Assembly: GCA_038205325.1 (NCBI GenBank)
Contig: JBBRCA010000001.1
Location: forward strand, 4,603-68,602
DNA from: Terriglobales bacterium
GTDB taxonomy: Bacteria; Acidobacteriota; Terriglobia; Terriglobales; Acidobacteriaceae
Direction of reading: 5' to 3'
Length of the DNA stretch: 64,000 bases
In this document: positions 1-64,000 of the stretch, in pieces
Numbering within the stretch: position 1 is the stretch's first letter
Layout: each line of letters starts with the position of its first letter
Made by a program: the position numbers and the translations under genes
Notes under the pieces: model-generated
Database searches by the model: none
What the model saw: the letters and a program-made list of their open reading frames with translations, nothing else
Told to the model about the DNA's origin: nothing

Positions 1-1
1 G

Positions 2-1267
2 ACGTCGCCGGAGTCGATCGATCTCGCCGAAGATCGCAAGCGCTTCGGCAAGCTGATCACCGAGCTCGATATTCCGCAGCCTCCGGGAGCGATGGCGACA
101 AACGTTGAAGAAGCCCTCGCGGGCGCGCGGCGCGTGCAGTATCCGGTGCTGGTGCGGCCGTCGTATGTGCTGGGCGGGCGCGCGATGGTGATTGCGTATG
201 ACGACGCCGAAGTCGTGCGTTATATGAGCACGGCCATTGAATATTCGCAGGAGCGGCCGGTACTGATCGACCATTTTCTGGAGGACGCGCAGGAAGTCGA
301 TGTGGATGCGTTGTGCGATGGAAAGGACGTCGTCATCGCGGGCATCATGCAGCACATCGAAGAGGCGGGCGTGCATTCCGGCGACTCGTCGTGTGTGCTG
401 CCCGCGGTCGATCTTGCGCCCGAGGTGCTCGACACGATTCGCGTCTACACACGCAAGCTGGCACTGGCATTGAATGTGATTGGGCTATGCAATCTGCAGT
501 TTGCGATTCAGCGTGGCAAGGTGTTTGTGATCGAAGTGAATCCGCGCGCGTCACGAACTGTGCCGTATGTTTCAAAGGCAACAGGGGTGCAGTTGGCGAA
601 GGTCGCGGCGCGCTTGATGATCGGGCGCACCTTGAAAGAGTTGCTGCCAATAGAGCTTGCGAGCGGCAAGGATCTGGGTACGGGCGACCACTTCTTTGTG
701 AAGTCGCCGGTGTTTCCGTGGGGCAAGTTCCAGGGCGTCGACCCGGTGCTGGGGCCAGAGATGAAATCGACCGGCGAAGTGATGGGCGTGGCCGACAATT
801 TCGGTGAAGCGTTTGCAAAGGCTCAAACGGCGGCAGGGCTGCACCTTCCACTTGAAGGCACGGTGTTCCTGAGCGTGAACGACCGCGATAAGGAAATGCT
901 GTTGCCGCTGGCCCGCAGGTTCGTCGATCTCGGTTTCAGGTTGGTCGCAACGCATGGGTCGGCTGCGGTGATGGAGAACGCGGGCTTGCAGGTGGAGCGG
1001 GTTTACAAAGTGAATGAAGGCCGTCCGAACGTAGTGGACCTTATCAAGGGCGACCGCATTCAATTGATCGTAAATACGCCACAGGGCAAGGAGCGGGTGT
1101 TCGACGACCAGGCGATTCGTGGCGCGGCCGTATTGGCACGTGTGCCCACGATCACCACAATGGCCGCGGCGCGCGCGGCCGTCGAAGGCATTGAGTCGCT
1201 ACAAAATGGAACGCGTCGCGTGGAAGCGTTACAGACTTTGCATGCTCGGAGAATCGCTTCGGTATAA
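2..1267 (+). CDS. carB: Carbamoyl-phosphate synthase large subunit, C-terminal part (5'-truncated by window edge)
   Basis: Frame open from position 2 ([15 protein letters not shown]...). ATP-grasp motifs [46 protein letters not shown], then an MGS-like C-terminal domain. Confidence 0.97.
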
Positions 1268-1289
1268 CGGAAGAAAATGCAGGAAACTT

Positions 1290-2327
1290 ATGTTGCTTGA
1301 TGGAATCTTTGTACCTCTGACAACACCTTTCTACCGCGACGGGCGGCTTTATGTTCGGAAGGTCGAACATAACGTCGATCGTTTTTCGAAGACTCCGGCG
1401 GCGGGGGTGATCGCGCTCGGCAGCAACGGCGAAGCGCGCGGGATTTCCGACGACGAGACTCGCGAGACGCTGCACGCGGTCGCGCAGACTGCAGCCCGAG
1501 ATAAGGTGCTGATCGCAGGCGTGTCGCGCGACAGCGTGCGGTTGTCGCTGGCGATTGCCGAAACAGCAGCTACGGAAGGCTTCGATGCGGTGCTGACTCA
1601 TGCGCCTTCGAGTTGTAGCGCGGAGGAGAAGTTGGTGTACTTTCGTGCGCTGGCGGACGCGTCGCCTCTGCCAATTATTTTGAGCAGCGGGGTTGGCGCA
1701 ATGGCGATTACTGAAGCGTGGGTCGCGGAGTTGGCGAGACATCCGAATGTGATCAGTATGGTCGACACGGCGCTTTCTGTGGCGAGGTATAAAGCTCTCA
1801 TTAATTCGACGGCGGACGTCGCGCGCGAAGTGACAGTGACACAGATTTTCGGCGCGGTGACGGGGCGGATGCGGACTGCGGAAAGCACGGGGCCAGCTAC
1901 TTTTGTTTCCGCGGACACGTTGGGATCCGGCGGCAGCGCTGTTGCAGTCGCTCCACCGCAACCTGCGTTGAAGACGCGCTTGAAGAAGGTCGGATTTCAG
2001 ATGCTTGCGGCGGGGAGCGTGGACATGCTTCCCTTGCTGCTGGCGGGCGCTACCGGCGCTGTTCCTGCGCTGGCTGCGTGCGCTCCGCAAGCGTGCCATG
2101 AGGTCTACGCGGCGTGGAAAGATGGTGATCCGGATCTTGCCGCTCAGAAATCGTTACGAATCGCCGCAGCGACTAAGTTGCTAAATGAGGATCTCGGCAT
2201 CGCAGGCTTGAAGTATGCGTGCGACCTGAACGGCTATTACGGAGGATCACCGCGACTGCCGCGGCTTCCGCTCGACGGCGCAGCGCGCACGCGGGTAGAG
2301 CACGCTATGCGGGAAATTCGCAACTAA
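1290..2327 (+). CDS. DapA/DHDPS (N-acetylneuraminate lyase superfamily)-like protein lacking the Schiff-base lysine
   Basis: MLLDGIFVPLTTPF N-terminus, GSNGE motif, YACDLNGYYGGSPRLP C-terminus. Start moved to ATG 1290 after AGGA. PNVISMVDT stands where PNIVGIKDS is expected. Confidence 0.85.
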   Translation: MLLDGIFVPLTTPFYRDGRLYVRKVEHNVDRFSKTPAAGVIALGSNGEARGISDDETRETLHAVAQTAARDKVLIAGVSRDSVRLSLAIAETAATEGFDAVLTHAPSSCSAEEKLVYFRALADASPLPIILSSGVGAMAITEAWVAELARHPNVISMVDTALSVARYKALINSTADVAREVTVTQIFGAVTGRMRTAESTGPATFVSADTLGSGGSAVAVAPPQPALKTRLKKVGFQMLAAGSVDMLPLLLAGATGAVPALAACAPQACHEVYAAWKDGDPDLAAQKSLRIAAATKLLNEDLGIAGLKYACDLNGYYGGSPRLPRLPLDGAARTRVEHAMREIRN

Positions 2328-2349
2328 TCTCTGTGAAACCCCTGCTAAA

Positions 2350-3177
2350 TCAGCCCAAGAACTCCACCGTCCCCCGACAAATAATCTCCGCAGGCCCGGT
2401 CAGCATCATCTCGCTTTGCGCGTCGGTCCACGTCACGCTCTGCGGGCCACCCGGAGCCAGCGCCGTCAATGCACGCGCCGCGCCGCGCAGACTCATCGCC
2501 GCAGCGCTCGCGGCACAAGCCCCCGTGCCCGACGACATCGTCGGCCCACATCCGCGCTCATAAATCCGAAACGCAATCTCACCCTCGCCGAGCACCTTCA
2601 CAAACTCTACATTCGTCCCTCGCGGAAACAGTTTGCTGGTACTGATCTTCTCGCCCAACTCTTGCCAACCCATCCCGTACGCGCCGAAATCTTCACGCTC
2701 GGTAAAAACCACAAAGTGCGGGTTTCCAACATCGACCACCGCCCCTTCCACCACGCGCATCAGCCCTTCAATCTCGATGTTCCGCTGCATCACGCGCGGC
2801 ACGCCCATCGCACTCTCAATCCACCACTCCGTTCCTTCGCGCTGCGCTTTATCTCGTACCACGCGACACGTCCGCACCCCGCCCTGTGTGCCCAACGCGA
2901 CCTCTTCGCGTCCCTCGCTCTCCGCCAGCCACGCCGCAACGCAGCGCGTCCCATTGCCGCTCAACTCCGCCTCACCACCGTCCGCGTTGAACAGCCTCAG
3001 GAACAACGACCCGTCCGCGCGCCGCTCCAGAAACTCAATCCCGTCCGCGCCAATGCCCGTGTTCCGCGCACAGAGCTTCTTCGCCAACGCCTGATGGCGT
3101 CCAGCGGCGGCCGCTTCTTCGATCACCAGAAAGTCATTCCCGCACGCATGTACCTTCACAAATCCAATGCTGCTCAC
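2350..3177 (-). CDS. dapF: Diaminopimelate epimerase-fold protein (both catalytic Cys replaced by Ser)
   Basis: FVKVHACGNDF, LFNADGGEAELSGNGTRC, VDVGNPHFV, GTNVEF, YERGCGPTMSSGTGACA. Confidence 0.85.
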   Translation of the reverse strand: MSSIGFVKVHACGNDFLVIEEAAAAGRHQALAKKLCARNTGIGADGIEFLERRADGSLFLRLFNADGGEAELSGNGTRCVAAWLAESEGREEVALGTQGGVRTCRVVRDKAQREGTEWWIESAMGVPRVMQRNIEIEGLMRVVEGAVVDVGNPHFVVFTEREDFGAYGMGWQELGEKISTSKLFPRGTNVEFVKVLGEGEIAFRIYERGCGPTMSSGTGACAASAAAMSLRGAARALTALAPGGPQSVTWTDAQSEMMLTGPAEIICRGTVEFLG

Positions 3178-3950
3178 TCGTCCTCCAGGTCGCGGAACAC
3201 GGCCACTTGGTCCGTGCCGTCGTTGGCCCGCAATTCACTTAACAGCTTTTTGTGGAGCTTTCCGGTAGCCAGTACTGAAAACGAAATGCGCTCCATTCCC
3301 GCGACATTGTCTCGATCCACCACATTCAATCGTAACGCCGAGGCATCGAGCACCTTGAGCACCGACACAAACATCCTGTGCCGCGCCTCTTCGCGCACCT
3401 CCGCCAGCGCCTCCGCGCGAGCCGCGCCGACAATGTCCTGACCCAGCGCGCTACCCACATCCGCGCGCACCTCATACAACATCGGGAAACGCTTCCATCC
3501 CAACTTACCCTCCAGCGCTCCCACGGCCTGCAACGCAATCAGCAGAATCGCCGTCGCAAACGCTGCTACCGCATATAGCCCCGCGCCGCACGCCATTCCC
3601 ACCGAGGCCACCACCCACACCGTCGCGGCGCTGGTCAGGCCAACCACGCGGCTCTTGGTATGCAATATCAGCCCCGCGCCCAGGAAGCCAATTCCTTGCA
3701 CGATGTTCGAGGCCACCTGTCCCTTGTTTTGCCCGATGTCGCCGGCTAGCACCGGGCTCAGCAGCGTAAACAATGCCGATCCCATACAAATCAACATGTT
3801 GGTGCGCAGTCCCGAATCCTTGTGCCTGTACTCGCGCTCGATGCCCACCAGGCCGCCCAGAGCCGACGCCATCAGCAGGCGCTTGAGCGCGGCTTCGGAC
3901 AAGATCATTTGCTGCAGCGAACTGAAAGAGAGGTGACTCTGCAAAAACAT
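3174..3950 (-). CDS. MgtC/SapB family membrane protein
   Basis: GGLVGIEREYRHKDSGLRT, IVQGIGFLGAGLI, GLTSAATVW. Start taken at ATG 3950; the longer ORF to 4064 is probably over-extended. Confidence 0.92.
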   Translation of the reverse strand: MFLQSHLSFSSLQQMILSEAALKRLLMASALGGLVGIEREYRHKDSGLRTNMLICMGSALFTLLSPVLAGDIGQNKGQVASNIVQGIGFLGAGLILHTKSRVVGLTSAATVWVVASVGMACGAGLYAVAAFATAILLIALQAVGALEGKLGWKRFPMLYEVRADVGSALGQDIVGAARAEALAEVREEARHRMFVSVLKVLDASALRLNVVDRDNVAGMERISFSVLATGKLHKKLLSELRANDGTDQVAVFRDLEDE

Positions 3951-4076
3951 CGTCGCAGCAGAATAGCAGCCACGACCCGCTTCCGGGTACGCAATATGAA
4001 AAGTTGCTTGCGCCTGGGAAAATAAAGGGGCGTCATCGGTTGCGACGACGCCCACTTTAGCCAAGCAACTTTCTCT

Positions 4077-4595
4077 TCAGGCTGCCATCGACAGTGGGGC
4101 CTTTACGTTGATTCGCGCCGACAGTATTGTCAGCGCTGCGTCGGCATGTTTTTCTTCCTCCAGCGTCTTCTCCAGTAACGCCGCATGGTCGCTCTCGCCG
4201 AGCACGCTCGCCCAGGTCCGCAGCGTGCCATACACGGCGATTTCGTGGTGCTCCACTTTGTTGCCCGAAGCGATCAAACTGACATCGCGCAGCGCGGGAT
4301 TTTTCGCATCGTCCGCCTCGCTGCTCGCTCCGGAAATCAGTGTTGCCGTCACTTTGCACTTCAATCCGTCAACCTCTCCTTGATCGGCATCGAGGATCCG
4401 TTCCAGACGCGACACATGTTCCTTCGACTCCTCCAGGTGCGTGCGAAACGCGTCCGCAAGCTGAGGGTTGGTGGACGCCTCGATCATCGCCGGCAACCCT
4501 GTTTCGACAATCTGCTTTTCGCTATCTAAAGCCGTGCGCAGACCCTCCACGTACAGTGTCCGCAAATCATTGATATCCGCTGAAAACAGGCCCAT
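4077..4595 (-). CDS. Ferritin-like DUF892 (YciE/YciF) family protein
   Basis: LYVEGLRTALDSEKQI, HLEES, KVEHHEIAVYGTL, LEEEKHAD. AGGAG RBS 7 nt upstream of ATG 4595. Confidence 0.9.
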   Translation of the reverse strand: MGLFSADINDLRTLYVEGLRTALDSEKQIVETGLPAMIEASTNPQLADAFRTHLEESKEHVSRLERILDADQGEVDGLKCKVTATLISGASSEADDAKNPALRDVSLIASGNKVEHHEIAVYGTLRTWASVLGESDHAALLEKTLEEEKHADAALTILSARINVKAPLSMAA

Positions 4596-4820
4596 GACCA
4601 TTCTCCTTCGCACACGACTCGTCCCGGCCATGAGGCCTGCGAGTGCGATGCGAACTTTAAAACATCGTTAGGTGTTGCGTTCTTCCGGCCAGCAAACAGC
4701 CGGGGCTTCAACCGCTTCAACTGGGGTAAGATGCCGTCTCCCAGCCACAAGTCATCGACCGGGTGGGCCCAGCTTCGCGACATCTTTTCGTCGCTTAGGG
4801 GTACCTTGACGGCGACCCTT

Positions 4821-6689
4821 CTAGGGCCTCACGCCAACCCGATCCGCTTTATAAACCCGCGCACACGGCTGCCCGGTTGTGCATATCACCTCAAGTTCGG
4901 TCAACCCCTCGGGATGCGCCCTCACCGCGTCCGCCACCGGATCACCGGCAATCGCAATCACGTAGTCCGCGTTGGCCGCCGGAGCCTCCAGCGCCTTGTG
5001 CCACGAGTCCCAATCCTGCTCGCTCACCATGCTGCGCAACGTCCGCCCCGCCACCTGCACCGCGCCCACGTGCGCCGACGTGTACATCATCACAGGAGCG
5101 TCCGAGGGCATGCGCTGCATCGCCTCCGCAATCCCGTGTTCAAACGCCACCCGCGTCGTGGCATTCACCATGCCTTCCTTCAGTACCAGAGGCACGCGGT
5201 ACATCATCCCCAAACAGTTAACGACGCACAGCAGCATCGCTACGGGCTGAGCCAGTCTGGCCGCGACCCGTGCCCAGCCCGCAGACCGCGCGCGCAGCCA
5301 CGCATCGCCTCGCCACGCTGCCAGCGCCGCATACACACTTAGCGCGGGCAACAGTTCCATCCCATAGCGGGAGTTGTAATACGAGTGTGGCCACAACTGC
5401 GGAATAAAAATCGGCACTGACCCATACGCGACCGAGTACACATAAAACGGCAGCGGCAACCACAACAACCACGCCAATCGCGCCGTACTGCGTGTACTTA
5501 TTTCGTGTCGCAGTGTTGTTGTTTTTCTTTTTGTCATTCCCGCAGGGAATCTGCTTTCTTCCGCAGCAGCAGGAATCGGGTCTGCAGTCGCGGACATGGG
5601 TTTTCGCCAGGACACCCAAAGCCCCACCAACGCCGCAATCATCACCGCCCACCCGGTCTCCCAAACCGAAGCGTCTACCTGCGCGGTCCGCATATAGAAC
5701 AGCAATGCCCATCCCGGATTCATCCACCCGCGATAGTTCTGCCCCGGCGGCGCCGTCCTATGCTCGATCGCCTTGGCCGAATAGGGTCCGCGCATAAAGT
5801 CCAGCCAGTCCCCCATGAAGTGGTGATTGAACCCGAACCACACCACCGGCCCAATAACACACAGCAGCGTAAACACAGCGAATGCGCGCAGCATTCGCCG
5901 CCGCAGCGCCGTATCGCCGCGCCACAACTTCCAGGCGAAACAGCACCACACTACCGCGCCCACCACCCAGCCGTCGTAGCGCGTAAAGACCTGCGCCAGA
6001 ATCAGCAAGCCAGCGCCCATCATCCACCGTTCCGCGCTTCGCTCGTTGCCATCTCGCAACGCTGCGACCGTCTCCACAGCTGCGACCACGGTCCACACCA
6101 GCAGGGCCAGAAATAGCGCCTCGGTCATCGCCGTCGAAGCCAGAAACAGCAGGTTCGCGTTGAGCGCGTAAAACGTCGCCGCCACCAGCGCCCAGCGCAC
6201 GGCCATCATGCGCCGCGCCAGCCGCCAAACGCCCGCGACGCTCGCCGCATAACTCAGCACCGACATCGGAGCGCCGCCCAACCCGCTCTGCCACCACGCC
6301 ATCTTCTGCACAAACGGCAACATCAACAAATGCGGCAGCGGCAGCCACACCCCGCCCAGTTGCGACACACCGGGCCACCGCGCATCGAGAATCCGGCGCG
6401 CAATCGCGAGATGTGCAACCGCATCGCCGTAGAGCAGTAGATAGCCCTTCGCGTAACACACCAACGTCGCAAAAAAACCGAGCACCAGCGCGGCCATAAA
6501 GACGATCCGCACCTCACCCGCGCCCACTGTCCGCACCGCCTCCCAATCGAACCCAGCGGTTCCCCTTCCGCCTCGCCCACGCTGTCTCAACGACCCCGGC
6601 CGTTCATACGTGACAGTACGCACGTTCTCTTCGCGGTCATTGCGTTCTCCCTTCGCGTCCTCCGTGTTCGTTTTTGATTTTTTTTTCAT
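4821..6689 (-). CDS. Polytopic membrane protein, GT-C/glycosyltransferase family 39-like
   Basis: LYGDAVAHL, WLPLPHLLMLPF, ASTAMTEALF and TRYDGW motifs with many hydrophobic segments. Start position uncertain. Confidence 0.7.
   Translation of the reverse strand: MKKKSKTNTEDAKGERNDREENVRTVTYERPGSLRQRGRGGRGTAGFDWEAVRTVGAGEVRIVFMAALVLGFFATLVCYAKGYLLLYGDAVAHLAIARRILDARWPGVSQLGGVWLPLPHLLMLPFVQKMAWWQSGLGGAPMSVLSYAASVAGVWRLARRMMAVRWALVAATFYALNANLLFLASTAMTEALFLALLVWTVVAAVETVAALRDGNERSAERWMMGAGLLILAQVFTRYDGWVVGAVVWCCFAWKLWRGDTALRRRMLRAFAVFTLLCVIGPVVWFGFNHHFMGDWLDFMRGPYSAKAIEHRTAPPGQNYRGWMNPGWALLFYMRTAQVDASVWETGWAVMIAALVGLWVSWRKPMSATADPIPAAAEESRFPAGMTKRKTTTLRHEISTRSTARLAWLLWLPLPFYVYSVAYGSVPIFIPQLWPHSYYNSRYGMELLPALSVYAALAAWRGDAWLRARSAGWARVAARLAQPVAMLLCVVNCLGMMYRVPLVLKEGMVNATTRVAFEHGIAEAMQRMPSDAPVMMYTSAHVGAVQVAGRTLRSMVSEQDWDSWHKALEAPAANADYVIAIAGDPVADAVRAHPEGLTELEVICTTGQPCARVYKADRVGVRP
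5520..5554. repeat. REP-like palindromic element inside a coding sequence
   Basis: TTTTTCTTTTTGTCATTCCC-GCA-GGGAATCTGC, nearly identical to intergenic copies at 50137 and 63635. Confidence 0.8.
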
Positions 6690-6698
6690 TACCGCCGA

Positions 6699-7601
6699 CT
6701 ACAAATGTGAAATTTCGCGCAGATGCCCAAACCGCTCATCGATCTCCGCGCGCGTCACTTCCTGCAACCGCTCCGTGCCAAACTTTTCGCACGCAAACGA
6801 CCCCATCACGCTGCCATAAAACATCGCAGCCCGCACCACTTCCGGGATCATCCCGCCCTGCGACGCGATGTACCCATAGAAGCCGCCCGCAAACGAATCC
6901 CCCGCGCCGGTCGGGTCGACGACTTCGCCCATCGGCAGCCCTGGGGCGCGAAACGGTCGCCCGTGCGCGCTATAAACCGTCGCCCCATACTCGCCATGTT
7001 TCACCACCAACGACTTCGGGCCCAGCGCCATCACCATCTGCGCCGCGCGCAGCGCATTGCTTTCGCCGCTGATCATCCGCGCTTCCTGATCGTTGATCAA
7101 CAGCACATCCAACACCGCCAGCACCTTCAGCAGATTCTCGCGATGCGCCGAAATCCAATAGTTCATGGTGTCGCCGGCGACCAGCTTCACATCGGGCATC
7201 TGCTGGCGAACCTGGGCCTGTAACACCGGATCGATGTTGGCCAGAAATAGATACTCCGAATCCAGATAGGATTTTGGAATCTTCGGCGAAAACTCCGCAA
7301 AGACGTTCAAGTCCGTCGCCAGCGTCTCGGCCAGGTTAAGATCCTTCAAGTAACTTCCGGTCCAATGAAAGCTCAACCCCGGCGCACGCTCGATCCCGCG
7401 CGTATCCACACCGCGCCGTGTCAGCACTGCTTCATGTTCCGGTAAAAAATCCTCGCCGACCACGCCGATCACGCGCACATCGGTAAAAAAACTCGCCGTC
7501 AGTGCAAAATACGTCGCCGCACCGCCAACAATTTTCGACCGCTTGCCACTCGGCGTCTCAAGCGAATCGAACGCCACCGAACCCACTACTAAAATTGCCA
7601 C
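6699..7601 (-). CDS. PfkB/ribokinase-family sugar or nucleoside kinase
   Basis: VVGSVAFD, GGAATY, DPTGAGDSFAGG. GTG start at 7601 after GAGGGA. Lies directly downstream of mtnP. Confidence 0.92.
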   Translation of the reverse strand: MAILVVGSVAFDSLETPSGKRSKIVGGAATYFALTASFFTDVRVIGVVGEDFLPEHEAVLTRRGVDTRGIERAPGLSFHWTGSYLKDLNLAETLATDLNVFAEFSPKIPKSYLDSEYLFLANIDPVLQAQVRQQMPDVKLVAGDTMNYWISAHRENLLKVLAVLDVLLINDQEARMISGESNALRAAQMVMALGPKSLVVKHGEYGATVYSAHGRPFRAPGLPMGEVVDPTGAGDSFAGGFYGYIASQGGMIPEVVRAAMFYGSVMGSFACEKFGTERLQEVTRAEIDERFGHLREISHL

Positions 7602-7621
7602 TATTGATTCCCTCTTCTTTC

Positions 7622-7662
7622 TGCCATTCCGCACCCTGAGCGAAGTCGAAGGTGAAGGAATC
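7622..7662. repeat. REP-like palindromic element (variant)
   Basis: TGCCATTCC-GCACCCTGAGCGAAGTCGAAGGTGAA-GGAATC between mtnP and the PfkB gene. Confidence 0.6.
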
Positions 7663-7673
7663 GGTATTTCGCG

Positions 7674-8543
7674 CTACCAGTACTTCCCGAACAACACATC
7701 TAGCTTTTTCTTCGTCTCGTCCGGAATCAAACTCTTGTCCGTCATAATCGCAAACTGTGCGGCCGTCTGAGCAGGCGACGAACTCAAGTCCTTCGGCATC
7801 AGCCGGACTGCGGTCTTTACGACCTTCTGCGCGTTCCCCGAATTTTGATGCATTACTGCGATCACCTGTTCGACGGTGACATCGTCATGCCCTTCGCGCC
7901 AGCAATCGTAGTCGGTCACCATCGCCAGCGTCGCATAACTGATCTCGGCCTCCCGCGCCAGTTTCGCTTCCTGCAGATTGGTCATCCCAATCACGTCCGC
8001 ATTCCACGACCTATACAGGTTGGATTCAGCCCGAGTCGAAAACTGCGGCCCTTCCATGCATACATAAGTCCCGCCCTTTTTCCCGACGACGCCCACTTCC
8101 TCGCACGCCTTCACAAACGTATCGACGACAATCGGACACACCGGATCGCCAAACCCCACATGCCCCACCACGCCCTCGCCAAAGAACGTCGCATGGCGCG
8201 CAAACGTGCGATCAATGAACTGGTCGGGCACCACAAAGTCCGTCGGCTGATGTTCTTCCTTCAAGCTGCCGACCGCGCTTACGCTCAGAATGCTTGTCAC
8301 GCCCAACGCCTTCATCGCATAAATATTCGCGCGAAAGTTCAACTCACTCGGCAATATCCGATGCCCCTTGCCATGCCGCGCCAGAAAAGCGACCTTCCGC
8401 CCCTCCAACTCACCCAGAACAAACGTCTCGCTCGGCTCGCCAAACGGCGTCTCCACGCGCTCTTCGCGCACCCCGGTCAGCCCGGCTATGCCATACAAAC
8501 CGCTGCCGCCGATAATTCCAATCTCAGCCTTCTGCAAACTCAT
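7674..8543 (-). CDS. mtnP: S-methyl-5'-thioadenosine phosphorylase
   Basis: GIIGGSGLY, ARHGKGH, EGPQFSTRAES, VIGMTN, MVTDYD. Start at ATG 8543 or TTG 8537. Confidence 0.93.
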   Translation of the reverse strand: MSLQKAEIGIIGGSGLYGIAGLTGVREERVETPFGEPSETFVLGELEGRKVAFLARHGKGHRILPSELNFRANIYAMKALGVTSILSVSAVGSLKEEHQPTDFVVPDQFIDRTFARHATFFGEGVVGHVGFGDPVCPIVVDTFVKACEEVGVVGKKGGTYVCMEGPQFSTRAESNLYRSWNADVIGMTNLQEAKLAREAEISYATLAMVTDYDCWREGHDDVTVEQVIAVMHQNSGNAQKVVKTAVRLMPKDLSSSPAQTAAQFAIMTDKSLIPDETKKKLDVLFGKYW

Positions 8544-8580
8544 TCTCCTTGACACTCACTCTAGCTCTTACTTTTGTTCT

Positions 8581-8623
8581 TGCTTTTCTTTTTGTCATTC
8601 CGTAGCGAAGCGAAGGAATCTGC
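8581..8623. repeat. REP-like palindromic element
   Basis: TGCTTTTCTTTTTGTCATTCC-GTAGCGAAGCGAA-GGAATCTGC. Confidence 0.8.
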
Positions 8624-8703
8624 ATTCCGGCCAGCACAAATTTCGGGTGCCCAATTCATCGTGCCGCATCTGGCGCGATGGGTGGGATCGCACGCCGCCC
8701 GAC

Positions 8704-10221
8704 CTACCGCAGCCCCACCTTCATCATCCCAAAACTCCCCAACCAACCCGACAACCCACCCACCAACTCCGAACCAACCCGCACACCCGCCTCCTGCACT
8801 TTTCCCGTCCCCTGCGCGCCGTCGATCGCATCGCGCAGCTTCCGCGCCAGCGTCACATCAAACCCCTCGCCGATAAACACCTTGTCCCCCGCCAGCGTCA
8901 ACAGCACATCGCCCTCGTTGGTCGAGTACACCCGCTCGGCGCCGTCCACTTCATCCTTTGTGCGCCGCTTCAGGCCCGAATATTTTCGCGGCAACTGCCC
9001 CTCGTAGACCGTAAAGAACCCTTGCGCCGATTCCACATTCTTCCATCGCGAGCTGTACATCAACGCCAGCGACGCCGTCGAGTCCTTGTCCACTGCTGTC
9101 TTCTTTTGCGCCGCATAGTAAATCCCGCCATTCCACTCCGGTGCCAGCGCTTCCGCCATCGGTTTGCCGCCAAACAACTCCGTTGTAATTCGCACGTCCA
9201 ACTCGCCCATCACGCCGATATCGTAAGGCGCAAACCCCGCTGCATCCAGCAACGGATGAATGTCCGGCATCCGCATCACGGGGACCGCCGCGTGGGCCAG
9301 GTAGGCCGCAGGATGCAGCACCTCGAAGCTGGAACTCGGCGGCCTATCCAACGTCCCCGCGAACGCGCGTTGCGTGCCCGCGCGTATCAGGATCGTTTCT
9401 TCAAATCCCAGTCCCTCGACATACGGAAACACCAGCGCCTGTTGCAGCAGAAGCGGTGCCCGCGCCATCACCGGAGACCCTGTCATATCGCCTGCGCCCG
9501 CCTCGATCCGCGCCGCCATATCCGGCACGTCCTTCATCGTCTTGCCCGAATCCTTGAGCGCATAGTCGCCGAACGTGAGCATTGCCTGGCCTTCAAGCAC
9601 CGCCTGTCGTGCTGTGTCCGTCTCGTCTACCGCGATGTGGCGATTGTCTCCCACCACGTCTTTCGCTACGCCCTTCACTTCCTGGTCGGTCCACTTTTCC
9701 AGACCCAGTCGCTGGTCCTGCAATGCGTGCGTCAGCTCATGCGCCATCACCGGCAACTGCTGGTCCTCAGGCACCCAATTCAGCAGCGTCATCAATTGCG
9801 TCTTAGGCTCGTAATAGCCCGCAATCTGCTCGGTTAACAAACTCAACAAGAACGGCCGCAGATGGAAGCCACGGTCCAGCAGCCCAAACTTCTTCAGCAC
9901 CAACTCGCTGCGCTCCATGCGCTTGGCGCCCTCGTCCTCATCGAACTTTTTGCGCAACTCCGCAGCCACCGCCTCGCGCGAAATGAACACTCCCTTGACC
10001 GGCCGCTTCACCGCGAGCCTGGTATCTGCGCTGACAAACTTCAGGGTCGCGTCGATATCGTTGAGCAGCACCTTCTGCTGGTTTTTGGTGAGGAGGATTT
10101 CGGGTTTGGCAGCGGCCTCCTGCGCCACCGCGACCCCGCTCAATCCCACCGCTACCACGGCCGCCCGCAACCCCATTCCCCACAACCGCTCGCTCAACCC
10201 AATCCTCCAACGCTCAATCAA
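8704..10221 (-). CDS. Exported hypothetical protein with zincin-like HExxH motif
   Basis: N-terminal signal-like segment, IAGYYEP, VMAHELTHALQDQ, AVLEGQAM. True start may be ATG 10176. Confidence 0.7.
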   Translation of the reverse strand: MIERWRIGLSERLWGMGLRAAVVAVGLSGVAVAQEAAAKPEILLTKNQQKVLLNDIDATLKFVSADTRLAVKRPVKGVFISREAVAAELRKKFDEDEGAKRMERSELVLKKFGLLDRGFHLRPFLLSLLTEQIAGYYEPKTQLMTLLNWVPEDQQLPVMAHELTHALQDQRLGLEKWTDQEVKGVAKDVVGDNRHIAVDETDTARQAVLEGQAMLTFGDYALKDSGKTMKDVPDMAARIEAGAGDMTGSPVMARAPLLLQQALVFPYVEGLGFEETILIRAGTQRAFAGTLDRPPSSSFEVLHPAAYLAHAAVPVMRMPDIHPLLDAAGFAPYDIGVMGELDVRITTELFGGKPMAEALAPEWNGGIYYAAQKKTAVDKDSTASLALMYSSRWKNVESAQGFFTVYEGQLPRKYSGLKRRTKDEVDGAERVYSTNEGDVLLTLAGDKVFIGEGFDVTLARKLRDAIDGAQGTGKVQEAGVRVGSELVGGLSGWLGSFGMMKVGLR

Positions 10222-10287
10222 ACTTCAACTTCCAGTGTACGCAGTAACACAATCGCGAGTCTTCTTTGCCGGATTAGAATCAAAGCA

Positions 10288-11097
10288 ATGGAAGTTTTCG
10301 ATGACGACCTCACGAAGTTCGCGGCCGAAGGCGCTACACCCTTGCCAATCCCGGACATCGAGGGGTATGTCGATCACAAGGGCGCGAAAATTTATTACTC
10401 CACGTATGGGTCCGGTCGGCCCATAATCCTGTTGCACGGCGGTCTGGGCCATCGCGGAAATTGGGGCAGCCAGGTCCCGGCCCTACTCGCCAGTGGATAC
10501 CGCGCCATACTTATAGACAGTCGCGGTCATGGTCGCAGCACCCGTGATGAGCGCCCGTATACCTACGAACTTATGGCTTCCGATGTCCTCGCCGTTATGG
10601 ATTCTCTTCAACTCGATCAAGCCGTTCTCGTCGGCTGGAGCGATGGCGCATGCACGGCGCTGATCCTTGCCGCCGAGGCCCCCACGCGGGTCGCAGGTGT
10701 CTTCTTTTTTGCCTGCAACATGGATCCCAGCGGCGTAAAACCATTCCAAACCACGCCAGCCTTGGACCGCTGTTTCAGCCGTCACGCGAAAGATTATGAC
10801 GACCTATCGACCATGCCCGGTCGCTTTGAAGACTTTGTAAAAGCAGTCAGTCTTATGCAGCAAACACAGCCGAACTGGACGGCGGACGACTTGGCCAACA
10901 TCGCCGTTCCCGTCACCATCGTCCAAAGCGAGCGCGACGAATTCATCCTCCCCGAACACGCCGCCTATCTTGCGGGAACCATTCCGAACGCGGAACTCGT
11001 CATCCTGAAGGGTGTCAGCCACTTCGCTCCTTTGCAAAGGCCATTGCAATTCAACACTGCCGTGCTTGCCTTCGCAAACAAAGTTTTTCCCGCATAA
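10288..11097 (+). CDS. Alpha/beta hydrolase
   Basis: LLHGGLG, IDSRGHGRS, nucleophile elbow GWSDG, C-terminal GVSHF. Start at ATG 10288; the upstream part of the 411-aa ORF is antisense shadow. Confidence 0.92.
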   Translation: MEVFDDDLTKFAAEGATPLPIPDIEGYVDHKGAKIYYSTYGSGRPIILLHGGLGHRGNWGSQVPALLASGYRAILIDSRGHGRSTRDERPYTYELMASDVLAVMDSLQLDQAVLVGWSDGACTALILAAEAPTRVAGVFFFACNMDPSGVKPFQTTPALDRCFSRHAKDYDDLSTMPGRFEDFVKAVSLMQQTQPNWTADDLANIAVPVTIVQSERDEFILPEHAAYLAGTIPNAELVILKGVSHFAPLQRPLQFNTAVLAFANKVFPA

Positions 11098-11111
11098 AGG
11101 ACACCACAGCC

Positions 11112-12080
11112 GTGCCCACCACCCCTCAATCCGAACTTACCGCCATCCTCACCGGCGCAGCTATCGTCCCGCTCGACGACCGCGCCTTCCTCCGCATCGC
11201 CGGAAGCGACGCGACCCGCTGGCTCAACGGCATGGTCACCAACTCTGTTCAGTCTCTTACTCCGGGTGAAGGCAACTACAACTTCCTGCTCAACGCCCAG
11301 GGCCGCATCCAGGGAGACGGCAACATCTACCGCGACACCGCCACCGAAGAGTTCCTGCTCGAAACCGACCGCACGCAAGTCGCCGCCCTCCAGCAACACC
11401 TTGATCGTTTCATCATCATGGACGACGTTGAATTACTCCCCATCATGGACGACCAGCGCGCTCTCCTGCTCGCCGGCCCGCGCGCCGCCGACCGCCTCAC
11501 AGCGCTCGCGCTTCCAACGCCCGCCGCGCTCCACATCGCGCGGGCTATGTACGACGGCCAGCCCATCCTCATTCTCGCTCCCCCCGCGCCGCTGGTTCCG
11601 CGCTATGAGGTGTGGGCAGAGCCTGAAACCATCGCCACGCTCCGCACAGCCCTCCAAGCCACGCACGTCTCCTCCGAAGCGCTCGAAAATCTGCGCCTCC
11701 TCGAAGGCCGTCCCCGCTTCGGCCAGGACATCCGCGACCGCCATCTTGCCCAGGAAACCAATCAGACTCACGCCTTGCATTTCTCGAAAGGCTGTTACCT
11801 CGGCCAGGAAATCGTCGAGCGCATCCGCTCGCGCGGCCAGGTCCACCGCACCTTCAGCGGCTTCCGCCTCTCCGCCCTGCCCGTCTCGCTCCCCACGCCG
11901 CTCACGCTCGATGGCAAACCTGCGGGCGAACTCACCAGCGCGTCCATCCTCCCGCTCCCTGAGGGTGAAATGCCGTTCGCGCTGGGCTACATTCACCGTG
12001 AAGCTATTGAACGCAACGCCCCCCTCGCCTTCGACGGCGGCGCAGCGACCCCCATGACGCTCCCATTCCACCCATCCTGA
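11112..12080 (+). CDS. ygfZ: YgfZ/GcvT-family folate-binding protein
   Basis: Signature KGCYLGQEIVER, DATRWLNGMVTN, LNAQGRI. Confidence 0.92.
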   Translation: MPTTPQSELTAILTGAAIVPLDDRAFLRIAGSDATRWLNGMVTNSVQSLTPGEGNYNFLLNAQGRIQGDGNIYRDTATEEFLLETDRTQVAALQQHLDRFIIMDDVELLPIMDDQRALLLAGPRAADRLTALALPTPAALHIARAMYDGQPILILAPPAPLVPRYEVWAEPETIATLRTALQATHVSSEALENLRLLEGRPRFGQDIRDRHLAQETNQTHALHFSKGCYLGQEIVERIRSRGQVHRTFSGFRLSALPVSLPTPLTLDGKPAGELTSASILPLPEGEMPFALGYIHREAIERNAPLAFDGGAATPMTLPFHPS

Positions 12081-12187
12081 GCGACAATACAATCAGCAGC
12101 CTTACGGCGCGTTTGAACTTTGCGCGCGTTGCGACAAAGCTGTTGCTGCTACTTTCCCCATCCAGCACAAAGAAACTGAGAACCCAC

Positions 12188-12832
12188 ATGGCCGACAAAC
12201 CTTTCGTAGTCAACGACCGCCGCAAGTTCAACGCCGACGGCGATCCCCGTCCCGACGCCCCGCCTTCCGAGCCGCGCCCACCCCGCGAGCCCGCGCCCAT
12301 CGAGTCCTCCGCCTCCCACGCGCAGCCCAAAGGCCCGCAAGCCGTCCCCGACGCCAAACCTCAAACCACAGCCGGGGCCGCAACCGACTCCGAATCCGGT
12401 CGCGAAGACCTGCCGCCACCGCCCACAGCCGAGCAGAACGACCAGGCCGTCCGCGCCTACGACGCCACCGTCGAGCGGCTCGACACCGCCATCCGCGCCG
12501 CCAACCCCGGCATGGAGCGCGTGCCCGACATGAGCTTCGAACGCCTCATCCAATCCGTTTATATGCAGGCCATCATGCAGCTTGGCGGCGGCTCTGAACC
12601 CGGCCAGCAGCCCCAGGTCGACCTCCTAGGCGCGCGCCAATCCATCGACATGCTCGGCATCCTCGCCGAAAAATCCAAAGGCAACCTCAGCGCAGCCGAA
12701 GACCGCCTCCTCAGCTCCGCGCTTTTTGAGGCTCGCATGGGTTTCCTCGAAGTCACGCAACTCCTAGCCCGCCAGGCCGCAGCCAAACAGCCCGGCGGCG
12801 GCGCCCCCAACGGCCCCAGCATCGTCCGCTAA
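12188..12832 (+). CDS. DUF1844 domain protein
   Basis: FVVNDRRKF N-terminus, Pro-rich linker, then DLLGARQSIDMLGILAEKSKGNLSAAE typical of DUF1844. Confidence 0.8.
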   Translation: MADKPFVVNDRRKFNADGDPRPDAPPSEPRPPREPAPIESSASHAQPKGPQAVPDAKPQTTAGAATDSESGREDLPPPPTAEQNDQAVRAYDATVERLDTAIRAANPGMERVPDMSFERLIQSVYMQAIMQLGGGSEPGQQPQVDLLGARQSIDMLGILAEKSKGNLSAAEDRLLSSALFEARMGFLEVTQLLARQAAAKQPGGGAPNGPSIVR

Positions 12833-12854
12833 TTTCATCCGCTAACTTCAAACG

Positions 12855-13661
12855 ATGCGCGCAACCCTCACCTTCCTCGGCAGCGGCACCTCCATGGGCG
12901 TACCCACGCTCGGCTGCAAATGCGCCGTCTGCACCGACGCGGTTAAACCCGACTCGCCCAACCGCCGCACCCGGCCATCGCTGCGCATCGACTTCAACAG
13001 CCATAATGTCCTGATCGACACTGGCCCCGACTTCCACGCTCAGGCCATCCGCGAGGCCATCCACCACGTCGACGCCGTCCTCTACACGCACGGTCACGCC
13101 GACCACATCCTCGGCATGGACGACCTCCGCCCCCTCACCTTCCGCCTCCCCGACGGCCTTCCGCTCTACGCCGATGAAGCCACGTCCAAAATCATAGAGC
13201 GCGTCTTCGAATACACCTTCCGCAAAATCGACCGCTACCCCACCAGCGCTCGCGTCGTTCTCCACCCTCTGCCCGAAGCCCCCGGCGCAGAGATCCCCCT
13301 TTTCGGCGCAAAGTTCATGTGCGTCCCCGTCACTCACGGACGCCACACCATTAGCGGCTTCCGCTTCGGCTCCGCCGCCTACCTCACCGACATGAGCGAC
13401 ATCCCCCCCGAAAGCGTGCCGCTGCTGCAAGGCCTCGACATCCTCATCCTCGATGCGCTGCGCCGCGAACCGCATCCCAGCCACTCTCATCTCGCGCGCT
13501 CGCTCGAGTTCGTCGAACAACTCAAGCCGCGCCGCGCCTTCTTCACCCACATCTCGCACGACCTCGACCACGAAACCATCAACGCTACGCTACCTCCCAA
13601 CGTCCGCCTCGCCCACGACGGCCTGCAACTTGAATTCGAAATCGCGAGCGAATCCGCCTGA
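12855..13661 (+). CDS. MBL-fold metallo-hydrolase (PhnP/YycJ-like)
   Basis: FLGSGTSMGVP, LIDTGPDF, THGHADHILG, YLTD, HPSHS, THISH. Confidence 0.93.
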   Translation: MRATLTFLGSGTSMGVPTLGCKCAVCTDAVKPDSPNRRTRPSLRIDFNSHNVLIDTGPDFHAQAIREAIHHVDAVLYTHGHADHILGMDDLRPLTFRLPDGLPLYADEATSKIIERVFEYTFRKIDRYPTSARVVLHPLPEAPGAEIPLFGAKFMCVPVTHGRHTISGFRFGSAAYLTDMSDIPPESVPLLQGLDILILDALRREPHPSHSHLARSLEFVEQLKPRRAFFTHISHDLDHETINATLPPNVRLAHDGLQLEFEIASESA

Positions 13662-14668
13662 TGCAAATTATTCGCTCCCTCAGCGAACTCACGAGTCCGC
13701 CGCGTCCCTCGGTGGTCACCATCGGCAACTTCGACGGCGTCCACCGCGGCCACCGCATGGTCATAGACGCCGTCATCGCCCGCGCCCACGAATTGAGCGC
13801 CGCTACAGTGGAACCCGTTCAAGCCGTCGCCGTCACCTTCGACCCTCACCCCGCACGCGTCCTCAATCCCGAAGCCCCGTTCGCCGATCAAGTCCGCCTC
13901 ATCACCCCGCTCCCCCGCAAGCTCGAACTCCTCGCCGCCACTGGCCTCGACGCCACGCTCGTCCTCCCCTTCACGCCCGAGTTCGCCGCCTGGACCGCGC
14001 AACAATTCGCCACCCGCGTCCTCCACGACGCCCTCCACGCCGTCGAAGTCCACGAGGGCGAAACCTTCCGCTTCGGCCACGAAGCCGCCGGAAACGTCAC
14101 CAGCCTCACCCAACTCGGCCACGACCTTGGCTTCAAAGTCCGCACCTTCGATCCGCTCATCCTGCGCCGCGCCCCCGTCTCCTCCAGCCGTATCCGCACC
14201 CTCATCGCGACGGGCGAGATGAATCAGGCCCGCGCGCTCCTGGGCCGCCCCTTCAGCATTTGCTCCACCCCAGCGCCCGGCCGTGGATACGGCACACGCT
14301 ACACCGTCCCCACCATCAACCTCGCGCCCTACGCCGACCTGCTCCCCGCCAACTGCGTCTACATCACCACTCTCGAGGTGGGGGGCCGCAGCTTCCGCGC
14401 CGTCACCAACTGTGGCAACCGGCCCACCTTCGGCGCGGACTCCTTCGCCGTCGAGTCGTACTGTCTCAACTTCGAGCCTCTCCCCCTCACCGAAGCCACC
14501 CCACTCGAACTCACCTTCCTCCACCGCCTCCGCAACGAAACGCGCTTCCCAACCCCCGAAGCCCTCCGCACCCAAATCGGGATGGACATAAGAAAAGCAG
14601 AACGCTACTTCGCCCTCTGCGACGCGCTCCAAACGGGCGATCGAACAACTGACATCCACCAACTCTGA
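13661..14668 (+). CDS. ribF: Bifunctional riboflavin kinase/FAD synthetase
   Basis: TIGNFDGVHRGH, TFDPHP, FRFG, GRGYG...PTINL, NCGNRPTF. Confidence 0.94.
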   Translation: MQIIRSLSELTSPPRPSVVTIGNFDGVHRGHRMVIDAVIARAHELSAATVEPVQAVAVTFDPHPARVLNPEAPFADQVRLITPLPRKLELLAATGLDATLVLPFTPEFAAWTAQQFATRVLHDALHAVEVHEGETFRFGHEAAGNVTSLTQLGHDLGFKVRTFDPLILRRAPVSSSRIRTLIATGEMNQARALLGRPFSICSTPAPGRGYGTRYTVPTINLAPYADLLPANCVYITTLEVGGRSFRAVTNCGNRPTFGADSFAVESYCLNFEPLPLTEATPLELTFLHRLRNETRFPTPEALRTQIGMDIRKAERYFALCDALQTGDRTTDIHQL

Positions 14669-14696
14669 GCCCAACCCTCTCAAAGTCGCTGCAGTT

Positions 14697-17174
14697 CTAT
14701 TCTTTCGGCGACTCTTTCGGCGCAACAGACGGTGCAGTGGCAGGCGCACTCGCCGGAACCCTCACAATCGGCGCGGGCGCAGTGTCCCTCGGCGCTTCCG
14801 CAGGCGGAAGCGGAGGCGCATCCGCCGGAACCTTTGGCGTCGCATCACCCTCCGGCACCTCATCCTTCATATCGCTACCGTCCTCTTTCGGAAGCTTCGG
14901 AACATCCTCATCCGTCGGTTCAACGGGAAGGTCCAACTGCTTCTTCGGCGCATTCGGTTTCGAGAAGCTCTCATTCGGCTTGCCCGCCACCGCCGCTTTC
15001 ATAAAGTCCATCCACATCGGCAGCGCCGCCTTCGCGCCGGTCTCCTTCTTGCCCAGCGACTCGCGATCGTCGAACCCGATCCACGTTCCGCACGTCACCG
15101 ATGGAGAGAACCCGATGAACCACGCGTCCGTATAGTTGTTCGTCGTCCCCGTTTTTCCGCCCAGCGCGTGCTTCATCGACGCGGCCTCGGCCCCCGTCCC
15201 CTGCCGCACCACAGCCTGCAACAAGATCATCATGGTCCGCGCGGTGTCCACAGAAATCACTTCGCGCACCTCCGCCGTCGGCTCCTGCACCTGCAATCCG
15301 TCGGTCTGCACGACCTTGCGAATGTAGTGTGGCTGGATGCGAATCCCATCGTTCGGAAACACGCTGTACGCTCCCACCTGCTCGGCCAGCGTAATATCTG
15401 CCGCCCCAATCGCCACCGGAAGAAACGCCGGCATATTGCTTGTAATCCCAAACCGTTTGGCCGTCGCAATCACCTTCGTAATGCCGTATTTATTCGCCAG
15501 CCGCAGCGCCGGTATATTGCGCGACTCCGCAAAGGCCTCGGTCAGCGTCATGTTTCCCTTGTACCCGGCCTCGTAGTTGTGCGGCGTATACGGCCCATTC
15601 GGCGTGTAGAAACTCGTCGGCGCATCAACCACAATGCTGCTCGGCTTCTCCCCCGCTTCGATCGCCGTCGTATACACATAGGGCTTGAACGACGACCCCA
15701 CCTGCCTCTGCGCCTGGGTCGCGCGATTGAACTGCGATAATGCAAAGTCGCGCCCACCCACCATCGCCAGCACTTCGCCGTTCGAGTTGTCGACGGCCAT
15801 CAACGAAGCCTGCGCGCCACTGTCCTGCTCCAACACCACCTTCGGCCCCTCGCCGCCCGTCGCGCTCACCACCTTCACGTACACCACGTCGCCGGGCCGC
15901 ACCAACGCATCGCCTTTGAACTTCTGTGTCCACGCCCAATCCGCCGCGGTCATCGTCGCCCGCTGCGACCCCAGCTTGACGACAATTTTTGCGGCCGTTG
16001 CCTGCATCACCAACGCATGAACATAAGCCCCATCGGCAATCGGCTGCGACCAGTCGGGATGCTTGTAACTCTCCAAATCGCTTCTGCCATTTACCACATT
16101 TTGCAACTTGCCCTTCCATCCCTGCCTGCGTTCATACCTCGCCGTGCCTTCGAGAACAGCCTTGTTCGCCACCCGCTGCAAATCGATGTCGAGCGTCGTA
16201 AACACCCGCAAGCCCGCGCCGTGCGTCTCTTCAACACCGTACTCTTTCTCCAGTTGACGCCGGACTTCTTCCACAAAATACGGAGCCTCCGTATTCACAG
16301 GCGTCTCGATATGCAGTCCCAGCGGCGCGGCCTTGGCCTCTGCCGCTTGCGCCCCCGTAATCTTCTTGTCTTGCAGCATCTCGTTCAGCACCAGGTTGCG
16401 CCGCCGCAGCGCGCGCTCCGGATGACGTACCGGCGAATACTCCTCCGGCCCTTTCGGCAACGCCGCAAGCAGCGCCGCCTCGGCCAGCGTCAGGTCATGC
16501 ACATGCTTCGAGAAGTAATATTCCGACGCCGCTTCGAAACCATACGTCCCACGCCCCACATAAATCTGATTCGCATACAGTGTAAAAATCTGTTGCTTCG
16601 TAAACCGGCGCTCGATTTGCAGCGTCAAAAATATCTCCTGAAGTTTGCGCCCATACGTTTTCTCCGACGATAAAAACAAATTGCGCGCGAGCTGCATCGT
16701 CAACGTCGACGCGCCCTGTGCTTTTCCCTTCGAATGCACGTCGTGGTACGCTGCGCTCGCCGCGCGCGCCAGGTTGATCCCTCCGTTGCTCTCGAAGTGC
16801 TTGTCTTCTATCGAATAAATCGCCTGCTTCAACGGCTCCGGAAACTCGCTGTACGGCACCACCACCCGCCGTTCCAGCGCGAACGACCCAAACACTTTTC
16901 CGTGAATGTCATAAAGCTCGGTCGTGGTACTGGGCCGATACCGCGCCAACTCGTCCATCTGCGGCATGTTGACCGAGTACACCAGCATCAACCCGACCAT
17001 CACGCCAAACACAGCGGACGCCCCCAGCAGCGCCAGAAAAGCCGACCGCACGGCCAACTTGCGCGTCGGATAAGTCGGCTCCCGAAAACGATTCAGAAAC
17101 CGCCGCCACGCAGATCTGCCGTCGACCTCGTGGACCTCGCGCTCTTCCATTTCGTTCGGATCAATGCTGGACAC
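14697..17174 (-). CDS. mrcA: Penicillin-binding protein 1A (bifunctional transglycosylase/transpeptidase)
   Basis: IEDKHF, QGASTLTMQLARNLF, RKLQE, SxxK (SSFK), SxN (SRN), KTG (GKTGTT). Confidence 0.93.
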   Translation of the reverse strand: MSSIDPNEMEEREVHEVDGRSAWRRFLNRFREPTYPTRKLAVRSAFLALLGASAVFGVMVGLMLVYSVNMPQMDELARYRPSTTTELYDIHGKVFGSFALERRVVVPYSEFPEPLKQAIYSIEDKHFESNGGINLARAASAAYHDVHSKGKAQGASTLTMQLARNLFLSSEKTYGRKLQEIFLTLQIERRFTKQQIFTLYANQIYVGRGTYGFEAASEYYFSKHVHDLTLAEAALLAALPKGPEEYSPVRHPERALRRRNLVLNEMLQDKKITGAQAAEAKAAPLGLHIETPVNTEAPYFVEEVRRQLEKEYGVEETHGAGLRVFTTLDIDLQRVANKAVLEGTARYERRQGWKGKLQNVVNGRSDLESYKHPDWSQPIADGAYVHALVMQATAAKIVVKLGSQRATMTAADWAWTQKFKGDALVRPGDVVYVKVVSATGGEGPKVVLEQDSGAQASLMAVDNSNGEVLAMVGGRDFALSQFNRATQAQRQVGSSFKPYVYTTAIEAGEKPSSIVVDAPTSFYTPNGPYTPHNYEAGYKGNMTLTEAFAESRNIPALRLANKYGITKVIATAKRFGITSNMPAFLPVAIGAADITLAEQVGAYSVFPNDGIRIQPHYIRKVVQTDGLQVQEPTAEVREVISVDTARTMMILLQAVVRQGTGAEAASMKHALGGKTGTTNNYTDAWFIGFSPSVTCGTWIGFDDRESLGKKETGAKAALPMWMDFMKAAVAGKPNESFSKPNAPKKQLDLPVEPTDEDVPKLPKEDGSDMKDEVPEGDATPKVPADAPPLPPAEAPRDTAPAPIVRVPASAPATAPSVAPKESPKE

Positions 17175-17314
17175 GGCTTAAGTTTACGATGCCAAAAATC
17201 CCAGCCGCGCACTCTTGCTACAGTCTTTACCCGCTGCAGAAAGGGCAACACAGCGCACCCGTAACGCATCCGATTCGCACACAGGAGATTTTCTCCTGAA
17301 GGAGAAATACCAAC

Positions 17315-17530
17315 ATGCCACAAACCGCTCATAACAACGCCGCAGAGATGCACGAGCACGCTGCGAAATCTCACCGTACAGCCGCGGAACATCACAACAA
17401 AGGCGAACACGATAAAGGCCACCAGGAATCGAACCGGGCGCACGAGCACTCCGTCAAGGCACATGAGGGTTCGAAACAAGCTCATGGGAAATCGGAATCG
17501 AGCAACTCCGGCGGACAAAAGAAAATGTAA
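17315..17530 (+). CDS. Small His-rich hypothetical protein (71 aa)
   Basis: AAGGAGA RBS. 12 His residues in a helical Ala/Glu/His pattern. Confidence 0.8.
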   Translation: MPQTAHNNAAEMHEHAAKSHRTAAEHHNKGEHDKGHQESNRAHEHSVKAHEGSKQAHGKSESSNSGGQKKM

Positions 17531-17580
17531 TGCAATGGCCTGACTCAATGGGACTGTAGCGGATACAGTCCCATTGTTTT

Positions 17581-19200
17581 CTAATTCGTATTGCCTGATC
17601 TGGCAGGACCGAATCCATCATGTGCTGGATTGAAGTTGAGAAGCGCTTCGCGGGCCGCGAAGTGACCGCACATTCCATGCACGCCGCCTCCAGGCGGAGT
17701 GGAAGACGAACAGAGATAAATGTGTTTCGCGGGCGTGCCGTACAAGCGCCAGGTCGGGCGCAAAAAGAGTTGACTCAGGTCGGCCACGCCACCGCCGATG
17801 TCTCCACCGACCAGGTTGGCATTGTGGCGCTCAAGATCGGAAGTGAGCAGAACGCTCTTGCTCAGGATTTGACGGCGGAACCCCGGAGCGAAACGTTCGA
17901 CTTGATCTTCGATCCTCGGCATCGCGTCGACGACGGACCCATTCGGAACGTGGCAGTACGCCCAGGCGATATGCTTTCCGTTGGGGGCGCGCGTGGGATC
18001 GAACAGCGTGGGCTGGGCCAGCAAAACGAAGGGCTTATCGCAAATCGTGCCTTCCCACGGGGCTCGCTCGGAAGCCGCGATTTCCTCCAACGTTCCACCC
18101 AGATGCACGGTACCGGCGCGCGCGCATTCTTCGGCTTTCCACGGTATGGGCCCATCCAGCGCCCAGTCGACTTTGCAGACGCCGGGGCCGTAGCGATACG
18201 CTTCGAGACTGCGGCGAAAGCCAGCCGGAAAACGCAGGCCGTCGATGTGCAGCAGTTGGCGGGGTGTCACATCGAACAGGATCGTTTGTGTGGGCGGAAG
18301 TTGTTCGAGCGATCCCACGTTGAAGCCAGTCACAATCTCTCCACCCAGCGACCGCAGGTACGACGCCAGCGCGTTTGCGATACTCTGCGACCCGCCCCGC
18401 GCGATGGGCCAGCCCACCCGGTGCGCCACCGCACCCAGCACCAGCCCGAACGCCGCGCTCGGCATCCGTTCCAGCGGCAAAATCGAATGCGCTGCCAGGC
18501 CCGCGAAGAGGGCGCGCGCCCGCGCGTCTTTGAAGGTGCTGTTGGCAAAACCCCTCGCCGAGCGTATGGCCTTCAGCCCGAATCGTGCGGCGGCGATCGG
18601 ATGGCGCGGAAAGCGCGGTGGCCCAAGCACGAGCGGTTCAAGTTTCGGCCAGTCGGAAACGATCGGAGTCATCAATCCGGCGTAACGGCGACCGTCCTCG
18701 CCCATGCCCTGCGCGGTCTTCTCGATCGACATCTCCAGCAGGACGGCCGTGCCATCGTCGAGAGGATGGGCCAACGGGGCGGCCGGCTGGATCCATTCAA
18801 GCCCATGCTCGGCCAGCGGCAGCGTACGAAAAAAAGGCGAGATAAGGCCCATCGGATGCACCGCGGAGCACACGTCGTGCATGAACCCCGGCAGCGTCAA
18901 CTCCGCCGACCGCGTGCCGCCACCAATGTCCGGCTGACCTTCGAGCACCAACACAGTGCGGCCCGCCCGCGCGATAGTGATGGCGGCCGCCAGACCGTTC
19001 GGTCCGGAGCCGACGACGACTGCATCGTATGTCTGGCGAGCGAAATCTTCGTGCGTTCCTATGCCGTGCCACCCCGTAGATTGCAAAAGTCTTTCGGAGT
19101 CCTCACGCAGACTCTTAAAGCCCCGGAGAGAATGTCGAAGGACATAATCGGAGCCTATCTTAAACAGAAGACCCGCGCGACGTTCATCGCGCGGGCCCAT
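17581..19200 (-). CDS. Phytoene desaturase-like NAD(P)/FAD-dependent oxidoreductase
   Basis: YDAVVVGSGPNGL, GGGTRS, HDVCSAVHP, YLCSSSTPPGGGVHGMCG. True start is probably downstream of 19200 (e.g. TTG 19086). Confidence 0.9.
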   Translation of the reverse strand: MGPRDERRAGLLFKIGSDYVLRHSLRGFKSLREDSERLLQSTGWHGIGTHEDFARQTYDAVVVGSGPNGLAAAITIARAGRTVLVLEGQPDIGGGTRSAELTLPGFMHDVCSAVHPMGLISPFFRTLPLAEHGLEWIQPAAPLAHPLDDGTAVLLEMSIEKTAQGMGEDGRRYAGLMTPIVSDWPKLEPLVLGPPRFPRHPIAAARFGLKAIRSARGFANSTFKDARARALFAGLAAHSILPLERMPSAAFGLVLGAVAHRVGWPIARGGSQSIANALASYLRSLGGEIVTGFNVGSLEQLPPTQTILFDVTPRQLLHIDGLRFPAGFRRSLEAYRYGPGVCKVDWALDGPIPWKAEECARAGTVHLGGTLEEIAASERAPWEGTICDKPFVLLAQPTLFDPTRAPNGKHIAWAYCHVPNGSVVDAMPRIEDQVERFAPGFRRQILSKSVLLTSDLERHNANLVGGDIGGGVADLSQLFLRPTWRLYGTPAKHIYLCSSSTPPGGGVHGMCGHFAAREALLNFNPAHDGFGPARSGNTN

Positions 19201-19216
19201 TGCATAGCCACAACAT

Positions 19217-20083
19217 TTACGGCAAAGAGATCGGCTGAGGCGCGTTCTTCGGCGTACTCAGATAACCCTTGATCTCATTCTTGTCCTCGGTATTAACGAC
19301 GATCTCGTACAACATCGGAGATTTTCCAGAGTAGAACTGGATAGGCTCATTCAGGTTCCGGTCCTTTTTCTCGATTGTCCTATCGTCGGCGTTCACGTTG
19401 AGAGTGAACTTCGACCGCTTCTGGTCGGCCTTCTTCAACTGCAACTTAATCGTTGAAACCAGCGTCGGCTGTTGGCTCTTGTGCAGCGTGAACTCGTAGT
19501 AGTTCCGGTCGCCGCGGTGCTTCAACTCCTCCAGTTGATCGTGGTTGGTGGCAATCAGCCCGCTCATTACGCCCGCGTCTCCGACCGCTCTCGTCAGTTG
19601 CGTTTTGGTCTGCGCCAGGTCGGCCTGCGTCGACGCAACGTCCGTCTTCACGCCGCCAACATCCGTCTTCACGCTGGATACGTCGGTCTGCACGGCGCTC
19701 ACCTGCTGGTTGGTCGCGTCCTGCGCCTTCGCCAATCGCGCGGTGGAAGCCGCGGTCGCGTGTTGCGCCGTGATCAACTGTTGAGATTTCGCCTCCAGTT
19801 GTTTCTGCGTCAGACCGACACTTTGGCCCAGCATCTCGCCCTGCGCCTTCATGCGGTCATTGGTTTCTTCCAGCTTCGAGGTCAGCGCTTGATTGCGCTG
19901 ATCCGCCGAAGTCGTCAAGGCCTGCTGTGCGGCCGTCAAATGATTTTGCAAACCGTAAGCCCAGCCCAGCGCGGCTAGCGCGATCAACAAACTGGCAATA
20001 GACACACCTATCAGCCAACCTGGCGCCTTCGGTGTTGCGACATACGATTCGTCCGTGCGTTCAACGTAATTGGGATCACTCAT
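19217..20083 (-). CDS. Membrane-anchored coiled-coil hypothetical protein
   Basis: One TM segment, heptad region (TDVSSVKTDVGGVKTDV), beta-rich C-terminal domain (GDRNYYEFTL). Confidence 0.8.
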   Translation of the reverse strand: MSDPNYVERTDESYVATPKAPGWLIGVSIASLLIALAALGWAYGLQNHLTAAQQALTTSADQRNQALTSKLEETNDRMKAQGEMLGQSVGLTQKQLEAKSQQLITAQHATAASTARLAKAQDATNQQVSAVQTDVSSVKTDVGGVKTDVASTQADLAQTKTQLTRAVGDAGVMSGLIATNHDQLEELKHRGDRNYYEFTLHKSQQPTLVSTIKLQLKKADQKRSKFTLNVNADDRTIEKKDRNLNEPIQFYSGKSPMLYEIVVNTEDKNEIKGYLSTPKNAPQPISLP

Positions 20084-20216
20084 TCGTACCTCCTGCGGGT
20101 TATGTTCGGGAAGCCCGCCACGCCAAACGCGCGTAAACTACACACATTTCGCACCGTACGGGCACGCACGCCAAAGGGCGCAAAAACCGCTCTAAACCGC
20201 TCTATGTAGGACGCAA

Positions 20217-21362
20217 ATGCTCTCAAATGGGCTGCTAAAACCCGACATTTTGATCGTCGGAGCGGGCATTGTAGGCCTCTCCCTGGCCCTCGAATTGAAC
20301 GCCCGCGGCGCGCAAGTCACTGTGTTGGAAAGGGATACGCCCCTCTCCCACGCCTCAACGGCCGCCGCCGGCATGCTCGCCGTCCATGACCCCCACAATC
20401 CCCCCGCCCTCTATCCGCTAAGTCGGTTATCGAGTGTTCTTTACCCCGAATTTTTAACCCGCGTCGCCGAATTGTCCGGAGAACTCGTCCCGTTCCAAAC
20501 AAATGCGACCATCCAGCAACCAGCGAGCAAACCCGACAACCCGACGCACCGCCTCCTGCCTTGGAACATCGACGATCTTTTGCCTGGAAACGCGCTTCAC
20601 CACTTGCAACTCGACCTCCTCGTCGAGCACTCCATCGACCCCCATCAACTAGCCCATGCGCTGCTCGCCGCAGTGCGCAGCACGAGCATCCAACTCCACC
20701 AAAACTGCACCGTAAAAGGCATATTTGCCCACCAACAATCCGTGCGCGTCGAAACCTCGTCGAAGTGGCACGAAGCGGCCATCTTCGTAGACTGCCGAGG
20801 CGCGTGGTGTGGCCCACCCATCGCGCCGCGCAAAGGGCAGATGCTTTCGGTTGAACTCCCTTCAGGAATGAACCTCTCGCACGTCTTGCGGACCCAAGAC
20901 GTCTACGTCGTCCCCCGCACTCTCGGCCCGCGCGCAGGCCGCGCCCTCATCGGCGCAACCATCGAAGACACAGGTTTCGACAATGCGGTCTACCCCACGG
21001 ACATCGCCGCACTTCACGCCCGCGCCGCTGCGCTTCTTCCACGTCTGGCCGCTGCAAGAGTGCTCGAATCCTGGGCCGGCCTGCGGCCCGGCACACCGGA
21101 CGACCTTCCGCTCATCGGCGCGCTAGCTCCTGAAAGCAGGTATTTCATCGCCGCCGGGCACTTTCGCAACGGCATCCTGCTCGCGCCCGCCACGGCCCGG
21201 GTCATGGCTGATCTCATCGACGGCAAGCCGCCCGCCCTCTCGCTCGACGCCTTCTCGCCAAACCGCTTCCTCGCTCCTCACAAGCACATAAGCGGGTCGC
21301 CGCAGCCTGCCCTGAACCTGTCGAACGGTCCCGATTCTCGTACATGGGTTCTGAGGTCGTGA
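20217..21362 (+). CDS. thiO: Glycine oxidase ThiO/DAO-family FAD oxidoreductase
   Basis: IVGAGIVG, ASTAAAGML, PRKGQM, WAGLRPGTPD, GHFRNGILLAP. Confidence 0.82.
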   Translation: MLSNGLLKPDILIVGAGIVGLSLALELNARGAQVTVLERDTPLSHASTAAAGMLAVHDPHNPPALYPLSRLSSVLYPEFLTRVAELSGELVPFQTNATIQQPASKPDNPTHRLLPWNIDDLLPGNALHHLQLDLLVEHSIDPHQLAHALLAAVRSTSIQLHQNCTVKGIFAHQQSVRVETSSKWHEAAIFVDCRGAWCGPPIAPRKGQMLSVELPSGMNLSHVLRTQDVYVVPRTLGPRAGRALIGATIEDTGFDNAVYPTDIAALHARAAALLPRLAAARVLESWAGLRPGTPDDLPLIGALAPESRYFIAAGHFRNGILLAPATARVMADLIDGKPPALSLDAFSPNRFLAPHKHISGSPQPALNLSNGPDSRTWVLRS

Positions 21363-21462
21363 TCGCACGCGCGTTCCGATAAACGCCCGTCCCATGTGAC
21401 AACCGCTCACCCATTTAGCTATAACCGTTAATGCTGTTGCAACCGCTCGGAGAGCGCTTTTC

Positions 21463-22593
21463 ATGTCTAATCCCGCCCCAAAGGGCCTACAAGATGTCGT
21501 CGCCAACGAGTCCTCCATCTGCTTCATCGACGGGGCCAAGGGCATCCTCTCCTATCGCGGCATCGACATCCACGAGCTTGCGGACAAGTCCAGCTTTGAA
21601 GAAACGACTTGCCTGCTCTGGAACAAGAAACTCCCCACCGCGACCGAGCTCACGGCTTTCACGAAAAAACTCGCCGCCGCGCGCGACCTGCATCCCGATG
21701 TGATCAAGTTCCTCCGCGCTGTCCCGAAGGAAGCTTCACCGATGGAAGTGCTGCGCACGGCCGTCTCGTTGCTCTCAATGTACGACGCCGACGAAGCGCT
21801 CGTAACGCACGAGGCGAACCTGCGGAAGAGCTTCCGCCTCACCGCGCAAATTGCGATGATCATTGCCGTCTTCGACCGCATCCGTAAGGGTAAGGACATC
21901 GTCGAAGCCGACCGTTCTCTCTCGCACGCCGCCAACTTCCTCTGGATGCTCAATGGCGAGAAGCCTTCCAACACCGCCACCCGTGCGCTCGATGTCGCGC
22001 TCGTTCTACACGCCGACCACGAACTCAACGCCAGCACCTTCGCCGCGCGCGTCATTGCGGCCACGCTCGCGGACATGCATTCGGCCGTTACGGGGGCCAT
22101 CGGCGCGCTCAAAGGCCCACTGCACGGCGGTGCCAACGAAGCCGTGATGCGCCTGCTCCACGCCATCGACAAGTCCGGCGACGATCCGGTCGAGCACGTT
22201 CGGGAAATGCTCGAGCGCAAGGAGAAAATCTCCGGCTTCGGCCACCGCGTCTACACCACTGAAGACCCTCGCGCCACGCACCTGCGCAAGATGTCGGAAG
22301 ACCTCGGCCGCGACGCCAATCCCAAGTGGTTTGAAATGTCGCGCAAAATCGAGATCTTCATCAAGGAGCAAAAGAAGCTCAACGCAAACGTGGACTTCTA
22401 CTCGGCCAGCACCTACACCACGCTGGGCATCGACATGGACCTCTTCACGCCGATCTTCGCGATCAGCCGCATCTCCGGCTGGGCCGCGCACGTCATGGAG
22501 CAGCACGACGACAACCGCCTCATCCGCCCGCGCGCGGATTACACCGGCCCCGCCTACCCCGCGCCCTACGTCCCCATCGCCGGGCGCTCATAG
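21463..22593 (+). CDS. Citrate synthase (short, type I / 2-methylcitrate synthase-like)
   Basis: LHADHELNASTF, GPLHGGANE, GFGHRVY, NVDFYS. Confidence 0.95.
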   Translation: MSNPAPKGLQDVVANESSICFIDGAKGILSYRGIDIHELADKSSFEETTCLLWNKKLPTATELTAFTKKLAAARDLHPDVIKFLRAVPKEASPMEVLRTAVSLLSMYDADEALVTHEANLRKSFRLTAQIAMIIAVFDRIRKGKDIVEADRSLSHAANFLWMLNGEKPSNTATRALDVALVLHADHELNASTFAARVIAATLADMHSAVTGAIGALKGPLHGGANEAVMRLLHAIDKSGDDPVEHVREMLERKEKISGFGHRVYTTEDPRATHLRKMSEDLGRDANPKWFEMSRKIEIFIKEQKKLNANVDFYSASTYTTLGIDMDLFTPIFAISRISGWAAHVMEQHDDNRLIRPRADYTGPAYPAPYVPIAGRS

Positions 22594-22607
22594 CCCCAGA
22601 AGGCGGG

Positions 22608-22640
22608 AAGAAGGCCGCGACCCTAGCCGCGGCCTTCTTT
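22608..22640. terminator. Bidirectional Rho-independent terminator
   Basis: 12-bp inverted repeat AAGAAGGCCGCG/CGCGGCCTTCTT between convergent genes. Confidence 0.8.
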
Positions 22641-22647
22641 GCTTGCT

Positions 22648-23232
22648 TTACTTCGCGCTCGACGGTGGCACAATCCCATTCATACGCAGATACTCCACCA
22701 TCTGGCCGTAGTGGTCATAGCCGTGCGCGACCGCGAACGCCACCAGCGTAGCGCGCGTATTCATCCCATCGGCACCCTTGATCGTCTGAAACGCATTGGC
22801 GGAGGTGATTGTCGCGATCGCCTTGTGCCCAAACGCGATCGACCCCTCCAGCGCCTTCACGGCATCGTCCTTCTTGGTCATCGTGTCCAGCGTGCGAATG
22901 TCCACATCCGGCTTCAGCCCGCTGACGAGCATGAAGAAGTAGTAATTCGCCTGTGCGACGTGCGCCACCTGAGCGCCAAACGTCCGCACCTTCTCGAACG
23001 TCGCGGGACTCTTATCAGCAAACGTCGTTCCGCTCGGTGCAAAGTCGTACTTGTCGGCGGGCATCGCCTTCGCCGCCGGAAGCGCATCCTTTTCGTACTG
23101 CGTCAGCATTACGTCAAGCGCCGTCGCCGGGCTGCCTACGACTACCGCTGCAGGAGCACTGCCCGTCTGTGCGTTCATCGCCACTCCGCACATGCCTATC
23201 GCCAAACCTGCAACCATCATCTTTAATCGCAT
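22648..23232 (-). CDS. Exported DinB-family protein
   Basis: Signal peptide, AMPADKYDFAP, RTFGAQVAHVA, HGYDHYGQMVEYLRMNGIVPP. Confidence 0.88.
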   Translation of the reverse strand: MRLKMMVAGLAIGMCGVAMNAQTGSAPAAVVVGSPATALDVMLTQYEKDALPAAKAMPADKYDFAPSGTTFADKSPATFEKVRTFGAQVAHVAQANYYFFMLVSGLKPDVDIRTLDTMTKKDDAVKALEGSIAFGHKAIATITSANAFQTIKGADGMNTRATLVAFAVAHGYDHYGQMVEYLRMNGIVPPSSAK

Positions 23233-23408
23233 AACTCACCTCGTAAAGAGTTTTAAAATCGCCTCCAGCTTACCAGACCGTGACTCAATTCGTCACCCCT
23301 CCAAACTGCGCTCATTGTCCCTCAACAAAACCGCTTTCCCCTTAGCTCTCACCGCAAAGCATCAGGCTCATTGCTCCCGTTTGGGCAGCGTTCAAATAAG
23401 ATAGAACT

Positions 23409-24578
23409 ATGCAACGCATCTATCTCGACTCCAACGCGACGACCTCCGTGCTTCCGGAAGTCGTCGAAGCCATGAGCCCCTTCTGGCAGGAAAACTTTGG
23501 CAATCCCAGTTCCGCGCACCACGCCGGGCAGCGCACCCGGGCCGCCGTGGAGTGCGCCCGCACCGCCGTCGCCGCCCTGCTCAACGCCCAGGCTAAGGAA
23601 ATCGTGTTCACCTCCGGCGGCACTGAGAGCGACAACCTTGCACTCGCGGGCGTCCTGCAACCGTATCTTGATCGCGGTGAGCTGGCCCACCTCATTACCT
23701 CCGTCATCGAGCACCACGCCGTTCTCAACGCCGCGCAGTCGCTCGAAAAACGCGGCATTGAAGTCACCTATCTGCCGTCAACGCTTGACGGCGTCATCGA
23801 CCCCGCGGCCTTCGAAGCCGCACTCCGTCCGCACACGCGCCTCGTCTCCATCATGTTCGCGAACAACGAAACCGGAGCGATCCAACCTGTCGCCAAGCTT
23901 GCCCGCATCGCTAAATCACATAGCTCCAAAGCCCTCTTCCACACCGACGCCGTGCAAGGTGCAGGCAAGCTCGCGCTCGACGTATCGGGCGAGTTGAAGG
24001 ACGTCGACCTGCTCTCAATATCCGGCCACAAAATGTATGCGCCACAGGGGACGGGCGTCCTCTTCGTGCGCGACGGCGTGAAGCTCGCCCCGCTCTTCCA
24101 CGGCGGTCCTCACGAACGCCAACGTCGCGCAGGCACTGAGAACGTTCCTGGAATCGTTGCCCTCGGCCGCGCCGCCGACCTCACCCGCGAATGGCTGGCC
24201 ACTTCCGGCCACTCCCTCGCCACACTCCGCGACCGCCTCGAATCGGGCCTGCTTGCCGCAATCCCCGGCACGACTGTCAACTCGGCCGCCGCGCCCCGCG
24301 CAGCCAACACCACCAACTTGCGTTTCAGCGGCGTCAATGCGGAAGCGCTCATCATCGCGCTGGACATGAAAGGAATTTCCGCCAGCTACGGTTCTGCCTG
24401 CCAATCCGGGGCCACAGATTCCTCGCACGTCCTCTCCGCCCTTGGTCTCACCGAAGCCGAAGCCCGCAGCAGTGTCCGTCTATCGCTCTCACGCCTTACC
24501 ACGGCCGAAGAGGTCGCCCGAGCTCTCGAAATCATCCCCGCTACGGTCGCGCACCTGCGTGCGATGTCGCGAGCTTAA
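23409..24578 (+). CDS. iscS: Cysteine desulfurase (IscS/NifS group I)
   Basis: YLDSNATT, FTSGGTESDN, HTDAVQ, PLP lysine in SGHK, catalytic Cys in GSACQSG. Confidence 0.93.
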   Translation: MQRIYLDSNATTSVLPEVVEAMSPFWQENFGNPSSAHHAGQRTRAAVECARTAVAALLNAQAKEIVFTSGGTESDNLALAGVLQPYLDRGELAHLITSVIEHHAVLNAAQSLEKRGIEVTYLPSTLDGVIDPAAFEAALRPHTRLVSIMFANNETGAIQPVAKLARIAKSHSSKALFHTDAVQGAGKLALDVSGELKDVDLLSISGHKMYAPQGTGVLFVRDGVKLAPLFHGGPHERQRRAGTENVPGIVALGRAADLTREWLATSGHSLATLRDRLESGLLAAIPGTTVNSAAAPRAANTTNLRFSGVNAEALIIALDMKGISASYGSACQSGATDSSHVLSALGLTEAEARSSVRLSLSRLTTAEEVARALEIIPATVAHLRAMSRA

Positions 24579-24770
24579 CGAACTTCGGACCATGCCCGCA
24601 AATGGGCATCCGCGATCAAAACAGAAATCTTTTCTTTATCTACGATGTCAGGAAGCGATGACCGTACAGCCGCGTCTTCAGCCGCTTTTCGCAGCTCAGC
24701 GGCTTCGCGCGTGAAGCGTTCCAGCGTTCACTCCCCAGCGCGGGCTTCGGGTGAATCGGGCATCAACGCC

Positions 24771-26660
24771 TCACAGATACCACGGAATATTGACCACCAC
24801 TATTCGCTGGTTTCCCTTCAACAGCAGCAGCAACTTCAGCAACTGCACGCGCTGATTGTGCAACAGGTTTTCCCACCAGTGCCGCACCACTAACTCCGGT
24901 AGCAGCACCGCGATCTTCCGTCCCGGATTGTCGTCTTCCAGCTTCAGCACGTAGTCCATCAGAGGCGACAGGACGGTGCGATAGTTGCTCTTCACCGTCA
25001 CTAACTCCGGCTCGACACTGCCATGCTCGCGTACCGGCAGTAGCACAAACGTCTCCCACACCGTACCCAGCGCGTCCGCGTCGTCCGAGTCCACATGGAC
25101 CACTTTGACCTCGTTGCTCATCGTCATCCCGAAGCGCATCGCCTTCTCGGTAATCTTGTCCCAGCGCGCCATTGGGATCACGACGATGGGCTGCTCCAGT
25201 CCCGTCAGCCGCAGCGGCGTCGGGTCTTCGGTCTCCCGTTTCACCCGCGTGTAGTGGCGTTTGACCATCATCATCACGCCGATCAGGAACGGCACCAGCA
25301 GCGCCGTCACCCACGCGCCGGAAACGAATTTCGTCACCAGAATTATGACCAACGTGACGCCTGTGGCAATGGCCCCCAACCCGTTGATAAACATCTTGAG
25401 GCGCCGGTGCGGGGCGTCCAGGGTCTTTTTCCAGTGCTTCACCATACCCGCCTGGCTCAGCGTAAACGCCATGAACGCGCCGATCGCATACAGGGGAATC
25501 AGCCGGTCGGTCACGCCGTCGAACAGGATCAGGATGAGGGCCGTAAAGCCCGTCAGCGCATAGATACCGTGAGAGAACAGCAACCTCCGCCCCTTGAGCA
25601 GAAACACGTGGGGCAGATAGTCGTTGCCCGCGACGGCGCGCGCCATATTCGGAAACCCTGTAAAGGCCGTGTTGGCGCTGAACGAGAGCGCCGCGAAAAC
25701 GCCGCCCATGGTCAAAAGGTAGAACCAGCCGCGCCCGAACACCGCCGCCACCTCGATGCTCAGTACGCTTTGATAGCCGTGCACATCGGGGTCCATCGCG
25801 GTCACGCCATACGCTCGTGCCACATACGAAAGCCCAAAAAGCAACACAATCAACATCGCGATAATAATCGTCAGGGTGTGATTGGCTCTCCGCGCGCGCG
25901 GCTCCCTGAAAGCCGTCACGCCATTCGATACCGCCTCCACGCCGGTCATCGCAGCGCAGCCGTTGGAGAAGGCCTTCAGCAGCAACCACACCAGCAAAAA
26001 CGGCGTAAACTTTTCCAGCTTCGTCACATCCACCGGCGGCGGGGTCGCCAGTGCCACCGGATGTCCCCCTGCCAGCAGTGCGTGATATGTGCCAATGCCG
26101 ATGGTCAACAAAAGAGTGCCGACGAAGACGAACGTCGGCAGCATGAACACCGCGCCCGATTCCTTGACTCCGCGCATGTTCACAATCGCAATCGCCGAGA
26201 GTATCACAAGGCAGCACAGCAATTGATGCGGATGCAGCCGCGGAAATGCGCTCACCAGCGCCGTTATGCCCGCCGAAATGCCCACCGCCGCCGTCAAAAT
26301 GTAGTCGATCATCAGCGCAGCGGCCGCCAGCAGTCCGGCCTTGTCGCCGAGGTTCTCGCTGGCCACCGTAAACGACCCGCCGCCGTTGGGATACGCCTCA
26401 ATAGTTTGCCGGTAGCTGAAATACAGAATCGTCAGCAGCGTCAGGATGAAGCCGAAGATCGGCAGCAGATAATGACGCACGCCCAACAGGCCCAGAGGAA
26501 TCAGCAGCGCCATTGCGGCTTCCGGCCCATACGCCGCGCTCGTCAAACCATCCAGCCCGAAAATCGGGACCCCGGCCGCTACACCAATGTGTTCCGAATG
26601 CGCTTCAGTACTGCTGAGCGGCTTACCAAACAAGACATCAAAAAAACTCATGCCAACCAA
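24771..26660 (-). CDS. APC-family permease (KimA/YdaO-like)
   Basis: GLDGLTSAAYGPE, AYPNGGGSF, GCAAMTGVEAVSNG, LIPLYAIG, C-terminal cytoplasmic domain (HWWENLLHNQ). Confidence 0.88.
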   Translation of the reverse strand: MVGMSFFDVLFGKPLSSTEAHSEHIGVAAGVPIFGLDGLTSAAYGPEAAMALLIPLGLLGVRHYLLPIFGFILTLLTILYFSYRQTIEAYPNGGGSFTVASENLGDKAGLLAAAALMIDYILTAAVGISAGITALVSAFPRLHPHQLLCCLVILSAIAIVNMRGVKESGAVFMLPTFVFVGTLLLTIGIGTYHALLAGGHPVALATPPPVDVTKLEKFTPFLLVWLLLKAFSNGCAAMTGVEAVSNGVTAFREPRARRANHTLTIIIAMLIVLLFGLSYVARAYGVTAMDPDVHGYQSVLSIEVAAVFGRGWFYLLTMGGVFAALSFSANTAFTGFPNMARAVAGNDYLPHVFLLKGRRLLFSHGIYALTGFTALILILFDGVTDRLIPLYAIGAFMAFTLSQAGMVKHWKKTLDAPHRRLKMFINGLGAIATGVTLVIILVTKFVSGAWVTALLVPFLIGVMMMVKRHYTRVKRETEDPTPLRLTGLEQPIVVIPMARWDKITEKAMRFGMTMSNEVKVVHVDSDDADALGTVWETFVLLPVREHGSVEPELVTVKSNYRTVLSPLMDYVLKLEDDNPGRKIAVLLPELVVRHWWENLLHNQRVQLLKLLLLLKGNQRIVVVNIPWYL

Positions 26661-26800
26661 AACCTCAAGCGCGAAAAGTACCTTAAATATCGTACCGCAA
26701 TGCTGTCAAACCGAACATCCCTTTTTCGCGCTCGTCAGCGTGCTGTCTACCCTGCCCGCGGCGACCGCCATGGCGTGTTACGCTCACCCGCAAGGGCCCT

Positions 26801-27946
26801 ATGCCGACCACACGACGCCGCTTCTGCGCCAGCGCCGCTCTTATCACTCTGTCGCCGCGAATGCTGCGCGCGCAAACCTCTGCGCGAGTCGATGTCGCGA
26901 CGTTTGAGCATGACCGCATCCTCGCCGACGCCACCGCGGCGTTCAAACAGCCGGTGCAAACCCTCGACAGTCTGCATTCGCCTGCCGCCGATCCGCACGA
27001 CTTCTACTCAGATGCAGAAATGCCTGCACCCGCAAAGGGCCTGCCGTTTCGCGCTCATGCGGAAGCGCTGATCGACTTTTCCGCGACAGTTTCCACCCTC
27101 ACTGCCGCCTATGTTCTTACGCGCGACGACCGCTACGCGCTACGCGCCGGCCAGCATCTCTTCGCGTGGTTGGTCGATCCAGCGACGCGCATAAATCCGA
27201 GGTTGCAAAGTGCTTACGCCACGTCCGCCTCCGTCAACGCACTTGCCGCCGGAATTGTCGATGGCGTTCCCCTCGCCGAGGTCGCCCGCTCGATCCCGTT
27301 TCTGGTCGATACCGCGGCGCTGGCCCCGCCTAACCTCGTCGCCACTCGTGCCTGGTTCACCGAATTTCTCGACTGGCTCAATACCGCGCGCATTCCGCTG
27401 ATCGCGCGCGACACTAAAGATCACACGGCGTCGGCATGGCTTCTAATCGCCTCCGCCTGCGCTCGCCTGCTAGGCGACGAAGCCATGCTGACCGCATTGC
27501 GCCACCGCTTCAAATCGCCCACCCTGCGCAATCAGATCCAAGCCAGCGGCGTCTTCCACCACGAAATCATTACCGAGTTTCCCTACCGCAACTCGCTCTT
27601 CAACTTCGACCTGCTCGCCGGGGCCTGCGAACTGCTCTCAACACCCTTCGCCAGCCTGTGGCCCTACGAACTCGAGGACGGTCCCGGCTTGCGCGCCGTC
27701 GCCGCGTTCCTGTATCCGATGCTGAAGGAACCTGCCCGCTGGCCCTACCCGGCGGACGTGTTCCGCTTCCGCGAAGTCCCGCGCCGCCGCCCGGCGCTGC
27801 TGCTCGCAGGCCGAACCTATACCCGCCCGGAGTACGTCGACCTGTGGCGCTCGCTGACCGCGCCCGCCCCCGACGATCCGCTCCGCGCCAGCTTTCCCAT
27901 CCGCCAGCCGCTGCTGTGGATCAAGCGCCCACCGCACAACGCCTAA
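26801..27946 (+). CDS. Alginate lyase-family (alpha/alpha barrel) protein with Tat-like signal
   Basis: RRRF twin-arginine signal, DPHDFYS, WLVDPATRINP, YSLFN-like SLFN, WPYP. Confidence 0.7.
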   Translation: MPTTRRRFCASAALITLSPRMLRAQTSARVDVATFEHDRILADATAAFKQPVQTLDSLHSPAADPHDFYSDAEMPAPAKGLPFRAHAEALIDFSATVSTLTAAYVLTRDDRYALRAGQHLFAWLVDPATRINPRLQSAYATSASVNALAAGIVDGVPLAEVARSIPFLVDTAALAPPNLVATRAWFTEFLDWLNTARIPLIARDTKDHTASAWLLIASACARLLGDEAMLTALRHRFKSPTLRNQIQASGVFHHEIITEFPYRNSLFNFDLLAGACELLSTPFASLWPYELEDGPGLRAVAAFLYPMLKEPARWPYPADVFRFREVPRRRPALLLAGRTYTRPEYVDLWRSLTAPAPDDPLRASFPIRQPLLWIKRPPHNA

Positions 27947-28045
27947 CAGCAACCCCTTCCGAACTGGCTTATGGAACGGACGGATAACAGAATGCCCGAG
28001 AGCTTCACGCGCTTGCGTCGTGGCTGTTTGTGAGATGCGGGCTCT

Positions 28046-29110
28046 TTAGTCGATCGAAATCTTCCGCAACAGCGCGAAGTCGCTCAGCATCTTGCCGGTG
28101 CCGAGCACAACGCTGGCCAGCGGATCGTCGGCAATTGAGACGGGCAGGCCGGTCTCTTCGCGAATGCGACGGTCGAGATTCTTGATCAGCGCGCCGCCGC
28201 CCGTGAGCACGATGCCGCGGTCGGAGATGTCTGCCGAGAGCTCCGGCGGGGTGCGCTCCAGCGCCACGCGAATCGCGTTGATGATTGTGGCAATGCACTC
28301 GCCCAGCGCCTCGCGGATTTCGGAGTCTTCGATGGTGATCGTCTTGGGCACGCCTTCGATCAGGTTGCGGCCCTTGATCTCCATCGTCATCGGCTTGTCC
28401 AACGGGAACGCCGAACCCAGTTCAATCTTGATTTGTTCCGCCGTGCGCTCGCCGATCAGCAAATTGTACTTGCGCTTAAGGTAGGTCGTGACGGCTTCGT
28501 CCATCTGATTGCCGGCCATGCGCACAGAACGCGAGTAGACAATTCCAGCCAGCGAAATGACGGCGATGTCGGTCGTTCCGCCACCGATGTCGACGACCAT
28601 GTTGCCGCCGGGTTCGGTGATCGGAAGGCCCGCGCCGATGGCCGCCACCATGGCCTGTTCTACAAGATGAACCTCGCTGGCCTTGGCGCGGTACGCCGAG
28701 TCCATGACGGCGCGCTTTTCGACCTGCGTAATTTCCGAGGGCACGCCGATGACGATGCGCGGATGCACCATGCGCTTGCGATTGTGCGCCTTCTGGATGA
28801 AGTAGTTGAGCATCTTCTCGGTCTGCTTGAAGTCGGCGATGACACCGTCTTTCATGGGCTTGATCGCGATGATGTTACCGGGCGTGCGGCCCAGCATCTC
28901 TTTGGCTTCCTTGCCGACAGCTTCCACTTCGCCAGTGATACGGTTGACGGCGATGATCGATGGCTCGTTGACGATGATGCCCTTGCCGTGCGCGAAGACC
29001 AGCGTATTCGCGGTCCCGAGATCGATGGCGAGGTCGCTTGAAAAGAGCGAGAAAATCGAGCGCATGTTGCTGAAACGCGACGAGCGCATCTGAAAATTAT
29101 TGGGTGACAT
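28046..29110 (-). CDS. mreB: Rod shape-determining protein MreB
   Basis: AIDLGTANT, PMKDGVIADF, VDIGGGTTD, LTGGGAL. Start among 29110/29089/29065. Confidence 0.97.
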   Translation of the reverse strand: MSPNNFQMRSSRFSNMRSIFSLFSSDLAIDLGTANTLVFAHGKGIIVNEPSIIAVNRITGEVEAVGKEAKEMLGRTPGNIIAIKPMKDGVIADFKQTEKMLNYFIQKAHNRKRMVHPRIVIGVPSEITQVEKRAVMDSAYRAKASEVHLVEQAMVAAIGAGLPITEPGGNMVVDIGGGTTDIAVISLAGIVYSRSVRMAGNQMDEAVTTYLKRKYNLLIGERTAEQIKIELGSAFPLDKPMTMEIKGRNLIEGVPKTITIEDSEIREALGECIATIINAIRVALERTPPELSADISDRGIVLTGGGALIKNLDRRIREETGLPVSIADDPLASVVLGTGKMLSDFALLRKISID

Positions 29111-29271
29111 GGGGCGAAATCGTTCCTGCATTCATTGGAATATGTGGGCAGAATGCCTGCGCCTCCATTGTACGGCCTGTACGATGTCCGACTTGGCTCA
29201 CGCTGCTTCCGCAGAATCCGCTCCGGCGACAGAACGCTTCCTTAGCTAGAATGACGTGAGGAAGGTAAACA

Positions 29272-30384
29272 ATGATTATCGGAGTCCCCAAAGAAGTCAA
29301 AGACCACGAGAGCCGCGTCGGCATCACCCCTGCAGGCGTCAAAGCGCTCGTCGACGGCGGCCACAAAGTGCTGGTCGAAACCCAAGCTGGCCGCCTGTCC
29401 TCTTTCCCCGACGCCGACTATCAGGCCGTCGGCGCGGAGATCGTCGGCGAAGCCTCAAATGTCTGGGGCCACGCCGATATGGTCGTCAAAGTGAAGGAGC
29501 CCGTCGAAAAGGAGTACGTCCATTTTCGCGACGGCCTCGTGCTTTTTACCTATCTCCACCTTGCGCCGCTCAAGGCGCTGACCGATGCGCTGCTCGGGAA
29601 GAAGGTCACCGGCATCGCCTACGAGACCGTGAAGGACGCCGCAGGCACGCTTCCCTTGCTGACCCCGATGTCTGAAGTCGCCGGTCGTCTCTCGGTGCAG
29701 ATCGGCGCGGCGTATCTTGAAAAAGAGCATGGCGGGCGCGGTGTTCTGCTGGGCGGCGTCCCCGGAGTGTCGCCCGGTAACGTGTGCATTATCGGCGGCG
29801 GGATCGTTGGCACCAACGCGGCCAAGATTGCGCTGGGCATGGGCGCGAAAGTCACGCTCGTCGACCTGAATCTAAATCGTCTGCGCGAGCTCGACGACAT
29901 TTTTTCGGGCCGCATCTACACGCTGGCCTCGAACGCGTACAACGTCGAGCGCGCGGTCTGCGAAGCCGATCTGGTGATTGGCGGTGTGCTGATTCCCGGA
30001 GCGGCCGCGCCCAAGATCGTCACCCGCGCCATGGTGGCGAAGATGAAGAAGGGCGCGGTGATCGTCGATGTGGCCATCGATCAGGGTGGGTGCATCGAAA
30101 CCGCGCGCCCCACAACGCACTCCGACCCCAGTTACGAAGTTGACGGTGTGGTCCACTACTGCGTTACCAACATGCCCGCCGCCGTGCCCAACACCAGCAC
30201 ACTTGCGCTTACCAATGCGACGCTGCCCTACGTCCGCCAACTCGCGAAGCTCGGAGCAGCAGCTGCGATCAAAGCCAATTTCGGAATCGCGGAAGGCGTG
30301 AACACGTACAACGGGCATCTCACCTACAAGGCGGTCGCCGAAGGCCAGAAGCGCGAGTTCCGCGCTCTGGCTGACGTTTTGTAA
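29272..30384 (+). CDS. ald: Alanine dehydrogenase
   Basis: IGVPKEVKDHESRV, KVKEP, LFTYLHLA, PMSEVAG, GGGIVG, DVAIDQGG, VTNMP. Confidence 0.97.
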   Translation: MIIGVPKEVKDHESRVGITPAGVKALVDGGHKVLVETQAGRLSSFPDADYQAVGAEIVGEASNVWGHADMVVKVKEPVEKEYVHFRDGLVLFTYLHLAPLKALTDALLGKKVTGIAYETVKDAAGTLPLLTPMSEVAGRLSVQIGAAYLEKEHGGRGVLLGGVPGVSPGNVCIIGGGIVGTNAAKIALGMGAKVTLVDLNLNRLRELDDIFSGRIYTLASNAYNVERAVCEADLVIGGVLIPGAAAPKIVTRAMVAKMKKGAVIVDVAIDQGGCIETARPTTHSDPSYEVDGVVHYCVTNMPAAVPNTSTLALTNATLPYVRQLAKLGAAAAIKANFGIAEGVNTYNGHLTYKAVAEGQKREFRALADVL

Positions 30385-30404
30385 CTCCGCCAAGGAGGTA
30401 TGCA

Positions 30405-30932
30405 ATGCCACGCATCGTTGCCGCAATACTTGTGGTTGCCCTGGGATCCTATCTCCCCACGGTTGCCACCTCGCAGGCCGAGCGCCGTAGCGACGACCAC
30501 GGCGCAATGGACACCCGGCACGCCACGTTCGATATTTCATCCTTGAACGGCGTGCCGGTTTCCGGGAAGACCAATGCGCGGCCTGGACTCGACTACGAAG
30601 CGGCGGTCAGTGTGACGGTCGAGCACAAACTGGTGACCCTCCACAGGGTCATCGTCGACCGCACACGAGGCCTCTACTTCGGTTACGACCTGGTAGTCGA
30701 ACGCGTTACGAATCAACCTCTCGTGCACCTGCACTTCGCACCGCTGTCTTCTCTGCAAACCTTCAAGGGCATTCAGTTTGATTCGCTTTCCCCAGGAGTA
30801 TCGCCTGCGCCGTTGCAAGATAAGACCGTGGACCTCAATGCGCATGTCGCGCTTCCATTGGAAAATGCTCAGGACGGCACGGCCCTCATCACCGACGAGC
30901 TACGATTTGGCGGGGATGTCCCAGCTAGCTGA
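30405..30932 (+). CDS. Exported hypothetical protein
   Basis: AAGGAGG RBS, signal peptide, beta-rich sequence. Family not recognised. Confidence 0.7.
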   Translation: MPRIVAAILVVALGSYLPTVATSQAERRSDDHGAMDTRHATFDISSLNGVPVSGKTNARPGLDYEAAVSVTVEHKLVTLHRVIVDRTRGLYFGYDLVVERVTNQPLVHLHFAPLSSLQTFKGIQFDSLSPGVSPAPLQDKTVDLNAHVALPLENAQDGTALITDELRFGGDVPAS

Positions 30933-30964
30933 TTCCACGTGCGTAAACAGGTAAACTTCTTCGC

Positions 30965-33382
30965 ATGGGTACAGCGGCAGGCCGGCGTCGGGTTTTCGTG
31001 GTCGCGCTGGGCGTGTCGCTGCTGGTGTTGGGGCTCGCGCTCGCCACCCTCAACGCCTTCAACCTGAACTTCCTCAACCCCGCGTCGCCGACGCAGACGC
31101 TGGTTTTCATTGCCCTTTCGACAGTCTCGTTTCTGCTCTTCGTCGGCGTGCTTGTGCTGTTGGTTCGCAACGTTCTCAAGCTCTACCAGGACCAGCGCTC
31201 ACGCGTTCTCGGCACGCGCCTGCGCACGCGGATGTTGTGGGGAGCCGTGCTGGTCTCGGTGGTTCCGCTGGTCTTTATGTTCGCCTTCAGCTATCTGCTG
31301 ATGAACCGCGCCGTCGACCGTTGGTTCTCACAGCCGGTTACGCAGATGCGCGACAACTCCAACAGAATGGCCGCCGAACTCACCGGGTACGCCGCCGCCA
31401 ACGCCCGCTCCGAAGCCGACTCCATCGCTGTCGGCGTGGCCAATATGCCTCCACGTTTGGACGGTGCTCCGGTGCGCGCTGCACGCAGGCAGACGCACGG
31501 AAAGGAAAAGACCGCCCCGACCGAACACGATGCGATCCTGGCCGAACTGCGACGCCACGAGATCACCCTACAGGGCGGCTTTGCCATCGTCTATCGCGAT
31601 AAACGGTCCATCGCCTCGCTGCACGTGCCGCTGAGCGAGGGCCACGTCGCGCAGCTCAAAGCGCTCAAACCTGCCTCTACTGCAACAGACGAAAATCCTT
31701 CCGGCGAATCGGCCATCGAATCGGTTCCGGTCCCCGGCCCGCAAGAGGCCGCCATCCTGCAAGTTGCGCAGCGCAACGACGGCGCGATCTACAGCCTGGG
31801 TGCGGTCGATTACACTCTCGCGACGGCGGGCATGAAGCGCGGAGGCATTGTGGTCGTCGGCCTGCCCATTTCTCCCGGCATCGCCGCCACAACCCTCAGC
31901 CTGCGCGCCGCTTCCGACGCCTACTGGACGCTGTTTCGCGAGCGCCGCATCATCCGCAACCTGTACATGTTTCTGCTGCTGCTGATGACCGCCCTCGCGC
32001 TCTTCGCCAGTTGCTGGTTGGCGCTCAACGTCGCCAAGCAAGTCACGCGGCCCGTAGAGTCGCTCGCCGACGCCATGGAAGCTATCGCTGCCGGCGATTA
32101 CGCCCGCCGCGTCGGCGAATCGGCCACTGAAGAACTCGGCGAACTCGTGGACAGCTTCAACGCCATGGCCACCGACCTTGAGTCTTCGCGCGCGCTCGCC
32201 GAACAATCCACGGCACAACTTTCCGAAGCCAACATCGCTCTGCAAGCCCGCCGCACCGAGCTCGAAACCATCATCGAAACCATCCCCAATGGCGTCGTCA
32301 CGCTTTCGTCCGATGAGCGCATCGTGGTCGCCAACCGCGCGTTCTCAGAGCTGCTCGACCCCGGCGGACAGAAGCATTTCCGCGGCGCCGCGCTCGGCGA
32401 TGTCTTTCCCCGCGACGTCACGGACTCGCTCAATCGCCTGCTGCGTCGTTCGCACCGCATGGGCAGCGCGTCGGCCGAAATGCAGATGTCGTCGAGCTCC
32501 GGAGTCGTCCATCTTTCCGCGACCATCGCGCTGCTCGAAAGCACAGGGTCTGCCGCGCGGCAGCATCTCGGCTACGTCCTCGTGCTTGAAAACGTGACCG
32601 AACTGCTGCGCGCGCAGAAGCAAAGCGCGTGGAAAGAAGTTGCGCGTCGCGTTGCCCACGAGATCAAGAATCCGCTCACGCCGATTTCACTCAACGCTGA
32701 ACAAATCCGCCGCCATATCGACCGCCTGGCCCCTCTGCTCCTCGAACACGGGATCGAAAGCACGTCTCCCACTGTCATCCATCGCGGCTCGGAGATCATC
32801 ACAGCCTCGGTTGAAACCATGCGCTCGCTGGTCGACCAATTCTCCGCGCTGGCGCAATTTCCAAGCGCCCGCCCGCATCCCGCCGACCTCAACACCATCG
32901 TCGAAAATTCGCTGGCGTTGTTCGCTGGCCGAATGACGAACATTCGGGTCGTCCGCAAACTTGCACCTAACCTGCCTCTGGTGCTGGCCGATCCCGAAGC
33001 TCTCAAGCGAGCGCTCTCCAACCTGATCGACAACGCCGCCGAAGCCATGCACGATTCCCTGCTGCGAGAGATGTACATTTCTACACGCCTGCTCGACTCC
33101 GGCATGGTCGAGCTTTGCGTCGCGGACACCGGCCCCGGCCTCACCGACGAGATGCGCGAGCGCCTCTTCCTGCCCTACTTCTCCACCAAACAGCGCGGCA
33201 CCGGTCTCGGCCTCTCCATTGCCGCGCAGATTTTGCAAGAGCATCAAGGCTCCATCCGCGCCGAGAAAAACACACCCGCAGGCGCGAAGTTCATCATGGA
33301 ACTCCGCCCCGCATCCAACGAAGGCGACTTGCCCGACGCAAACGCCACCGCATTCATCCCCATCGAAGAAGCTGTCCGATGA
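30965..33382 (+). CDS. NtrY-like sensor histidine kinase (TM, HAMP, PAS, HisKA, HATPase)
   Basis: AWKEVARRVAHEIKNPLTPI, NLIDNA, DTGPG, FSTKQRGTGLGL. Confidence 0.92.
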   Translation: MGTAAGRRRVFVVALGVSLLVLGLALATLNAFNLNFLNPASPTQTLVFIALSTVSFLLFVGVLVLLVRNVLKLYQDQRSRVLGTRLRTRMLWGAVLVSVVPLVFMFAFSYLLMNRAVDRWFSQPVTQMRDNSNRMAAELTGYAAANARSEADSIAVGVANMPPRLDGAPVRAARRQTHGKEKTAPTEHDAILAELRRHEITLQGGFAIVYRDKRSIASLHVPLSEGHVAQLKALKPASTATDENPSGESAIESVPVPGPQEAAILQVAQRNDGAIYSLGAVDYTLATAGMKRGGIVVVGLPISPGIAATTLSLRAASDAYWTLFRERRIIRNLYMFLLLLMTALALFASCWLALNVAKQVTRPVESLADAMEAIAAGDYARRVGESATEELGELVDSFNAMATDLESSRALAEQSTAQLSEANIALQARRTELETIIETIPNGVVTLSSDERIVVANRAFSELLDPGGQKHFRGAALGDVFPRDVTDSLNRLLRRSHRMGSASAEMQMSSSSGVVHLSATIALLESTGSAARQHLGYVLVLENVTELLRAQKQSAWKEVARRVAHEIKNPLTPISLNAEQIRRHIDRLAPLLLEHGIESTSPTVIHRGSEIITASVETMRSLVDQFSALAQFPSARPHPADLNTIVENSLALFAGRMTNIRVVRKLAPNLPLVLADPEALKRALSNLIDNAAEAMHDSLLREMYISTRLLDSGMVELCVADTGPGLTDEMRERLFLPYFSTKQRGTGLGLSIAAQILQEHQGSIRAEKNTPAGAKFIMELRPASNEGDLPDANATAFIPIEEAVR

Positions 33383-33432
33383 TGACAGCTTCTCTCTAAC
33401 CCTCTACCTGCTACGCTCTACACTCTGCCATC

Positions 33433-34830
33433 ATGAACCACGTTCTGATCGTCGACGACGAAGCCGACATCCGCGACTCGCTGGAGGGTATCCTGCGCGA
33501 AGAGGACTACGCCGTCACCACCACTGGGAGCGCCACCGAAGCCCTCGCCCTGCTGCGCGATGCGCCCTATGAGGCGGTGCTGCTCGACATCTGGCTGCCC
33601 GACGGCGACGGCCTCGACGTGCTCGCCAAAATCAAAGGTGAAAACCCTGCTCAGCCTCTCGCCGATTCGCCCGAGGTCATCATGATCTCCGGCCACGGGA
33701 CCATCGAAGCAGCGGTGCGCGCGACCAAACTCGGCGCGTACGACTTCCTCGAAAAGCCGCTCTCGCTCGACCGCACGCTGCTGGTTCTGCGCAATGCTAT
33801 CAAGGCCCACCAACTCCGCGAAGACAATCAGGAGTTCGCACGCCAACTCGCCGGCAAAGGCCCCGTCACCGGCCAGTCGGTGCCGATGAAAGCGCTTCGC
33901 CAGCAAATCAAATTGATGGCGCCCACCAACGGTCGCGTGCTCATCTACGGGGAGTCGGGCACGGGCAAGGAACTCATCGCGCGCGCGATGCACGCCGAAT
34001 CGCTGCGCCGCGAGCGGGTTTTCGTCGAGCTCAACTGCGCCGCCATCCCCGAAGACTTTATCGAAACCGAACTCTTCGGCTACCGCCATGGCGCAGGCGG
34101 CCCTGGCCAGCCCGCCGAAAAACGCGGAACATTTGAGCGCGCCGACGGCGGCACATTGTTCCTCGATGAGGTTGGCGACATGAGCCTGAAAACCCAGGCG
34201 AAGGTGCTGCGGGCGTTGGACGAGCAGCGCTTCTACCCGGTTGGCGCCTCCACGCCGGTCCACATTGACGCGCGCGTCATCGCCGCCACCAACAAAGACC
34301 TCGAAGAAGAAATCGCGCGCGGCAACTTCCGCGAAGACCTCTTCTACCGCCTCAACGTCATTCCGTTTTTCGTTCCTCCACTGCGCGAGCGCAAGGAAGA
34401 TATTCCTCTGCTGGTGAAGGAGTTCCTGCACGATCTCGGCACGCAATACGGCCGCCCGCGCGTCGAAATCTCCGACGCCGCGCTCACGCAACTGAAGTCC
34501 TATCATTGGCCTGGCAACGTTCGCGAGCTGCGCAACGTCATCGAGCGCGTCCTGATCCTCAATCCGAAAGCGACGCGCCTCGAACCTAAACACCTGCCCA
34601 TGCTGGTGCAGCGCACGGATGGTGTTGCCGGAACCGCCGCCGGGCGCGGCGCGAACCGCGAAGAGTTTACGACGCTGCTGCAAGCCCGCGAAGCCTACGA
34701 GCGCGACTACATCCTCAAGGAAATCGATCGCTCGCACGGCAACGTGACCCGCGCCGCAGAAGCGCTCGGCCTCGAACGCTCGCACCTCTATCGCAAGATG
34801 AAAGCGCTCGGCATCAGCGTCGGGGAGTGA
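33433..34830 (+). CDS. NtrX-like sigma-54 AAA+ response regulator
   Basis: Receiver domain (LLDIWLPD), GESGTGKE, LFLDEVGD, GNFREDLFYRLN, WPGNVREL, Fis-type HTH. The GAFTGA loop is degenerate (YRHGAGG), as in NtrX. Confidence 0.92.
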   Translation: MNHVLIVDDEADIRDSLEGILREEDYAVTTTGSATEALALLRDAPYEAVLLDIWLPDGDGLDVLAKIKGENPAQPLADSPEVIMISGHGTIEAAVRATKLGAYDFLEKPLSLDRTLLVLRNAIKAHQLREDNQEFARQLAGKGPVTGQSVPMKALRQQIKLMAPTNGRVLIYGESGTGKELIARAMHAESLRRERVFVELNCAAIPEDFIETELFGYRHGAGGPGQPAEKRGTFERADGGTLFLDEVGDMSLKTQAKVLRALDEQRFYPVGASTPVHIDARVIAATNKDLEEEIARGNFREDLFYRLNVIPFFVPPLRERKEDIPLLVKEFLHDLGTQYGRPRVEISDAALTQLKSYHWPGNVRELRNVIERVLILNPKATRLEPKHLPMLVQRTDGVAGTAAGRGANREEFTTLLQAREAYERDYILKEIDRSHGNVTRAAEALGLERSHLYRKMKALGISVGE

Positions 34831-35058
34831 CATCTGCTGCGGGCAAAGTTGGCCTAGAAGCGCGCGGTAAGTCCACCGCTCACCGTTAGGCCGTGCTGGG
34901 AGTGGCCGGTCACCGGAACGAAAAATATCGGCTCTCTCAGCGCATAGAAATCCCGAAATTCACCCCGCAATCCGATGGGTACGAACAGGTGAAGCGGGGT
35001 CTTTACATCCACGCCGCCGCCAAATTGTAAAACGCCAGTGTGCGTATGAATTGTCGGA

Positions 35059-36064
35059 GATGATTATCCAGTTAGCTCAGGCGTAGCGATAAGTTGTTTG
35101 TAGGTAATGGTTTGTGTGCCTAGGGTGGCCCTGATGAGCCTTTCCAGCAGGTCCGGTTCCATGGTTCTGCGATTGAGCCTGTAGTTGAATTCCGCGACGT
35201 AGCCTTCGAGGTGTTTGGCTTCGACCGCATGGTGGGTTCCGAGTAGGAAGCGTTTGAGGTTGGCCAGCGCGATGTGGACCCAGGGAAACAGTTTGTGAGC
35301 CGGTTCCGGCTGGCCAGAAATCGGGATGGCCGTGTGCTCGAAACCATGTTCCTGGACCTGCCAGTAGCCGCTCCAGCCGTCGGTCAGCACCTGGCTTCCG
35401 GGTCGCACCTTGTCGCTCAAGAAACCGTTCAGGCTCTTGCCGGCGGCGTCGGGCAGAACGCGCAGCGCGGCAAAGCCCGGCACCGGCGGCCTTCCCGGCT
35501 GGCCCTGGGCGCGGTGCTCGACGGCGACCGCGACCACGGCCTTGTCCTGGCCGCCGCGTCCACGCCTGCCGCCCTCTTCGACCCCGCCCACATAGCCTTC
35601 GTCGACTTCGACCACGCCGCCCAGGGTATAGCCGCGGTCGCGGTCAGCCATCGCCTTGCGGATCTTGTGCTGCATCATCCACGCGGTCTGATAGCAGACG
35701 CCGATCTCCTTGCTCAACTGCACCGCCGAGATGCCCTTCTTGCCGTGACTCATGCGGTAGATGGCCCAGAACCAGCTCGACAAGGGCGTGCGCGTCTTGT
35801 GAAAGACGGTTCCCGCCGTCACCGAGCACTGATAGCCGCAGCGCGCGCATTCATGCACCCGACGCGACGCGATGTAGCCCCGGCTCACGCCATCGCAACC
35901 TGGACACCGGAACCCGTCCGGCCAGCGCTGCCGCGACAACTGTGCACCGCACTGAGACTCCTCGCCAAACCGCAACCGAAACTCCCGCACCGTCAGCATT
36001 CCACTCTTCTTCATGCCCAATAGAATATCGCCTTTTCATCGCCTGAGCAAGATGGATAATCATC
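35059..36064 (-). mobile_element. IS1595-family (ISXO2-like) insertion sequence, 1006 bp
   Basis: Terminal IRs GATGATTATCCAGTTAGCTCAGGCG (35059-35083) and the reverse complement of 36040-36064 match at 22/25. Flanked by the 8-bp duplication TTGTCGGA (35051-35058, 36065-36072). Confidence 0.95.
35064..36014 (-). CDS. IS1595-family transposase
   Basis: N-terminal Zn ribbon (RWPDGFRCPGC...ECARC), TAGTVFHKT, DDE motifs VEVDEGYVG, TDGWSGY, YVAEFNYRLN. Confidence 0.95.
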   Translation of the reverse strand: MKKSGMLTVREFRLRFGEESQCGAQLSRQRWPDGFRCPGCDGVSRGYIASRRVHECARCGYQCSVTAGTVFHKTRTPLSSWFWAIYRMSHGKKGISAVQLSKEIGVCYQTAWMMQHKIRKAMADRDRGYTLGGVVEVDEGYVGGVEEGGRRGRGGQDKAVVAVAVEHRAQGQPGRPPVPGFAALRVLPDAAGKSLNGFLSDKVRPGSQVLTDGWSGYWQVQEHGFEHTAIPISGQPEPAHKLFPWVHIALANLKRFLLGTHHAVEAKHLEGYVAEFNYRLNRRTMEPDLLERLIRATLGTQTITYKQLIATPELTG

Positions 36065-36776
36065 TTGTCGGATTGCTCGCGCCCCCGAACAAGCGGTCGC
36101 TGGTCTCAAACAAGCCGTACCCTCCGCCCGCCGAAATCCAGGGTGTCAAGGCGTGGCCGAGAGGAAACGCCAGACGCGCGGATGGAGTGACGTAGAACGT
36201 CGCGTTGCTGGTGGGCAGGAGCGCATTTCCGTTCGTGAGTCGATGGTTCGGCCCGACCAGCGCGGGCACGTCCAGCCACAATTCGCTATGACGAAAGGAA
36301 TGAACTTCCCGGCCATAGTTGAGTTCGAGCGACATGCTGCTGCTGTTCACAATCTCCTTCGTTCCGTTCCCCGAAGCGACCGCCAGCGCATTGGAGGGTA
36401 GGAACTCGCCACCAATTGTGAAGCCGAGCAGATTTTTCCCGTCCTGCGCTCCGGCGACAAATGGAACCATGCTCGAGAGAACAAGACACGAAATTGGAAT
36501 CCGACGGACGAGAGCAAAACGACGGTAAAGAGCACTCATGTGTCTTGGATTCCTCCGTGTCACAAAGGTGAGGGAGAATTCCGGAACGTGTCCGCCACCC
36601 AGTGCGTGGCCCCCGCACTCTTTATGCAACAGTCCGGCGGAGGGTCTCTTGATGTCGACCGCTTTAATCCACACATGTTCATAGATTTGCAGTTGCATGC
36701 ACAGGTGGAGCGCGCCTAAGGTACTTTTTAGCTGATGTCGCGCAGTAAGTCAGCAATCGAACCGATGGCAGACTTG

Positions 36777-36898
36777 GAGGATCGACGACCGACGCGAGTC
36801 GGAAACCGGTCATCCAACCCACCAGAGGATCAATTGCCGACGGAGTCGAATATTAGTCAACGGAAGAGCCACGGGATGCAATATCCGACGCGAGTCGG
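36777..36898 (+). repeat. Three ~48-bp-period units with CCGAC-GCGA-GTCGG hairpin core
   Basis: Cores at 36789 (CCGACGCGAGTCGG), 36837 (CCGACGGAGTCGAA) and 36885 (CCGACGCGAGTCGG). GAGGATC at 36777 and 36825. Confidence 0.7.
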
Positions 36899-36961
36899 AG
36901 GTTGTCCAGCGGCAGACGCTGAAGACGCAATGTCCGGCCACACTGCGAGATTGTCAATGAT

Positions 36962-36999
36962 GAAAGCGCCAGAGATCGCAAGGTTTCTGGCGTTTTCGT
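36962..36999 (+). terminator. Terminator-like hairpin with GCAA tetraloop
   Basis: 16-bp stem GAAAGCGCCAGAGATC/GGTTTCTGGCGTTTTC with 3 G.U pairs, followed by T-rich sequence. Confidence 0.7.
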
Positions 37000-37049
37000 T
37001 TGTGCCGGGCGTCTAGCTGGGGGACGCCGCAGCGGGCCGGTTGTCTGCG

Positions 37050-37500
37050 TTATTTCCAGGTGAGCGGCACGTCGTACAGAGGAAAATTGGCATCGCCGAC
37101 AAGATCTGCGAGTCGAGAGGGAATTTCACTTTTCCCGGGAAGATGGAACCATTCAACGTGAGTTGCTCGATCTCCTTATCCATCGCAGCCACTACCTCGT
37201 CGGTCGGGACAGGGAGAAGTCCCTCGCCCGCTCAAGCTGATCTTTTCGGCTGACGCGATCCACCCGATCCGCGGCGAGGATGCCCTTGCCAATCTTCTTC
37301 GCTAGAGCGGGGCACAGTCGAAACCACGAGCTGAGAGTGGGGCCGTCGGCCAGCGCGACCATGACCTCTTCGCCACGGGCCGCGGCGGACGCTAGTCCGG
37401 CGAATTGGGTCTCGGCGTATTGGACGCCGACTTTCGTAAGCTTATCGCAGGCGGACTGAATCGGTGTAGAGAGAATTGTGATGAGAGTGTGTTCGGACCG
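37050..37500 (-). pseudogene. Degraded, frameshifted gene remnant (unknown family)
   Basis: Protein-like segments in different frames (LTKVGVQYAETQFAGLASAAARGEEVMVALADG...; GEGLLPVPTDEVVAAMDKEIEQL...DVPLTWK*). No start codon identified. Confidence 0.4.
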
Positions 37501-37512
37501 GCTGCTGGTGGC

Positions 37513-39018
37513 TTATTCTGCGGCACCTAAAAGCCAGCCCGTCGTTAACCCCTTGCTCTTCAACCAGTCCTTAACGGCACTCTTTTTGTCCGATAGTATT
37601 CGGTCGATTTCATGACCGGTGGGTGCCGACCACAACTGCCAGTCAGCCAAGCGCGCAACTATCTTCTTGATATGTTGTAGATCCTTATCACTTAAATCGC
37701 GGAGGAACACGCGTGATCGATCATCGGCGTCAGCGAGCTCCAATCTCGCGCACACCGCACCGTGCAAAAGTTCAAACCAAGCCATCATCGATTTCGAGCC
37801 AAAAATTCTCTCCAATTTTCGTTGCGTGTCCGTCTTGACCGATGTGTCGCTGCTCCAGTTATGAAGTGCTAAGTCCACTATGAAATTACTGAGAGAGATC
37901 ACGTTCGCGAGTTCGCTGTCTCGCTTGTAACTCCCGCCTGTCAGGCTGTCCCCGAGTGGTTCTTGAAAAATAAAGTTTGCAAACAACGACTTCTTAAGAA
38001 CGTCGAGGGTGAGCGGAGTCGCTGCTGAACTGCGATTTCCAGTAGAAATAAACTTCGCCATTCCGTTCTCGGAACTTTGAAGTACCCCATTAAAAAGATA
38101 ACTGCGGAATCGTTCATTAACTTCCCCACGCGTAAGCTGCTTGACACCGCGAAGGTACTGAATGAAACCTTCTTCGGATTTTGGCTTTCCGTCCTCTTGA
38201 TTTCGATATGACTCAAAATCACTGCCGAATTCGTCCCCTAGCTTCCTAACCATGATTGACGCAAAAAACCGTGTTTGAGAATATTTGTCGTGAGCTGAGA
38301 TGTTCGTGTCGTTCAGTAACCTCAAATCGGGGTTCAAATACACCTTGCACTCAAAGCTTCTCCTACCGTTCCATAGCAACGCGGCAACTTTATGTTGTCC
38401 ATCGAAAATTACGATTTGGTTGCCGCGAACTCGCCCGATCGACGGTTGCAATACGGGATGATTTTGAAAGTGCCTGAAAAGCTCAAACATCTTTTCTTCG
38501 ATGAGAAACCTAGGCTGGAGCCCCATGCCAGCGTCGTCCGTGTCGTCACTGTCCAAGAGCGAGATCGGTAGAGTTGCGTAAAAATACTCCCATCCGGTCG
38601 TTGGGCATTTGTAAAGCTCGTATGTAATATCGCTTCCGCTTGAACTGAGATGAATTTTTTGTGCTTTAGCGGCAGTCGAGCAGTTCTGCCCGAAAATCAA
38701 CTTATCGTTCTTGGCGAAGTAAAGCAAGAGATCGTGGAGAGTAACATCGCGCGAAGCTGCGAAGAATTCTTGCATCTTCAGTCGTACACGGAAATCTTCT
38801 AGTGGAAGCGCGCCCTTCGCCTTGTTGTGCATTTCACACATCGGCGCAATGTTGTCTAGGACACTCGCGCCACCCATTGCGAAGGCCCGGATATGGTCGA
38901 AGTGAAGTGGAGAATCTTCAGAGATCGAATGGCTTGTCGCGAAACAGTTTCTTCCGTGTCTCGATAAAATCTGCTGCTTTTCTGATTCATCTAGCTGGCG
39001 CTTTAGCGTTATTGCCAT
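37513..39018 (-). CDS. HNH endonuclease fused to ParB/DndB-like DGQHK domain; putative defence protein
   Basis: N-terminal CFATSH...HFDHIRAFAMGG...DNIAPMCEMHNKAKG; central LQPR...IFDGQHKVAAL. AGGAGA RBS. Visibly AT-richer than rpoC. Confidence 0.82.
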   Translation of the reverse strand: MAITLKRQLDESEKQQILSRHGRNCFATSHSISEDSPLHFDHIRAFAMGGASVLDNIAPMCEMHNKAKGALPLEDFRVRLKMQEFFAASRDVTLHDLLLYFAKNDKLIFGQNCSTAAKAQKIHLSSSGSDITYELYKCPTTGWEYFYATLPISLLDSDDTDDAGMGLQPRFLIEEKMFELFRHFQNHPVLQPSIGRVRGNQIVIFDGQHKVAALLWNGRRSFECKVYLNPDLRLLNDTNISAHDKYSQTRFFASIMVRKLGDEFGSDFESYRNQEDGKPKSEEGFIQYLRGVKQLTRGEVNERFRSYLFNGVLQSSENGMAKFISTGNRSSAATPLTLDVLKKSLFANFIFQEPLGDSLTGGSYKRDSELANVISLSNFIVDLALHNWSSDTSVKTDTQRKLERIFGSKSMMAWFELLHGAVCARLELADADDRSRVFLRDLSDKDLQHIKKIVARLADWQLWSAPTGHEIDRILSDKKSAVKDWLKSKGLTTGWLLGAAE

Positions 39019-39051
39019 AAGTTTCTCCTAATTTGACCAATACCAAATAAT

Positions 39052-39077
39052 ACCGGCAGAGCCTGAGCTCTGCCGGT
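39052..39077 (-). terminator. rpoC terminator hairpin
   Basis: Perfect 11-bp stem ACCGGCAGAGC/GCTCTGCCGGT followed on the minus strand by ATTATTT, 41 nt after the rpoC stop. Confidence 0.75.
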
Positions 39078-39118
39078 TCGTTGTTTACGCGGAGCGCTTC
39101 TCGCCGTCCGCGAAGTAA

Positions 39119-43309
<4,191 letters not shown>

Positions 43310-43534
43310 AGTTTTCTCTCTCCGTGTGCAGTGCTTAGCTCGATGCCAACTTTGCGTTTCGCCCTCGTATTTGCTGAGGACTTGTGTTGCGAGCTTCGCT
43401 GCTGTTACTGCTGCTTTACTTTCGCGAGCAGCGCGTTTCTTTGCGCCACTCACTCAATCTTTAGGCCTTCGCTTTCCGCCCGTCTGCTCTTGCCGTTACA
43501 CAAGCTCAGAGCGGACAGACGGAACGCGGTATAG

Positions 43535-46500
43535 CTAATCGGCGACGGCGAGTTCCGGCTCTTCCAGTGCGGCGGCGTCGACCGGTGCGGGATTCTTCAC
43601 CAGTTCGACGTCGAGGCAGAGGGATTGCAGCTCGCGGATTAGAACGTTGAACGACTCGGGCACGCCCGGTTCGATCGCCGCCTCACCCTTGACGATGGCC
43701 TCGTAAATCTTGGTGCGGCCGTAGACATCGTCGGACTTCGCGGTGAGCAGTTCCTGCAGGATGTTCGCAGCTCCATAAGCCTCCAGCGCCCACACTTCCA
43801 TTTCTCCGAATCTCTGCCCGCCGAACTGCGCCTTACCACCCAGCGGCTGCTGCGTGATGAGTGAGTACGGCCCGATCGACCTTGCGTGAATTTTGTCGTC
43901 GACCAGATGTGACAGTTTCAACATATAGATGTAGCCAACCGTGACAGGTTGCTCGAACTGCTCGCCCGTCATGCCGTCGAACATCGGAGTCTTGCCGGAA
44001 CTGGGCAGTCCAGCGGCCGCCAGCAGGGCCTTGATTTCGCCCTCCTTCGCGCCGTCGAACACCGCCGTGCCGAACCAGATGCCGCGCTTCATGCCTGCGG
44101 CGACACGCATCGTTTGCTCGTCGTCGAGATGCATCAGCTGCGTAAGAGCGGCTGTGTTTTTGAACGCTTCCTTGAAGATCTCGCGGACCTCGGAAGCCTT
44201 CTCGCGTTGCGCTGCGAGTTCGGCAACCTTGGCGCCGAGCGTGTGTGCCGCCCAGCCGAGGTGCGTTTCAAGAATCTGACCGACGTTCATACGCGAAGGC
44301 ACGCCCAGCGGGTTTAGGACGATCTCAACCGGCGTGCCGTCCGGCAAATATGGCATGTCTTCCTCGGGCAGGATGCGCGCGATAACACCCTTGTTTCCGT
44401 GGCGTCCGGCCATCTTGTCACCGACCGAAAGCTTGCGCTTCATGGCGATGTAGACCTTCACCATCTTGATGACGCCGGGCGAAAGTTCATCGCCCTTCTG
44501 CATCTTCGAGATTTTTTCGTTGGTGATCTTGCGCAAGACGTCGATCTGGCGCGAGGTCATCTCCTCGATCTCGTCAATCTGCTCGTTGACGCGCGGGTCC
44601 TTGTCGGTGTAGCGAATACGCTTCAGGTTGCGCGTCGAAATCAGTTCGATGATGTCGCGGCTCAACACGTCGCCCTTCGACAGCAGCTTCTTGTTGGTGC
44701 GCTCGTCGTGCAGGTCGGCGAGGACTTCCTTCTCGCCCAGAATGCCTTCAAGGCGTTTCAACCGCTCGTCCGTAAGAATGCGGATTTCGTCGGCTAGATT
44801 GCGTTCGAGTTTCTCGATCTGCTCGCCTTCAATCTGCATCGCGCGCTGGTCCTTCTCCTGTCCCTTGCGGGAGAAGATGCGAACGTCGACGACAGTTCCT
44901 TCGATGCCGGGCGGGCACGTCAGCGAAGCGTCGCGAACGTCGCCGGCCTTCTCGCCGAAGATGGCGCGCAGCAGCTTCTCTTCCGGCGTCAACTGCGTTT
45001 CGCCCTTCGGAGTTACCTTGCCGACCAGGATGTCGTTGTGCCCGATCTTGGCGCCGATGCGGATGATTCCCGACTCGTCTAGGTCACGCAGAGCGTGCTC
45101 TGACACGTTGGGAATATCACGCGTGATTTCTTCCGGCCCCAGCTTGGTGTCGCGCGACTCAATCTCGAACTCCTCGATGTGAATGGACGTGTAGTAGTCG
45201 TCCTTCACGAGTTTTTCAGAGATCAGGATCGCGTCCTCAAAGTTGTACCCGCGCCACGGCATGAAGCCGACCAGCACGTTGCGACCGAGACCAAGCTCGC
45301 CCTGCTCCGTACACGGACCGTCCGCAATCACCTGCCCTTAGAGAACGCGGTCGCCCTTGCGAACGATCGGTTTCTGATTGATGCAGGTGTTTTGGTTGGA
45401 GCGCTTGAACTTCGTAAGCTGATAGATGTCCGAACCCACCTCGCGCGACAACTGCGTGGGGTGGTGCTCGCCTTCGACGCGCACGATGATGCGCTCGGAG
45501 TCGACCGAATCGACGATACCGTTGCGCTTGGCCAGAACGACCGCGCCGGAATCGCGCGCGGTAACGCCTTCCATGCCCGTGCCGACATACGGAGCTTCGG
45601 CGACCAGCAGCGGAACAGACTGCCGCTGCATGTTCGCACCCATCAGAGCGCGGTTAGCATCGTCGTGCTCGAGGAACGGAACCAGCGAAGCGGCCACTGA
45701 AACAAGCTGCTTCGGAGACACGTCGACGTAATCGACTTCGCCCTTCGGCACCAGCACAAAGTTGCCCTGCTTGCGCGCGTTGACCAGGTCTTCGGTGATG
45801 TTGAGGTTCGCATCGAGGTCGATGTTGGCCTGCGCGATGGTGTGACGGTCTTCCTCCCACGCCGACAGATAGAAGCTGAACGGCTCAAGGTCCATGGCGC
45901 GCTTGCCGGCCTTCTTCAACTCCTTATTCTGTTTCGCGGCGTCGGAAACTTCGAGGAAGTCGCCCTGGCGCAGACCGGACTCGCCCGCATTCGACACCGA
46001 AACGAAGTCCAGCACCGTGCCGTTTTTAACGCGACGATACGGCGACTCGATGAAGCCGTATTCGTTGATGCGCGCAAAGCACGACAGCGACGAAATCAGG
46101 CCGATGTTCGGTCCTTCCGGCGTCTCGATTGGGCAGATGCGGCCGTAGTGCGTGGGGTGAACGTCGCGAACCTCAAAGCCTGCGCGCTCGCGCGACAACC
46201 CGCCGGGCCCGAGGGCGGAGAGGCGACGCTTGTGCGTAATCTCCGACAGTGGATTGGTCTGATCCATGAACTGCGAAAGTTGCGACGAACCGAAAAATTC
46301 GCGAATCGCGGCCATCACCGGTTTGGCGTTGATCAGGTCGTGCGGCATCGCCGTCGACATTTCCTGATACACGCTCATCTTCTCTTTAATCGCCCGCTCC
46401 ATGCGCACCAGGCCGATGCGGAACTGGTTCTCCATCAGCTCGCCGACCGCGCGAACGCGGCGGTTGCCCAGGTGATCAATGTCGTCCACCGTGCCGATGT

Positions 46501-48040
46501 TCTTGCGCAGCTTCAGCAGGTAGCGAATCGTCCCGTAGAAGTCCTCAGGCGTCAACGTGCGCTTGTCGAGGCCGGAGGGATCTTGGTTCTCATACAGCTT
46601 GATGTTGAACTTGAGCCGCCCCACACGCGAGAAATCGTACTTGCGCGGGTCGAAGAACATACCTTCAAACAGCGCGGTCGCGGTGTCGAGCGTCGGCGGG
46701 TCGCCGGGACGCAGCTTGCGGTAAATCTCGATTAAAGCTTCTTCCGGCTTGCGTACGTTGTCGCGGCGCAGCGTGTTGGCGATGATGTTGCCCACGTCGT
46801 CGCGCTCCGGGAAGAAAACCTCGAAGTTCGTCACGCCCGACTGGATGATTTTGTGCAGCTTGTCGGCAGTGAGTTCCTGATTGGCCTCGTAAAGCAACTC
46901 GCCGGTGGCCATGTCGATCACGTCGGCGGCCGTCATCGCGCCGTCAAACTCCGAAGTTTCGACTTCGACCGAAGCGACATTGCCCGCGCGCAGGTTGCGC
47001 AGCACCGACGCCGACACTTTGTGGCCTGCGTTGACGATCGGTTCCTTGCCGGTCTGAATGATTCCAGCCGAACGCGTGCCGACCAGATTGGTCGTCTTAT
47101 CCGCGCCCGAAACCGCCCATAGCAGCTTGCCGTCCTTCACCGTGATGGTGTCGACCGTGTAGAACGTCTTGAGGATTTCCTCGTCCGTGCGTAGACCGAG
47201 CGCGCGCAGGAAGATCGTGCCCAGAAATTTCCTCTTGCGATCGATGCGGACGTACAGGATGTTCTTCTGGTCGTACTCAAACTCCACCCACGAACCGCGG
47301 TACGGAATGATCTTGCCCAGAAAATAAGTGCGATTGTTGGCCGTCTCGAAGAACACGCCCGGCGAGCGATGAAGCTGCGAAACGATCACCCGCTCCGTCC
47401 CATTGACGATGAACGTGCCATTCGCCGACATCAGCGGAATATCGCCGAAAAAGACTTCCTGCTCCTTCATGTCGCGCAGGCTCTTGACGCCGGTCTCGGG
47501 GTCCTTGTCGAAAATCTTGAGCCGGATCGTAACCTTCAGCGGAGCGGAGTAGGTCATGCCGCGCTCTTCGCATTCAGACTGGTCGTACTTCAGTTGCAAG
47601 CCCACTGGGTCGCCGCACTTGGTGCAGAAGTCGGGCGTGTTCTTGTTGTAGGTCCCGCAAAACTTGCACAGCACATCGCCCGGATGAAACGGGTCGGTGA
47701 TGACCATGTGGCCGCAATTGGTGCAGGCCGTGCGCAGGTGGTTCAGGCCCTTGAGGTAGCCGCACTTGCACTCCCAGTTGCCGATCGAGAAGTCGACGAA
47801 CTCAAGCTCCGAAACATTGCGAAAATCGGTGATCGGAAACACAGACGTAAAGACGGACTGGAGCCCGTTGTCTTCGCGTTCCTGGGGCAACTTGTCCATC
47901 TGCAGGAAACGCTCGTAGCTGCGGCGCTGCACCTCGATGAGGTTGGGAATCTGGATGCTGGTTGGGATCTTGGAAAAATCAAGACGCTGGCGGACAGCCC
48001 GCATTGCGATGTTGGTGTCGCGATTGTTCGGATTCGGCAT
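43535..48040 (-). CDS. rpoB: DNA-directed RNA polymerase subunit beta (one in-frame TAA at 45338-45340)
   Basis: [57 protein letters not shown]. The two ORFs 45338-48040 and 43535-45331 are in the same frame, separated only by the stop. Confidence 0.98.
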
Positions 48041-48675
48041 GCTCTCTCCTGTTGCGTGACTCGAGGCCTTCGGAAATACCGAAGGGGAGTGGCCTTTTGC
48101 GGGCCACTCCGCTGGATTTCTTTTGCGCCCTTCCGGCATTGCCGCTCCTCGCGGCGGCGACGCCTCAGCGCACTCTGTAACTCTCCGCGAAGCATTTTGC
48201 GGAGTTAAAAACTGAAACTTTTGCGTCACTTGAGGGTCTTGCAATCCACAAGCGAAGCTGCTAAAAATGCTGCACCGGATCGCGGCGCAGGGAAAATAAC
48301 GGCGAGATTACCGGTTCGTAGAAACAGCGAAAGCGCTCGCGGGGACAGAGAGTCCCGTGAGCGCATAGGATGACGCTTGCACTGATTGCTGGATGGAACG
48401 TGGTATAGTCGCCGCCTCTTGAAACTGGCCGGTTTCAAGGTTTGCCGCTGGGTACTGCGCTTCATCGTGGGTATCCGCCGCTCGAAACCCACGCTGCCCG
48501 GCTCCATAACCTGCTTCGCACTGCCAGGATGAACCGGATATTACACATACTTCCTAAAATTTTGGGGTGACCGAAATTACGCTGCACGCTGGGTAGCAGG
48601 TGGCCCCTCCCATGGAGAAGGATACCGCAAAACGACCGAACATGCAAGTGCAATGCCAAAGTGGCAATACGTAGC

Positions 48676-48720
48676 GTCGGGGCCGAAGCCCCGACTTACC
48701 CGTAAGGCCGCTTTTGCGGC
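48676..48720 (-). promoter_or_regulatory. Hairpins downstream of rplL (possible rplL-rpoB attenuator/terminator)
   Basis: GTCGGGGC-TTCG-GCCCCGAC on the minus strand (C-UUCG-G tetraloop) plus GCCGC-AAAA-GCGGC immediately after the rplL stop. Confidence 0.5.
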
Positions 48721-48722
48721 GT

Positions 48723-49097
48723 TTACTTGATTTCGACCGTCGCGACACCGTCGAACTTCTTGGCGATGGCGGCCGCGTCGGCTTTGGAGATGTTCTCCTT
48801 CAAAGGCTTAGGCGCGCCGTCGACCAGGTCCTTGGCTTCCTTCAAGCCCAGGGCGGTGACTTCGCGTACAGCCTTGATGGTGTTGATCTTGTTCGCGCCC
48901 GCATCCTTGAGGATGACGGTGAACTCGGTCTGCTCTTCAACCGGCGCTGCTGCTGCCGCACCGCCGCCCGCTGGGGCCGCCGCGACTGCTGCTGCCGCGG
49001 AAACGCCGAGACGCGATTCGAGCTTCTTCACCAACTCCGACGCCTCAAGCAAGCTGAGGCTAACGATCTGATCTTCCAATTGCTGAATGTCTGCCAT
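48723..49097 (-). CDS. rplL: 50S ribosomal protein L7/L12
   Basis: [41 protein letters not shown]. Confidence 0.99.
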
Positions 49098-49233
49098 GAT
49101 TCTTCTCCATTTAGTTCTAAATTCGTGTTACTGATACATTTCCTGCGGCCAAACCGCGCCTCAAGTTGCCGCATCATTATCGGGTTTCCGTTGCGCCCAG
49201 ACTGCGCACCCGATGCTGCTGCGACGAAAGTTT

Positions 49234-50085
49234 TTACCCCTCGACCGGGTCGGTAGACGCGGCTTCGCCAGCCTGCGACGCAGTGCCATTCTCCGGCTGC
49301 TCGGCTCCCGAAGGCTGCTCGCCAGCCGCAGACTCCTCAACATGAGCGGCTTCTGCGACCGGTGTTTCAGTTTCCGCTGCCGGGACTTCGGCGACAGGAT
49401 CTGCTTCCGAAGCCGGGTGGGCGGCGATCTGCGCTTCAGGCGAGGCGGCTTCATGGTTTGCGGCTTCCGCGGGTGCGGCTTCCGGGGCCGGGGTTTCTGC
49501 TGCCGGTGTTTCTGCGGCAGCTTCTGCGACAGGTGTTTCGCTCGCGGCGGCTTCCGGCGCTCCAAACTTGCCCTGCTCGGCGGCCAAATTGACCACCACC
49601 GCCAGGTTGCGGCCCGTCGCGTTGATGACCGTCGCCAAACGCTGTGCGGGCGACTGGATCAGGAACAGCAGCTTCGAGAACAGTTCATCCTTGCCTGGAA
49701 GGGTCGCCAGCGCCTGAATCTCCGAGACGTTGATGACTCGGCCGTCCACAATGCCGAGCTTGAACGTAAACTCAGCGTTGTCCTTGACCCAGGTGGAGAG
49801 GGCCTTCGCCAGCACCACCGGATCGCCAGACGTGTAGGCCACCGAGTTGACGCCTTTGAGACCCTGCAGCGCGGCCTCGACCTTGGTGCCTTCGGACGAC
49901 TTCGCCGCCAGCTTGTTCTTGACGACGTGATACGCGCCACCCGCCTCGCGGACGATGCGACGCAGATCGAAGTCCTTGGCCGCCGTCAGGCCTTTGAACG
50001 TACCCACGATCGCGGTCGTCGAGCCCTGAAGCTCGCTCGCCAGCATCTTTACTTTTTCGTTCTTCTTCGCTTTGGTCAATGCCAT
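49234..50085 (-). CDS. rplJ: 50S ribosomal protein L10 with ~109-aa acidic Ala/Pro tail
   Basis: VVKNKL, KLGIVDG, LATLPGKDELFSKLL. Located between rplA and rplL; start at ATG 50085. Confidence 0.96.
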   Translation of the reverse strand: MALTKAKKNEKVKMLASELQGSTTAIVGTFKGLTAAKDFDLRRIVREAGGAYHVVKNKLAAKSSEGTKVEAALQGLKGVNSVAYTSGDPVVLAKALSTWVKDNAEFTFKLGIVDGRVINVSEIQALATLPGKDELFSKLLFLIQSPAQRLATVINATGRNLAVVVNLAAEQGKFGAPEAAASETPVAEAAAETPAAETPAPEAAPAEAANHEAASPEAQIAAHPASEADPVAEVPAAETETPVAEAAHVEESAAGEQPSGAEQPENGTASQAGEAASTDPVEG

Positions 50086-50123
50086 AAAACTGCCTCTAGT
50101 CCTGCAAGAATCTGCTATTGCAC

Positions 50124-50159
50124 TTGCTTTTCTTTCTGTCATTCCCGGAGGGAATCTGC
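50124..50159. repeat. REP-like palindromic element between rplA and rplJ
   Basis: TTGCTTTTCTTTCTGTCATTCCC-GGA-GGGAATCTGC. Confidence 0.82.
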
Positions 50160-50167
50160 TTTGGCGT

Positions 50168-50881
50168 TTAAGCCTTGCCGGCAACATCGGCAACCGAGGC
50201 TTCGAGCTCAACGCCCGGCCCCATCGTCGAGCTCAGCACGATGCGCTTGATGTACTTGCCCTTGGCCGCCGACGGCTTGGCCTTGACCACCGACGAAATC
50301 ACGGTCATGGCATTCTCGATCAGCTTCTGGGGGTCGAACGAAAGCTTGCCGACGGGAACGTGGACCAGCGCGGTCTTGTCCGCACGGAACTCGACCTTAC
50401 CGGCCTTGATCTCGCGGATGGCGGCGGCGACATCGGTGGTCACGGTGCCAGTCTTGGGGTTGGGCATCAGGCCGCGCGGGCCAAGCACTTTACCCAACCG
50501 ACCGACCGAACGCATCATGTCGGGGGTGGCGATGAGGGCGTCGAAGGCGGTCCAATTTTCTTTCTGAATACGCTCGACCAACTCTTCGCCGCCGAAAAAT
50601 TCCGCGCCCGCGGCTTCGGCTTCCTTGATCTTGTCGCCGGAAGCGATGACCGCCACAATCTTGCTCGTTCCGCCCAAACCATGCGGCAACACAACCGTCC
50701 CACGCACCATCTGGTCGGCGTGGCGGGTGTCGACGCCGAGCCGCATGGTTAGGTCGACAGTCTCGTCGAACTTCGCGTACTTGGCTTTCTGGAGAAGGGG
50801 TACAGCGTCCCCAATTGCATAAGGGCGCGGTTCCACAAGGGCGCGCGCCTTCGTCAAATTCCTGGAAATCTTACGGGCCAT
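50168..50881 (-). CDS. rplA: 50S ribosomal protein L1
   Basis: [42 protein letters not shown]. Confidence 0.99.
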
Positions 50882-51001
50882 TCAATCCTCGTCTCCCACC
50901 CCTTTGATTTCTCGCGAGTTGCGAAACTTGCGAAAGGACATGCGGTGGTCCGCATGGGCGTGGTCTCGACTGTGCCGCACCGAAGTGCAGACAACCTTCT
51001 T

Positions 51002-51030
51002 AGTATGCCGGAACTGAGTGTAAACGTCAA
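51002..51030 (-). promoter_or_regulatory. Putative sigma70 promoter for rplA-rplJ-rplL
   Basis: Minus strand TTGACG-17 bp-CATACT, ~120 nt upstream of rplA. Confidence 0.6.
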
Positions 51031-51062
51031 TGCCGACCCCTAAATGTGCGACACTCCCACCT

Positions 51063-52101
51063 ATGCGCGGTTTGATTCTGCTGCTCGGGACGATTATCGC
51101 GGCAACACCCATAGTCGCCGATGATGGAGCAGCTTCCATCGCTGCCGGCGGGACTTGTCCTCATGAAGCACGAGCCACGAATCGTGATGGCCAAGGAAGT
51201 CCTTGAAATCGCAACGTCCAAGGTTAGGGTGGACTATGAGTTTCGCAATGACTCGGATGAAGACATCACAACGCTCGTCGCCTTTCCTGTTCCGTCGTAC
51301 ACATTCGAACAAGCAGTCGAGGCATTTTTTGGCGACGCCAAATTTGATGACTTCCATCTGTTTGTCGAGAACGAGCCGAAGAACTTCTCCGTAGAGGCGC
51401 GAGCTTATATTGGCCGACACGAAATCACGGAGTTGCTGAAGCGCGAACGCATCGACATTTCGACGTTTGGCCACACGTCTACGAAGGAGGGATACGATCA
51501 GCCCTCCGCCGATCTGCAGCGGGTCAGTAAAGCTGCCAAACGAAGACTGCTCGCTGCCGGGGCATTCAAAGGAAACAATCCCAATTGGCGAGTCGAAAAG
51601 AAGTACTACTGGACGCAGGCTTTTCCGGCACACCGTATCGTCCGCATCAGGCACGAGTATTCACCTGTGATCGGCGGTTCCAACACGATTGCGCTGGGGT
51701 TTGATACCAAAAAGCCCAACCTGACAATGGATGAAAAGGCCTATTTAGAGGAGTACCGCAGTCTGTGTATTGACCCAGTCTTAGAGCGAAAACTGAATCA
51801 GGAACGGCGCAGCGATGTACGGGTGCCTTACAACTATGTTGACTTTATCCTGACGACCGCGAACACCTGGCGCACGCCAATTGAAGACTTTACCTTAATC
51901 GTCGATCGTCCCGCTCCCCGCAAATCGTTAGCAACTCATCCGACGATGAAGAACGAAATGCTGGTGAGCTTTTGTTGGAATGGTGTAGTCGAGAAGATCG
52001 ATCCCACACACTTCAGAGCGCACACAATCAAGTTCGTTCCGAGCAAAGAACTTCATGTGGGTTTTATCGGTGTGGAACAAGTGAATCCAGAGAAGTATTA
52101 G
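51063..52101 (+). pseudogene. DUF4424-family exported protein, +1 frameshift near 51150
   Basis: Signal peptide MRGLILLLG...VADDGAASIAAGG from ATG 51063 continues as LVLMKHEPRIVMAKEVL...VDYEFRN only if one G of GGCGGGA is removed. YILTTA-like FILTTANTW motif present. Confidence 0.75.
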
Positions 52102-52694
52102 TTCCAGATTCTCGCCAACTCCAGCACAAACCCACCCACCGGGCCTTTGCCGTAGACCGCAGTATGGCCCTCCTGCACTTCAACGGCCTGGCCCGGACGA
52201 TAAATCTCGACCACCTTACGCGAAGGGTCAATGAGCCATGCGAGTTCGGCACCGTTGGCGATCCACAGCCGCATCTTCTCTCGAACATCCACCAGCCGGT
52301 CGCTAGAGGAACGCAGTTCGATGAGGAACTGCGGACAGACGCGCGCATACCCCGCTTGACGTTCCGAGGACAAGGCGTTCCATGTCTCCCAGGAAATCCA
52401 CGCAGCATCGGCCGAAAGCACGGAGCTGTCAGGAAGAGTGAAACCGCCGTTAGACTCGAACGCCATTCCCGAGTTTGTCTCTTCAGCCCACTTGAAGAGG
52501 TGATAGGAGATGTAGCCGTTCTTGTTGCTGGTATTGCTCCACGTCGGCGACATGACGATCAGTTCTCCGTTGGCGGTACGTTCGACACGCAGCGATTCGT
52601 TCTCCGCGCAAAAGCGAAGCAAATCCTCGTTCGTTACCGGATTGTCGAACCTCAGCCTGATCGGCAGTTCGGTTTCAGGCATCGCAACGTTCAT
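52098..52694 (-). CDS. Uma2-family (PD-(D/E)XK) endonuclease
   Basis: VERTANGELIVMSP, GGFTLPD..VLSADAAW, CPQFLIELRS, NGAELAWLIDP. Confidence 0.92.
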   Translation of the reverse strand: MNVAMPETELPIRLRFDNPVTNEDLLRFCAENESLRVERTANGELIVMSPTWSNTSNKNGYISYHLFKWAEETNSGMAFESNGGFTLPDSSVLSADAAWISWETWNALSSERQAGYARVCPQFLIELRSSSDRLVDVREKMRLWIANGAELAWLIDPSRKVVEIYRPGQAVEVQEGHTAVYGKGPVGGFVLELARIWN

Positions 52695-52941
52695 AGCGGT
52701 ATTCTACTCGGACGATTGCCATTCGAGCCCTCAAAGTGGTAACGCGACGCCGATGGAGATCACGCCGCCTCACAGAACGCGGCATGCGCGCCAACAGTTA
52801 CACCGCGTGCGGAACTCTCACAGGCACCCGCCTTCATCGCGCATAAATCAAATACGGACAACGGTTCTTTGAAACGTTATCGGCTTTGTGCACCATAGGG
52901 AGTGGTCAGCCGTCTCGCAGCCACAATTCTAAATTTTCTGC

Positions 52942-53000
52942 TTGACGAAGCATGTCCACCGAGCATAATTTCAATTTTACAGAGGCGAAGAAATGGCGAA
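52942..53000 (+). promoter_or_regulatory. Putative sigma70 promoter and GGCGAA-N5-GGCGAA direct repeat (candidate LexA box)
   Basis: TTGACG (52942)-16 bp-CATAAT (52964). GGCGAA at 52984 and 52995, 11-bp period. Confidence 0.5.
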
Positions 53001-54102
53001 AATAGCGAACACGGTAAGTGAAGCTCTTTTCCCCATCCTCCCCTCTGGGCCGACCGGCATGGCGCGTCTTGCCGCCAAAGCGACCCACGCCGACGACGGC
53101 CACCTGATCGAGTTCAAGACCCTCGAAGCCCGCTCCATCCTGAATAAGTCCTTCTCCAAGAGACGGCTTCGGATGGCCTACTCCATCAATCCCTATCGCG
53201 GCTGCGAGTTTGGCTGCAAGTATTGCTATGCCCGCTACACACACGAGTTTTTCCAGCCTGTGAAAGCCAGCGTCGCCGAGCCTTCGCGTCTCAGCGAGGC
53301 GCAGCAGCCCTGGGCGCTGGCCTTCGAGCGCGAGATTTATCTCAAAGACAACGCCGCCTGGCTGCTCGAACAGGAGCTGAAGAAGATCGATTCCAAGCGG
53401 GAGATTGCGCTGGGAACGGCGACCGACCCTTACCAGCCCATCGAGCGGCGCGTAGGAATCACGCGCAGCCTACTCGAAGTATTTGCGAAACACGAGGGCT
53501 ACCGCCTGGGCATCGTGACCAAATCCACGCTGATCGCGCGCGACATCGATCTGCTGGCCGAAATCGGACGCCAGAACCGACTCGTCGTCCACCTCACCAT
53601 CACCTCGACCGACAGCGCGTTGACTCGGATTCTAGAACCTCGCGCGCCCCGGCCTGACCTGCGCTTCGCCACCGTGCGCAAGCTGCGCGACGCGGGCATC
53701 ATCACCGGGGTTCTCTGCTCGCCGCTGCTGCCGGGGATTACCGACAACGAGGGCGCGCTGGATTCTGTTGCGAACCGGGCCGCCGAAGCTGGGGCGAGCT
53801 TCTTTGCCGCGGAACCTCTGTTCTTGAAGTCGTGCTCGCGTCCCACCTATCTGAGCTTCGTTCGCGAGCACTTCCCCCACCTGGCCGGCGAGTACGCCCA
53901 GCGCTTCGCGACGATGGACTTCGCAGACGCTCCGTACCGCCGCCACGTGGCGTTGATGGTCAAACGCGCCTGCCACAAACACGGTCTCAACCAGCGCTCC
54001 AGCGACGCTCTACTCACGCGCGATGCAGGCCCTCTCCGCAAGGCCCCGACGGGGGTGCGGGGCCCTTCGGCCTGCGGAGGGCAGGGGTTGCTGTTTGCAT
54101 GA
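52993..54102 (+). CDS. Radical SAM protein, SplB-like/Rv2578c family
   Basis: YSINPYRGCEFGCKYCYARYTHE (CxxxCxxC), GTATDPYQP.E, LEPRAPRP..R. Start may be slightly downstream. Confidence 0.9.
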   Translation: MAKIANTVSEALFPILPSGPTGMARLAAKATHADDGHLIEFKTLEARSILNKSFSKRRLRMAYSINPYRGCEFGCKYCYARYTHEFFQPVKASVAEPSRLSEAQQPWALAFEREIYLKDNAAWLLEQELKKIDSKREIALGTATDPYQPIERRVGITRSLLEVFAKHEGYRLGIVTKSTLIARDIDLLAEIGRQNRLVVHLTITSTDSALTRILEPRAPRPDLRFATVRKLRDAGIITGVLCSPLLPGITDNEGALDSVANRAAEAGASFFAAEPLFLKSCSRPTYLSFVREHFPHLAGEYAQRFATMDFADAPYRRHVALMVKRACHKHGLNQRSSDALLTRDAGPLRKAPTGVRGPSACGGQGLLFA

Positions 54103-54138
54103 ACCTCGCGTATGCAACGCGCGTGTTAGGCTGCGTGC

Positions 54139-55036
54139 GTGCACAACTCTGGTATTTATGTGGAAACGGCGATTGGCGCGCCGCTGGACGAAGTATGGCG
54201 ATTGACGGAGGAGCCTGGGCAACATGCACAGTGGGATCTCCGCTTCAGCGCAATCACCTACCTACCTCGCGCGGACGGCGAGCCCCAGCGATTCCTGTAT
54301 ACGACGCGCATCGGATTCGGCCTCAATATAGTCGGCGATGGTGAGAGCATCGGAACGCGCGAGAGCGCCATGGAACGAACGTCCTCGCTGCGCTTCTCGT
54401 CGAGTTCAGCGCTCTCTCATCCGCGAAGGAAGCGGTTATTGGAAGTACATTGATCGCGGCGACCATGTGCAATTCTTCACGTGGTATGACTACGAGGTAC
54501 GTTGGGGCTGGTTTGGCGCTGTACTCGACCGGCTTGTTTTCCGGCCGATGATCGGCTGGGCAACGGCGTGGAGTTTCGACCGGCTACGCTTGTGGGCAGA
54601 GGGTGGAACTCCGCCACAAAACACGCTTAACGCGACACTGATCTTCACGATTGCACGGCTCACCATCATCTTCATATGGCTTTGGCACGGGCTGGTGCCG
54701 AAGCTACTCCTGCCACAGGCGGACGAACTCCATCTGTTGGCCGCGCAACATCTACCCGGAGGGCTGCGGCCATGGGCTGGAGCAGCAGAGATTTCACTGG
54801 CGCTGATCGGGCTAATCGCTTGGCGCTGGCGGGGCTATTTCAGCATGACGGCGGTATTCATGTTGGCAGCTTTGATTGCTGTCTCGGTCACAGCCAGCGA
54901 CTATCTGGCCCATGCATTCAACCCGCTCACGCTCAATCTCGGCATGATTGCGCTTTGCGCCGTGGGTTACCTCGCAGCACCGCATGCGGCGTTCGCCGGA
55001 CGATGCAAACGACAACCGCAGAAATCTCAAACATAG
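54139..55036 (+). pseudogene. SRPBCC-like + DoxX-like family protein, frameshifted at the CT run near 54412-54418
   Basis: N-part IYVETAI...WDLRFSAITYLP...FLYTTRIGFG joins the C-part LIREGSGYWKY...RPMIGWATAWSFDRLRLW...WLWHGLVPKLL in another frame. Confidence 0.75.
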
Positions 55037-55042
55037 GAGCGA

Positions 55043-55705
55043 GTGATGGCTGAATCGATTTATCGGTGCGCGTTGGGCACGGAGTTTGCGAAGCTGCACC
55101 CAAAGATTCAGCAACGGTTTTCAGTAAATAGTGCGGATCGCATCGCTGCTATTGGTAGAGGCGTTATGGATCGATTGTGGCACGGCGCACCGTATACGCT
55201 GCCGTTCCTTTATTTGGGGACGTGGCGCAGCATCATGTTTCCAGAGCAAGGGCGTAATATTCCTTTCACGATCGAGAACTATGCCTATCGCGATGTGCTC
55301 GGCCGCGAGACTGTAACCTGGGTTCGAAAGTTCGAGACCGACCGGATGCGTCGCTTCGATGCCTACATGATCTGGAGCTAAATGCGTGGCCGTATCGTCG
55401 ACTACCTCGGAACCCATCAACATCTCGCGGTCGACCTCGACCTGTCAGTGACTGACCAAGGCGGCTTGCGAATCCGCTCCGGCGAGCAGAGATTTTATGA
55501 AGGGCTTATCGGCTTTCGATTCCCACCTTTCCTTTCGGGCATTGCCGATGTATGCGAGTCATACGACGACGATGCTGAATGCTTCCACATTGAGGTGAAT
55601 GTCACCAATCGCCGCTGGGGACCGCTATTCGGCTATAGCGGAAGTTTCAGGTGGAATGGATCGAGAACGCCGAGCCGCCAACAACAATCCTTCCAAACGC
55701 ACTGA
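55043..55705 (+). pseudogene. DUF4166-family protein with in-frame TAA at 55379-55381
   Basis: SIYRCALG..F.KLHP.IQQRF, PEQGRNIPFTIEN, RRFDAYMIWS*MRGRIVDYLGTHQHLAVDL, GPLFGY.G.F, all in one frame. Confidence 0.78.
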
Positions 55706-55763
55706 AGCTCGCGAATAGGGCATAAATCCAGGGTGCGCGCCTATAGTTTTGCGCCGCTTAGAT

Positions 55764-56096
55764 TTATAGATCGACCGGAGCGAAGCCCGCGAACATCTCC
55801 GCAGCTTCGGTGAGATCGTTCAGCTTGACGATGTCGCAAGCGTCCCAATAGCGCGCCCACAGCGATTTGACTCGCTCGTTGGCGTGCGCCGCCGCTGCGC
55901 CGCCGGCTTCCCACTCGAAGACCTCGACGATCGTGCCATCCTGAGCGCGACAGACCACCGCCTCGCGCAGCGTGGCCAGGCCTTCTTCGCGCAGCAGAGG
56001 CAGGTGCTCGCGGGTGAGTTCGAGAAAGTCAGCTTCTTTGCCGGGCTTGGGGCGATACGCCACGATCACGACACTGCGTCCTTCAACGGTCTTCAT
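55764..56096 (-). CDS. Small dimeric alpha+beta barrel (ABM-like) hypothetical protein
   Basis: GGAGG RBS; VIVAYRPKPGKE..., DGTIVEVFEW. Confidence 0.7.
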   Translation of the reverse strand: MKTVEGRSVVIVAYRPKPGKEADFLELTREHLPLLREEGLATLREAVVCRAQDGTIVEVFEWEAGGAAAAHANERVKSLWARYWDACDIVKLNDLTEAAEMFAGFAPVDL

Positions 56097-56258
56097 GCTT
56101 CCCTCCAAAAACCAAAGCTCCAAAGACCGAACTGTATTGCCGGAGCTGCACAGGATGTTCGATGTGCAGCCAGCGTACCTCATCGCCCAGCGTTGCGCGC
56201 GACGATTGAGGCCGCGCCCTATTGGAGACTCGATGCCCGGCCAGTACACTCGATATCC

Positions 56259-56780
56259 ATGACCCCGTCTCGACAACTTCTGCAACATTTCCTCGCGGCA
56301 TTGGCGTACCGCGCGCAGCACGCCTTGCGCGGCGCGCCGCCATCCTTCGCCGAGTTCAGCGCCGGCACCCACGTCCGCACGCCGCACGAATTGTTATGGC
56401 ACATGACAGGCGTGCTGGGCTACGCGAGAACCCAGTTGCAGGGCGGGAAGTATGCGCCCCCGAAGCTACCGGACATAAACGCTGAAATCGAACGCTTCCA
56501 CGAGGCGCTGGCCGCGCTCCGCGAAGACTTCGCCGACGCTTCACTCACCGCGCGCATTAGCGACGAGCAGTTCCTGCACGGCCCGCTCGCCGATGTCATG
56601 ACCCACGTCGGACAGCTCGCCATGTTGCGCCGATTGGCTGGCGCGCCAGTGCCGTCGGAGAACTTCATCTTCGCAGACGTGAACGCCGCGAATGTAAGTT
56701 CAAACCAAGCTGAGCCGCGCTTCCCCGACCGCTGGTGGAAACCCGATCAACCGCCGCAACCACCCGGCCCGATGAAATGA
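56259..56780 (+). CDS. DinB/YfiT-like helical protein
   Basis: HFLAALAYR, RTPHELLWHM, GPLADVMTHVGQLAMLRRLAG.PVP.ENF. Start at ATG 56259. Confidence 0.78.
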   Translation: MTPSRQLLQHFLAALAYRAQHALRGAPPSFAEFSAGTHVRTPHELLWHMTGVLGYARTQLQGGKYAPPKLPDINAEIERFHEALAALREDFADASLTARISDEQFLHGPLADVMTHVGQLAMLRRLAGAPVPSENFIFADVNAANVSSNQAEPRFPDRWWKPDQPPQPPGPMK

Positions 56781-56805
56781 TCGGCCGTCACCGATAACAA
56801 CAAAT

Positions 56806-57243
56806 CTAGGCGACGACTTCGATGCCCATCGACCGCGCCGTGCCGCGAATGGTCTTCGCCGCCGCCTCAACTGTAGATGCGTTCATGTCCGGCATCTTTT
56901 GCTTAGCGATGTCCATGATCTGCTTCTCCGTCACCTTGCCCAGCTTCTCCTTGTTGGGCGTGCCAGAGCCCTTCGGAATGCCCGCAGCCTTCAGCAGAAG
57001 TACGGGTGCCGGCGGCGTCTTGGTGATGAACGAAAACGTGCGGTCCGCATAAACTGTGATGACGACCGGGATCGTCAGCCCCACCATCGCGGGGTCTTTG
57101 CTGGTCCGTTCGTTGAACTGCTTGCAGAACTCCATGATGTTGACCTGCGCCTGGCCGAGTGCGGGGCCCACGGGCGGTGCGGGCGTGGCTTTGGCGGCGA
57201 TGATCTGGAGCTTGACGTATCCGGTAATTTTCTTCGGTGCCAT
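56806..57243 (-). CDS. rplK: 50S ribosomal protein L11
   Basis: [38 protein letters not shown]. Confidence 0.99.
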
Positions 57244-57345
57244 ATGCGTAATCCTTCAGGTGTTGCGAAATTTGTGCTGCGAATCAGGAGGTAGAAGATC
57301 GGGTGAAGCGCCCCGATGGGCTCCTGAGAAATCGTGGATGAAACT

Positions 57346-58005
57346 TTAGCCTTCGAACTTTTCGACGTTCGAGAACTCGACCTCGGTCGGCGTCGGCCGG
57401 CCAAAGATTGAGACCATGACCTTGAGCGTCTGCTTGTCTTCGTTGACGTCGTCGACGGCGCCGTTGAAGTTCGCAAACGGGCCTTCGTTGATCCGGACCT
57501 GTTCGCCCTTGACGAACTTCATCTTCATCTTCGGCTTGTCCTTGGTCGCGTCGGCGCGGTTGAGCATCCCGCTCACTTCGGCCTCCGATAGCGCGTTGGG
57601 CTGATCGCCGGTTTGCAGAAATCCCGTCACACGAGGCGTGTTCTTGACCACATGCCAGAGGTCGTTGTCGAGCGCCATTTCGACGAAGACGTAGCCCGGC
57701 AGGAAGACGCGGTCGATGGTGTACTTCTTGCCGTTGCGCAGTTCCGTGGTCGGCTCGGTCGGAATCTCGATGCGGCCCACGCGGTCTTCGAGATGGTAGG
57801 CGGCGACGCGCGACTGCAGTGACTCCTTCACCTTGCGCTCAAAACCCGAGTAGGCGTGGATGATGTACCACTTGAAGTTCTCATTGACCGGATGCGCGAC
57901 CGGTTCGGCCGCCTCGCCCGCCATCTCTACAGGTGCATCGGGGACCGGCGCCTCGGAGTTGTTCTCGTCCGGTCCGGTGTTCTCATTGTTCAAATCGTCT
58001 GCCAT
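57346..58005 (-). CDS. nusG: Transcription termination/antitermination factor NusG
   Basis: WYIIHAYSGFE, FLPGYVFV, VKNTPRVTGF, KOW motif GEQVRINEGPF, IFGRPTPTE. Confidence 0.99.
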   Translation of the reverse strand: MADDLNNENTGPDENNSEAPVPDAPVEMAGEAAEPVAHPVNENFKWYIIHAYSGFERKVKESLQSRVAAYHLEDRVGRIEIPTEPTTELRNGKKYTIDRVFLPGYVFVEMALDNDLWHVVKNTPRVTGFLQTGDQPNALSEAEVSGMLNRADATKDKPKMKMKFVKGEQVRINEGPFANFNGAVDDVNEDKQTLKVMVSIFGRPTPTEVEFSNVEKFEG

Positions 58006-58069
58006 TCGCCTTCGCCTTCTTGCCGCGGTGAAAAATCTAAGAGTCTGTCTTACTCACTTTTGTCTCTAC

Positions 58070-58333
58070 TTATTTAATGAGCGCAGCGAAAATCCTGTCA
58101 ATGCTCTTGCCCAGAATGAGGTCCACCAGTTCGAAGTACGCGGCGAAGATGAACACCGTCACGATCACCACGATCGTCGTCGATTGCACAATGGCGCGCG
58201 ACGGCACCACCACCTTGCGCATCTCCTGGCGAACGTCCTTGAGAAACGTAATGAGGCGTTCTGGCCCGGCGGTTGCGCGCTGTAGGCTACTGGACTGATG
58301 ATCGGGTTCTGCCACTGCGAGTGCTTTCGACAT
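58070..58333 (-). CDS. secE: Preprotein translocase subunit SecE
   Basis: FLKDVRQEMRKVVVPS followed by a TM helix; located between tRNA-Trp and nusG. Confidence 0.95.
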   Translation of the reverse strand: MSKALAVAEPDHQSSSLQRATAGPERLITFLKDVRQEMRKVVVPSRAIVQSTTIVVIVTVFIFAAYFELVDLILGKSIDRIFAALIK

Positions 58334-58410
58334 TTTGCGTTCAACCTTCGTACACGCTCGTCGCGTGAGAATTCGTGTTGCTTCCGGCCGTTCGAGTGCC
58401 GGAGAAGCGA

Positions 58411-58486
58411 TGGCAGGGGCGCTCGGATTCGAACCGAGAAGTTCGGTTTTGGAGACCGACAGTTTAACCGTTGAGCTTACGCCCCT
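58411..58486 (-). tRNA. tRNA-Trp(CCA)
   Basis: AGGGGCGTAAGCTCAACGGTT...GTCTCCAAAAC...GGTTCGAATCC...GCCCCTGCCA; cloverleaf with encoded CCA end. Confidence 0.97.
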
Positions 58487-58544
58487 GTAGTGCAGGAAAC
58501 AGCTGTCAGGAAACAGTAGACGTCCTCTGCTTGCTGTTTCCTGT

Positions 58545-58694
58545 TTACTTCGTTTCCTTGTGGTCCGTATGCTTGCGGCACGTATTGCAGAACTTCGACA
58601 TCTCGAGCCGGCCGGTTGTGGTCTTCTTGTTCTTGGTCGTCGAGTAGTTCCGATTTTTGCACTCGGGACACTGGAGGGTGATGATTTCGCGCAT
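58545..58694 (-). CDS. rpmG: 50S ribosomal protein L33 (Zn-binding form; missed by the ORF track)
   Basis: [49 protein letters not shown]. Confidence 0.97.
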
Positions 58695-58893
58695 TGCTCA
58701 ATCCTTCCGTTTGACCAACCACCTCGGTTGGCAAGCAGCGGTCAATCTGTTCGACTGACACGCCGCGACGCAGGGCATAGGGCCCCTGCTGCCCGAATCC
58801 TGAAATTGTGCTGCTGAGTTAGAAGCGGTCAGGCACACACTCTTCCTCTTTCATTATCCACGAAAAAGCGGGAGAGTGGAAGAGGGAGGGCCT

Positions 58894-59241
58894 TCAGTAA
58901 TACGCATACAGCTTGAAAAACTTGTCGCGCAGCGCCATGTCGATCTGCTCCAGCGACGCGAGGTAAAACTCGCGGATCTGGCCTTGGTCGGCGCCCGCTA
59001 GTTTTGCGTAGAGCGCGGCTGTTGGCGCTCCCAGCTCGCCTGACGCGAGCACCGATTCGAAGTCCCGAATGCGCAACGCCGCGCGCTGCACCGACTTCAA
59101 AAACCCCGCGACATTGACGGCGGCAAAGCAGCTCTCAATGGCCTGCCTGACCTCACCAAAGGTTTGCTGGTCTTCGATCGCCATCGGCGCGCGGTCATAC
59201 AGAGCGGTTGTGCGATCTACGGGCTTCGGTTGCTGCGCCAT
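58894..59241 (-). CDS. Hypothetical helical protein (115 aa)
   Basis: ORF from ATG 59241 ending ...LRDKFFKLYAYY*. The longer ORF call runs through tRNA genes and is over-extended. Confidence 0.7.
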   Translation of the reverse strand: MAQQPKPVDRTTALYDRAPMAIEDQQTFGEVRQAIESCFAAVNVAGFLKSVQRAALRIRDFESVLASGELGAPTAALYAKLAGADQGQIREFYLASLEQIDMALRDKFFKLYAYY

Positions 59242-59279
59242 CGTTTTCAGAGACCTGCCTTGAACAATTTTGAAAGATT

Positions 59280-59354
59280 TGGAGCGGGAGACGGGAATCG
59301 GACCCGCGACCAACAGCTTGGAAGGCTGTGACTCTACCACTGAGTTACTCCCGC
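59280..59354 (-). tRNA. tRNA-Gly(TCC)
   Basis: GCGGGAGTAACTCAGTGGTAGAGTCACAGCCTTCCAAGCTGT...CTCCCGCTCCA; T-loop reads TCCGATT. Confidence 0.96.
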
Positions 59355-59376
59355 TCGTCTGCCGCACAAAAAAATC

Positions 59377-59446
<70 letters not shown>

Positions 59447-59451
<5 letters not shown>

Positions 59452-59725
59452 GTTGCTTCGATTGCCGCTCTTCCAGCCGCGCTCGCATGTGCGCGATCAC
59501 GACCCGAAATGCGAAGAGGCCGAGAAACAAAATCGGCATCCATCGAAGTTGCACATCACGATCATCGTACGATACGAACCGGCTGCTATAACCGTGTACG
59601 TGCATGACCGTGGATGCGTCGATCGTGAGCCACGACAACACACCCAAGACTAACAAAACTCCCAGCGCAATGGCCATGCGGCTCTTGCTGGCCGCTGGAT
59701 TGAGTGATCGCCCGTCCTCACCCAT
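59447..59725 (-). CDS. Small two-TM hypothetical protein inside the tRNA cluster
   Basis: Two hydrophobic helices (AIALGVLLVLGVLSWLTI; WMPILFLGLFAFRVVIA). The TGA stop lies in the first 5 nt of tRNA-Thr(GGT). Confidence 0.65.
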
Positions 59726-59756
59726 CGTCATCACCACTGAAGAGTCCTGCCAAAAA

Positions 59757-59843
59757 TGGTGCACAGGGGAGGATTCGAACCTCCGTAGCGCATAACGCGG
59801 CAGATTTACAGTCTGCTGCCATTAACCACTCGGCCACCTGTGC
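59757..59843 (-). tRNA. tRNA-Tyr(GTA)
   Basis: GCACAGGTGGCCGAGTGGTTAATGGCAGCAGACTGTAAATCTGC, long variable arm, GGTTCGAATCC...CTGTGCACCA. Confidence 0.97.
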
Positions 59844-60014
59844 ATCGTATCTGCGCAACGCCCCGAAACATTGGCCCTGAGTCAAAGGCCATAGCGAAGC
59901 CGCTCGCAAGAATCCGCGGGCGTACAACTCAAAATCCTCTGGTGGACGCTGCTTGGCGGGTACGGCACGCAGTTACAACCAAACTCAAAATCCTTCGCGC
60001 GGTGGGTAAGAAAC

Positions 60015-60090
60015 TGGAGCTGGCGAAGGGATTTGAACCCCCGACCGCCTGATTACAAATCAGGTGCTCTACCAGCTGAGCTACGCCAGC
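60015..60090 (-). tRNA. tRNA-Thr(TGT)
   Basis: GCTGGCGTAGCTCAGCTGGTAGAGCACCTGATTTGTAATCAGG...GGTTCAAATCC...CCAGCTCCA. Confidence 0.97.
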
Positions 60091-60155
60091 CCACCCTGCG
60101 AATGCATCCACCGCTCACGCGCTGGACAAAGACAACTTTATCACAGCGGCCTTAC

Positions 60156-60644
60156 CTAACGAGATTGTTGTCTGCGGATTTGCTCAATGACTTTATGAGA
60201 AATGCGGAAGTTCGTTTGGCGAAGGCGATCGACGGCATCTTCGAAATTCACCAGAGACATCGCACTCGCGGTCGACAATATGCGAATTGTTGGTACGACC
60301 TGAACGCCAACACTTTCGGCTGCGACACGAGCGCGAAGATCGTCCGTAAGCAAGATGCTGTTCCGAGTCTGCCGCGCGAGAGCGATGGCCTCGCGCTCTC
60401 CGAGGCCGAGTGCCGGAAAAGGCAACGGAATCCTCTCCCGTCGAGGCGGGATGCTGATCCACGGAGGCAGTGAGGCGGCCCAGTTTCGAACCGGAGTTGG
60501 AGTTCGTGTTGCTGAAAGTTCATCGACCACGGTCGATGGAACGGCAATCTCTCCGTAGAGTCTTTCGAGAAGATCGATTTCGCCAATCAGAACAAGATAA
60601 TGCAGAGGTGTCGCATCGGCGACGACGACGTAGGGCGACCTCAT
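60156..60644 (-). CDS. PIN-domain protein, DUF3368 family (putative toxin)
   Basis: VVADATPL..L..IG.IDLL, LGLGEREAIALA, LLTDD..AR. Start overlaps the upstream stop (ATGA). Confidence 0.88.
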   Translation of the reverse strand: MRSPYVVVADATPLHYLVLIGEIDLLERLYGEIAVPSTVVDELSATRTPTPVRNWAASLPPWISIPPRRERIPLPFPALGLGEREAIALARQTRNSILLTDDLRARVAAESVGVQVVPTIRILSTASAMSLVNFEDAVDRLRQTNFRISHKVIEQIRRQQSR

Positions 60645-60925
60645 GCGGACTTTTGCAGATGCCGGGCCAGAAAGGCGTCTTGAAACTTTCGGTCCGCTTC
60701 CATCTGCTCAAGCGAATATTCGATCCACACTTGGCGCGCCTTCAGGAAGCCGTCCAGTTCATAGCGGGTCTCGATGCCCAGAGCGTCCATGAGTTGCGGG
60801 CCGGAAATCTTGTCCTCGCGATAGGCCTGGACCAGCGCGTCTTCCAGAATGGCGCGACCAGGATCCTGCCCCGCCGGTATGAGCTGGGGGGCGAGATTAT
60901 CCGGGATTTCAACCGTGACCTGCAT
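60641..60925 (-). CDS. UPF0175-family protein (putative antitoxin)
   Basis: MQVTVEIPD, AYREDKISG.QL..LG..TRYELD.FLK, typical partner upstream of DUF3368. Confidence 0.85.
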   Translation of the reverse strand: MQVTVEIPDNLAPQLIPAGQDPGRAILEDALVQAYREDKISGPQLMDALGIETRYELDGFLKARQVWIEYSLEQMEADRKFQDAFLARHLQKSA

Positions 60926-60975
60926 GGAGAAAAGGTTAGCACGGCGGTGGCGTCGCGCATCGCAACCCGGAGCAC

Positions 60976-61455
60976 CTACCGGATGATCTCGGGATTATCG
61001 GGCGTTATTTTGCCGCAGTCGGCGCTTACGAAGTGGGCTTGCACCGTCATTTCCATCTGCATCGGACGATTGCCGCCGGGATTCATGCTCATGTGCATGA
61101 CCGAGTGAGTGCTTTCCTTCGAATCAAACGTCCCTTCGAAGTGGCCAGTGACGTTGCTGCTTTTGCAGGTCATGTCCCAGGAGTAACGCTTGACGGTCCA
61201 CACTTCGTTGGAAAGCATACAGTCCTTCTGGCGCTGGGAAGCCCCAAAGTTTTTGGCGTAGTTTTCGGGCGTCATGCAGGCGCGAATCTTGAAGGTACTG
61301 TTGGGCATGGCCCCACCCTGCGGCACATTCACGCCGGTCATTTTTGAAGTGGCAGTCGACTCCCACAAACCCATCCTCATGGGTGGTGTTGCGGGCATTT
61401 GGAACATCAACGCGCCGCCGATCAACCCGGATCCGACTATGAGTAGAGTCTTCAT
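60976..61455 (-). CDS. DUF3617-family exported protein
   Basis: Signal peptide, PMRMGLWESTA, RACMTPE...DC...C..., final ADCG. Confidence 0.8.
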   Translation of the reverse strand: MKTLLIVGSGLIGGALMFQMPATPPMRMGLWESTATSKMTGVNVPQGGAMPNSTFKIRACMTPENYAKNFGASQRQKDCMLSNEVWTVKRYSWDMTCKSSNVTGHFEGTFDSKESTHSVMHMSMNPGGNRPMQMEMTVQAHFVSADCGKITPDNPEIIR

Positions 61456-61629
61456 TGCGTTTCTCCTGTAGTAAGAAATGGAGCGACCAACGTCGGTCGA
61501 AGCGTGCTTAGGAACGACGACAATCGTCAGCTACAGGTATATCGCACAGCGGCTTGTTCAAGGGACCATTTTTTTAGTCTTGACGTTAAATCCGATGGCC
61601 GCCGCTGGAGTGACTGAGTAGGTCTACCC

Positions 61630-62547
61630 ATGCCCGAGAACGTGAGTCAAACGAGTGATAGCATGTCCTCCATGACGGTCTGCGCACGCAGTCACTCCGT
61701 GTTTTCGGTGCCCCTGGTTCTGTTGGTCGCGTTTCTGGCCTTTTCCATCGGCCCAATGTCCGCCCAGACGGCCGGCGATGAAGGGCCGCTACAGCCAAAG
61801 GCGGACACGGTGCTGCGCCGCCCCATCACCAACGACGCCGTTCTCCGCATGACCCGGGCCGGACTCGACGATGCCATCATCCTGCAAACTATCGATGCCC
61901 AGCCAGGACGCTACGACGTCGGGGCCGATGCTCTGATCGCGCTGAAGCAAGGCGGCGTTTCTGAGCGCGTCATCGCGGCCCTGCAAGCCAAAGCAGCGGG
62001 GTTGGCGGTCCGCCCGGCAGACAAGCCGGCCCCAGGCGTCGTGCCCGGTGCGCTCGCTCCGGCGCTCGACGAAATCGGCGTCTACTACAAAGACAAGTCC
62101 GGCGATTGGGTGCCTCTGAAAACTGAAAAAGTCGTTTTCAAATCCAGCGGATGGTTGAAGAGCGCCGTCACCAACAACATCGTCAAGAAAGACATGAACG
62201 GCCACCTCGAGGGAGAGAAATCTCCGCTGGCGTTGCACACCGGGGTGCAGCTTCTCATCTTCGCGCCCGCCGGGACCGACGCCGCCGAGTATGACTTCCT
62301 TCGCCTCCAGCAAAAGAAAAATGCTCGCGAGTTTCGCACCCTAACGGGCGGCGTGTTTCACTCCGAGTCTGGATCGGCGCGCGATGAGGTCGAATTTCAT
62401 GCCGAAAGGATCGCCCCTCAGATATACACCTTCACGGTGCCGCAGGACATTCAGAAAGGCGAGTACGGCGTTCTGCCACCCGGCGCTTCCAACCAGCGCG
62501 GCTTTGCCGATACCGGCAAAATTTTTACGTTCTCGATCGCTGAATAA
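61630..62547 (+). CDS. Exported hypothetical protein
   Basis: Signal-like segment, small helical domain (ITNDAVLRM..AGL....I), beta-rich C-domain. Start uncertain. Confidence 0.75.
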   Translation: MPENVSQTSDSMSSMTVCARSHSVFSVPLVLLVAFLAFSIGPMSAQTAGDEGPLQPKADTVLRRPITNDAVLRMTRAGLDDAIILQTIDAQPGRYDVGADALIALKQGGVSERVIAALQAKAAGLAVRPADKPAPGVVPGALAPALDEIGVYYKDKSGDWVPLKTEKVVFKSSGWLKSAVTNNIVKKDMNGHLEGEKSPLALHTGVQLLIFAPAGTDAAEYDFLRLQQKKNAREFRTLTGGVFHSESGSARDEVEFHAERIAPQIYTFTVPQDIQKGEYGVLPPGASNQRGFADTGKIFTFSIAE

Positions 62548-62549
62548 CC

Positions 62550-63575
62550 ATGCGAAGACGCACCCATCGATCCTTGTTCATCGCTTTGGCAGTCCTGGCC
62601 GCCGTGAGCATCCTGCTGCTGCTGCGCAAGAGTTCTCCGCCCGAAGCCGCGCGTTTGCTGCCCGAGTCGGACGCCATCCTCTATGTGCATTTGAAGCCGT
62701 TGCGGACTTTGACCCACTTCGATTCGACGCCTGTGGTCCGCAGCCCAGACTACCAGCGCTTTGTCGACGCCACGGGCATCGTGCCCGAACGCGACCTCGA
62801 TGCGGTCGCCTTCGCCCTCCACCGCATGCCCGACCCCAACGGCCCCAACGGTCCCGTCGCCTACTCGGAAGTCTTTGAAGGCCGCTTCGACGGCATGAAG
62901 CTGGCGCGCTATCTGTCCAGCATTGCGAGCGCCCGCGAAAGCTACGCTGGCCACGACATCTACACTGTCCCCATCGAAGGTCGCCAGCTTCGCATCGCTC
63001 AGGTCGGCTACGACACCATCGCGGCCTCCAACATGCCGACCGCCGAACAAATCCATTCCATGCTCGACCGTCACCGCGCTTCCGCGCTGTGGACACCCGG
63101 ATCCTCGCTGCTGGCCGCGCGCTACGAGGAGGTCCCACTGTTGTCGCAGGCCTGGGCCCTCGGACACATTGGCCTGCCGTTTGTCGCCAACGGCCATGTT
63201 TCAGTTCTCGGTTTGGAATTGCCCCTGAACGCAGACACCGACCTCGTCGCCAGCCTGCGCTACAGCGGGTCGATCCATCTGCGCGTCGAGGAGATCGCTC
63301 CTACCGACGACGCCGCGCGGCGCACGGTGGAGACGATGTCCACATTACTCAACATTCTGCGCGGTATCCAGAGCGCGCAACCCGCGCAAACTCCGTCCGC
63401 CGAAGCCATGCGCAAAGTGATCGACTCGGTCGCCATAGAACACCGCAAAGACCGCGCCGTCCTAACGGCGGCCGCCACAACCGACGAAGTGCGCGCGTTG
63501 GCCTCCGCCGCCAACGCTCCACCGAAATTTCCCGCCAACGCGACTCCGGCCACGCTGCCTGCGTCCAAACATTAG
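62550..63575 (+). CDS. Membrane-anchored hypothetical protein (DUF3352-like)
   Basis: N-terminal TM, PEAARLLPESDAILY; starts 2 nt after the previous gene. Confidence 0.75.
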   Translation: MRRRTHRSLFIALAVLAAVSILLLLRKSSPPEAARLLPESDAILYVHLKPLRTLTHFDSTPVVRSPDYQRFVDATGIVPERDLDAVAFALHRMPDPNGPNGPVAYSEVFEGRFDGMKLARYLSSIASARESYAGHDIYTVPIEGRQLRIAQVGYDTIAASNMPTAEQIHSMLDRHRASALWTPGSSLLAARYEEVPLLSQAWALGHIGLPFVANGHVSVLGLELPLNADTDLVASLRYSGSIHLRVEEIAPTDDAARRTVETMSTLLNILRGIQSAQPAQTPSAEAMRKVIDSVAIEHRKDRAVLTAAATTDEVRALASAANAPPKFPANATPATLPASKH

Positions 63576-63591
63576 AACGGTTCCGTACGTC

Positions 63592-63725
63592 GCTTTTCTT
63601 TCTGTCATTCCCGAAGAGAATCTGCCTTTCTTTTTGTCATTCCCGAAGGGAATCTGCTCCTGCTCATGCACTTGCTGTTGCTCGTTTTTCGTCGTCATCC
63701 TGAGCCGAAGGCGAAGGACCCCGGA
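63592..63725. repeat. Cluster of three REP-like palindromes
   Basis: TGTCATTCCCGAAGAGAATCTGC (63603), TGTCATTCCCGAAGGGAATCTGC (63635), CGTCATCCTGAGCCGAAGGCGAAGGACC (63693). Confidence 0.82.
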
Positions 63726-63830
63726 TTTCGCATTTGTTGTTGCTTGTTCTTTCAGGCTGGGTGCCATGCACTCCGGTTTTGCTCTAGACCCCGAATATCA
63801 CTCAACGCAATCCCTTTCGGAGACTACCCC

Positions 63831-64000
63831 GTGTCCAAACTCACTGCCCTCCTCCTAATCACTGTTTCCCTATCCCTCGCCCTCTGCGCGGCCCACGCGC
63901 AACAACCTGTCGTCACCGGCAAAGCCGCCTTCACCGACTACACCCAGCAGAAGCCCGGCGTCCGCCGCCACCTCACCGTCGCCGATCTGCCCGCCCCCGC
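63831..64000 (+). CDS. Exported protein N-terminus, probably PQQ-dependent sugar/sorbosone dehydrogenase family (3'-truncated)
   Basis: GTG start after GGAG, signal peptide ending AHA-Q, then GKAAFTDYTQQKPGVRRHLTVADLPAP; frame open to the window end. Confidence 0.55.
   Translation, partial: MSKLTALLLITVSLSLALCAAHAQQPVVTGKAAFTDYTQQKPGVRRHLTVADLPAP

Follow-up and report, generated by a model that had tools for sequence, protein, structure and literature searches.

Serine at both catalytic positions in the DapF of a Granulicella-like Acidobacteriaceae member: a probable housekeeping diaminopimelate epimerase of the Ser/Ser class

What does a protein with the fold of diaminopimelate (DAP) epimerase do when both of its catalytic cysteines are replaced by serine? 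The question is raised by the dapF gene (Table 1) on contig JBBRCA010000001.1 of the Terriglobales assembly GCA_038205325.1, from which a stretch of 64,000 nucleotides, the window, was analysed. A preliminary description of this DNA had suggested a non-canonical epimerase or an enzyme with a different substrate. The first suggestion holds, because dapF is a DapF orthologue with its ligands intact in a genome that needs DapF, and the second is not supported, because the DAP-binding residues are conserved and this is the only DapF found. We suggest that dapF very probably encodes the housekeeping LL-/meso-diaminopimelate epimerase of a Granulicella-like member of the Acidobacteriaceae, belonging to a natural Ser/Ser class of DapF. 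In this analysis the suggestion is based on orthology, fold, pocket conservation, long-term selection for serine and the dependence of the pathway on dapF; the activity of this protein and the activation of its serines are what we infer.

The dapF product matched the TIGR00652 equivalog model with 203.6 bits (cut-off 114.65 bits) over model positions 2-268 of 270, and PF01678 (DAP_epimerase) was detected in two stretches with 152.4 bits. The textbook Cys/Cys catalytic pair is absent and the pair is Ser73/Ser216: in the HMMER alignments with A. thaliana 3ejx, Anabaena 9mro and B. anthracis 2otn, the two serines align exactly with the catalytic cysteines in xCGNG and ACGTG. Alignment to solved DapFs confirmed in this way the earlier reading of AGC and TCG as serine codons at the catalytic sites. 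Among the 17 solved-structure sequence matches, 16 are diaminopimelate epimerases and the 17th is the O-ureidoserine racemase 7vdy (3ejx 153 bits, 9mro 148, other DapFs 102-134, 7vdy 104); none of the 17 is a Ser/Ser DapF. The AlphaFold model, built on 35 Ser/Ser sequences, has a pLDDT of 94.4 and a pTM of 0.92, and its predicted helices 74-88 and 217-230 start directly after residues 73 and 216, in the canonical DapF geometry. Foldseek placed solved DapFs at ranks 1 to 26 together with 7vdy (ranks 7 and 10), with 9mro as the top match (TM 0.86), while PhzF, HisR and proline-racemase structures followed with 13-17% identity and much weaker E-values. The product is nearer to DapF by score than to the other DapF-fold enzymes (DcsC, HisR, PhzF and the proline racemase family), and the bifunctional DapF/glutamate racemase model (NF038284) was rejected with 70.4 bits against a cut-off of 350.

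Table 1. Positions of dapF, its key codons and its neighbouring genes in the window.
Feature	Position	Strand	Remark
DHDPS-family paralogue, divergent, convergent with dapF, downstream	1272-2327	+	PF00701, 87.7 bits
dapF, Ser/Ser-type diaminopimelate epimerase	2350..3177	-	275 aa, GTG start, frame intact
Ser216 codon TCG	2530..2532	-	Position of catalytic Cys217 (ACGTG motif, here SSGTG)
Ser215 codon	2533..2535	-	Co-varying Ala-to-Ser change adjoining the second catalytic position
Cys210 of ERGCG	2548..2550	-	No conserved compensating residue
Glu207-Arg208 (ERG motif), putative binders of the DAP distal amino and carboxylate groups	2554..2559	-	Mapped from Anabaena Glu215/Arg216 (PMC12039745)
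Ser73 codon AGC	2959..2961	-	Position of catalytic Cys73 (xCGNG motif, here LSGNG)
MgtC-family gene, upstream of dapF	3174..4064	-	PF02308, 121.7 bits
DUF892 gene, further upstream	4077..4631	-	PF05974, 137.3 bits

DapF enzymes with two catalytic serines and the same fold have been described by Lamer, van Belkum, Chen et al. (J Mol Biol 437(21):169375, 2025), as cited in a 2026 paper on P. aeruginosa DapF (PMC13728532), according to which the serines of these enzymes are catalytic. The dapF product has in common with them, as they are outlined there, its fold and its two serines in the catalytic positions, and on that account it is an uncharacterised member of an already published Ser/Ser DapF class. 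With Ser/Ser DapFs reported in 2025, the Cys/Cys pair therefore no longer defines the DapF family, to judge from the same citation. The preliminary description had allowed that normal epimerase activity might already be documented for this variant, which would speak against an altered enzyme; at the level of the enzyme class this is nearly the case, through Lamer et al. in the words of PMC13728532. The same paper states that Anabaena sp. YBS01 encodes a Cys/Cys and a Ser/Ser DapF, which may aid in coping with oxidative stress, and that its Ser/Ser enzyme is inactivated by Ser-to-Cys replacement. The Ser/Ser form of that strain is thus, by this account, a second DapF beside a Cys/Cys copy, whereas here it is the only DapF found. 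A cyanobacterial Ser/Ser sequence was not recovered by plasmid tblastn, from the ESM Atlas or by cluster names.

Crystal structures of Anabaena DapF provide the map of the DAP-binding pocket. The proximal carboxylate is bound there by the backbone NH of Gly76, Asn77, Gly225 and Thr226 and by the Thr226 hydroxyl, the proximal amine by Asn13, the distal amine by Asn66, Glu215 and Arg216, and the distal carboxylate by Arg216, Asn66, Asn164 and Asn197 (PMC12039745). In the alignment, Anabaena N13, N66, G76, N77, N164, N197, E215, R216, G225 and T226 correspond to N14, N64, G74, N75, N152, N189, E207, R208, G217 and T218 of the dapF product. Nine of these ligands, Glu207-Arg208 included, are invariant in 35 diverse Ser/Ser sequences that are 34-48% identical to the dapF product, and T218 is conserved in 90% or more of them.

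We compared 43 Ser/Ser with 70 Cys/Cys sequences for positions that differ together with the catalytic pair. The largest differences were detected at eight positions. Val gives way to Phe/Ile at 205, Arg/Lys to Ala at 82, Met to Ile/Leu at 60 and 72, and Ala to Ser at 215 (Ser in 36/43 Ser/Ser and Ala in 64/70 Cys/Cys sequences) and 220; the other two are 17 and 241. In this comparison the serines are accompanied by no additional His, Asp, Lys or Tyr, and by no new general base. A newly gained catalytic residue was ruled out, the changes being only hydrophobic or small apart from the loss of Arg/Lys at position 82. These differences may be phylogenetic, reflecting shared ancestry, and not functional. 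Attention had also been drawn earlier to a new cysteine nearby, in the ERGCG stretch. This idea did not survive the comparison: many Ser/Ser relatives have Val or Ala in place of Cys210, some ordinary Cys/Cys DapFs share the Cys, and a compensating role of Cys210 was ruled out.

The pathway context was reconstructed for the source genome (91% complete) and its relatives. The source genome has one DapF-family match, and each of 41 Terriglobales genomes (the source genome and 40 relatives, four of them single-contig) has one DapF locus, broken into fragments in two draft assemblies. The lysA gene (486 bits in the source genome) is above the cut-off in 41/41 genomes of the order, and Ddh, the meso-DAP dehydrogenase, in 0/41, the source genome included; without the unpublished genomes G029, G034, G035, G036, G038 and G040 the counts are 35/35 and 0/35. 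Neither type of DapL is above the cut-off in the source genome. Its dapA and dapD genes are clustered, the DapD is recognised as a succinyltransferase by model NF008808, and MurE contains the motif DNPR, which we take to be a mark of DAP-adding enzymes. The PF01168 search of this genome detected LysA and two further proteins, one of the alanine-racemase type and one of the YggS type, and no extra alanine-racemase-type paralogue as a DapF2 candidate. The conserved DAP-binding residues, the presence of a sole DapF together with lysA, dapA-dapD and a DNPR-type murE, and the absence of ddh and dapL from the matches above cut-off make it very likely that dapF fulfils the usual DapF role. A second canonical DapF, a Ddh, a DapL or a DapF2-type racemase was not found in the source genome, where 91% completeness does not strictly exclude a second enzyme; the four single-contig relatives show no second enzyme either. 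The preliminary description had asked whether a canonical dapF or ddh is present: neither was found, the single DapF match being the Ser/Ser one. We found no useful literature on the peptidoglycan chemistry of the Acidobacteriaceae.

The dapF start and the stop codon of the MgtC-family gene share 4 nt (GTGA), which makes joint transcription of the two genes likely. In 41/109 relatives' loci (Acidobacteriaceae) dapF is directly preceded by an mgtC homologue, and in 28/109 a DUF892 homologue is located upstream of dapF; we know of no functional rationale for the mgtC-dapF adjacency. Further along, at 4821-6689 (-), a 622-aa predicted membrane protein had no Pfam match at E <= 1e-4. On the other side, the divergent DHDPS-family paralogue scored 83.8 bits with TIGR00674 (cut-off 206), and the true dapA of the source genome is on another contig (C69), beside dapD. 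The paralogue adjoins dapF in 0/109 relatives' loci, and a functional tie of dapF to this neighbour was rejected, the gene being convergent and absent from these loci.

This neighbour, adjoining dapF in the source genome, could be taken as a sign that the substrate has changed. The DapF fold would then support epimerisation in one direction only, dehydratase or isomerase chemistry, or racemase activity on a different amino acid. Some DapF homologues do act on other substrates, such as HisR and the O-ureidoserine racemase 7vdy with its 104 bits, and changed chemistry is known after the loss of one catalytic Cys, as in the Cys-to-Thr replacements of the proline racemase and Asp/Glu racemase superfamilies (PMC8142540). 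The only exceptions to the Cys pair in that review of cofactor-independent racemases are Thr/Cys enzymes of other superfamilies (EcL-DER, MMP0739 and the human trans-3-hydroxyproline dehydratase), in which a hydroxyl replaces the catalytic thiol (PMC8142540). They differ from a Ser/Ser DapF in superfamily, in having one base replaced and in their one-directional or dehydratase chemistry. We consider changed chemistry or a changed substrate improbable for the dapF product. The residues holding both ends of DAP are conserved, the score is far over the DapF equivalog cut-off with true DapFs as the top matches, and the gene is the sole DapF of a genome where LysA needs meso-DAP; the DHDPS-like neighbour is convergent and absent from 109/109 relatives' loci, and Ser/Ser DapFs are reported as DAP epimerases in what PMC13728532 relates of them.

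Conservation of the serines was analysed in the nearest relatives. All 121 of the nearest 90%-cluster representatives are Ser/Ser, as are the 29/29 loci with readable sites in relatives from two Terriglobales families. These relatives comprise 24 genomes of this genus and members of a second family, and the residue and codon tables include the loci L027 (G038) and L030 (G035) from unpublished genomes. Site 73 is encoded by AGC in 21 of these loci, AGT in 5 and TCC in 3, and site 216 by AGC in 16 and TCN in 13, with both families occurring even within the genus. Both serine codon families, AGY and TCN, are used at both catalytic sites. They are two substitutions apart, which suggests that serine was kept by selection through repeated switches of the codon set. 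The remark made earlier that TCG is two changes from a Cys codon, and no read error, agrees with the TCG-TGY distance and with the 121/121 Ser/Ser clusters. In a scan of contigs, the named records with this DapF belong to the Acidobacteriaceae (Granulicella, Edaphobacter, Terriglobus, Bryocella, Silvibacterium and Terracidiphilus). Two records titled as Verrucomicrobia/Verrucomicrobiae MAGs (L063 and L099) carry a dapF 68-71% identical to the Granulicella-type gene; they are probably mislabelled or a contaminated bin.

The codon data bear on the proposal that the dapF product has lost all or nearly all of its activity and persists in a role other than catalysis, as in the E. coli DapF-RppH pair, while another racemase makes meso-DAP. 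DapF moonlights with RppH (PMC13728532), E. coli without dapF grows normally, apparently via slow LL-DAP conversion by another racemase, and a non-homologous DAP epimerase of the alanine-racemase family, DapF2, exists (PMC13759103). A pseudo-enzyme, however, is not expected to hold its substrate ligands invariant or to keep serine across codon-family switches; the PF01168 matches of the source genome are one Alr-type protein, one YggS-type protein and LysA, and the published Ser/Ser enzymes are said, in the citing text of PMC13728532, to use their serines catalytically. We therefore regard a dead or very slow enzyme as unlikely, by a shade more so than changed chemistry. A sequencing or assembly error, or a decaying pseudogene, has a negligible chance and is refuted, as judged from the sequences, by conservation and codon diversity: hundreds of assemblies made independently show the same pair of serines, through different codons, and the dapF frame is intact.

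The preferred reading, a working DAP epimerase, would keep the 1,1-proton transfer with two bases and no cofactor that is usual for DapF. Placed at the N-termini of two helices, on opposite faces of the DAP alpha-carbon, Ser73 and Ser216 would act as the base/acid pair, with the remainder of the DAP-binding pocket unchanged, and the product meso-DAP would pass to LysA for lysine and to MurE for peptidoglycan. Laboratory Cys-to-Ser changes in Cys/Cys DapFs reportedly hinder catalysis (PMC11602996; PMC12039745), so the activity of a Ser/Ser enzyme probably depends on a co-adapted active site. The H. influenzae C73S and C217S mutants (PDB 2q9h and 2q9j) have the DapF fold with serine at one catalytic position each; they are single engineered changes in a Cys-adapted site, whereas here both serines occur in a naturally co-adapted protein. 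The two-domain fold, the DAP ligands, the length and the pathway role are common to the dapF product and the canonical Cys/Cys DapFs (EC 5.1.1.7; 9mro, 3ejx, H. influenzae 1gqz/2gke, E. coli 4ijz), from which the Ser/Ser form is set apart by the replacement of both Cys by Ser, by Ala215Ser, by Met72 to Ile/Leu, by Val205 to Phe/Ile and by having no Arg/Lys at position 82. A disulfide in the active site inactivates Cys/Cys DapFs (PMC5296763; PMC13728532); the Ser/Ser enzyme cannot form it.

How widely the serines are distributed was analysed at two levels. Among the best 150 50%-identity representatives, the Cys/Cys pair occurs in 73, Ser/Ser in 45, Ser/Cys in 5 and Cys/Ser in 3, and a tree made without the catalytic columns joined 39/43 full-length Ser/Ser representatives in one clade (SH-aLRT 100). 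For the phylum, one genome per GTDB family of Acidobacteriota was sampled and 56 main DapF copies were read. The Ser/Ser pair was seen in 34 of them, Cys/Cys in 18 and Cys/Ser in 4, so that Ser/Ser is not uniform across the Acidobacteriota. The alignment of Acidobacteriota homologues proposed in the preliminary description thus gave a divided answer, since the Terriglobales relatives that were read are all Ser/Ser while the phylum is mixed (34/56).

Two DapF subtypes were detected in the Acidobacteriota, ERGVGxT, which holds this dapF, and ERGVExET, with a one-residue insertion. The ERGVGxT subtype is Ser/Ser in all families but one, and in the ERGVExET subtype 16 families have Cys/Cys, 4 have Cys/Ser and 4 have Ser/Ser. 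The combined tree has a main Ser/Ser clade of 64 rows (95%), and a 99% branch sets off a clade of 24 insertion-type copies and one Cys/Cys copy without the insertion (f22), which contains two separate, well-supported Ser/Ser pairs. In the AU test of a 60-row subset, a single Ser/Ser clade was 58.8 log-likelihood units worse and was not rejected (p-AU 0.068), for a group that had been defined after the tree had been seen. The tree suggests at least two origins of Ser/Ser in the Acidobacteriota, and we hold repeated origin to be likely, with a single origin not rejected by the AU test.

A mixed Cys/Ser pair was observed in the ERGVExET-subtype DapFs L156 (f15), L167 (f28), L185 (f45) and L194 (f54), and it is possible that such Cys/Ser DapFs are living intermediates between the Cys/Cys and Ser/Ser forms. 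The combined proposal, that Ser/Ser arose at the base of a large clade and again via Cys/Ser intermediates in ERGVExET, and that a Ser/Ser enzyme can be the only DapF of a free-living aerobe, we hold tentatively, at a little under an even chance. If it is true, recurrent origin and use as the sole DapF would be signs of selection acting repeatedly, for instance in favour of an epimerase that is not inactivated by oxidation.

Some observations at the edge of the family came from the same genomes. Family f31 has weak DapF-like matches of about 60-100 bits, below the cut-off (L171, L172, L197 and L204, in G127, G075, G151 and G139, respectively). All four have a Ser/Cys-like pattern, and three of the four are without the GNDF motif and maybe N-terminally short; the stretch is the only DapF-like match in G075 and G151, and a full Ser/Ser DapF is present as well in G127 and G139. 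The near-complete Acidobacteriota genomes G054 (f3, 100% complete) and G055 (f17, 99% complete) had no match to TIGR00652.

Taken together, dapF is the right name for the gene, and at the class level the literature already accounts for its unusual active site, as far as the work of Lamer et al. is represented in PMC13728532. For genome annotation, an absent Cys/Cys motif should not disqualify DapF calls, and thiol-directed DapF inhibitors would miss bacteria with a Ser/Ser DapF. The remaining interest is evolutionary: on how many occasions the thiol pair gave way, and for what reason. In the abundant soil Acidobacteriaceae the serine-type DapF is, on the reading preferred here, the sole housekeeping enzyme, and the switch from thiol to hydroxyl may have recurred.

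Follow-up and report, generated by a model that had tools for sequence, protein, structure and literature searches.

The region from about 36730 to 37003 on the plus strand of the 64,000-nt stretch of DNA analyzed here (the window) is predicted to be an independently transcribed, non-coding and highly structured RNA gene of approximately 274 nt. The RNA is the minimal member of an uncatalogued Acidobacteriaceae RNA family whose members reach about 1.2 kb. Judged from their comparison, these are closed, multi-armed RNAs in which the number of arms varies among species and single arms are conserved within clades. The gene is single-copy, and the aligned sequences indicate that a promoter-like box and a terminator of its own are conserved and that it is under selection on the plus strand. 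A first-pass annotation of the window had described a plus-strand structured small RNA with repeated GNRA hairpins at this site. The relatives uphold that description, as the promoter box, the arms and the terminator are kept through compensatory changes. The feature had been placed at 36770-37000; the array seen there is real, but these borders were too narrow and the true extent is about 36667-37003.

A permissive cmscan search against Rfam 15, a check that the first-pass annotation had proposed, covered positions 35800-37800, eight homologous loci and a 1.17-kb member of the family. It returned only chance matches to snoRNA and miRNA families, with scores of 13-23 bits that lie far below the gathering scores, and so neither this region nor its homologs matched a known family. 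No published description of the RNA was found in the literature.

The Array in the Window

The hairpin cores reported by the first-pass annotation at 36789, 36837 (degenerate) and 36885 were all recovered. Exact copies of CCGACGCGAGTCGG(A) start at 36789 and 36885, and the 15-mer CCGACGCGAGTCGGA is found at 36789-36803 and again at 36885-36899, 96 nt apart. The third core, at 36837, is a degenerate copy, CCGACGGAGTCGA, in which a 1-nt deletion in the loop leaves a 4-bp stem and a triloop. All three cores have GGAT directly on their 5' side (GAGGATCG, GAGGATCA and CGGGATGC), in agreement with the GGAT-containing motif previously seen before each core. The 48-nt period described earlier proved to be a trait of the whole family, the arm spacing in relatives peaking at 49-50 nt and 97-100 nt. 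The GCGA loops were correctly described as GNRA tetraloops on the plus strand alone. Two other statements did not survive. The region had been called rich in GGA triplets, and the RNA of the window has 8 where 6.5 are expected, which is not a significant excess (z 0.7). The sequence between the cores had been called unrelated, and a covariance model of the module (R1) identified homologous modules at 36765-36826 and 36860-36922.

The first of these, module 1 (36765-36826, plus strand), is an extended arm with the apical hairpin CCGAC-GCGA-GUCGG at 36789-36802, and it matched R1 with 35.6 bits (E 8e-6). Its extended stem, UUGGAGGAUCG/CGGUCAUCCAA, is present in the MFE structure of the window's RNA. 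Module 3 (36860-36922, plus strand) is likewise an extended arm, with the apical hairpin (U)CCGAC-GCGA-GUCGG(A) at 36884-36899 and an R1 score of 46.8 bits (E 2.8e-8). The degenerate middle module (36827-36859, plus strand) contains CCGAC-GGA-GUCGA at 36837-36849 and had no R1 match. Part of it, 36827-36841, forms the base of arm 1 in the MFE structure. When the short forms were aligned no GNRA hairpin was seen in this middle slot between the two arms in the other seven.

In a BLAST-type search of relatives, other genomes of the genus to which the window belongs shared the whole of the roughly 340 nt between 36667 and 37003 as one conserved block. The portion from module 3 through the terminator has 75-78% identity with the homologs in G032, G016 and G020.

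Promoter and Terminator

Upstream of the RNA two conserved elements were identified on the plus strand. The first, an upstream box with the sequence ATCCACACA(A/T) at 36667-36677, lies at a fixed distance from the promoter box in relatives from several genera and may be an activator or UP-like site. The second, at 36687-36722, is a putative promoter region. It consists of the box TTGCAGTTGCATGCACAG (36687-36704) containing a -35-like TTGCAT (36693-36698), an 18-nt spacer, and a -10-like TAAGGT (36717-36722). Transcription would start at about 36730.

The same frame is repeated in the aligned homologs. Its 5' side comprises the ATCCACACA box, the box TTGCAnTTGCnTGCACAG with a -35-like TTGCRT, an 18-nt spacer and a -10-like TAnnnT, followed about 8 nt further on by an invariant CUGAUGA. 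The spacing between the promoter box and the TAnnnT element is constant in all homologs. The 3' side reads ACUGCGAG-AU-nnUCAA and is followed by the nearly invariant terminator GCGCCAGAG-loop-CUCUGGCGUUUUCGUU. Four elements are common to all homologs, namely the promoter box, CUGAUG, the 3' ACUGC..UCAA and the terminator. From its conserved box the promoter is classed as probably sigma-70-like. A sigma-54 promoter was rejected on inspection, the conserved GG-N10-GC being absent. Against the reading as a gene, a scanner with an E. coli-type consensus made no promoter call. A regulon sharing the promoter was not detected. At 0 mismatches the box was found only at the RNA locus in four of the five genomes searched, the locus copy in the fifth (G097) being off at one position, and matches with 2 mismatches occurred at the level of the controls.

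The 3' end of the gene is marked by a Rho-independent terminator at 36959-37003 (plus strand). Its stem, GAUGAAAGCGCCAGAGAUC-GCAA-GGUUUCUGGCGUUUUCGUU (36959-37000), has 19 bp including G·U pairs and is followed by the U-rich tail UUUUCGUUU. A strand-specific, GCAA-capped terminator had already been proposed here with a 16-bp stem, and apart from the length of the stem that proposal was accurate, as the structure and its G·U pairs form on the plus strand only. The terminator is kept in all homologs with exchanges among GU, AU and GC pairs and almost no A·C pairs. A simple terminator scanner missed it, probably due to the length of the stem and the interrupted T run. A putative promoter and an intrinsic terminator of its own are conserved along with the RNA across genera, as is looked for in a non-coding RNA gene.

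Folding and Covariation

The 276-nt stretch containing the RNA folds better than shuffled sequences on the plus strand (z -4.7, with none of 200 shuffles as good). The minus strand gave a nearly equal value (z -4.4), so the fold of a single sequence does not separate the two strands. The comparative data identify the plus strand.

Alignments were made of the eight short forms including that of the window (A1) and of 15 long forms (A2), and RNAalifold was run on each separately. Both alignments independently paired the 5' CUGAUGA..GCAGU with the 3' ACUGC..UUGUCAA, giving a closing helix termed P1. In the window the 5' strand of P1 (UGAUGUC.GCAGU) lies at 36733-36746 and includes the CUGAUG that is invariant in the aligned homologs, and the 3' strand (ACUGCGAGAUUGUCA) lies at 36942-36956, both on the plus strand. 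The helix was assigned from the RNAalifold alignments, from pair counts and from the MFE structure of the window's own RNA, which pairs the same two segments. Among 65 distinct homologs the GCAGU/ACUGC pairs are formed in all 65 at four of the five positions and in 48 at the fifth, with exchanges that include CG/UG/UA and UA/CG/GC.

The modules were examined in a third alignment (A3) of 114 distinct modules, which was tested against an explicit 12-pair model. Overall 81% of the pairs were formed, compared to 18-42% when the partners were slid out of register. None of 500 shuffles reached the observed covariation; double changes were present in 12 of the 12 tested pairs, and 137 cells had changed on both sides. 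The apical stems were paired in 94% of cells. At one apical position 51 units have AU, 45 GC and 18 GU, so that AU is swapped for GC in 45 of the 114. The three inner apical pairs include 45 G·U or U·G cells, no unpaired cells and no A·C, and this tolerance of G·U together with the lack of A·C would arise only under selection on the plus-strand RNA. The basal stem (CCNN/NNGG plus GG/CC) was paired in 72% of cells. RNAalifold recovered only the apical stem from the unit alignment, and the basal stem was seen by the explicit test. As both stems hold across the 114 modules, the module is described as an irregular extended hairpin of about 45-50 nt with a C-GNRA-G cap. Strand-specific G·U tolerance and compensatory changes that preserve the helices, by which non-coding RNAs are recognized, were thus both observed.

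The loops of the 114 units are GCAA (65), GCGA (28), GAGA (13), GAAA (5), GUGA (2) and GUAA (1). In the whole-RNA alignment A2 every arm has a GNRA cap, with two single-base exceptions. The type of loop is fixed by position, module 2 having GAGA in 14 of the 15 long forms. A GG/CC tandem pair is present in the basal stem of 62 of the 114 units. The GG of a recurrent GGAGGA is paired with CC in the stem, and GGA triplets are mostly located in stems. The linkers between modules are purine and 4-5 nt long. Column identity is about 52% between units and 82% for each individual module among 15 species.

Distribution of the Family

Of 101 genomes of the genus, 29 had a homolog by BLAST and 34 by R1. 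Each of these carries one locus, except that the copy in G110 is duplicated and that G095 has a single weak stray match. R1 matched this locus alone within the window and within the window's own genome. Outside the genus R1 identified arrays in two further genera of the family, g9 (Terracidiphilus) and g13. In a Terracidiphilus MAG the same promoter, CUGAUG, 3' strand and terminator frame an RNA of about 873 nt. Nothing convincing was found by R1 outside the Acidobacteriaceae among 151 genomes from 60 families of the phylum.

When the genomes of GTDB species were searched with an exact pattern of the box plus CTGATG, 53 loci were found, nearly all in Acidobacteriaceae MAGs from peat, bog and soil labeled Granulicella sp., Terracidiphilus sp. 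or Acidobacteriaceae bacterium. These loci contain 234 R1 module matches, all on the strand of the promoter. The terminator and GNRA arms were both recovered in 42 of them, where the RNA measures 274-1171 nt and has 2-15 GNRA arms under a strict definition. The lengths cluster near 274, 366, 475, 520, 790, 870, 965, 1065-1120 and 1171 nt. Within the genus, the length of the element counted from the upstream box clusters at about 335, 430, 540, 584 and 786 nt. The number of arms in the family as a whole ranges from 2 to more than 15; the window has the shortest form, with two good arms and one that has decayed. At least 120 further matching contigs were found in JGI metagenomes, and the family is common in peat and soil metagenomes.

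Possible Function of the RNA

The RNA may act in trans as a multivalent binding platform, sponge or scaffold. The repeated GNRA-capped arms, and perhaps also the invariant P1 region, would be recognized by a partner, which would most likely be a protein other than CsrA. The binding capacity would be set by how many arms there are, as it is in other titrating sRNAs that are built of repeats. A multivalent protein platform or sponge of this kind is the favored explanation, although it is held with slightly less than even confidence. It is preferred because the RNA is modular in build, its copy number can evolve, and every arm keeps the same conserved features. Some observations fit it less well. 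Eight species have only two good arms, so the RNA may be able to do without multivalency, and its function could actually reside in the invariant P1 region. The position-specific identity of the loops, as in the GAGA of module 2, fits specialized tertiary contacts at least as well.

The protein searches also count against a sponge or scaffold, as the candidates were not found or did not follow the RNA. CsrA (PF02599) was not found in any of 61 genomes of the genus, which included 32 high-quality genomes and the window's own, and the positive controls were detected. ProQ was not found in five carrier genomes. A kink-turn or L7Ae-type RNP was considered for the UGAUGA and CUGA-like boxes and set aside, since the L7Ae/YbxF-type protein (PF01248) was found in none of five carrier genomes in which the controls were positive. 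Hfq and two Hfq-like paralogs are encoded in every genome examined, whether or not it carries the RNA; there are three copies almost everywhere, and their number has no relation to the presence of the RNA. Hfq is the sole classical global RNA-binding protein found in these genomes. A neighboring gene conserved across the family that would point to a partner was not found, and there was no RNA-binding protein among the neighbors.

The main rival is that the arms make RNA-RNA tertiary or quaternary contacts instead of binding a protein. The GNRA loops would dock in helical receptors such as tandem GG:CC pairs and produce a compact or self-assembling RNA-only architecture of the kind that has recently been reported in other large, ornate RNAs of bacteria. 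This is considered unlikely, but it accounts for a number of features. GNRA caps are present on the arms of the long forms almost throughout, the type of loop is conserved by position, and the GG/CC tandem is kept in over half of the units. In the GNRA-helix docking rules reportedly set out by Costa and Michel in 1995, tandem GG/CC is said to be the preferred receptor type for GYAA loops. The closing helix brings all the arms together, and the RNAs reach a size of about 1.2 kb. Against docking, no correlation was found between the type of loop and the receptor-like pair in its own or the neighboring module, in a test that is dominated by shared ancestry. The 11-nt receptor motif was not seen, and GNRA loops also serve as plain stable caps.

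It is improbable that the RNA is instead a base-pairing regulator or a sponge for other RNAs, in which the linkers (AAGAG, CGGAAG) or CUGAUGA would pair with mRNAs or sRNAs, perhaps via Hfq. The presence of Hfq and its two paralogs in every genome examined would allow this, and both the linkers and the 5' CUGAUGA are conserved beyond the needs of pairing within the RNA. However, most of the conserved bases lie inside helices, the linkers are just 4-5 nt long, and the presence of Hfq fails to track the RNA.

A role in defense, either as a type III antitoxin-like RNA or as a guide array working with an HNH-ParB nuclease or with vapBC, is suggested by the neighborhood of the RNA in the window, where it adjoins an HNH-ParB gene and a vapBC remnant. 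In addition, convergent vapBC or Phd-like genes lie downstream in G016, G099 and G104 and on contig C57 of the window's genome, those in G016 and on C57 forming a vapBC-type (PIN/Phd) module. The first-pass annotation had linked the array to the HNH gene (37513-39018) and proposed looking for their co-occurrence, but a homolog of that gene was found at none of 134 other RNA loci. The vapBC-type module is limited to a small related subgroup. A guide or type III antitoxin array had also been put forward, and this conflicts with the structure of the locus: instead of being nearly identical, the repeats have diverged and are structured, no same-strand gene and hence no toxin or cas gene follows the array in the window, and the RNA is closed by P1 and appears to have its own promoter and terminator. 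A link to toxin-antitoxin systems is largely refuted because of the lack of co-occurrence, and it is given very little probability.

Elsewhere the downstream genes of relatives vary and are mostly convergent. Synteny is patchy. An alpha/beta hydrolase gene is upstream at 12 of 42 loci and rpoC is 3-6 genes downstream at 9 of 42, both as in the window, and PEP-CTERM, GAF-PAS histidine kinase, SDR and Usp genes are other occasional neighbors. None was found to be a conserved partner across the family. The RNA gene is free-standing, with neighbors that differ between genomes.

A DNA-level element (a REP/BIME-like repeat, a MITE or tandem palindromic protein sites) or a real 93-aa ORF at 36735-37016 with a 16-aa repeat is given as little probability as the toxin-antitoxin link. 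The cores are near-palindromic, the minus strand also folds well, and the ORF covers 97% of the RNA in the window. A dispersed repeat was rejected as the motif and the covariance model match this locus alone in the window's genome, and relatives too have one locus per genome. The tandem palindromic protein-binding sites raised previously are at odds with selection that differs between the strands, given that G·U is tolerated and A·C is absent on the plus strand alone and that GNRA loops and a terminator are present on that strand alone. The ORF, whose 16-aa PTRVG repeat had been offered as a possible explanation of the period, is not conserved in frame, length or position in 69 homologs. In relatives the frame of the longest ORF varies, its span is 19-83% of the RNA, and its length is matched by that of ORFs in shuffled sequence. 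The homolog in G016 breaks the frame, the period of 49-50 nt in the family is not divisible by 3, and there was no Pfam match. For practical purposes both forms of this explanation are refuted. A CsrB/RsmZ-type sponge sequestering CsrA through repeated GGA motifs, which had also been suggested from the sequence, is effectively refuted: the RNA is built of repeats and contains some GGA, with a mild family-wide enrichment (mean z 1.5), but CsrA was not found in the genomes surveyed, the RNA of the window shows no enrichment of GGA, the GG of this triplet is paired with CC in the arms, the loops are GCAA, GCGA or GAGA and not GGA, and the Csr/Rsm families of Rfam gave no match.

The platform or sponge that is preferred and the RNA-only architecture that rivals it can be brought under one tentative description. 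The RNA may be the first member to be described of a lineage-specific "beads-in-a-loop" RNA class, in which a terminal helix gathers from 2 to more than 15 GNRA-capped arms. Such an RNA might titrate a new global RNA-binding protein in bacteria without CsrA and ProQ, or it might assemble an RNA-only particle by GNRA-to-helix docking. Acidobacteriaceae are dominant and mostly uncultured bacteria of soil and peat, and to our knowledge almost nothing has been reported of their RNA biology. If either the sponge or the RNA-only particle is correct, it would represent a new system of post-transcriptional control in highly abundant peat and soil bacteria. CsrA, the partner of the only well-understood class of repeat-built sRNAs, was not found, and the identity of the binder could therefore reveal a new global regulator or RNA architecture. 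The RNA is a well-defined target, being single-copy, strongly conserved and clearly covarying, with a wide range of arm numbers and a common occurrence in peat and soil metagenomes. Further members can be searched for directly with the covariance model and the promoter/P1 pattern, and the minimal two-arm form in the window offers a compact construct for biochemistry.

Comparison With Known Systems

The RNA represents a new family of the modular, repeat-built sort of non-coding RNA, for which neither a paper nor an Rfam 15 entry was found. The closest parallels in organization are CsrB, RsmX, RsmY and RsmZ. Each of these sRNAs is encoded by a stand-alone gene that has a promoter and a terminator of its own, and they share repeated stem-loops, a repeat number that varies widely between species, and multivalent action in trans, which for the RNA in the window is proposed. 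They differ in exposing GGA in hairpin loops for binding by CsrA or RsmA. Here the loops are GNRA, the GGA is paired and CsrA was not found, the arms of about 45-50 nt are enclosed in a helix formed by the 5' and 3' ends, and there is no similarity in sequence or by covariance model.

CrcZ and CrcY of Pseudomonas also consist of repeated short motifs and titrate a global RNA-binding protein, Hfq. The motifs of CrcZ are single-stranded and A-rich (ARN). In the Acidobacteriaceae RNA it is the helices and GNRA caps that are conserved, the purine linkers extend over just 4-5 nt, and the presence of Hfq is not correlated with that of the RNA. ToxI of the type III toxin-antitoxin systems shares only the layout of a tandem repeat array followed by a terminator. 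Its units are near-identical, 36 nt long and processed by a toxin encoded directly downstream, whereas the hairpins described here are divergent and covarying, are not followed by a toxin gene, and lie between ends that pair together.

Tandem hairpin arrays with stable tetraloops were found by comparative genomics as the STAXI and Gut-1 motifs (Weinberg et al. 2010, PMC2864571). Their appearance as tandem tetraloop hairpins is the only feature shared with the RNA in the window. The loops of STAXI are UUCG, and it occurs in association with mobile DNA-processing genes. The Rfam models of STAXI and Gut-1 had no match at the locus, and the present RNA differs from both in that its gene is single-copy, its promoter is conserved and a helix closes its structure.

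The large RNAs OLE, GOLLD, HEARO, ROOL and raiA resemble the long members of the family, which at about 1.1-1.2 kb are similarly heavily structured and taxonomically restricted. They have complex, non-repetitive folds and are often associated with phages or operons. The present RNA, for which Rfam gave no match, differs in being built by concatenation of one type of module, and in this way it can shrink to the 274 nt seen in the window.

Genomic neighborhood of the RNA gene

The RNA gene was recurrently located three to six genes past the 3' end of rpoC, with the two genes convergent. This was the arrangement in the window, where rpoC lies at 39119-43453 on the minus strand, and at loci L086, L116-L120, L130, L133, and L138. 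The accessory genes inserted between the RNA gene and rpoC varied by locus. In the window these were the HNH-ParB gene and the remnant of a toxin-antitoxin module. In the genomes carrying the RNA gene, the DNA downstream of rpoBC seems prone to insertions.

The remnant is of the vapBC type (37050-37231, minus strand) and consists of the leftover ends of an antitoxin and a PIN toxin. Of the Phd/YefM-like antitoxin, about 34 aa of the C-terminus are left, with 62% identity to the intact gene in genome G016. The toxin gene is mostly deleted, with roughly the last 20 aa kept. An intact PIN gene was present at the end of contig C57 of the window's own genome (locus L006), where it is preceded by a partial second copy of the RNA gene's terminator.

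Upstream of the RNA gene, a 212-aa ORF with a signal-peptide-like start was predicted at 36060-36698 on the minus strand. Its product resembles an outer-membrane beta-barrel protein that has been truncated, and a Pfam search of the ORF gave no match. Directly 3' of it is an IS1595-family transposase gene (35064-36020, minus strand) with a zinc ribbon and an ISXO2-like DDE domain (Pfam E 1e-29). The gene of the 212-aa ORF may have been cut by this insertion sequence. The RNA gene is also preceded, at a distance of about 2 kb, by a plus-strand gene (33433-34830) for a sigma-54-dependent response regulator with receiver, AAA+, and Fis-type HTH domains. The promoter of the RNA gene does not resemble a sigma-54 promoter, and the analysis turned up no connection between this regulator and the RNA gene. 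Upstream genes in other carriers include those for a GAF-PAS histidine kinase and a PEP-CTERM protein.

Duplicate copies and source records

Genome G110, a member of the genus, contained two copies of the RNA gene, L020 and L046, on two contigs. The GNRA hairpins of the extracted 538-nt elements were identical, and each element had 86% identity to the query. Two upstream genes were common to both copies and the downstream genes were different. The two copies reflect either segmental duplication in the recent past or an artefact of assembly or binning.

GTDB places the genomes with loci L098, L107, L111, and L118 in the window's Acidobacteriaceae genus. Their NCBI titles name other taxa: Acetobacteraceae, Verrucomicrobia, Verrucomicrobiae, and Candidatus Aquilonibacter. 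The RNA-match coordinates agree with those of genomes G077, G104, G025, and G036. The source records are probably mislabelled MAG records.

RNA-binding proteins

CsrA was searched for across the genus and not found. Searches of five carrier genomes (G000, G020, G025, G097, and G122) found neither ProQ nor L7Ae-type proteins. Every genome of the genus encodes one canonical Hfq, and most also encode two weaker Hfq/Sm-like paralogues (30-40 bits). Such a set of RNA-binding proteins is unusual.

What the first reader, a model, noticed from the sequence alone, without database searches (positions are those of the whole stretch)
37513..39018. Orphan HNH + ParB/DndB-like (DGQHK) fusion downstream of rpoC: candidate undescribed single-gene defence nuclease
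Seen: a 501-aa ORF with its own RBS, placed after the rpoC terminator and visibly AT-richer than its neighbours. It has an N-terminal HNH motif (C...HFDH...GG...N...C..HN..K), a central LQPR...IFDGQHK segment and a long helical C-terminus. Known: QR/DGQHR-type motifs mark the ParB/Srx-like nucleotide-binding fold of DndB, and the related DGQQR motif marks the DUF262 domain of GmrSD and SspE. In GmrSD/SspE that domain is N-terminal and the HNH (DUF1524) is C-terminal. Inference: the order here is reversed and the catalytic-site Arg is Lys, so this may be a distinct nucleotide- or modification-sensing nuclease. No methyltransferase or dnd/ssp genes are nearby.
Basis: partly seen in the sequence, partly recalled or inferred. 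Interest (0 to 1): 0.72.

Follow-up and report, generated by a model that had tools for sequence, protein, structure and literature searches.

The report
Unnamed HNH–ParB-like single-gene defence nuclease
This horizontally acquired gene downstream of rpoC encodes a member of a widespread but unnamed protein family, joining a DNA-cutting HNH domain to a ParB-like nucleotide-binding domain and a helical domain with no known fold, that often sits inside restriction-modification operons and is most likely an anti-phage nuclease, though nobody has tested it.

Summary
ORF 37513-39018 (-) encodes 501 aa, has an AGGAGA ribosome-binding site, follows the rpoC terminator, and is about 12 GC points poorer than its flanks.

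The domain reading holds:
- Residues ~8-88 are a zinc-type HNH domain with an intact catalytic set (D41-H42, N56, N65).
- Residues ~161-246 model as the ParB/sulfiredoxin fold, with QPR and FDGQHK motifs. This is a GxxK variant of the GxxR phosphate motif.
- Residues 247-501 form a confidently modelled helical domain with no match in PDB or BFVD.

No named family matches the full length (Pfam, NCBIfam, PADLOC, PHROGs, PDB). The family is large: 786 or more 90% clusters, and 486 of 185,579 species genomes across many phyla. It has a fixed architecture and no conserved partner gene.

Its commonest neighbours are Type I R-M genes. Of 80 loci, 21 have R-M-like genes within 10 kb, often as hsdR-X-hsdM-hsdS on one strand. 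This is the niche already known for GmrSD-like Type IV enzymes. Other copies lie beside integrases, conjugation genes or housekeeping genes.

Best reading: a stand-alone HNH defence nuclease gated by the nucleotide-binding domain. It works like GmrSD, SspE or DndI but is not a member of that family. Function is untested.

The parts
37513..39018 (-). Complete gene X, 501 aa plus the stop codon at 37513-37515. Single-gene HNH / ParB-Srx-like / novel helical domain protein.
   Evidence: GC 0.46-0.50 against about 0.60 in the flanks
38755..38997 (-). HNH (His-Me finger) nuclease domain, residues ~8-88. Putative Zn ligands C25/H30 and C61/H64. Catalytic D41-H42 (38893-38898), N56 and N65.
   Evidence: Pfam HNH in 48 of 52 family members. 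Profile against PDB sequences: group II intron maturase HNH 1.9e-13, Cas9 HNH, Gme HNH. Foldseek hits 4h9d and Cas9 HNH. Residue conservation.
38539..38754 (-). Linker helix and a beta-rich subdomain, residues ~89-160, leading into the ParB-like core. Contains the conserved YFYATLP...DSDD segment (D158 in 51 of 52 members).
   Evidence: AF2 secondary structure; conservation
38281..38538 (-). ParB/sulfiredoxin-fold core, residues ~161-246. Carries the QPR motif (168-170), R196, and the FDGQHK P-motif variant (205-210; DGQHK codons at 38389-38403).
   Evidence: Foldseek against PDB: PadC, Noc, ParB-CDP and sulfiredoxin, probability ~1.0, TM (target-normalised) 0.5-0.69. Pfam DUF6551 in 8 of 52 members, best E 8e-5. 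Weak PHROG ParB-like hit. Conservation.
37516..38280 (-). C-terminal all-helical domain, residues 247-501, with no fold match found. Family-invariant E282, R366, E369 and W463.
   Evidence: AF2 pLDDT 91 and pTM 0.88. Best Foldseek E is about 1 in PDB and 0.27 in BFVD. No Pfam hit.
39024..39029 (-). Ribosome-binding site AGGAGA, 5 nt upstream of the ATG.
   Evidence: read directly
39052..39077 (-). rpoC intrinsic terminator hairpin (11-bp stem, T-rich tail), 33 nt upstream of the X start codon.
35064..36020 (-). IS1595-family transposase 1.5 kb downstream of X. It marks this as a variable, mobile region. It is context, not part of the protein's function.
   Evidence: Pfam DDE_Tnp_IS1595 1.4e-29 and Zn_ribbon_IS1595. 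A second assembly's contig breaks here.

Best explanation
Gene X is a horizontally acquired, self-contained defence nuclease.

Shown:
- It combines an intact zinc-type HNH DNA endonuclease domain, a ParB/sulfiredoxin-fold domain with a conserved phosphate-binding-type motif (GxxK), and a conserved helical C-terminal domain whose fold has no match in the libraries searched.
- The three-domain architecture is fixed across a family that is spread patchily over many bacterial phyla and at least one archaeon.
- It has no conserved partner gene.
- It repeatedly sits inside Type I R-M operons (hsdR-X-hsdM-hsdS), beside integrases, or on conjugative elements.

Inferred mechanism:
- The ParB-like domain binds, and perhaps hydrolyses, a nucleoside triphosphate. 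This works as a conformational switch that licenses or restrains the HNH domain, as the DUF262 domain does in GmrSD/BrxU, SspE and DndI.
- The C-terminal domain supplies target recognition, dimerisation, or both.
- There is no cognate methyltransferase. The protein is unusually well conserved for a defence gene (about 55% identity across phyla). It shares operons with m6A-type Type I systems.
- On those grounds I commit to a Type IV-like mode. The enzyme recognises a chemically invariant feature of foreign DNA, most likely a non-host base modification other than the partner system's m6A, and nicks or cleaves it. That would complement the R-M system, which handles unmodified DNA.
- In the window the gene stands alone after the rpoC terminator with no recognisable promoter of its own, so it is probably expressed at a low level by read-through.
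For: - Domains: HNH, ParB/Srx fold, confident C-terminal domain without a match.
- Functional residues under purifying selection in 52 members at 20-35% identity: H42 50/52, N56 52/52, N65 46/52, R170 51/52, D206 50/52, G207 51/52, H209 52/52, K210 49/52, and E282, R366, E369, W463 all 52/52.
- Fixed architecture, with no HNH-less full-length variants.
- Patchy distribution across phyla: 486 of 185,579 species genomes.
- Low GC. The closest relative (79% identity) sits in a different locus, beside an integrase and a DUF4011 helicase-nuclease.
- Neighbours: HsdR (ResIII + EcoEI_R_C) and HsdM (N6_Mtase) are the commonest flanking families. 21 of 80 loci have R-M-like genes within 10 kb. The order hsdR-X-hsdM-hsdS on one strand, with gaps of roughly 3-60 nt, is seen in L034, L050 and L058, and in L010 with a kinase gene between X and hsdM.
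- No conserved small partner ORF.
- Precedent: GmrSD-family enzymes (RloF, TgvAB, BrxU/HEC-05, HEC-06) occupy the same embedded niche and use a ParB-like NTPase to control a His-Me nuclease (PMC11411939; bioRxiv 10.1101/2024.01.29.577857; PMC11662687).
Against: - There is no experimental datum for any family member.
- The P-motif Arg, which is needed for NTP binding in tested ParB-fold proteins (PMC12704722), is Lys here, so nucleotide binding is unproven.
- Most loci (59 of 80) show no R-M gene within 10 kb, and many lie among housekeeping genes.
- I did not compute the background rate of R-M proximity. The enrichment is judged against general knowledge, roughly 1% expected.
- The iterated local HMMs may include some non-Type-I helicases or methylases.
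- PADLOC 2.0, including its embedded-gene candidates, does not contain the family. No copy was found in 50,697 phage or 72,556 plasmid records.
- Modification dependence is pure inference.
Confidence: 0.6

Rival explanations
1. Abortive-infection or 'retaliation' nuclease. X is held inactive in healthy cells. It is unleashed, degrading host and phage DNA alike, when infection is sensed. The signal could be a change in the NTP pool read by the ParB-like domain, or, in embedded copies, a phage anti-restriction protein disabling the neighbouring Type I R-M complex (the PrrC/RloC logic).
For: X lies between hsdR and hsdM in one operon, the niche of PrrC and RloC (established knowledge; bioRxiv 10.1101/2024.01.29.577857 lists them). 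A nucleotide-binding domain is fused to a non-specific-looking nuclease. Split or frameshifted copies in L075, L084 and L086 fit a costly, potentially toxic gene.
Against: Most copies are solitary, so they cannot depend on an R-M partner. The whole protein, including its presumed sensor domain, is conserved at about 55% identity across phyla. That is unusual for sensors of fast-evolving phage proteins. There is no antitoxin-like partner.
Confidence: 0.2
2. Selfish mobile HNH endonuclease. X promotes its own spread, in the manner of a homing endonuclease or an element-maintenance nuclease, rather than defending the host.
For: The HNH domain is closest in sequence to those of group II intron maturases, Cas9/IscB and phage HNH endonucleases. 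X occurs as single-gene insertions at unrelated sites, with foreign GC content and an IS nearby.
Against: X is never inside an intron, an intein or a conserved target gene, and the insertion sites are unrelated. No flanking repeats or partner ORFs were seen. About 420 further residues, with invariant motifs outside the HNH domain, are conserved. X is absent from the phage and plasmid collections. Operonic placement inside R-M systems is unexplained by homing.
Confidence: 0.07
3. Accessory subunit or regulator of R-M or DNA-modification systems. This would be a DndB-like role: an NTP-dependent DNA-binding regulator or nickase that tunes a modification pathway, not an independent effector.
For: The motif is DGQHK, and DGQHR in 2 of 52 members. 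DndB is a ParB-superfamily ATP/GTP-binding regulator (PMC12704722, PMC10853773). X is co-operonic with hsdM/hsdS in a minority of loci.
Against: X does not match DndB or DGQHR profiles. No dnd or ssp genes appear among the recurrent neighbours, and there is no R-M gene in the window. An intact, conserved HNH catalytic set argues for an effector role. Most copies are solitary.
Confidence: 0.08

Closest known systems
GmrSD-family Type IV restriction enzymes and relatives (GmrSD, BrxU/HEC-05, HEC-06, SspE, DndI, TgvAB, RloF)
   Same: A ParB/Srx-superfamily nucleotide-binding domain with QR and DGQxx motifs is combined with a His-Me (HNH-type) nuclease and a large helical region in one polypeptide of about 500-650 aa. 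They are single-gene modules, often embedded between hsdR and hsdM/S of Type I R-M operons or in BREX/Hma loci, and are more often found alone than embedded (PMC11411939; PMC4619093; PMC11662687).
   Different: The domain order is reversed: the HNH is N-terminal. The nuclease is a classical Zn-finger HNH (PF01844 type), not DUF1524. The ParB-like domain does not match DUF262 (PF03235). It has DGQHK rather than DGQQR, and its best structural matches are PadC, Noc, ParB and Srx. The C-terminal 255 residues have no detectable structural relative, although solved structures of BrxU (7P9K) and DndI (9JFL) have been deposited. This looks like an independent assembly of the same functional logic.
DndB / DGQHR-domain proteins (PF14072, TIGR03187)
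   Same: ParB-superfamily domain with an upstream QR-type motif and a D-G-Q-H-[R/K] pentapeptide. DndB-like proteins bind ATP/GTP (PMC12704722).
   Different: No profile match at E<=0.1 (Pfam) or E<=1 (NCBIfam). A central-domain profile search retrieved only this family. Lys replaces Arg in 49 of 52 members. DndB lacks an HNH domain and sits in dnd operons, and no dnd genes recur here.
Uncharacterised bacterial 'ParB-CTPase fold + HNH (PF01844)' fusions noted in the 2025 PNAS survey (PMC12704722), and DUF6551 (PF20188) ParB-fold proteins
   Same: The ParB fold is fused to a PF01844-type HNH. Residues ~177-228 give a weak DUF6551 match, significant in some members (best E 8e-5). The survey reports that DUF6551 fusion proteins bind NTPs.
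   Different: The survey gives no function, architecture detail or context for its HNH fusions. Its detection relied on Pfam ParB models that this family does not hit, so identity with this family is unverified. This family has GxxK rather than the GxxR shown there to be needed for binding.
Canonical ParB / Noc / PadC CTP-dependent DNA clamps
   Same: They are the best structural matches for the central domain. They offer a possible NTP-dependent dimerisation or clamping mechanism.
   Different: X has no HTH DNA-binding domain, no ParA partner, no GERRxR box, and no role in segregation is suggested by its context.

Membership tests
HNH / His-Me finger endonucleases (PF01844) | Beta-beta-alpha-metal motif with catalytic His, structural Asn, metal-binding Asn/His, and often a Cys/His zinc site | tested here: met
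   Pfam HNH in 48 of 52 members, best 1.3e-11. The window protein alone scores 18.6 bits, below the 21.4 cutoff. Profile against PDB HNH domains down to 1.9e-13. D41 47/52, H42 50/52, N56 52/52, N65 46/52. Cys/His interchange at positions 61 and 64 preserves the zinc ligands.
ParB/sulfiredoxin fold superfamily | The ParB/Srx alpha-beta fold | tested here: met
   Foldseek on an AF2 model (pLDDT 85): PadC, Noc, MxParB and Srx at probability ~1.0, target-normalised TM 0.42-0.69, E 5e-3 to 7e-2. The E-values are modest because the domain is about 20% of the query.
ParB/sulfiredoxin fold superfamily | P-motif GxxR whose Arg is required for NTP binding | tested here: inconclusive
   The motif is G207-Q-H-K210. 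Position 210 is K in 49 of 52 members, R in 2 and E in 1. Whether Lys supports binding cannot be decided from sequence.
ParB/sulfiredoxin fold superfamily | Nucleotide binding or hydrolysis | not testable with these tools
   Needs DRaCALA, ITC or NTPase assays.
GmrSD family (DUF262 + DUF1524) | N-terminal DUF262 (PF03235) with a DGQQR motif | tested here: not met
   No PF03235 hit at E<=0.1 in 52 members. The motif is DGQHK. The domain is central, not N-terminal.
GmrSD family (DUF262 + DUF1524) | C-terminal DUF1524 His-Me nuclease | tested here: not met
   The nuclease is N-terminal and of PF01844/HNH_4/HNH_5 type. The C-terminus is a helical domain with no nuclease match.
GmrSD family (DUF262 + DUF1524) | Modification-dependent cleavage controlled by NTP hydrolysis | not testable with these tools
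   Biochemical property.
DndB / DGQHR domain (PF14072, TIGR03187) | Match to the family profile | tested here: not met
   Absent from the Pfam and NCBIfam results at E<=1 for the window protein and at E<=0.1 for 52 members. The central-domain profile search found no DndB-annotated protein.
DndB / DGQHR domain (PF14072, TIGR03187) | Location in dnd (phosphorothioation) operons | tested here: not met
   No dnd or ssp families among the 25 commonest Pfam or PADLOC families in 137 flanking genes. None in the window neighbours examined.
Known anti-phage systems (PADLOC-DB 2.0, including PDC embedded-gene candidates) | Match to any system model | tested here: not met
   0 families at E<=1.
Homing endonucleases | Residence in an intron or intein, or at a conserved target site | tested here: not met
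   Free-standing gene in unrelated intergenic contexts.
Defence-island / R-M-embedded gene class (operational) | Recurrent placement inside or next to defence systems in unrelated taxa | tested here: met
   HsdR and HsdM are the top flanking families. 21 of 80 loci have R-M-like genes within 10 kb, and 13 of the 42 loci with at least 5 kb on both flanks. Embedded examples come from Verrucomicrobiota, Chloroflexota, Acidobacteriota and cyanobacteria-related MAGs. The background rate was not computed here.

The most novel reading that the evidence does not exclude
X founds a previously unrecognised class of restriction enzyme that arose independently of GmrSD. A classical zinc-finger HNH is governed by a ParB-fold switch that uses Lys instead of the canonical Arg. 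The switch may act as an NTP-dependent clamp that loads on and scans DNA. The structurally novel C-terminal domain would be a new reader of a DNA modification or of another invariant mark of foreign DNA.
Probability: 0.25. Interest if true: 0.78.

Novelty: new variant of a known kind. Interest (0 to 1): 0.58.

Why it matters
If the function is confirmed, four things follow.

- **A new defence gene.** It would add a widespread single-gene system to the prokaryotic immune repertoire: about 0.26% of species-level genomes, mostly uncultured soil, sediment and freshwater phyla that current catalogues cover poorly. PADLOC, Pfam and NCBI annotation currently miss it or label it only 'HNH endonuclease' or 'hypothetical'.
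- **Convergent design.** It would show that pairing a ParB-fold nucleotide switch with a His-Me nuclease was invented at least twice from different parts. That strengthens the idea that this pairing is a general solution for controlling a dangerous nuclease.
- **A natural test of the P-motif.** It offers a GxxK variant of the ParB P-motif in which to test what the conserved Arg really does.
- **A possible new DNA reader.** The C-terminal fold might recognise a DNA modification. Modification-dependent nucleases of this type have become tools for epigenome mapping.

Tried and rejected
- **Full-length match to a named family.** Pfam, NCBIfam, PADLOC, PHROGs and PDB sequences returned only HNH-domain hits.
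- **HEPN in the C-terminus, as proposed for DndB (PMC3632139).** No HEPN Pfam hit. No HEPN or any other fold match for a high-confidence C-terminal model in PDB or BFVD. The invariant R366-x2-E369-x2-N372 is not the Rx4-6H motif. Rejected as unsupported.
- **Link to DndB, DUF262 or ParBc by sequence.** A central-domain profile search returned only short fragments of the same family. The search appears to have collected few candidates (340), so this negative is weak.
- **Effector swapping.** I looked for family members with another nuclease in place of the HNH. All full-length divergent members keep the HNH. The apparently HNH-less hits start mid-protein and are contig-edge fragments.
- **A conserved small partner (antitoxin or immunity) ORF within 700 bp.** None found.
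- **Phage or plasmid carriage.** No tblastn hit in either collection. These collections are biased towards cultured hosts, so this is weak evidence.
- **Conserved position next to rpoC.** Rejected. The 79%-identical relative sits beside an integrase.
- **Expression evidence.** Only one DNA sediment metagenome holds the sequence, and no RNA runs do.
- My first translation reference (37513-39015) dropped the start codon, so alignment positions printed by the tools for A1 and A3 are one lower than the true numbering. All positions in this report were re-derived from M1.
Full report
**Observation.** The ORF at 37513..39018 on the minus strand is real and intact: ATG start, 501 codons, TAA stop. 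An AGGAGA ribosome-binding site lies 5 nt before the ATG, read. rpoC (39119..43453, identified by its Pfam Rpb1 domains) ends 100 nt upstream. An intrinsic terminator with an 11-bp stem and a T-rich tail (39077->39052) lies between the two genes. GC content falls to 0.46-0.50 across the ORF, against 0.57-0.66 on both sides. I checked the DGQHK codons (38389-38403) and the D-H codons (38893-38898) directly against the DNA.

One warning on numbering. My first translation reference omitted the start codon, so positions printed by the alignment tools for A1 and A3 are one lower than the true ones. Everything below is numbered from M1 and was recomputed.

**What the protein is made of.** The window protein alone gives only a sub-threshold Pfam HNH hit, a weak DUF6551 hit, a weak NCBIfam IscB-HNH hit, and nothing in PADLOC. 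With family information the picture sharpens.

- **HNH domain.** A profile of 52 divergent members matches solved HNH domains: group II intron maturase at 1.9e-13, then Cas9, Gme HNH, McrA and endonuclease VII. Pfam HNH hits 48 of the 52 members. The catalytic set is conserved: D41 47/52, H42 50/52, N56 52/52, N65 46/52. Positions 61 and 64 interchange Cys and His between subfamilies, as expected for zinc ligands.
- **ParB/Srx-like domain.** An AlphaFold2 model of the whole protein (mean pLDDT 85) places the central segment in the ParB/sulfiredoxin fold. Foldseek returns PadC, Noc, Myxococcus and Caulobacter ParB-CDP/CTP structures, and plant and human sulfiredoxin, at probability ~1.0 and target-normalised TM up to 0.69. 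It also returns the Gme and Cas9 HNH domains for the N-terminus. The motifs Q168-P-R170, R196 and F205-D-G-Q-H-K210 are nearly invariant. DUF6551 is matched by 8 of 52 members, best E 8e-5. A 2025 survey reports fusions of the ParB-CTPase fold to DUF6551 that bind NTPs (PMC12704722).
- **C-terminal domain.** Residues 247-501, modelled separately, give a very confident all-helical domain (pLDDT 91, pTM 0.88). It has no significant structural neighbour in PDB (best E about 1) or in BFVD (best E 0.27), and no Pfam match. It carries four family-invariant residues: E282, R366, E369 and W463.

**The family.**

- **Size.** The protein has 786 or more homologous 90%-identity clusters. The 120 best listed nearly all run to about 500 aa and cover the whole query. 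An exhaustive HMMER search of 1.84 billion representatives finds 742 proteins at E<=1e-3. Full-length members go down to about 20% identity.
- **Architecture.** Every full-length divergent member I examined keeps the N-terminal HNH. The apparently HNH-less hits begin mid-protein and are contig-edge fragments. One member adds a 165-aa N-terminal extension.
- **Distribution.** In one-genome-per-species GTDB data, 486 species carry it. They include Acidobacteriota, Verrucomicrobiota, Planctomycetota, Chloroflexota, Bacteroidota, Spirochaetota, Proteobacteria, Ignavibacteriota, Omnitrophota and a Thermoplasmata archaeon. Identity across these phyla is about 50-58%.
- **Conclusion.** Such a patchy spread, together with the foreign GC content here, indicates horizontal transfer and rules out a core housekeeping role.
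- **Naming.** No source names the protein beyond 'hypothetical' or 'HNH endonuclease'.

**Context.** In the window X is solitary. Downstream lie an unknown 212-aa ORF, an IS1595 transposase (35064-36020), a sigma-54 response regulator and a histidine kinase. Upstream is rpoC. Local HMMs for HsdR, HsdM and HsdS find nothing in the 64 kb. The closest relative (79% identity) is not near rpoC. It sits beside an integrase, an AAA_14/DUF4143 ATPase and a DUF4011-helicase-MTES_1575 protein.

Across 80 genome loci there is no conserved partner gene, large or small. The commonest flanking Pfam families are ResIII, EcoEI_R_C, SWI2_SNF2, N6_Mtase and HsdM_N. The commonest PADLOC families are Type I REase and MTase. 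Iterated local HMMs place R-M-like genes within 10 kb in 21 of 80 loci, and in 13 of the 42 loci with at least 5 kb on both sides. Repeatedly the arrangement is a same-strand hsdR-X-hsdM-hsdS operon with short intergenic gaps. In L034, for example, hsdR ends at 9979, X spans 10001-11506, and hsdM starts at 11509. Other copies lie next to TrwC/TraG conjugation genes or among housekeeping genes.

I did not compute a background rate. From general knowledge of R-M density, about one Type I system per genome, roughly 1% would be expected. The enrichment is therefore large but not formally tested.

**Comparison with what is known.** GmrSD-family enzymes (GmrSD, BrxU, SspE, DndI, TgvAB, RloF) share the same logic. 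A ParB-superfamily NTPase domain (DUF262, with QR and DGQQR motifs) controls a His-Me nuclease (DUF1524) through a helical linker. They also share the same genomic habit: embedded between the genes of Type I R-M, BREX or Hma systems, yet far more often found alone (PMC4619093, PMC11411939, PMC11662687, bioRxiv 10.1101/2024.01.29.577857).

X works like these enzymes on paper, but it fails every membership test I could run:
- it does not match DUF262 or DUF1524;
- its order is HNH first;
- its nuclease is a classical zinc-finger HNH;
- its motif is DGQHK;
- its ParB-like domain resembles PadC, Noc, ParB and Srx most closely in structure;
- its C-terminal half matches nothing, although solved structures of BrxU and DndI have been deposited.

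It likewise fails the DndB/DGQHR profile tests and is not in dnd operons. The 2025 ParB-fold survey mentions uncharacterised bacterial ParB-HNH fusions and shows that the GxxR arginine is needed for NTP binding (PMC12704722). X has GxxK in 49 of 52 members, so nucleotide binding is plausible but unproven. My literature searches found no paper describing this architecture.

**Mechanism.** The anatomy, conservation, distribution and context above are shown. The rest is inferred. I propose that an NTP-dependent conformational switch in the ParB-like domain licenses the HNH nuclease, with the C-terminal domain providing target recognition or dimerisation.

I favour a Type IV-like, modification-dependent mode for three reasons:
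- there is no cognate methylase;
- the whole protein, including the presumed sensor, is unusually conserved across phyla, which suggests a chemically invariant ligand;
- co-operonic Type I systems would be complemented by an enzyme aimed at hypermodified DNA, as shown for TgvAB and BrxU.

The rivals are as follows.
- **Abortive-infection or retaliation nuclease (0.2).** This remains possible, especially for embedded copies.
- **Selfish homing-type nuclease (0.07).** The context argues against it.
- **DndB-like regulatory accessory (0.08).** The intact effector domain and the solitary copies argue against it.

**Verdict.** 'DndB-like' holds only at the level of motif and fold. The gene is solitary, but it is not an orphan, because the family is large. 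X is a new variant of a known kind: an independently assembled, permuted analogue of GmrSD-type enzymes, with a C-terminal domain that matches no structure in the libraries searched. It is a good candidate for experimental testing but is unproven, so I score interest at 0.58.

Noticed in passing
window 35064-36020 (-): Intact IS1595/ISXO2-family transposase (DDE_Tnp_IS1595 plus zinc ribbon), 1.5 kb downstream of X. A second public assembly of the same organism (GCA_038229395.1) has a 3.5-kb contig that ends exactly where this IS begins. That suggests the IS is multi-copy in the genome.
   Followed up: partly
window 36060-36698 (-) and 37192-37362 (-): Two ORFs between X and the IS, of 212 aa and 56 aa, have no Pfam match. 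Both are called as genes in the NCBI assembly (L092). Their GC is host-like (0.55-0.60), so the inserted DNA may be little more than X itself.
   Followed up: partly
window 39019-39051: Only 33 nt separate the rpoC terminator from the X start codon, and the sigma-70 scan finds no promoter on the minus strand. X may depend on terminator read-through from the rpoBC operon, which would give a potentially toxic nuclease low constitutive expression.
   Followed up: no
L002/L010 9534-10979 (+), also L003; related ORF in L065: In a Limisphaerales MAG the operon reads hsdR-X-(Ser/Thr protein kinase with zinc ribbon and TPR repeats)-hsdM-hsdS. A kinase is therefore a second embedded gene next to X. The kinase cluster recurs in 5 loci.
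   Followed up: no
L075 544-2069, L084 10059-11491, L086 9959-11487: In three genomes the family gene is split into two overlapping or adjacent ORFs, an apparent frameshift or pseudogene. Many database hits are short fragments. Some may be decayed copies rather than contig-edge truncations.
   Followed up: no
P0175 residues 1-165: One divergent family member carries an extra N-terminal region of about 165 aa before the HNH domain, with no Pfam match.
   Followed up: no
L088 1255-5346 and 6441-7619: The closest relative of X (79% identity) sits in an island with a 1363-aa DUF4011 / AAA_11 / AAA_12 / MTES_1575 helicase-nuclease-like protein, an AAA_14/DUF4143 ATPase and a phage-type integrase. 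The composition looks like a defence island.
   Followed up: no
window 39054-39281: In the only sequencing run that holds this sequence (a sediment metagenome), a 6-kb contig at about 20x depth matches the rpoC 3' end at about 90% identity. It stops at the terminator hairpin. The window organism itself is at about 5x depth. A more abundant relative is therefore present, and whether it carries X could not be seen.
   Followed up: partly
window 33418-34833 (-) vs 33433-34830 (+): Two near-coextensive long ORFs lie on opposite strands. Only the plus-strand one is a real gene (a sigma-54-dependent response regulator). The 471-aa minus-strand ORF has no Pfam hit and is probably a high-GC antisense artefact.
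   Followed up: yes
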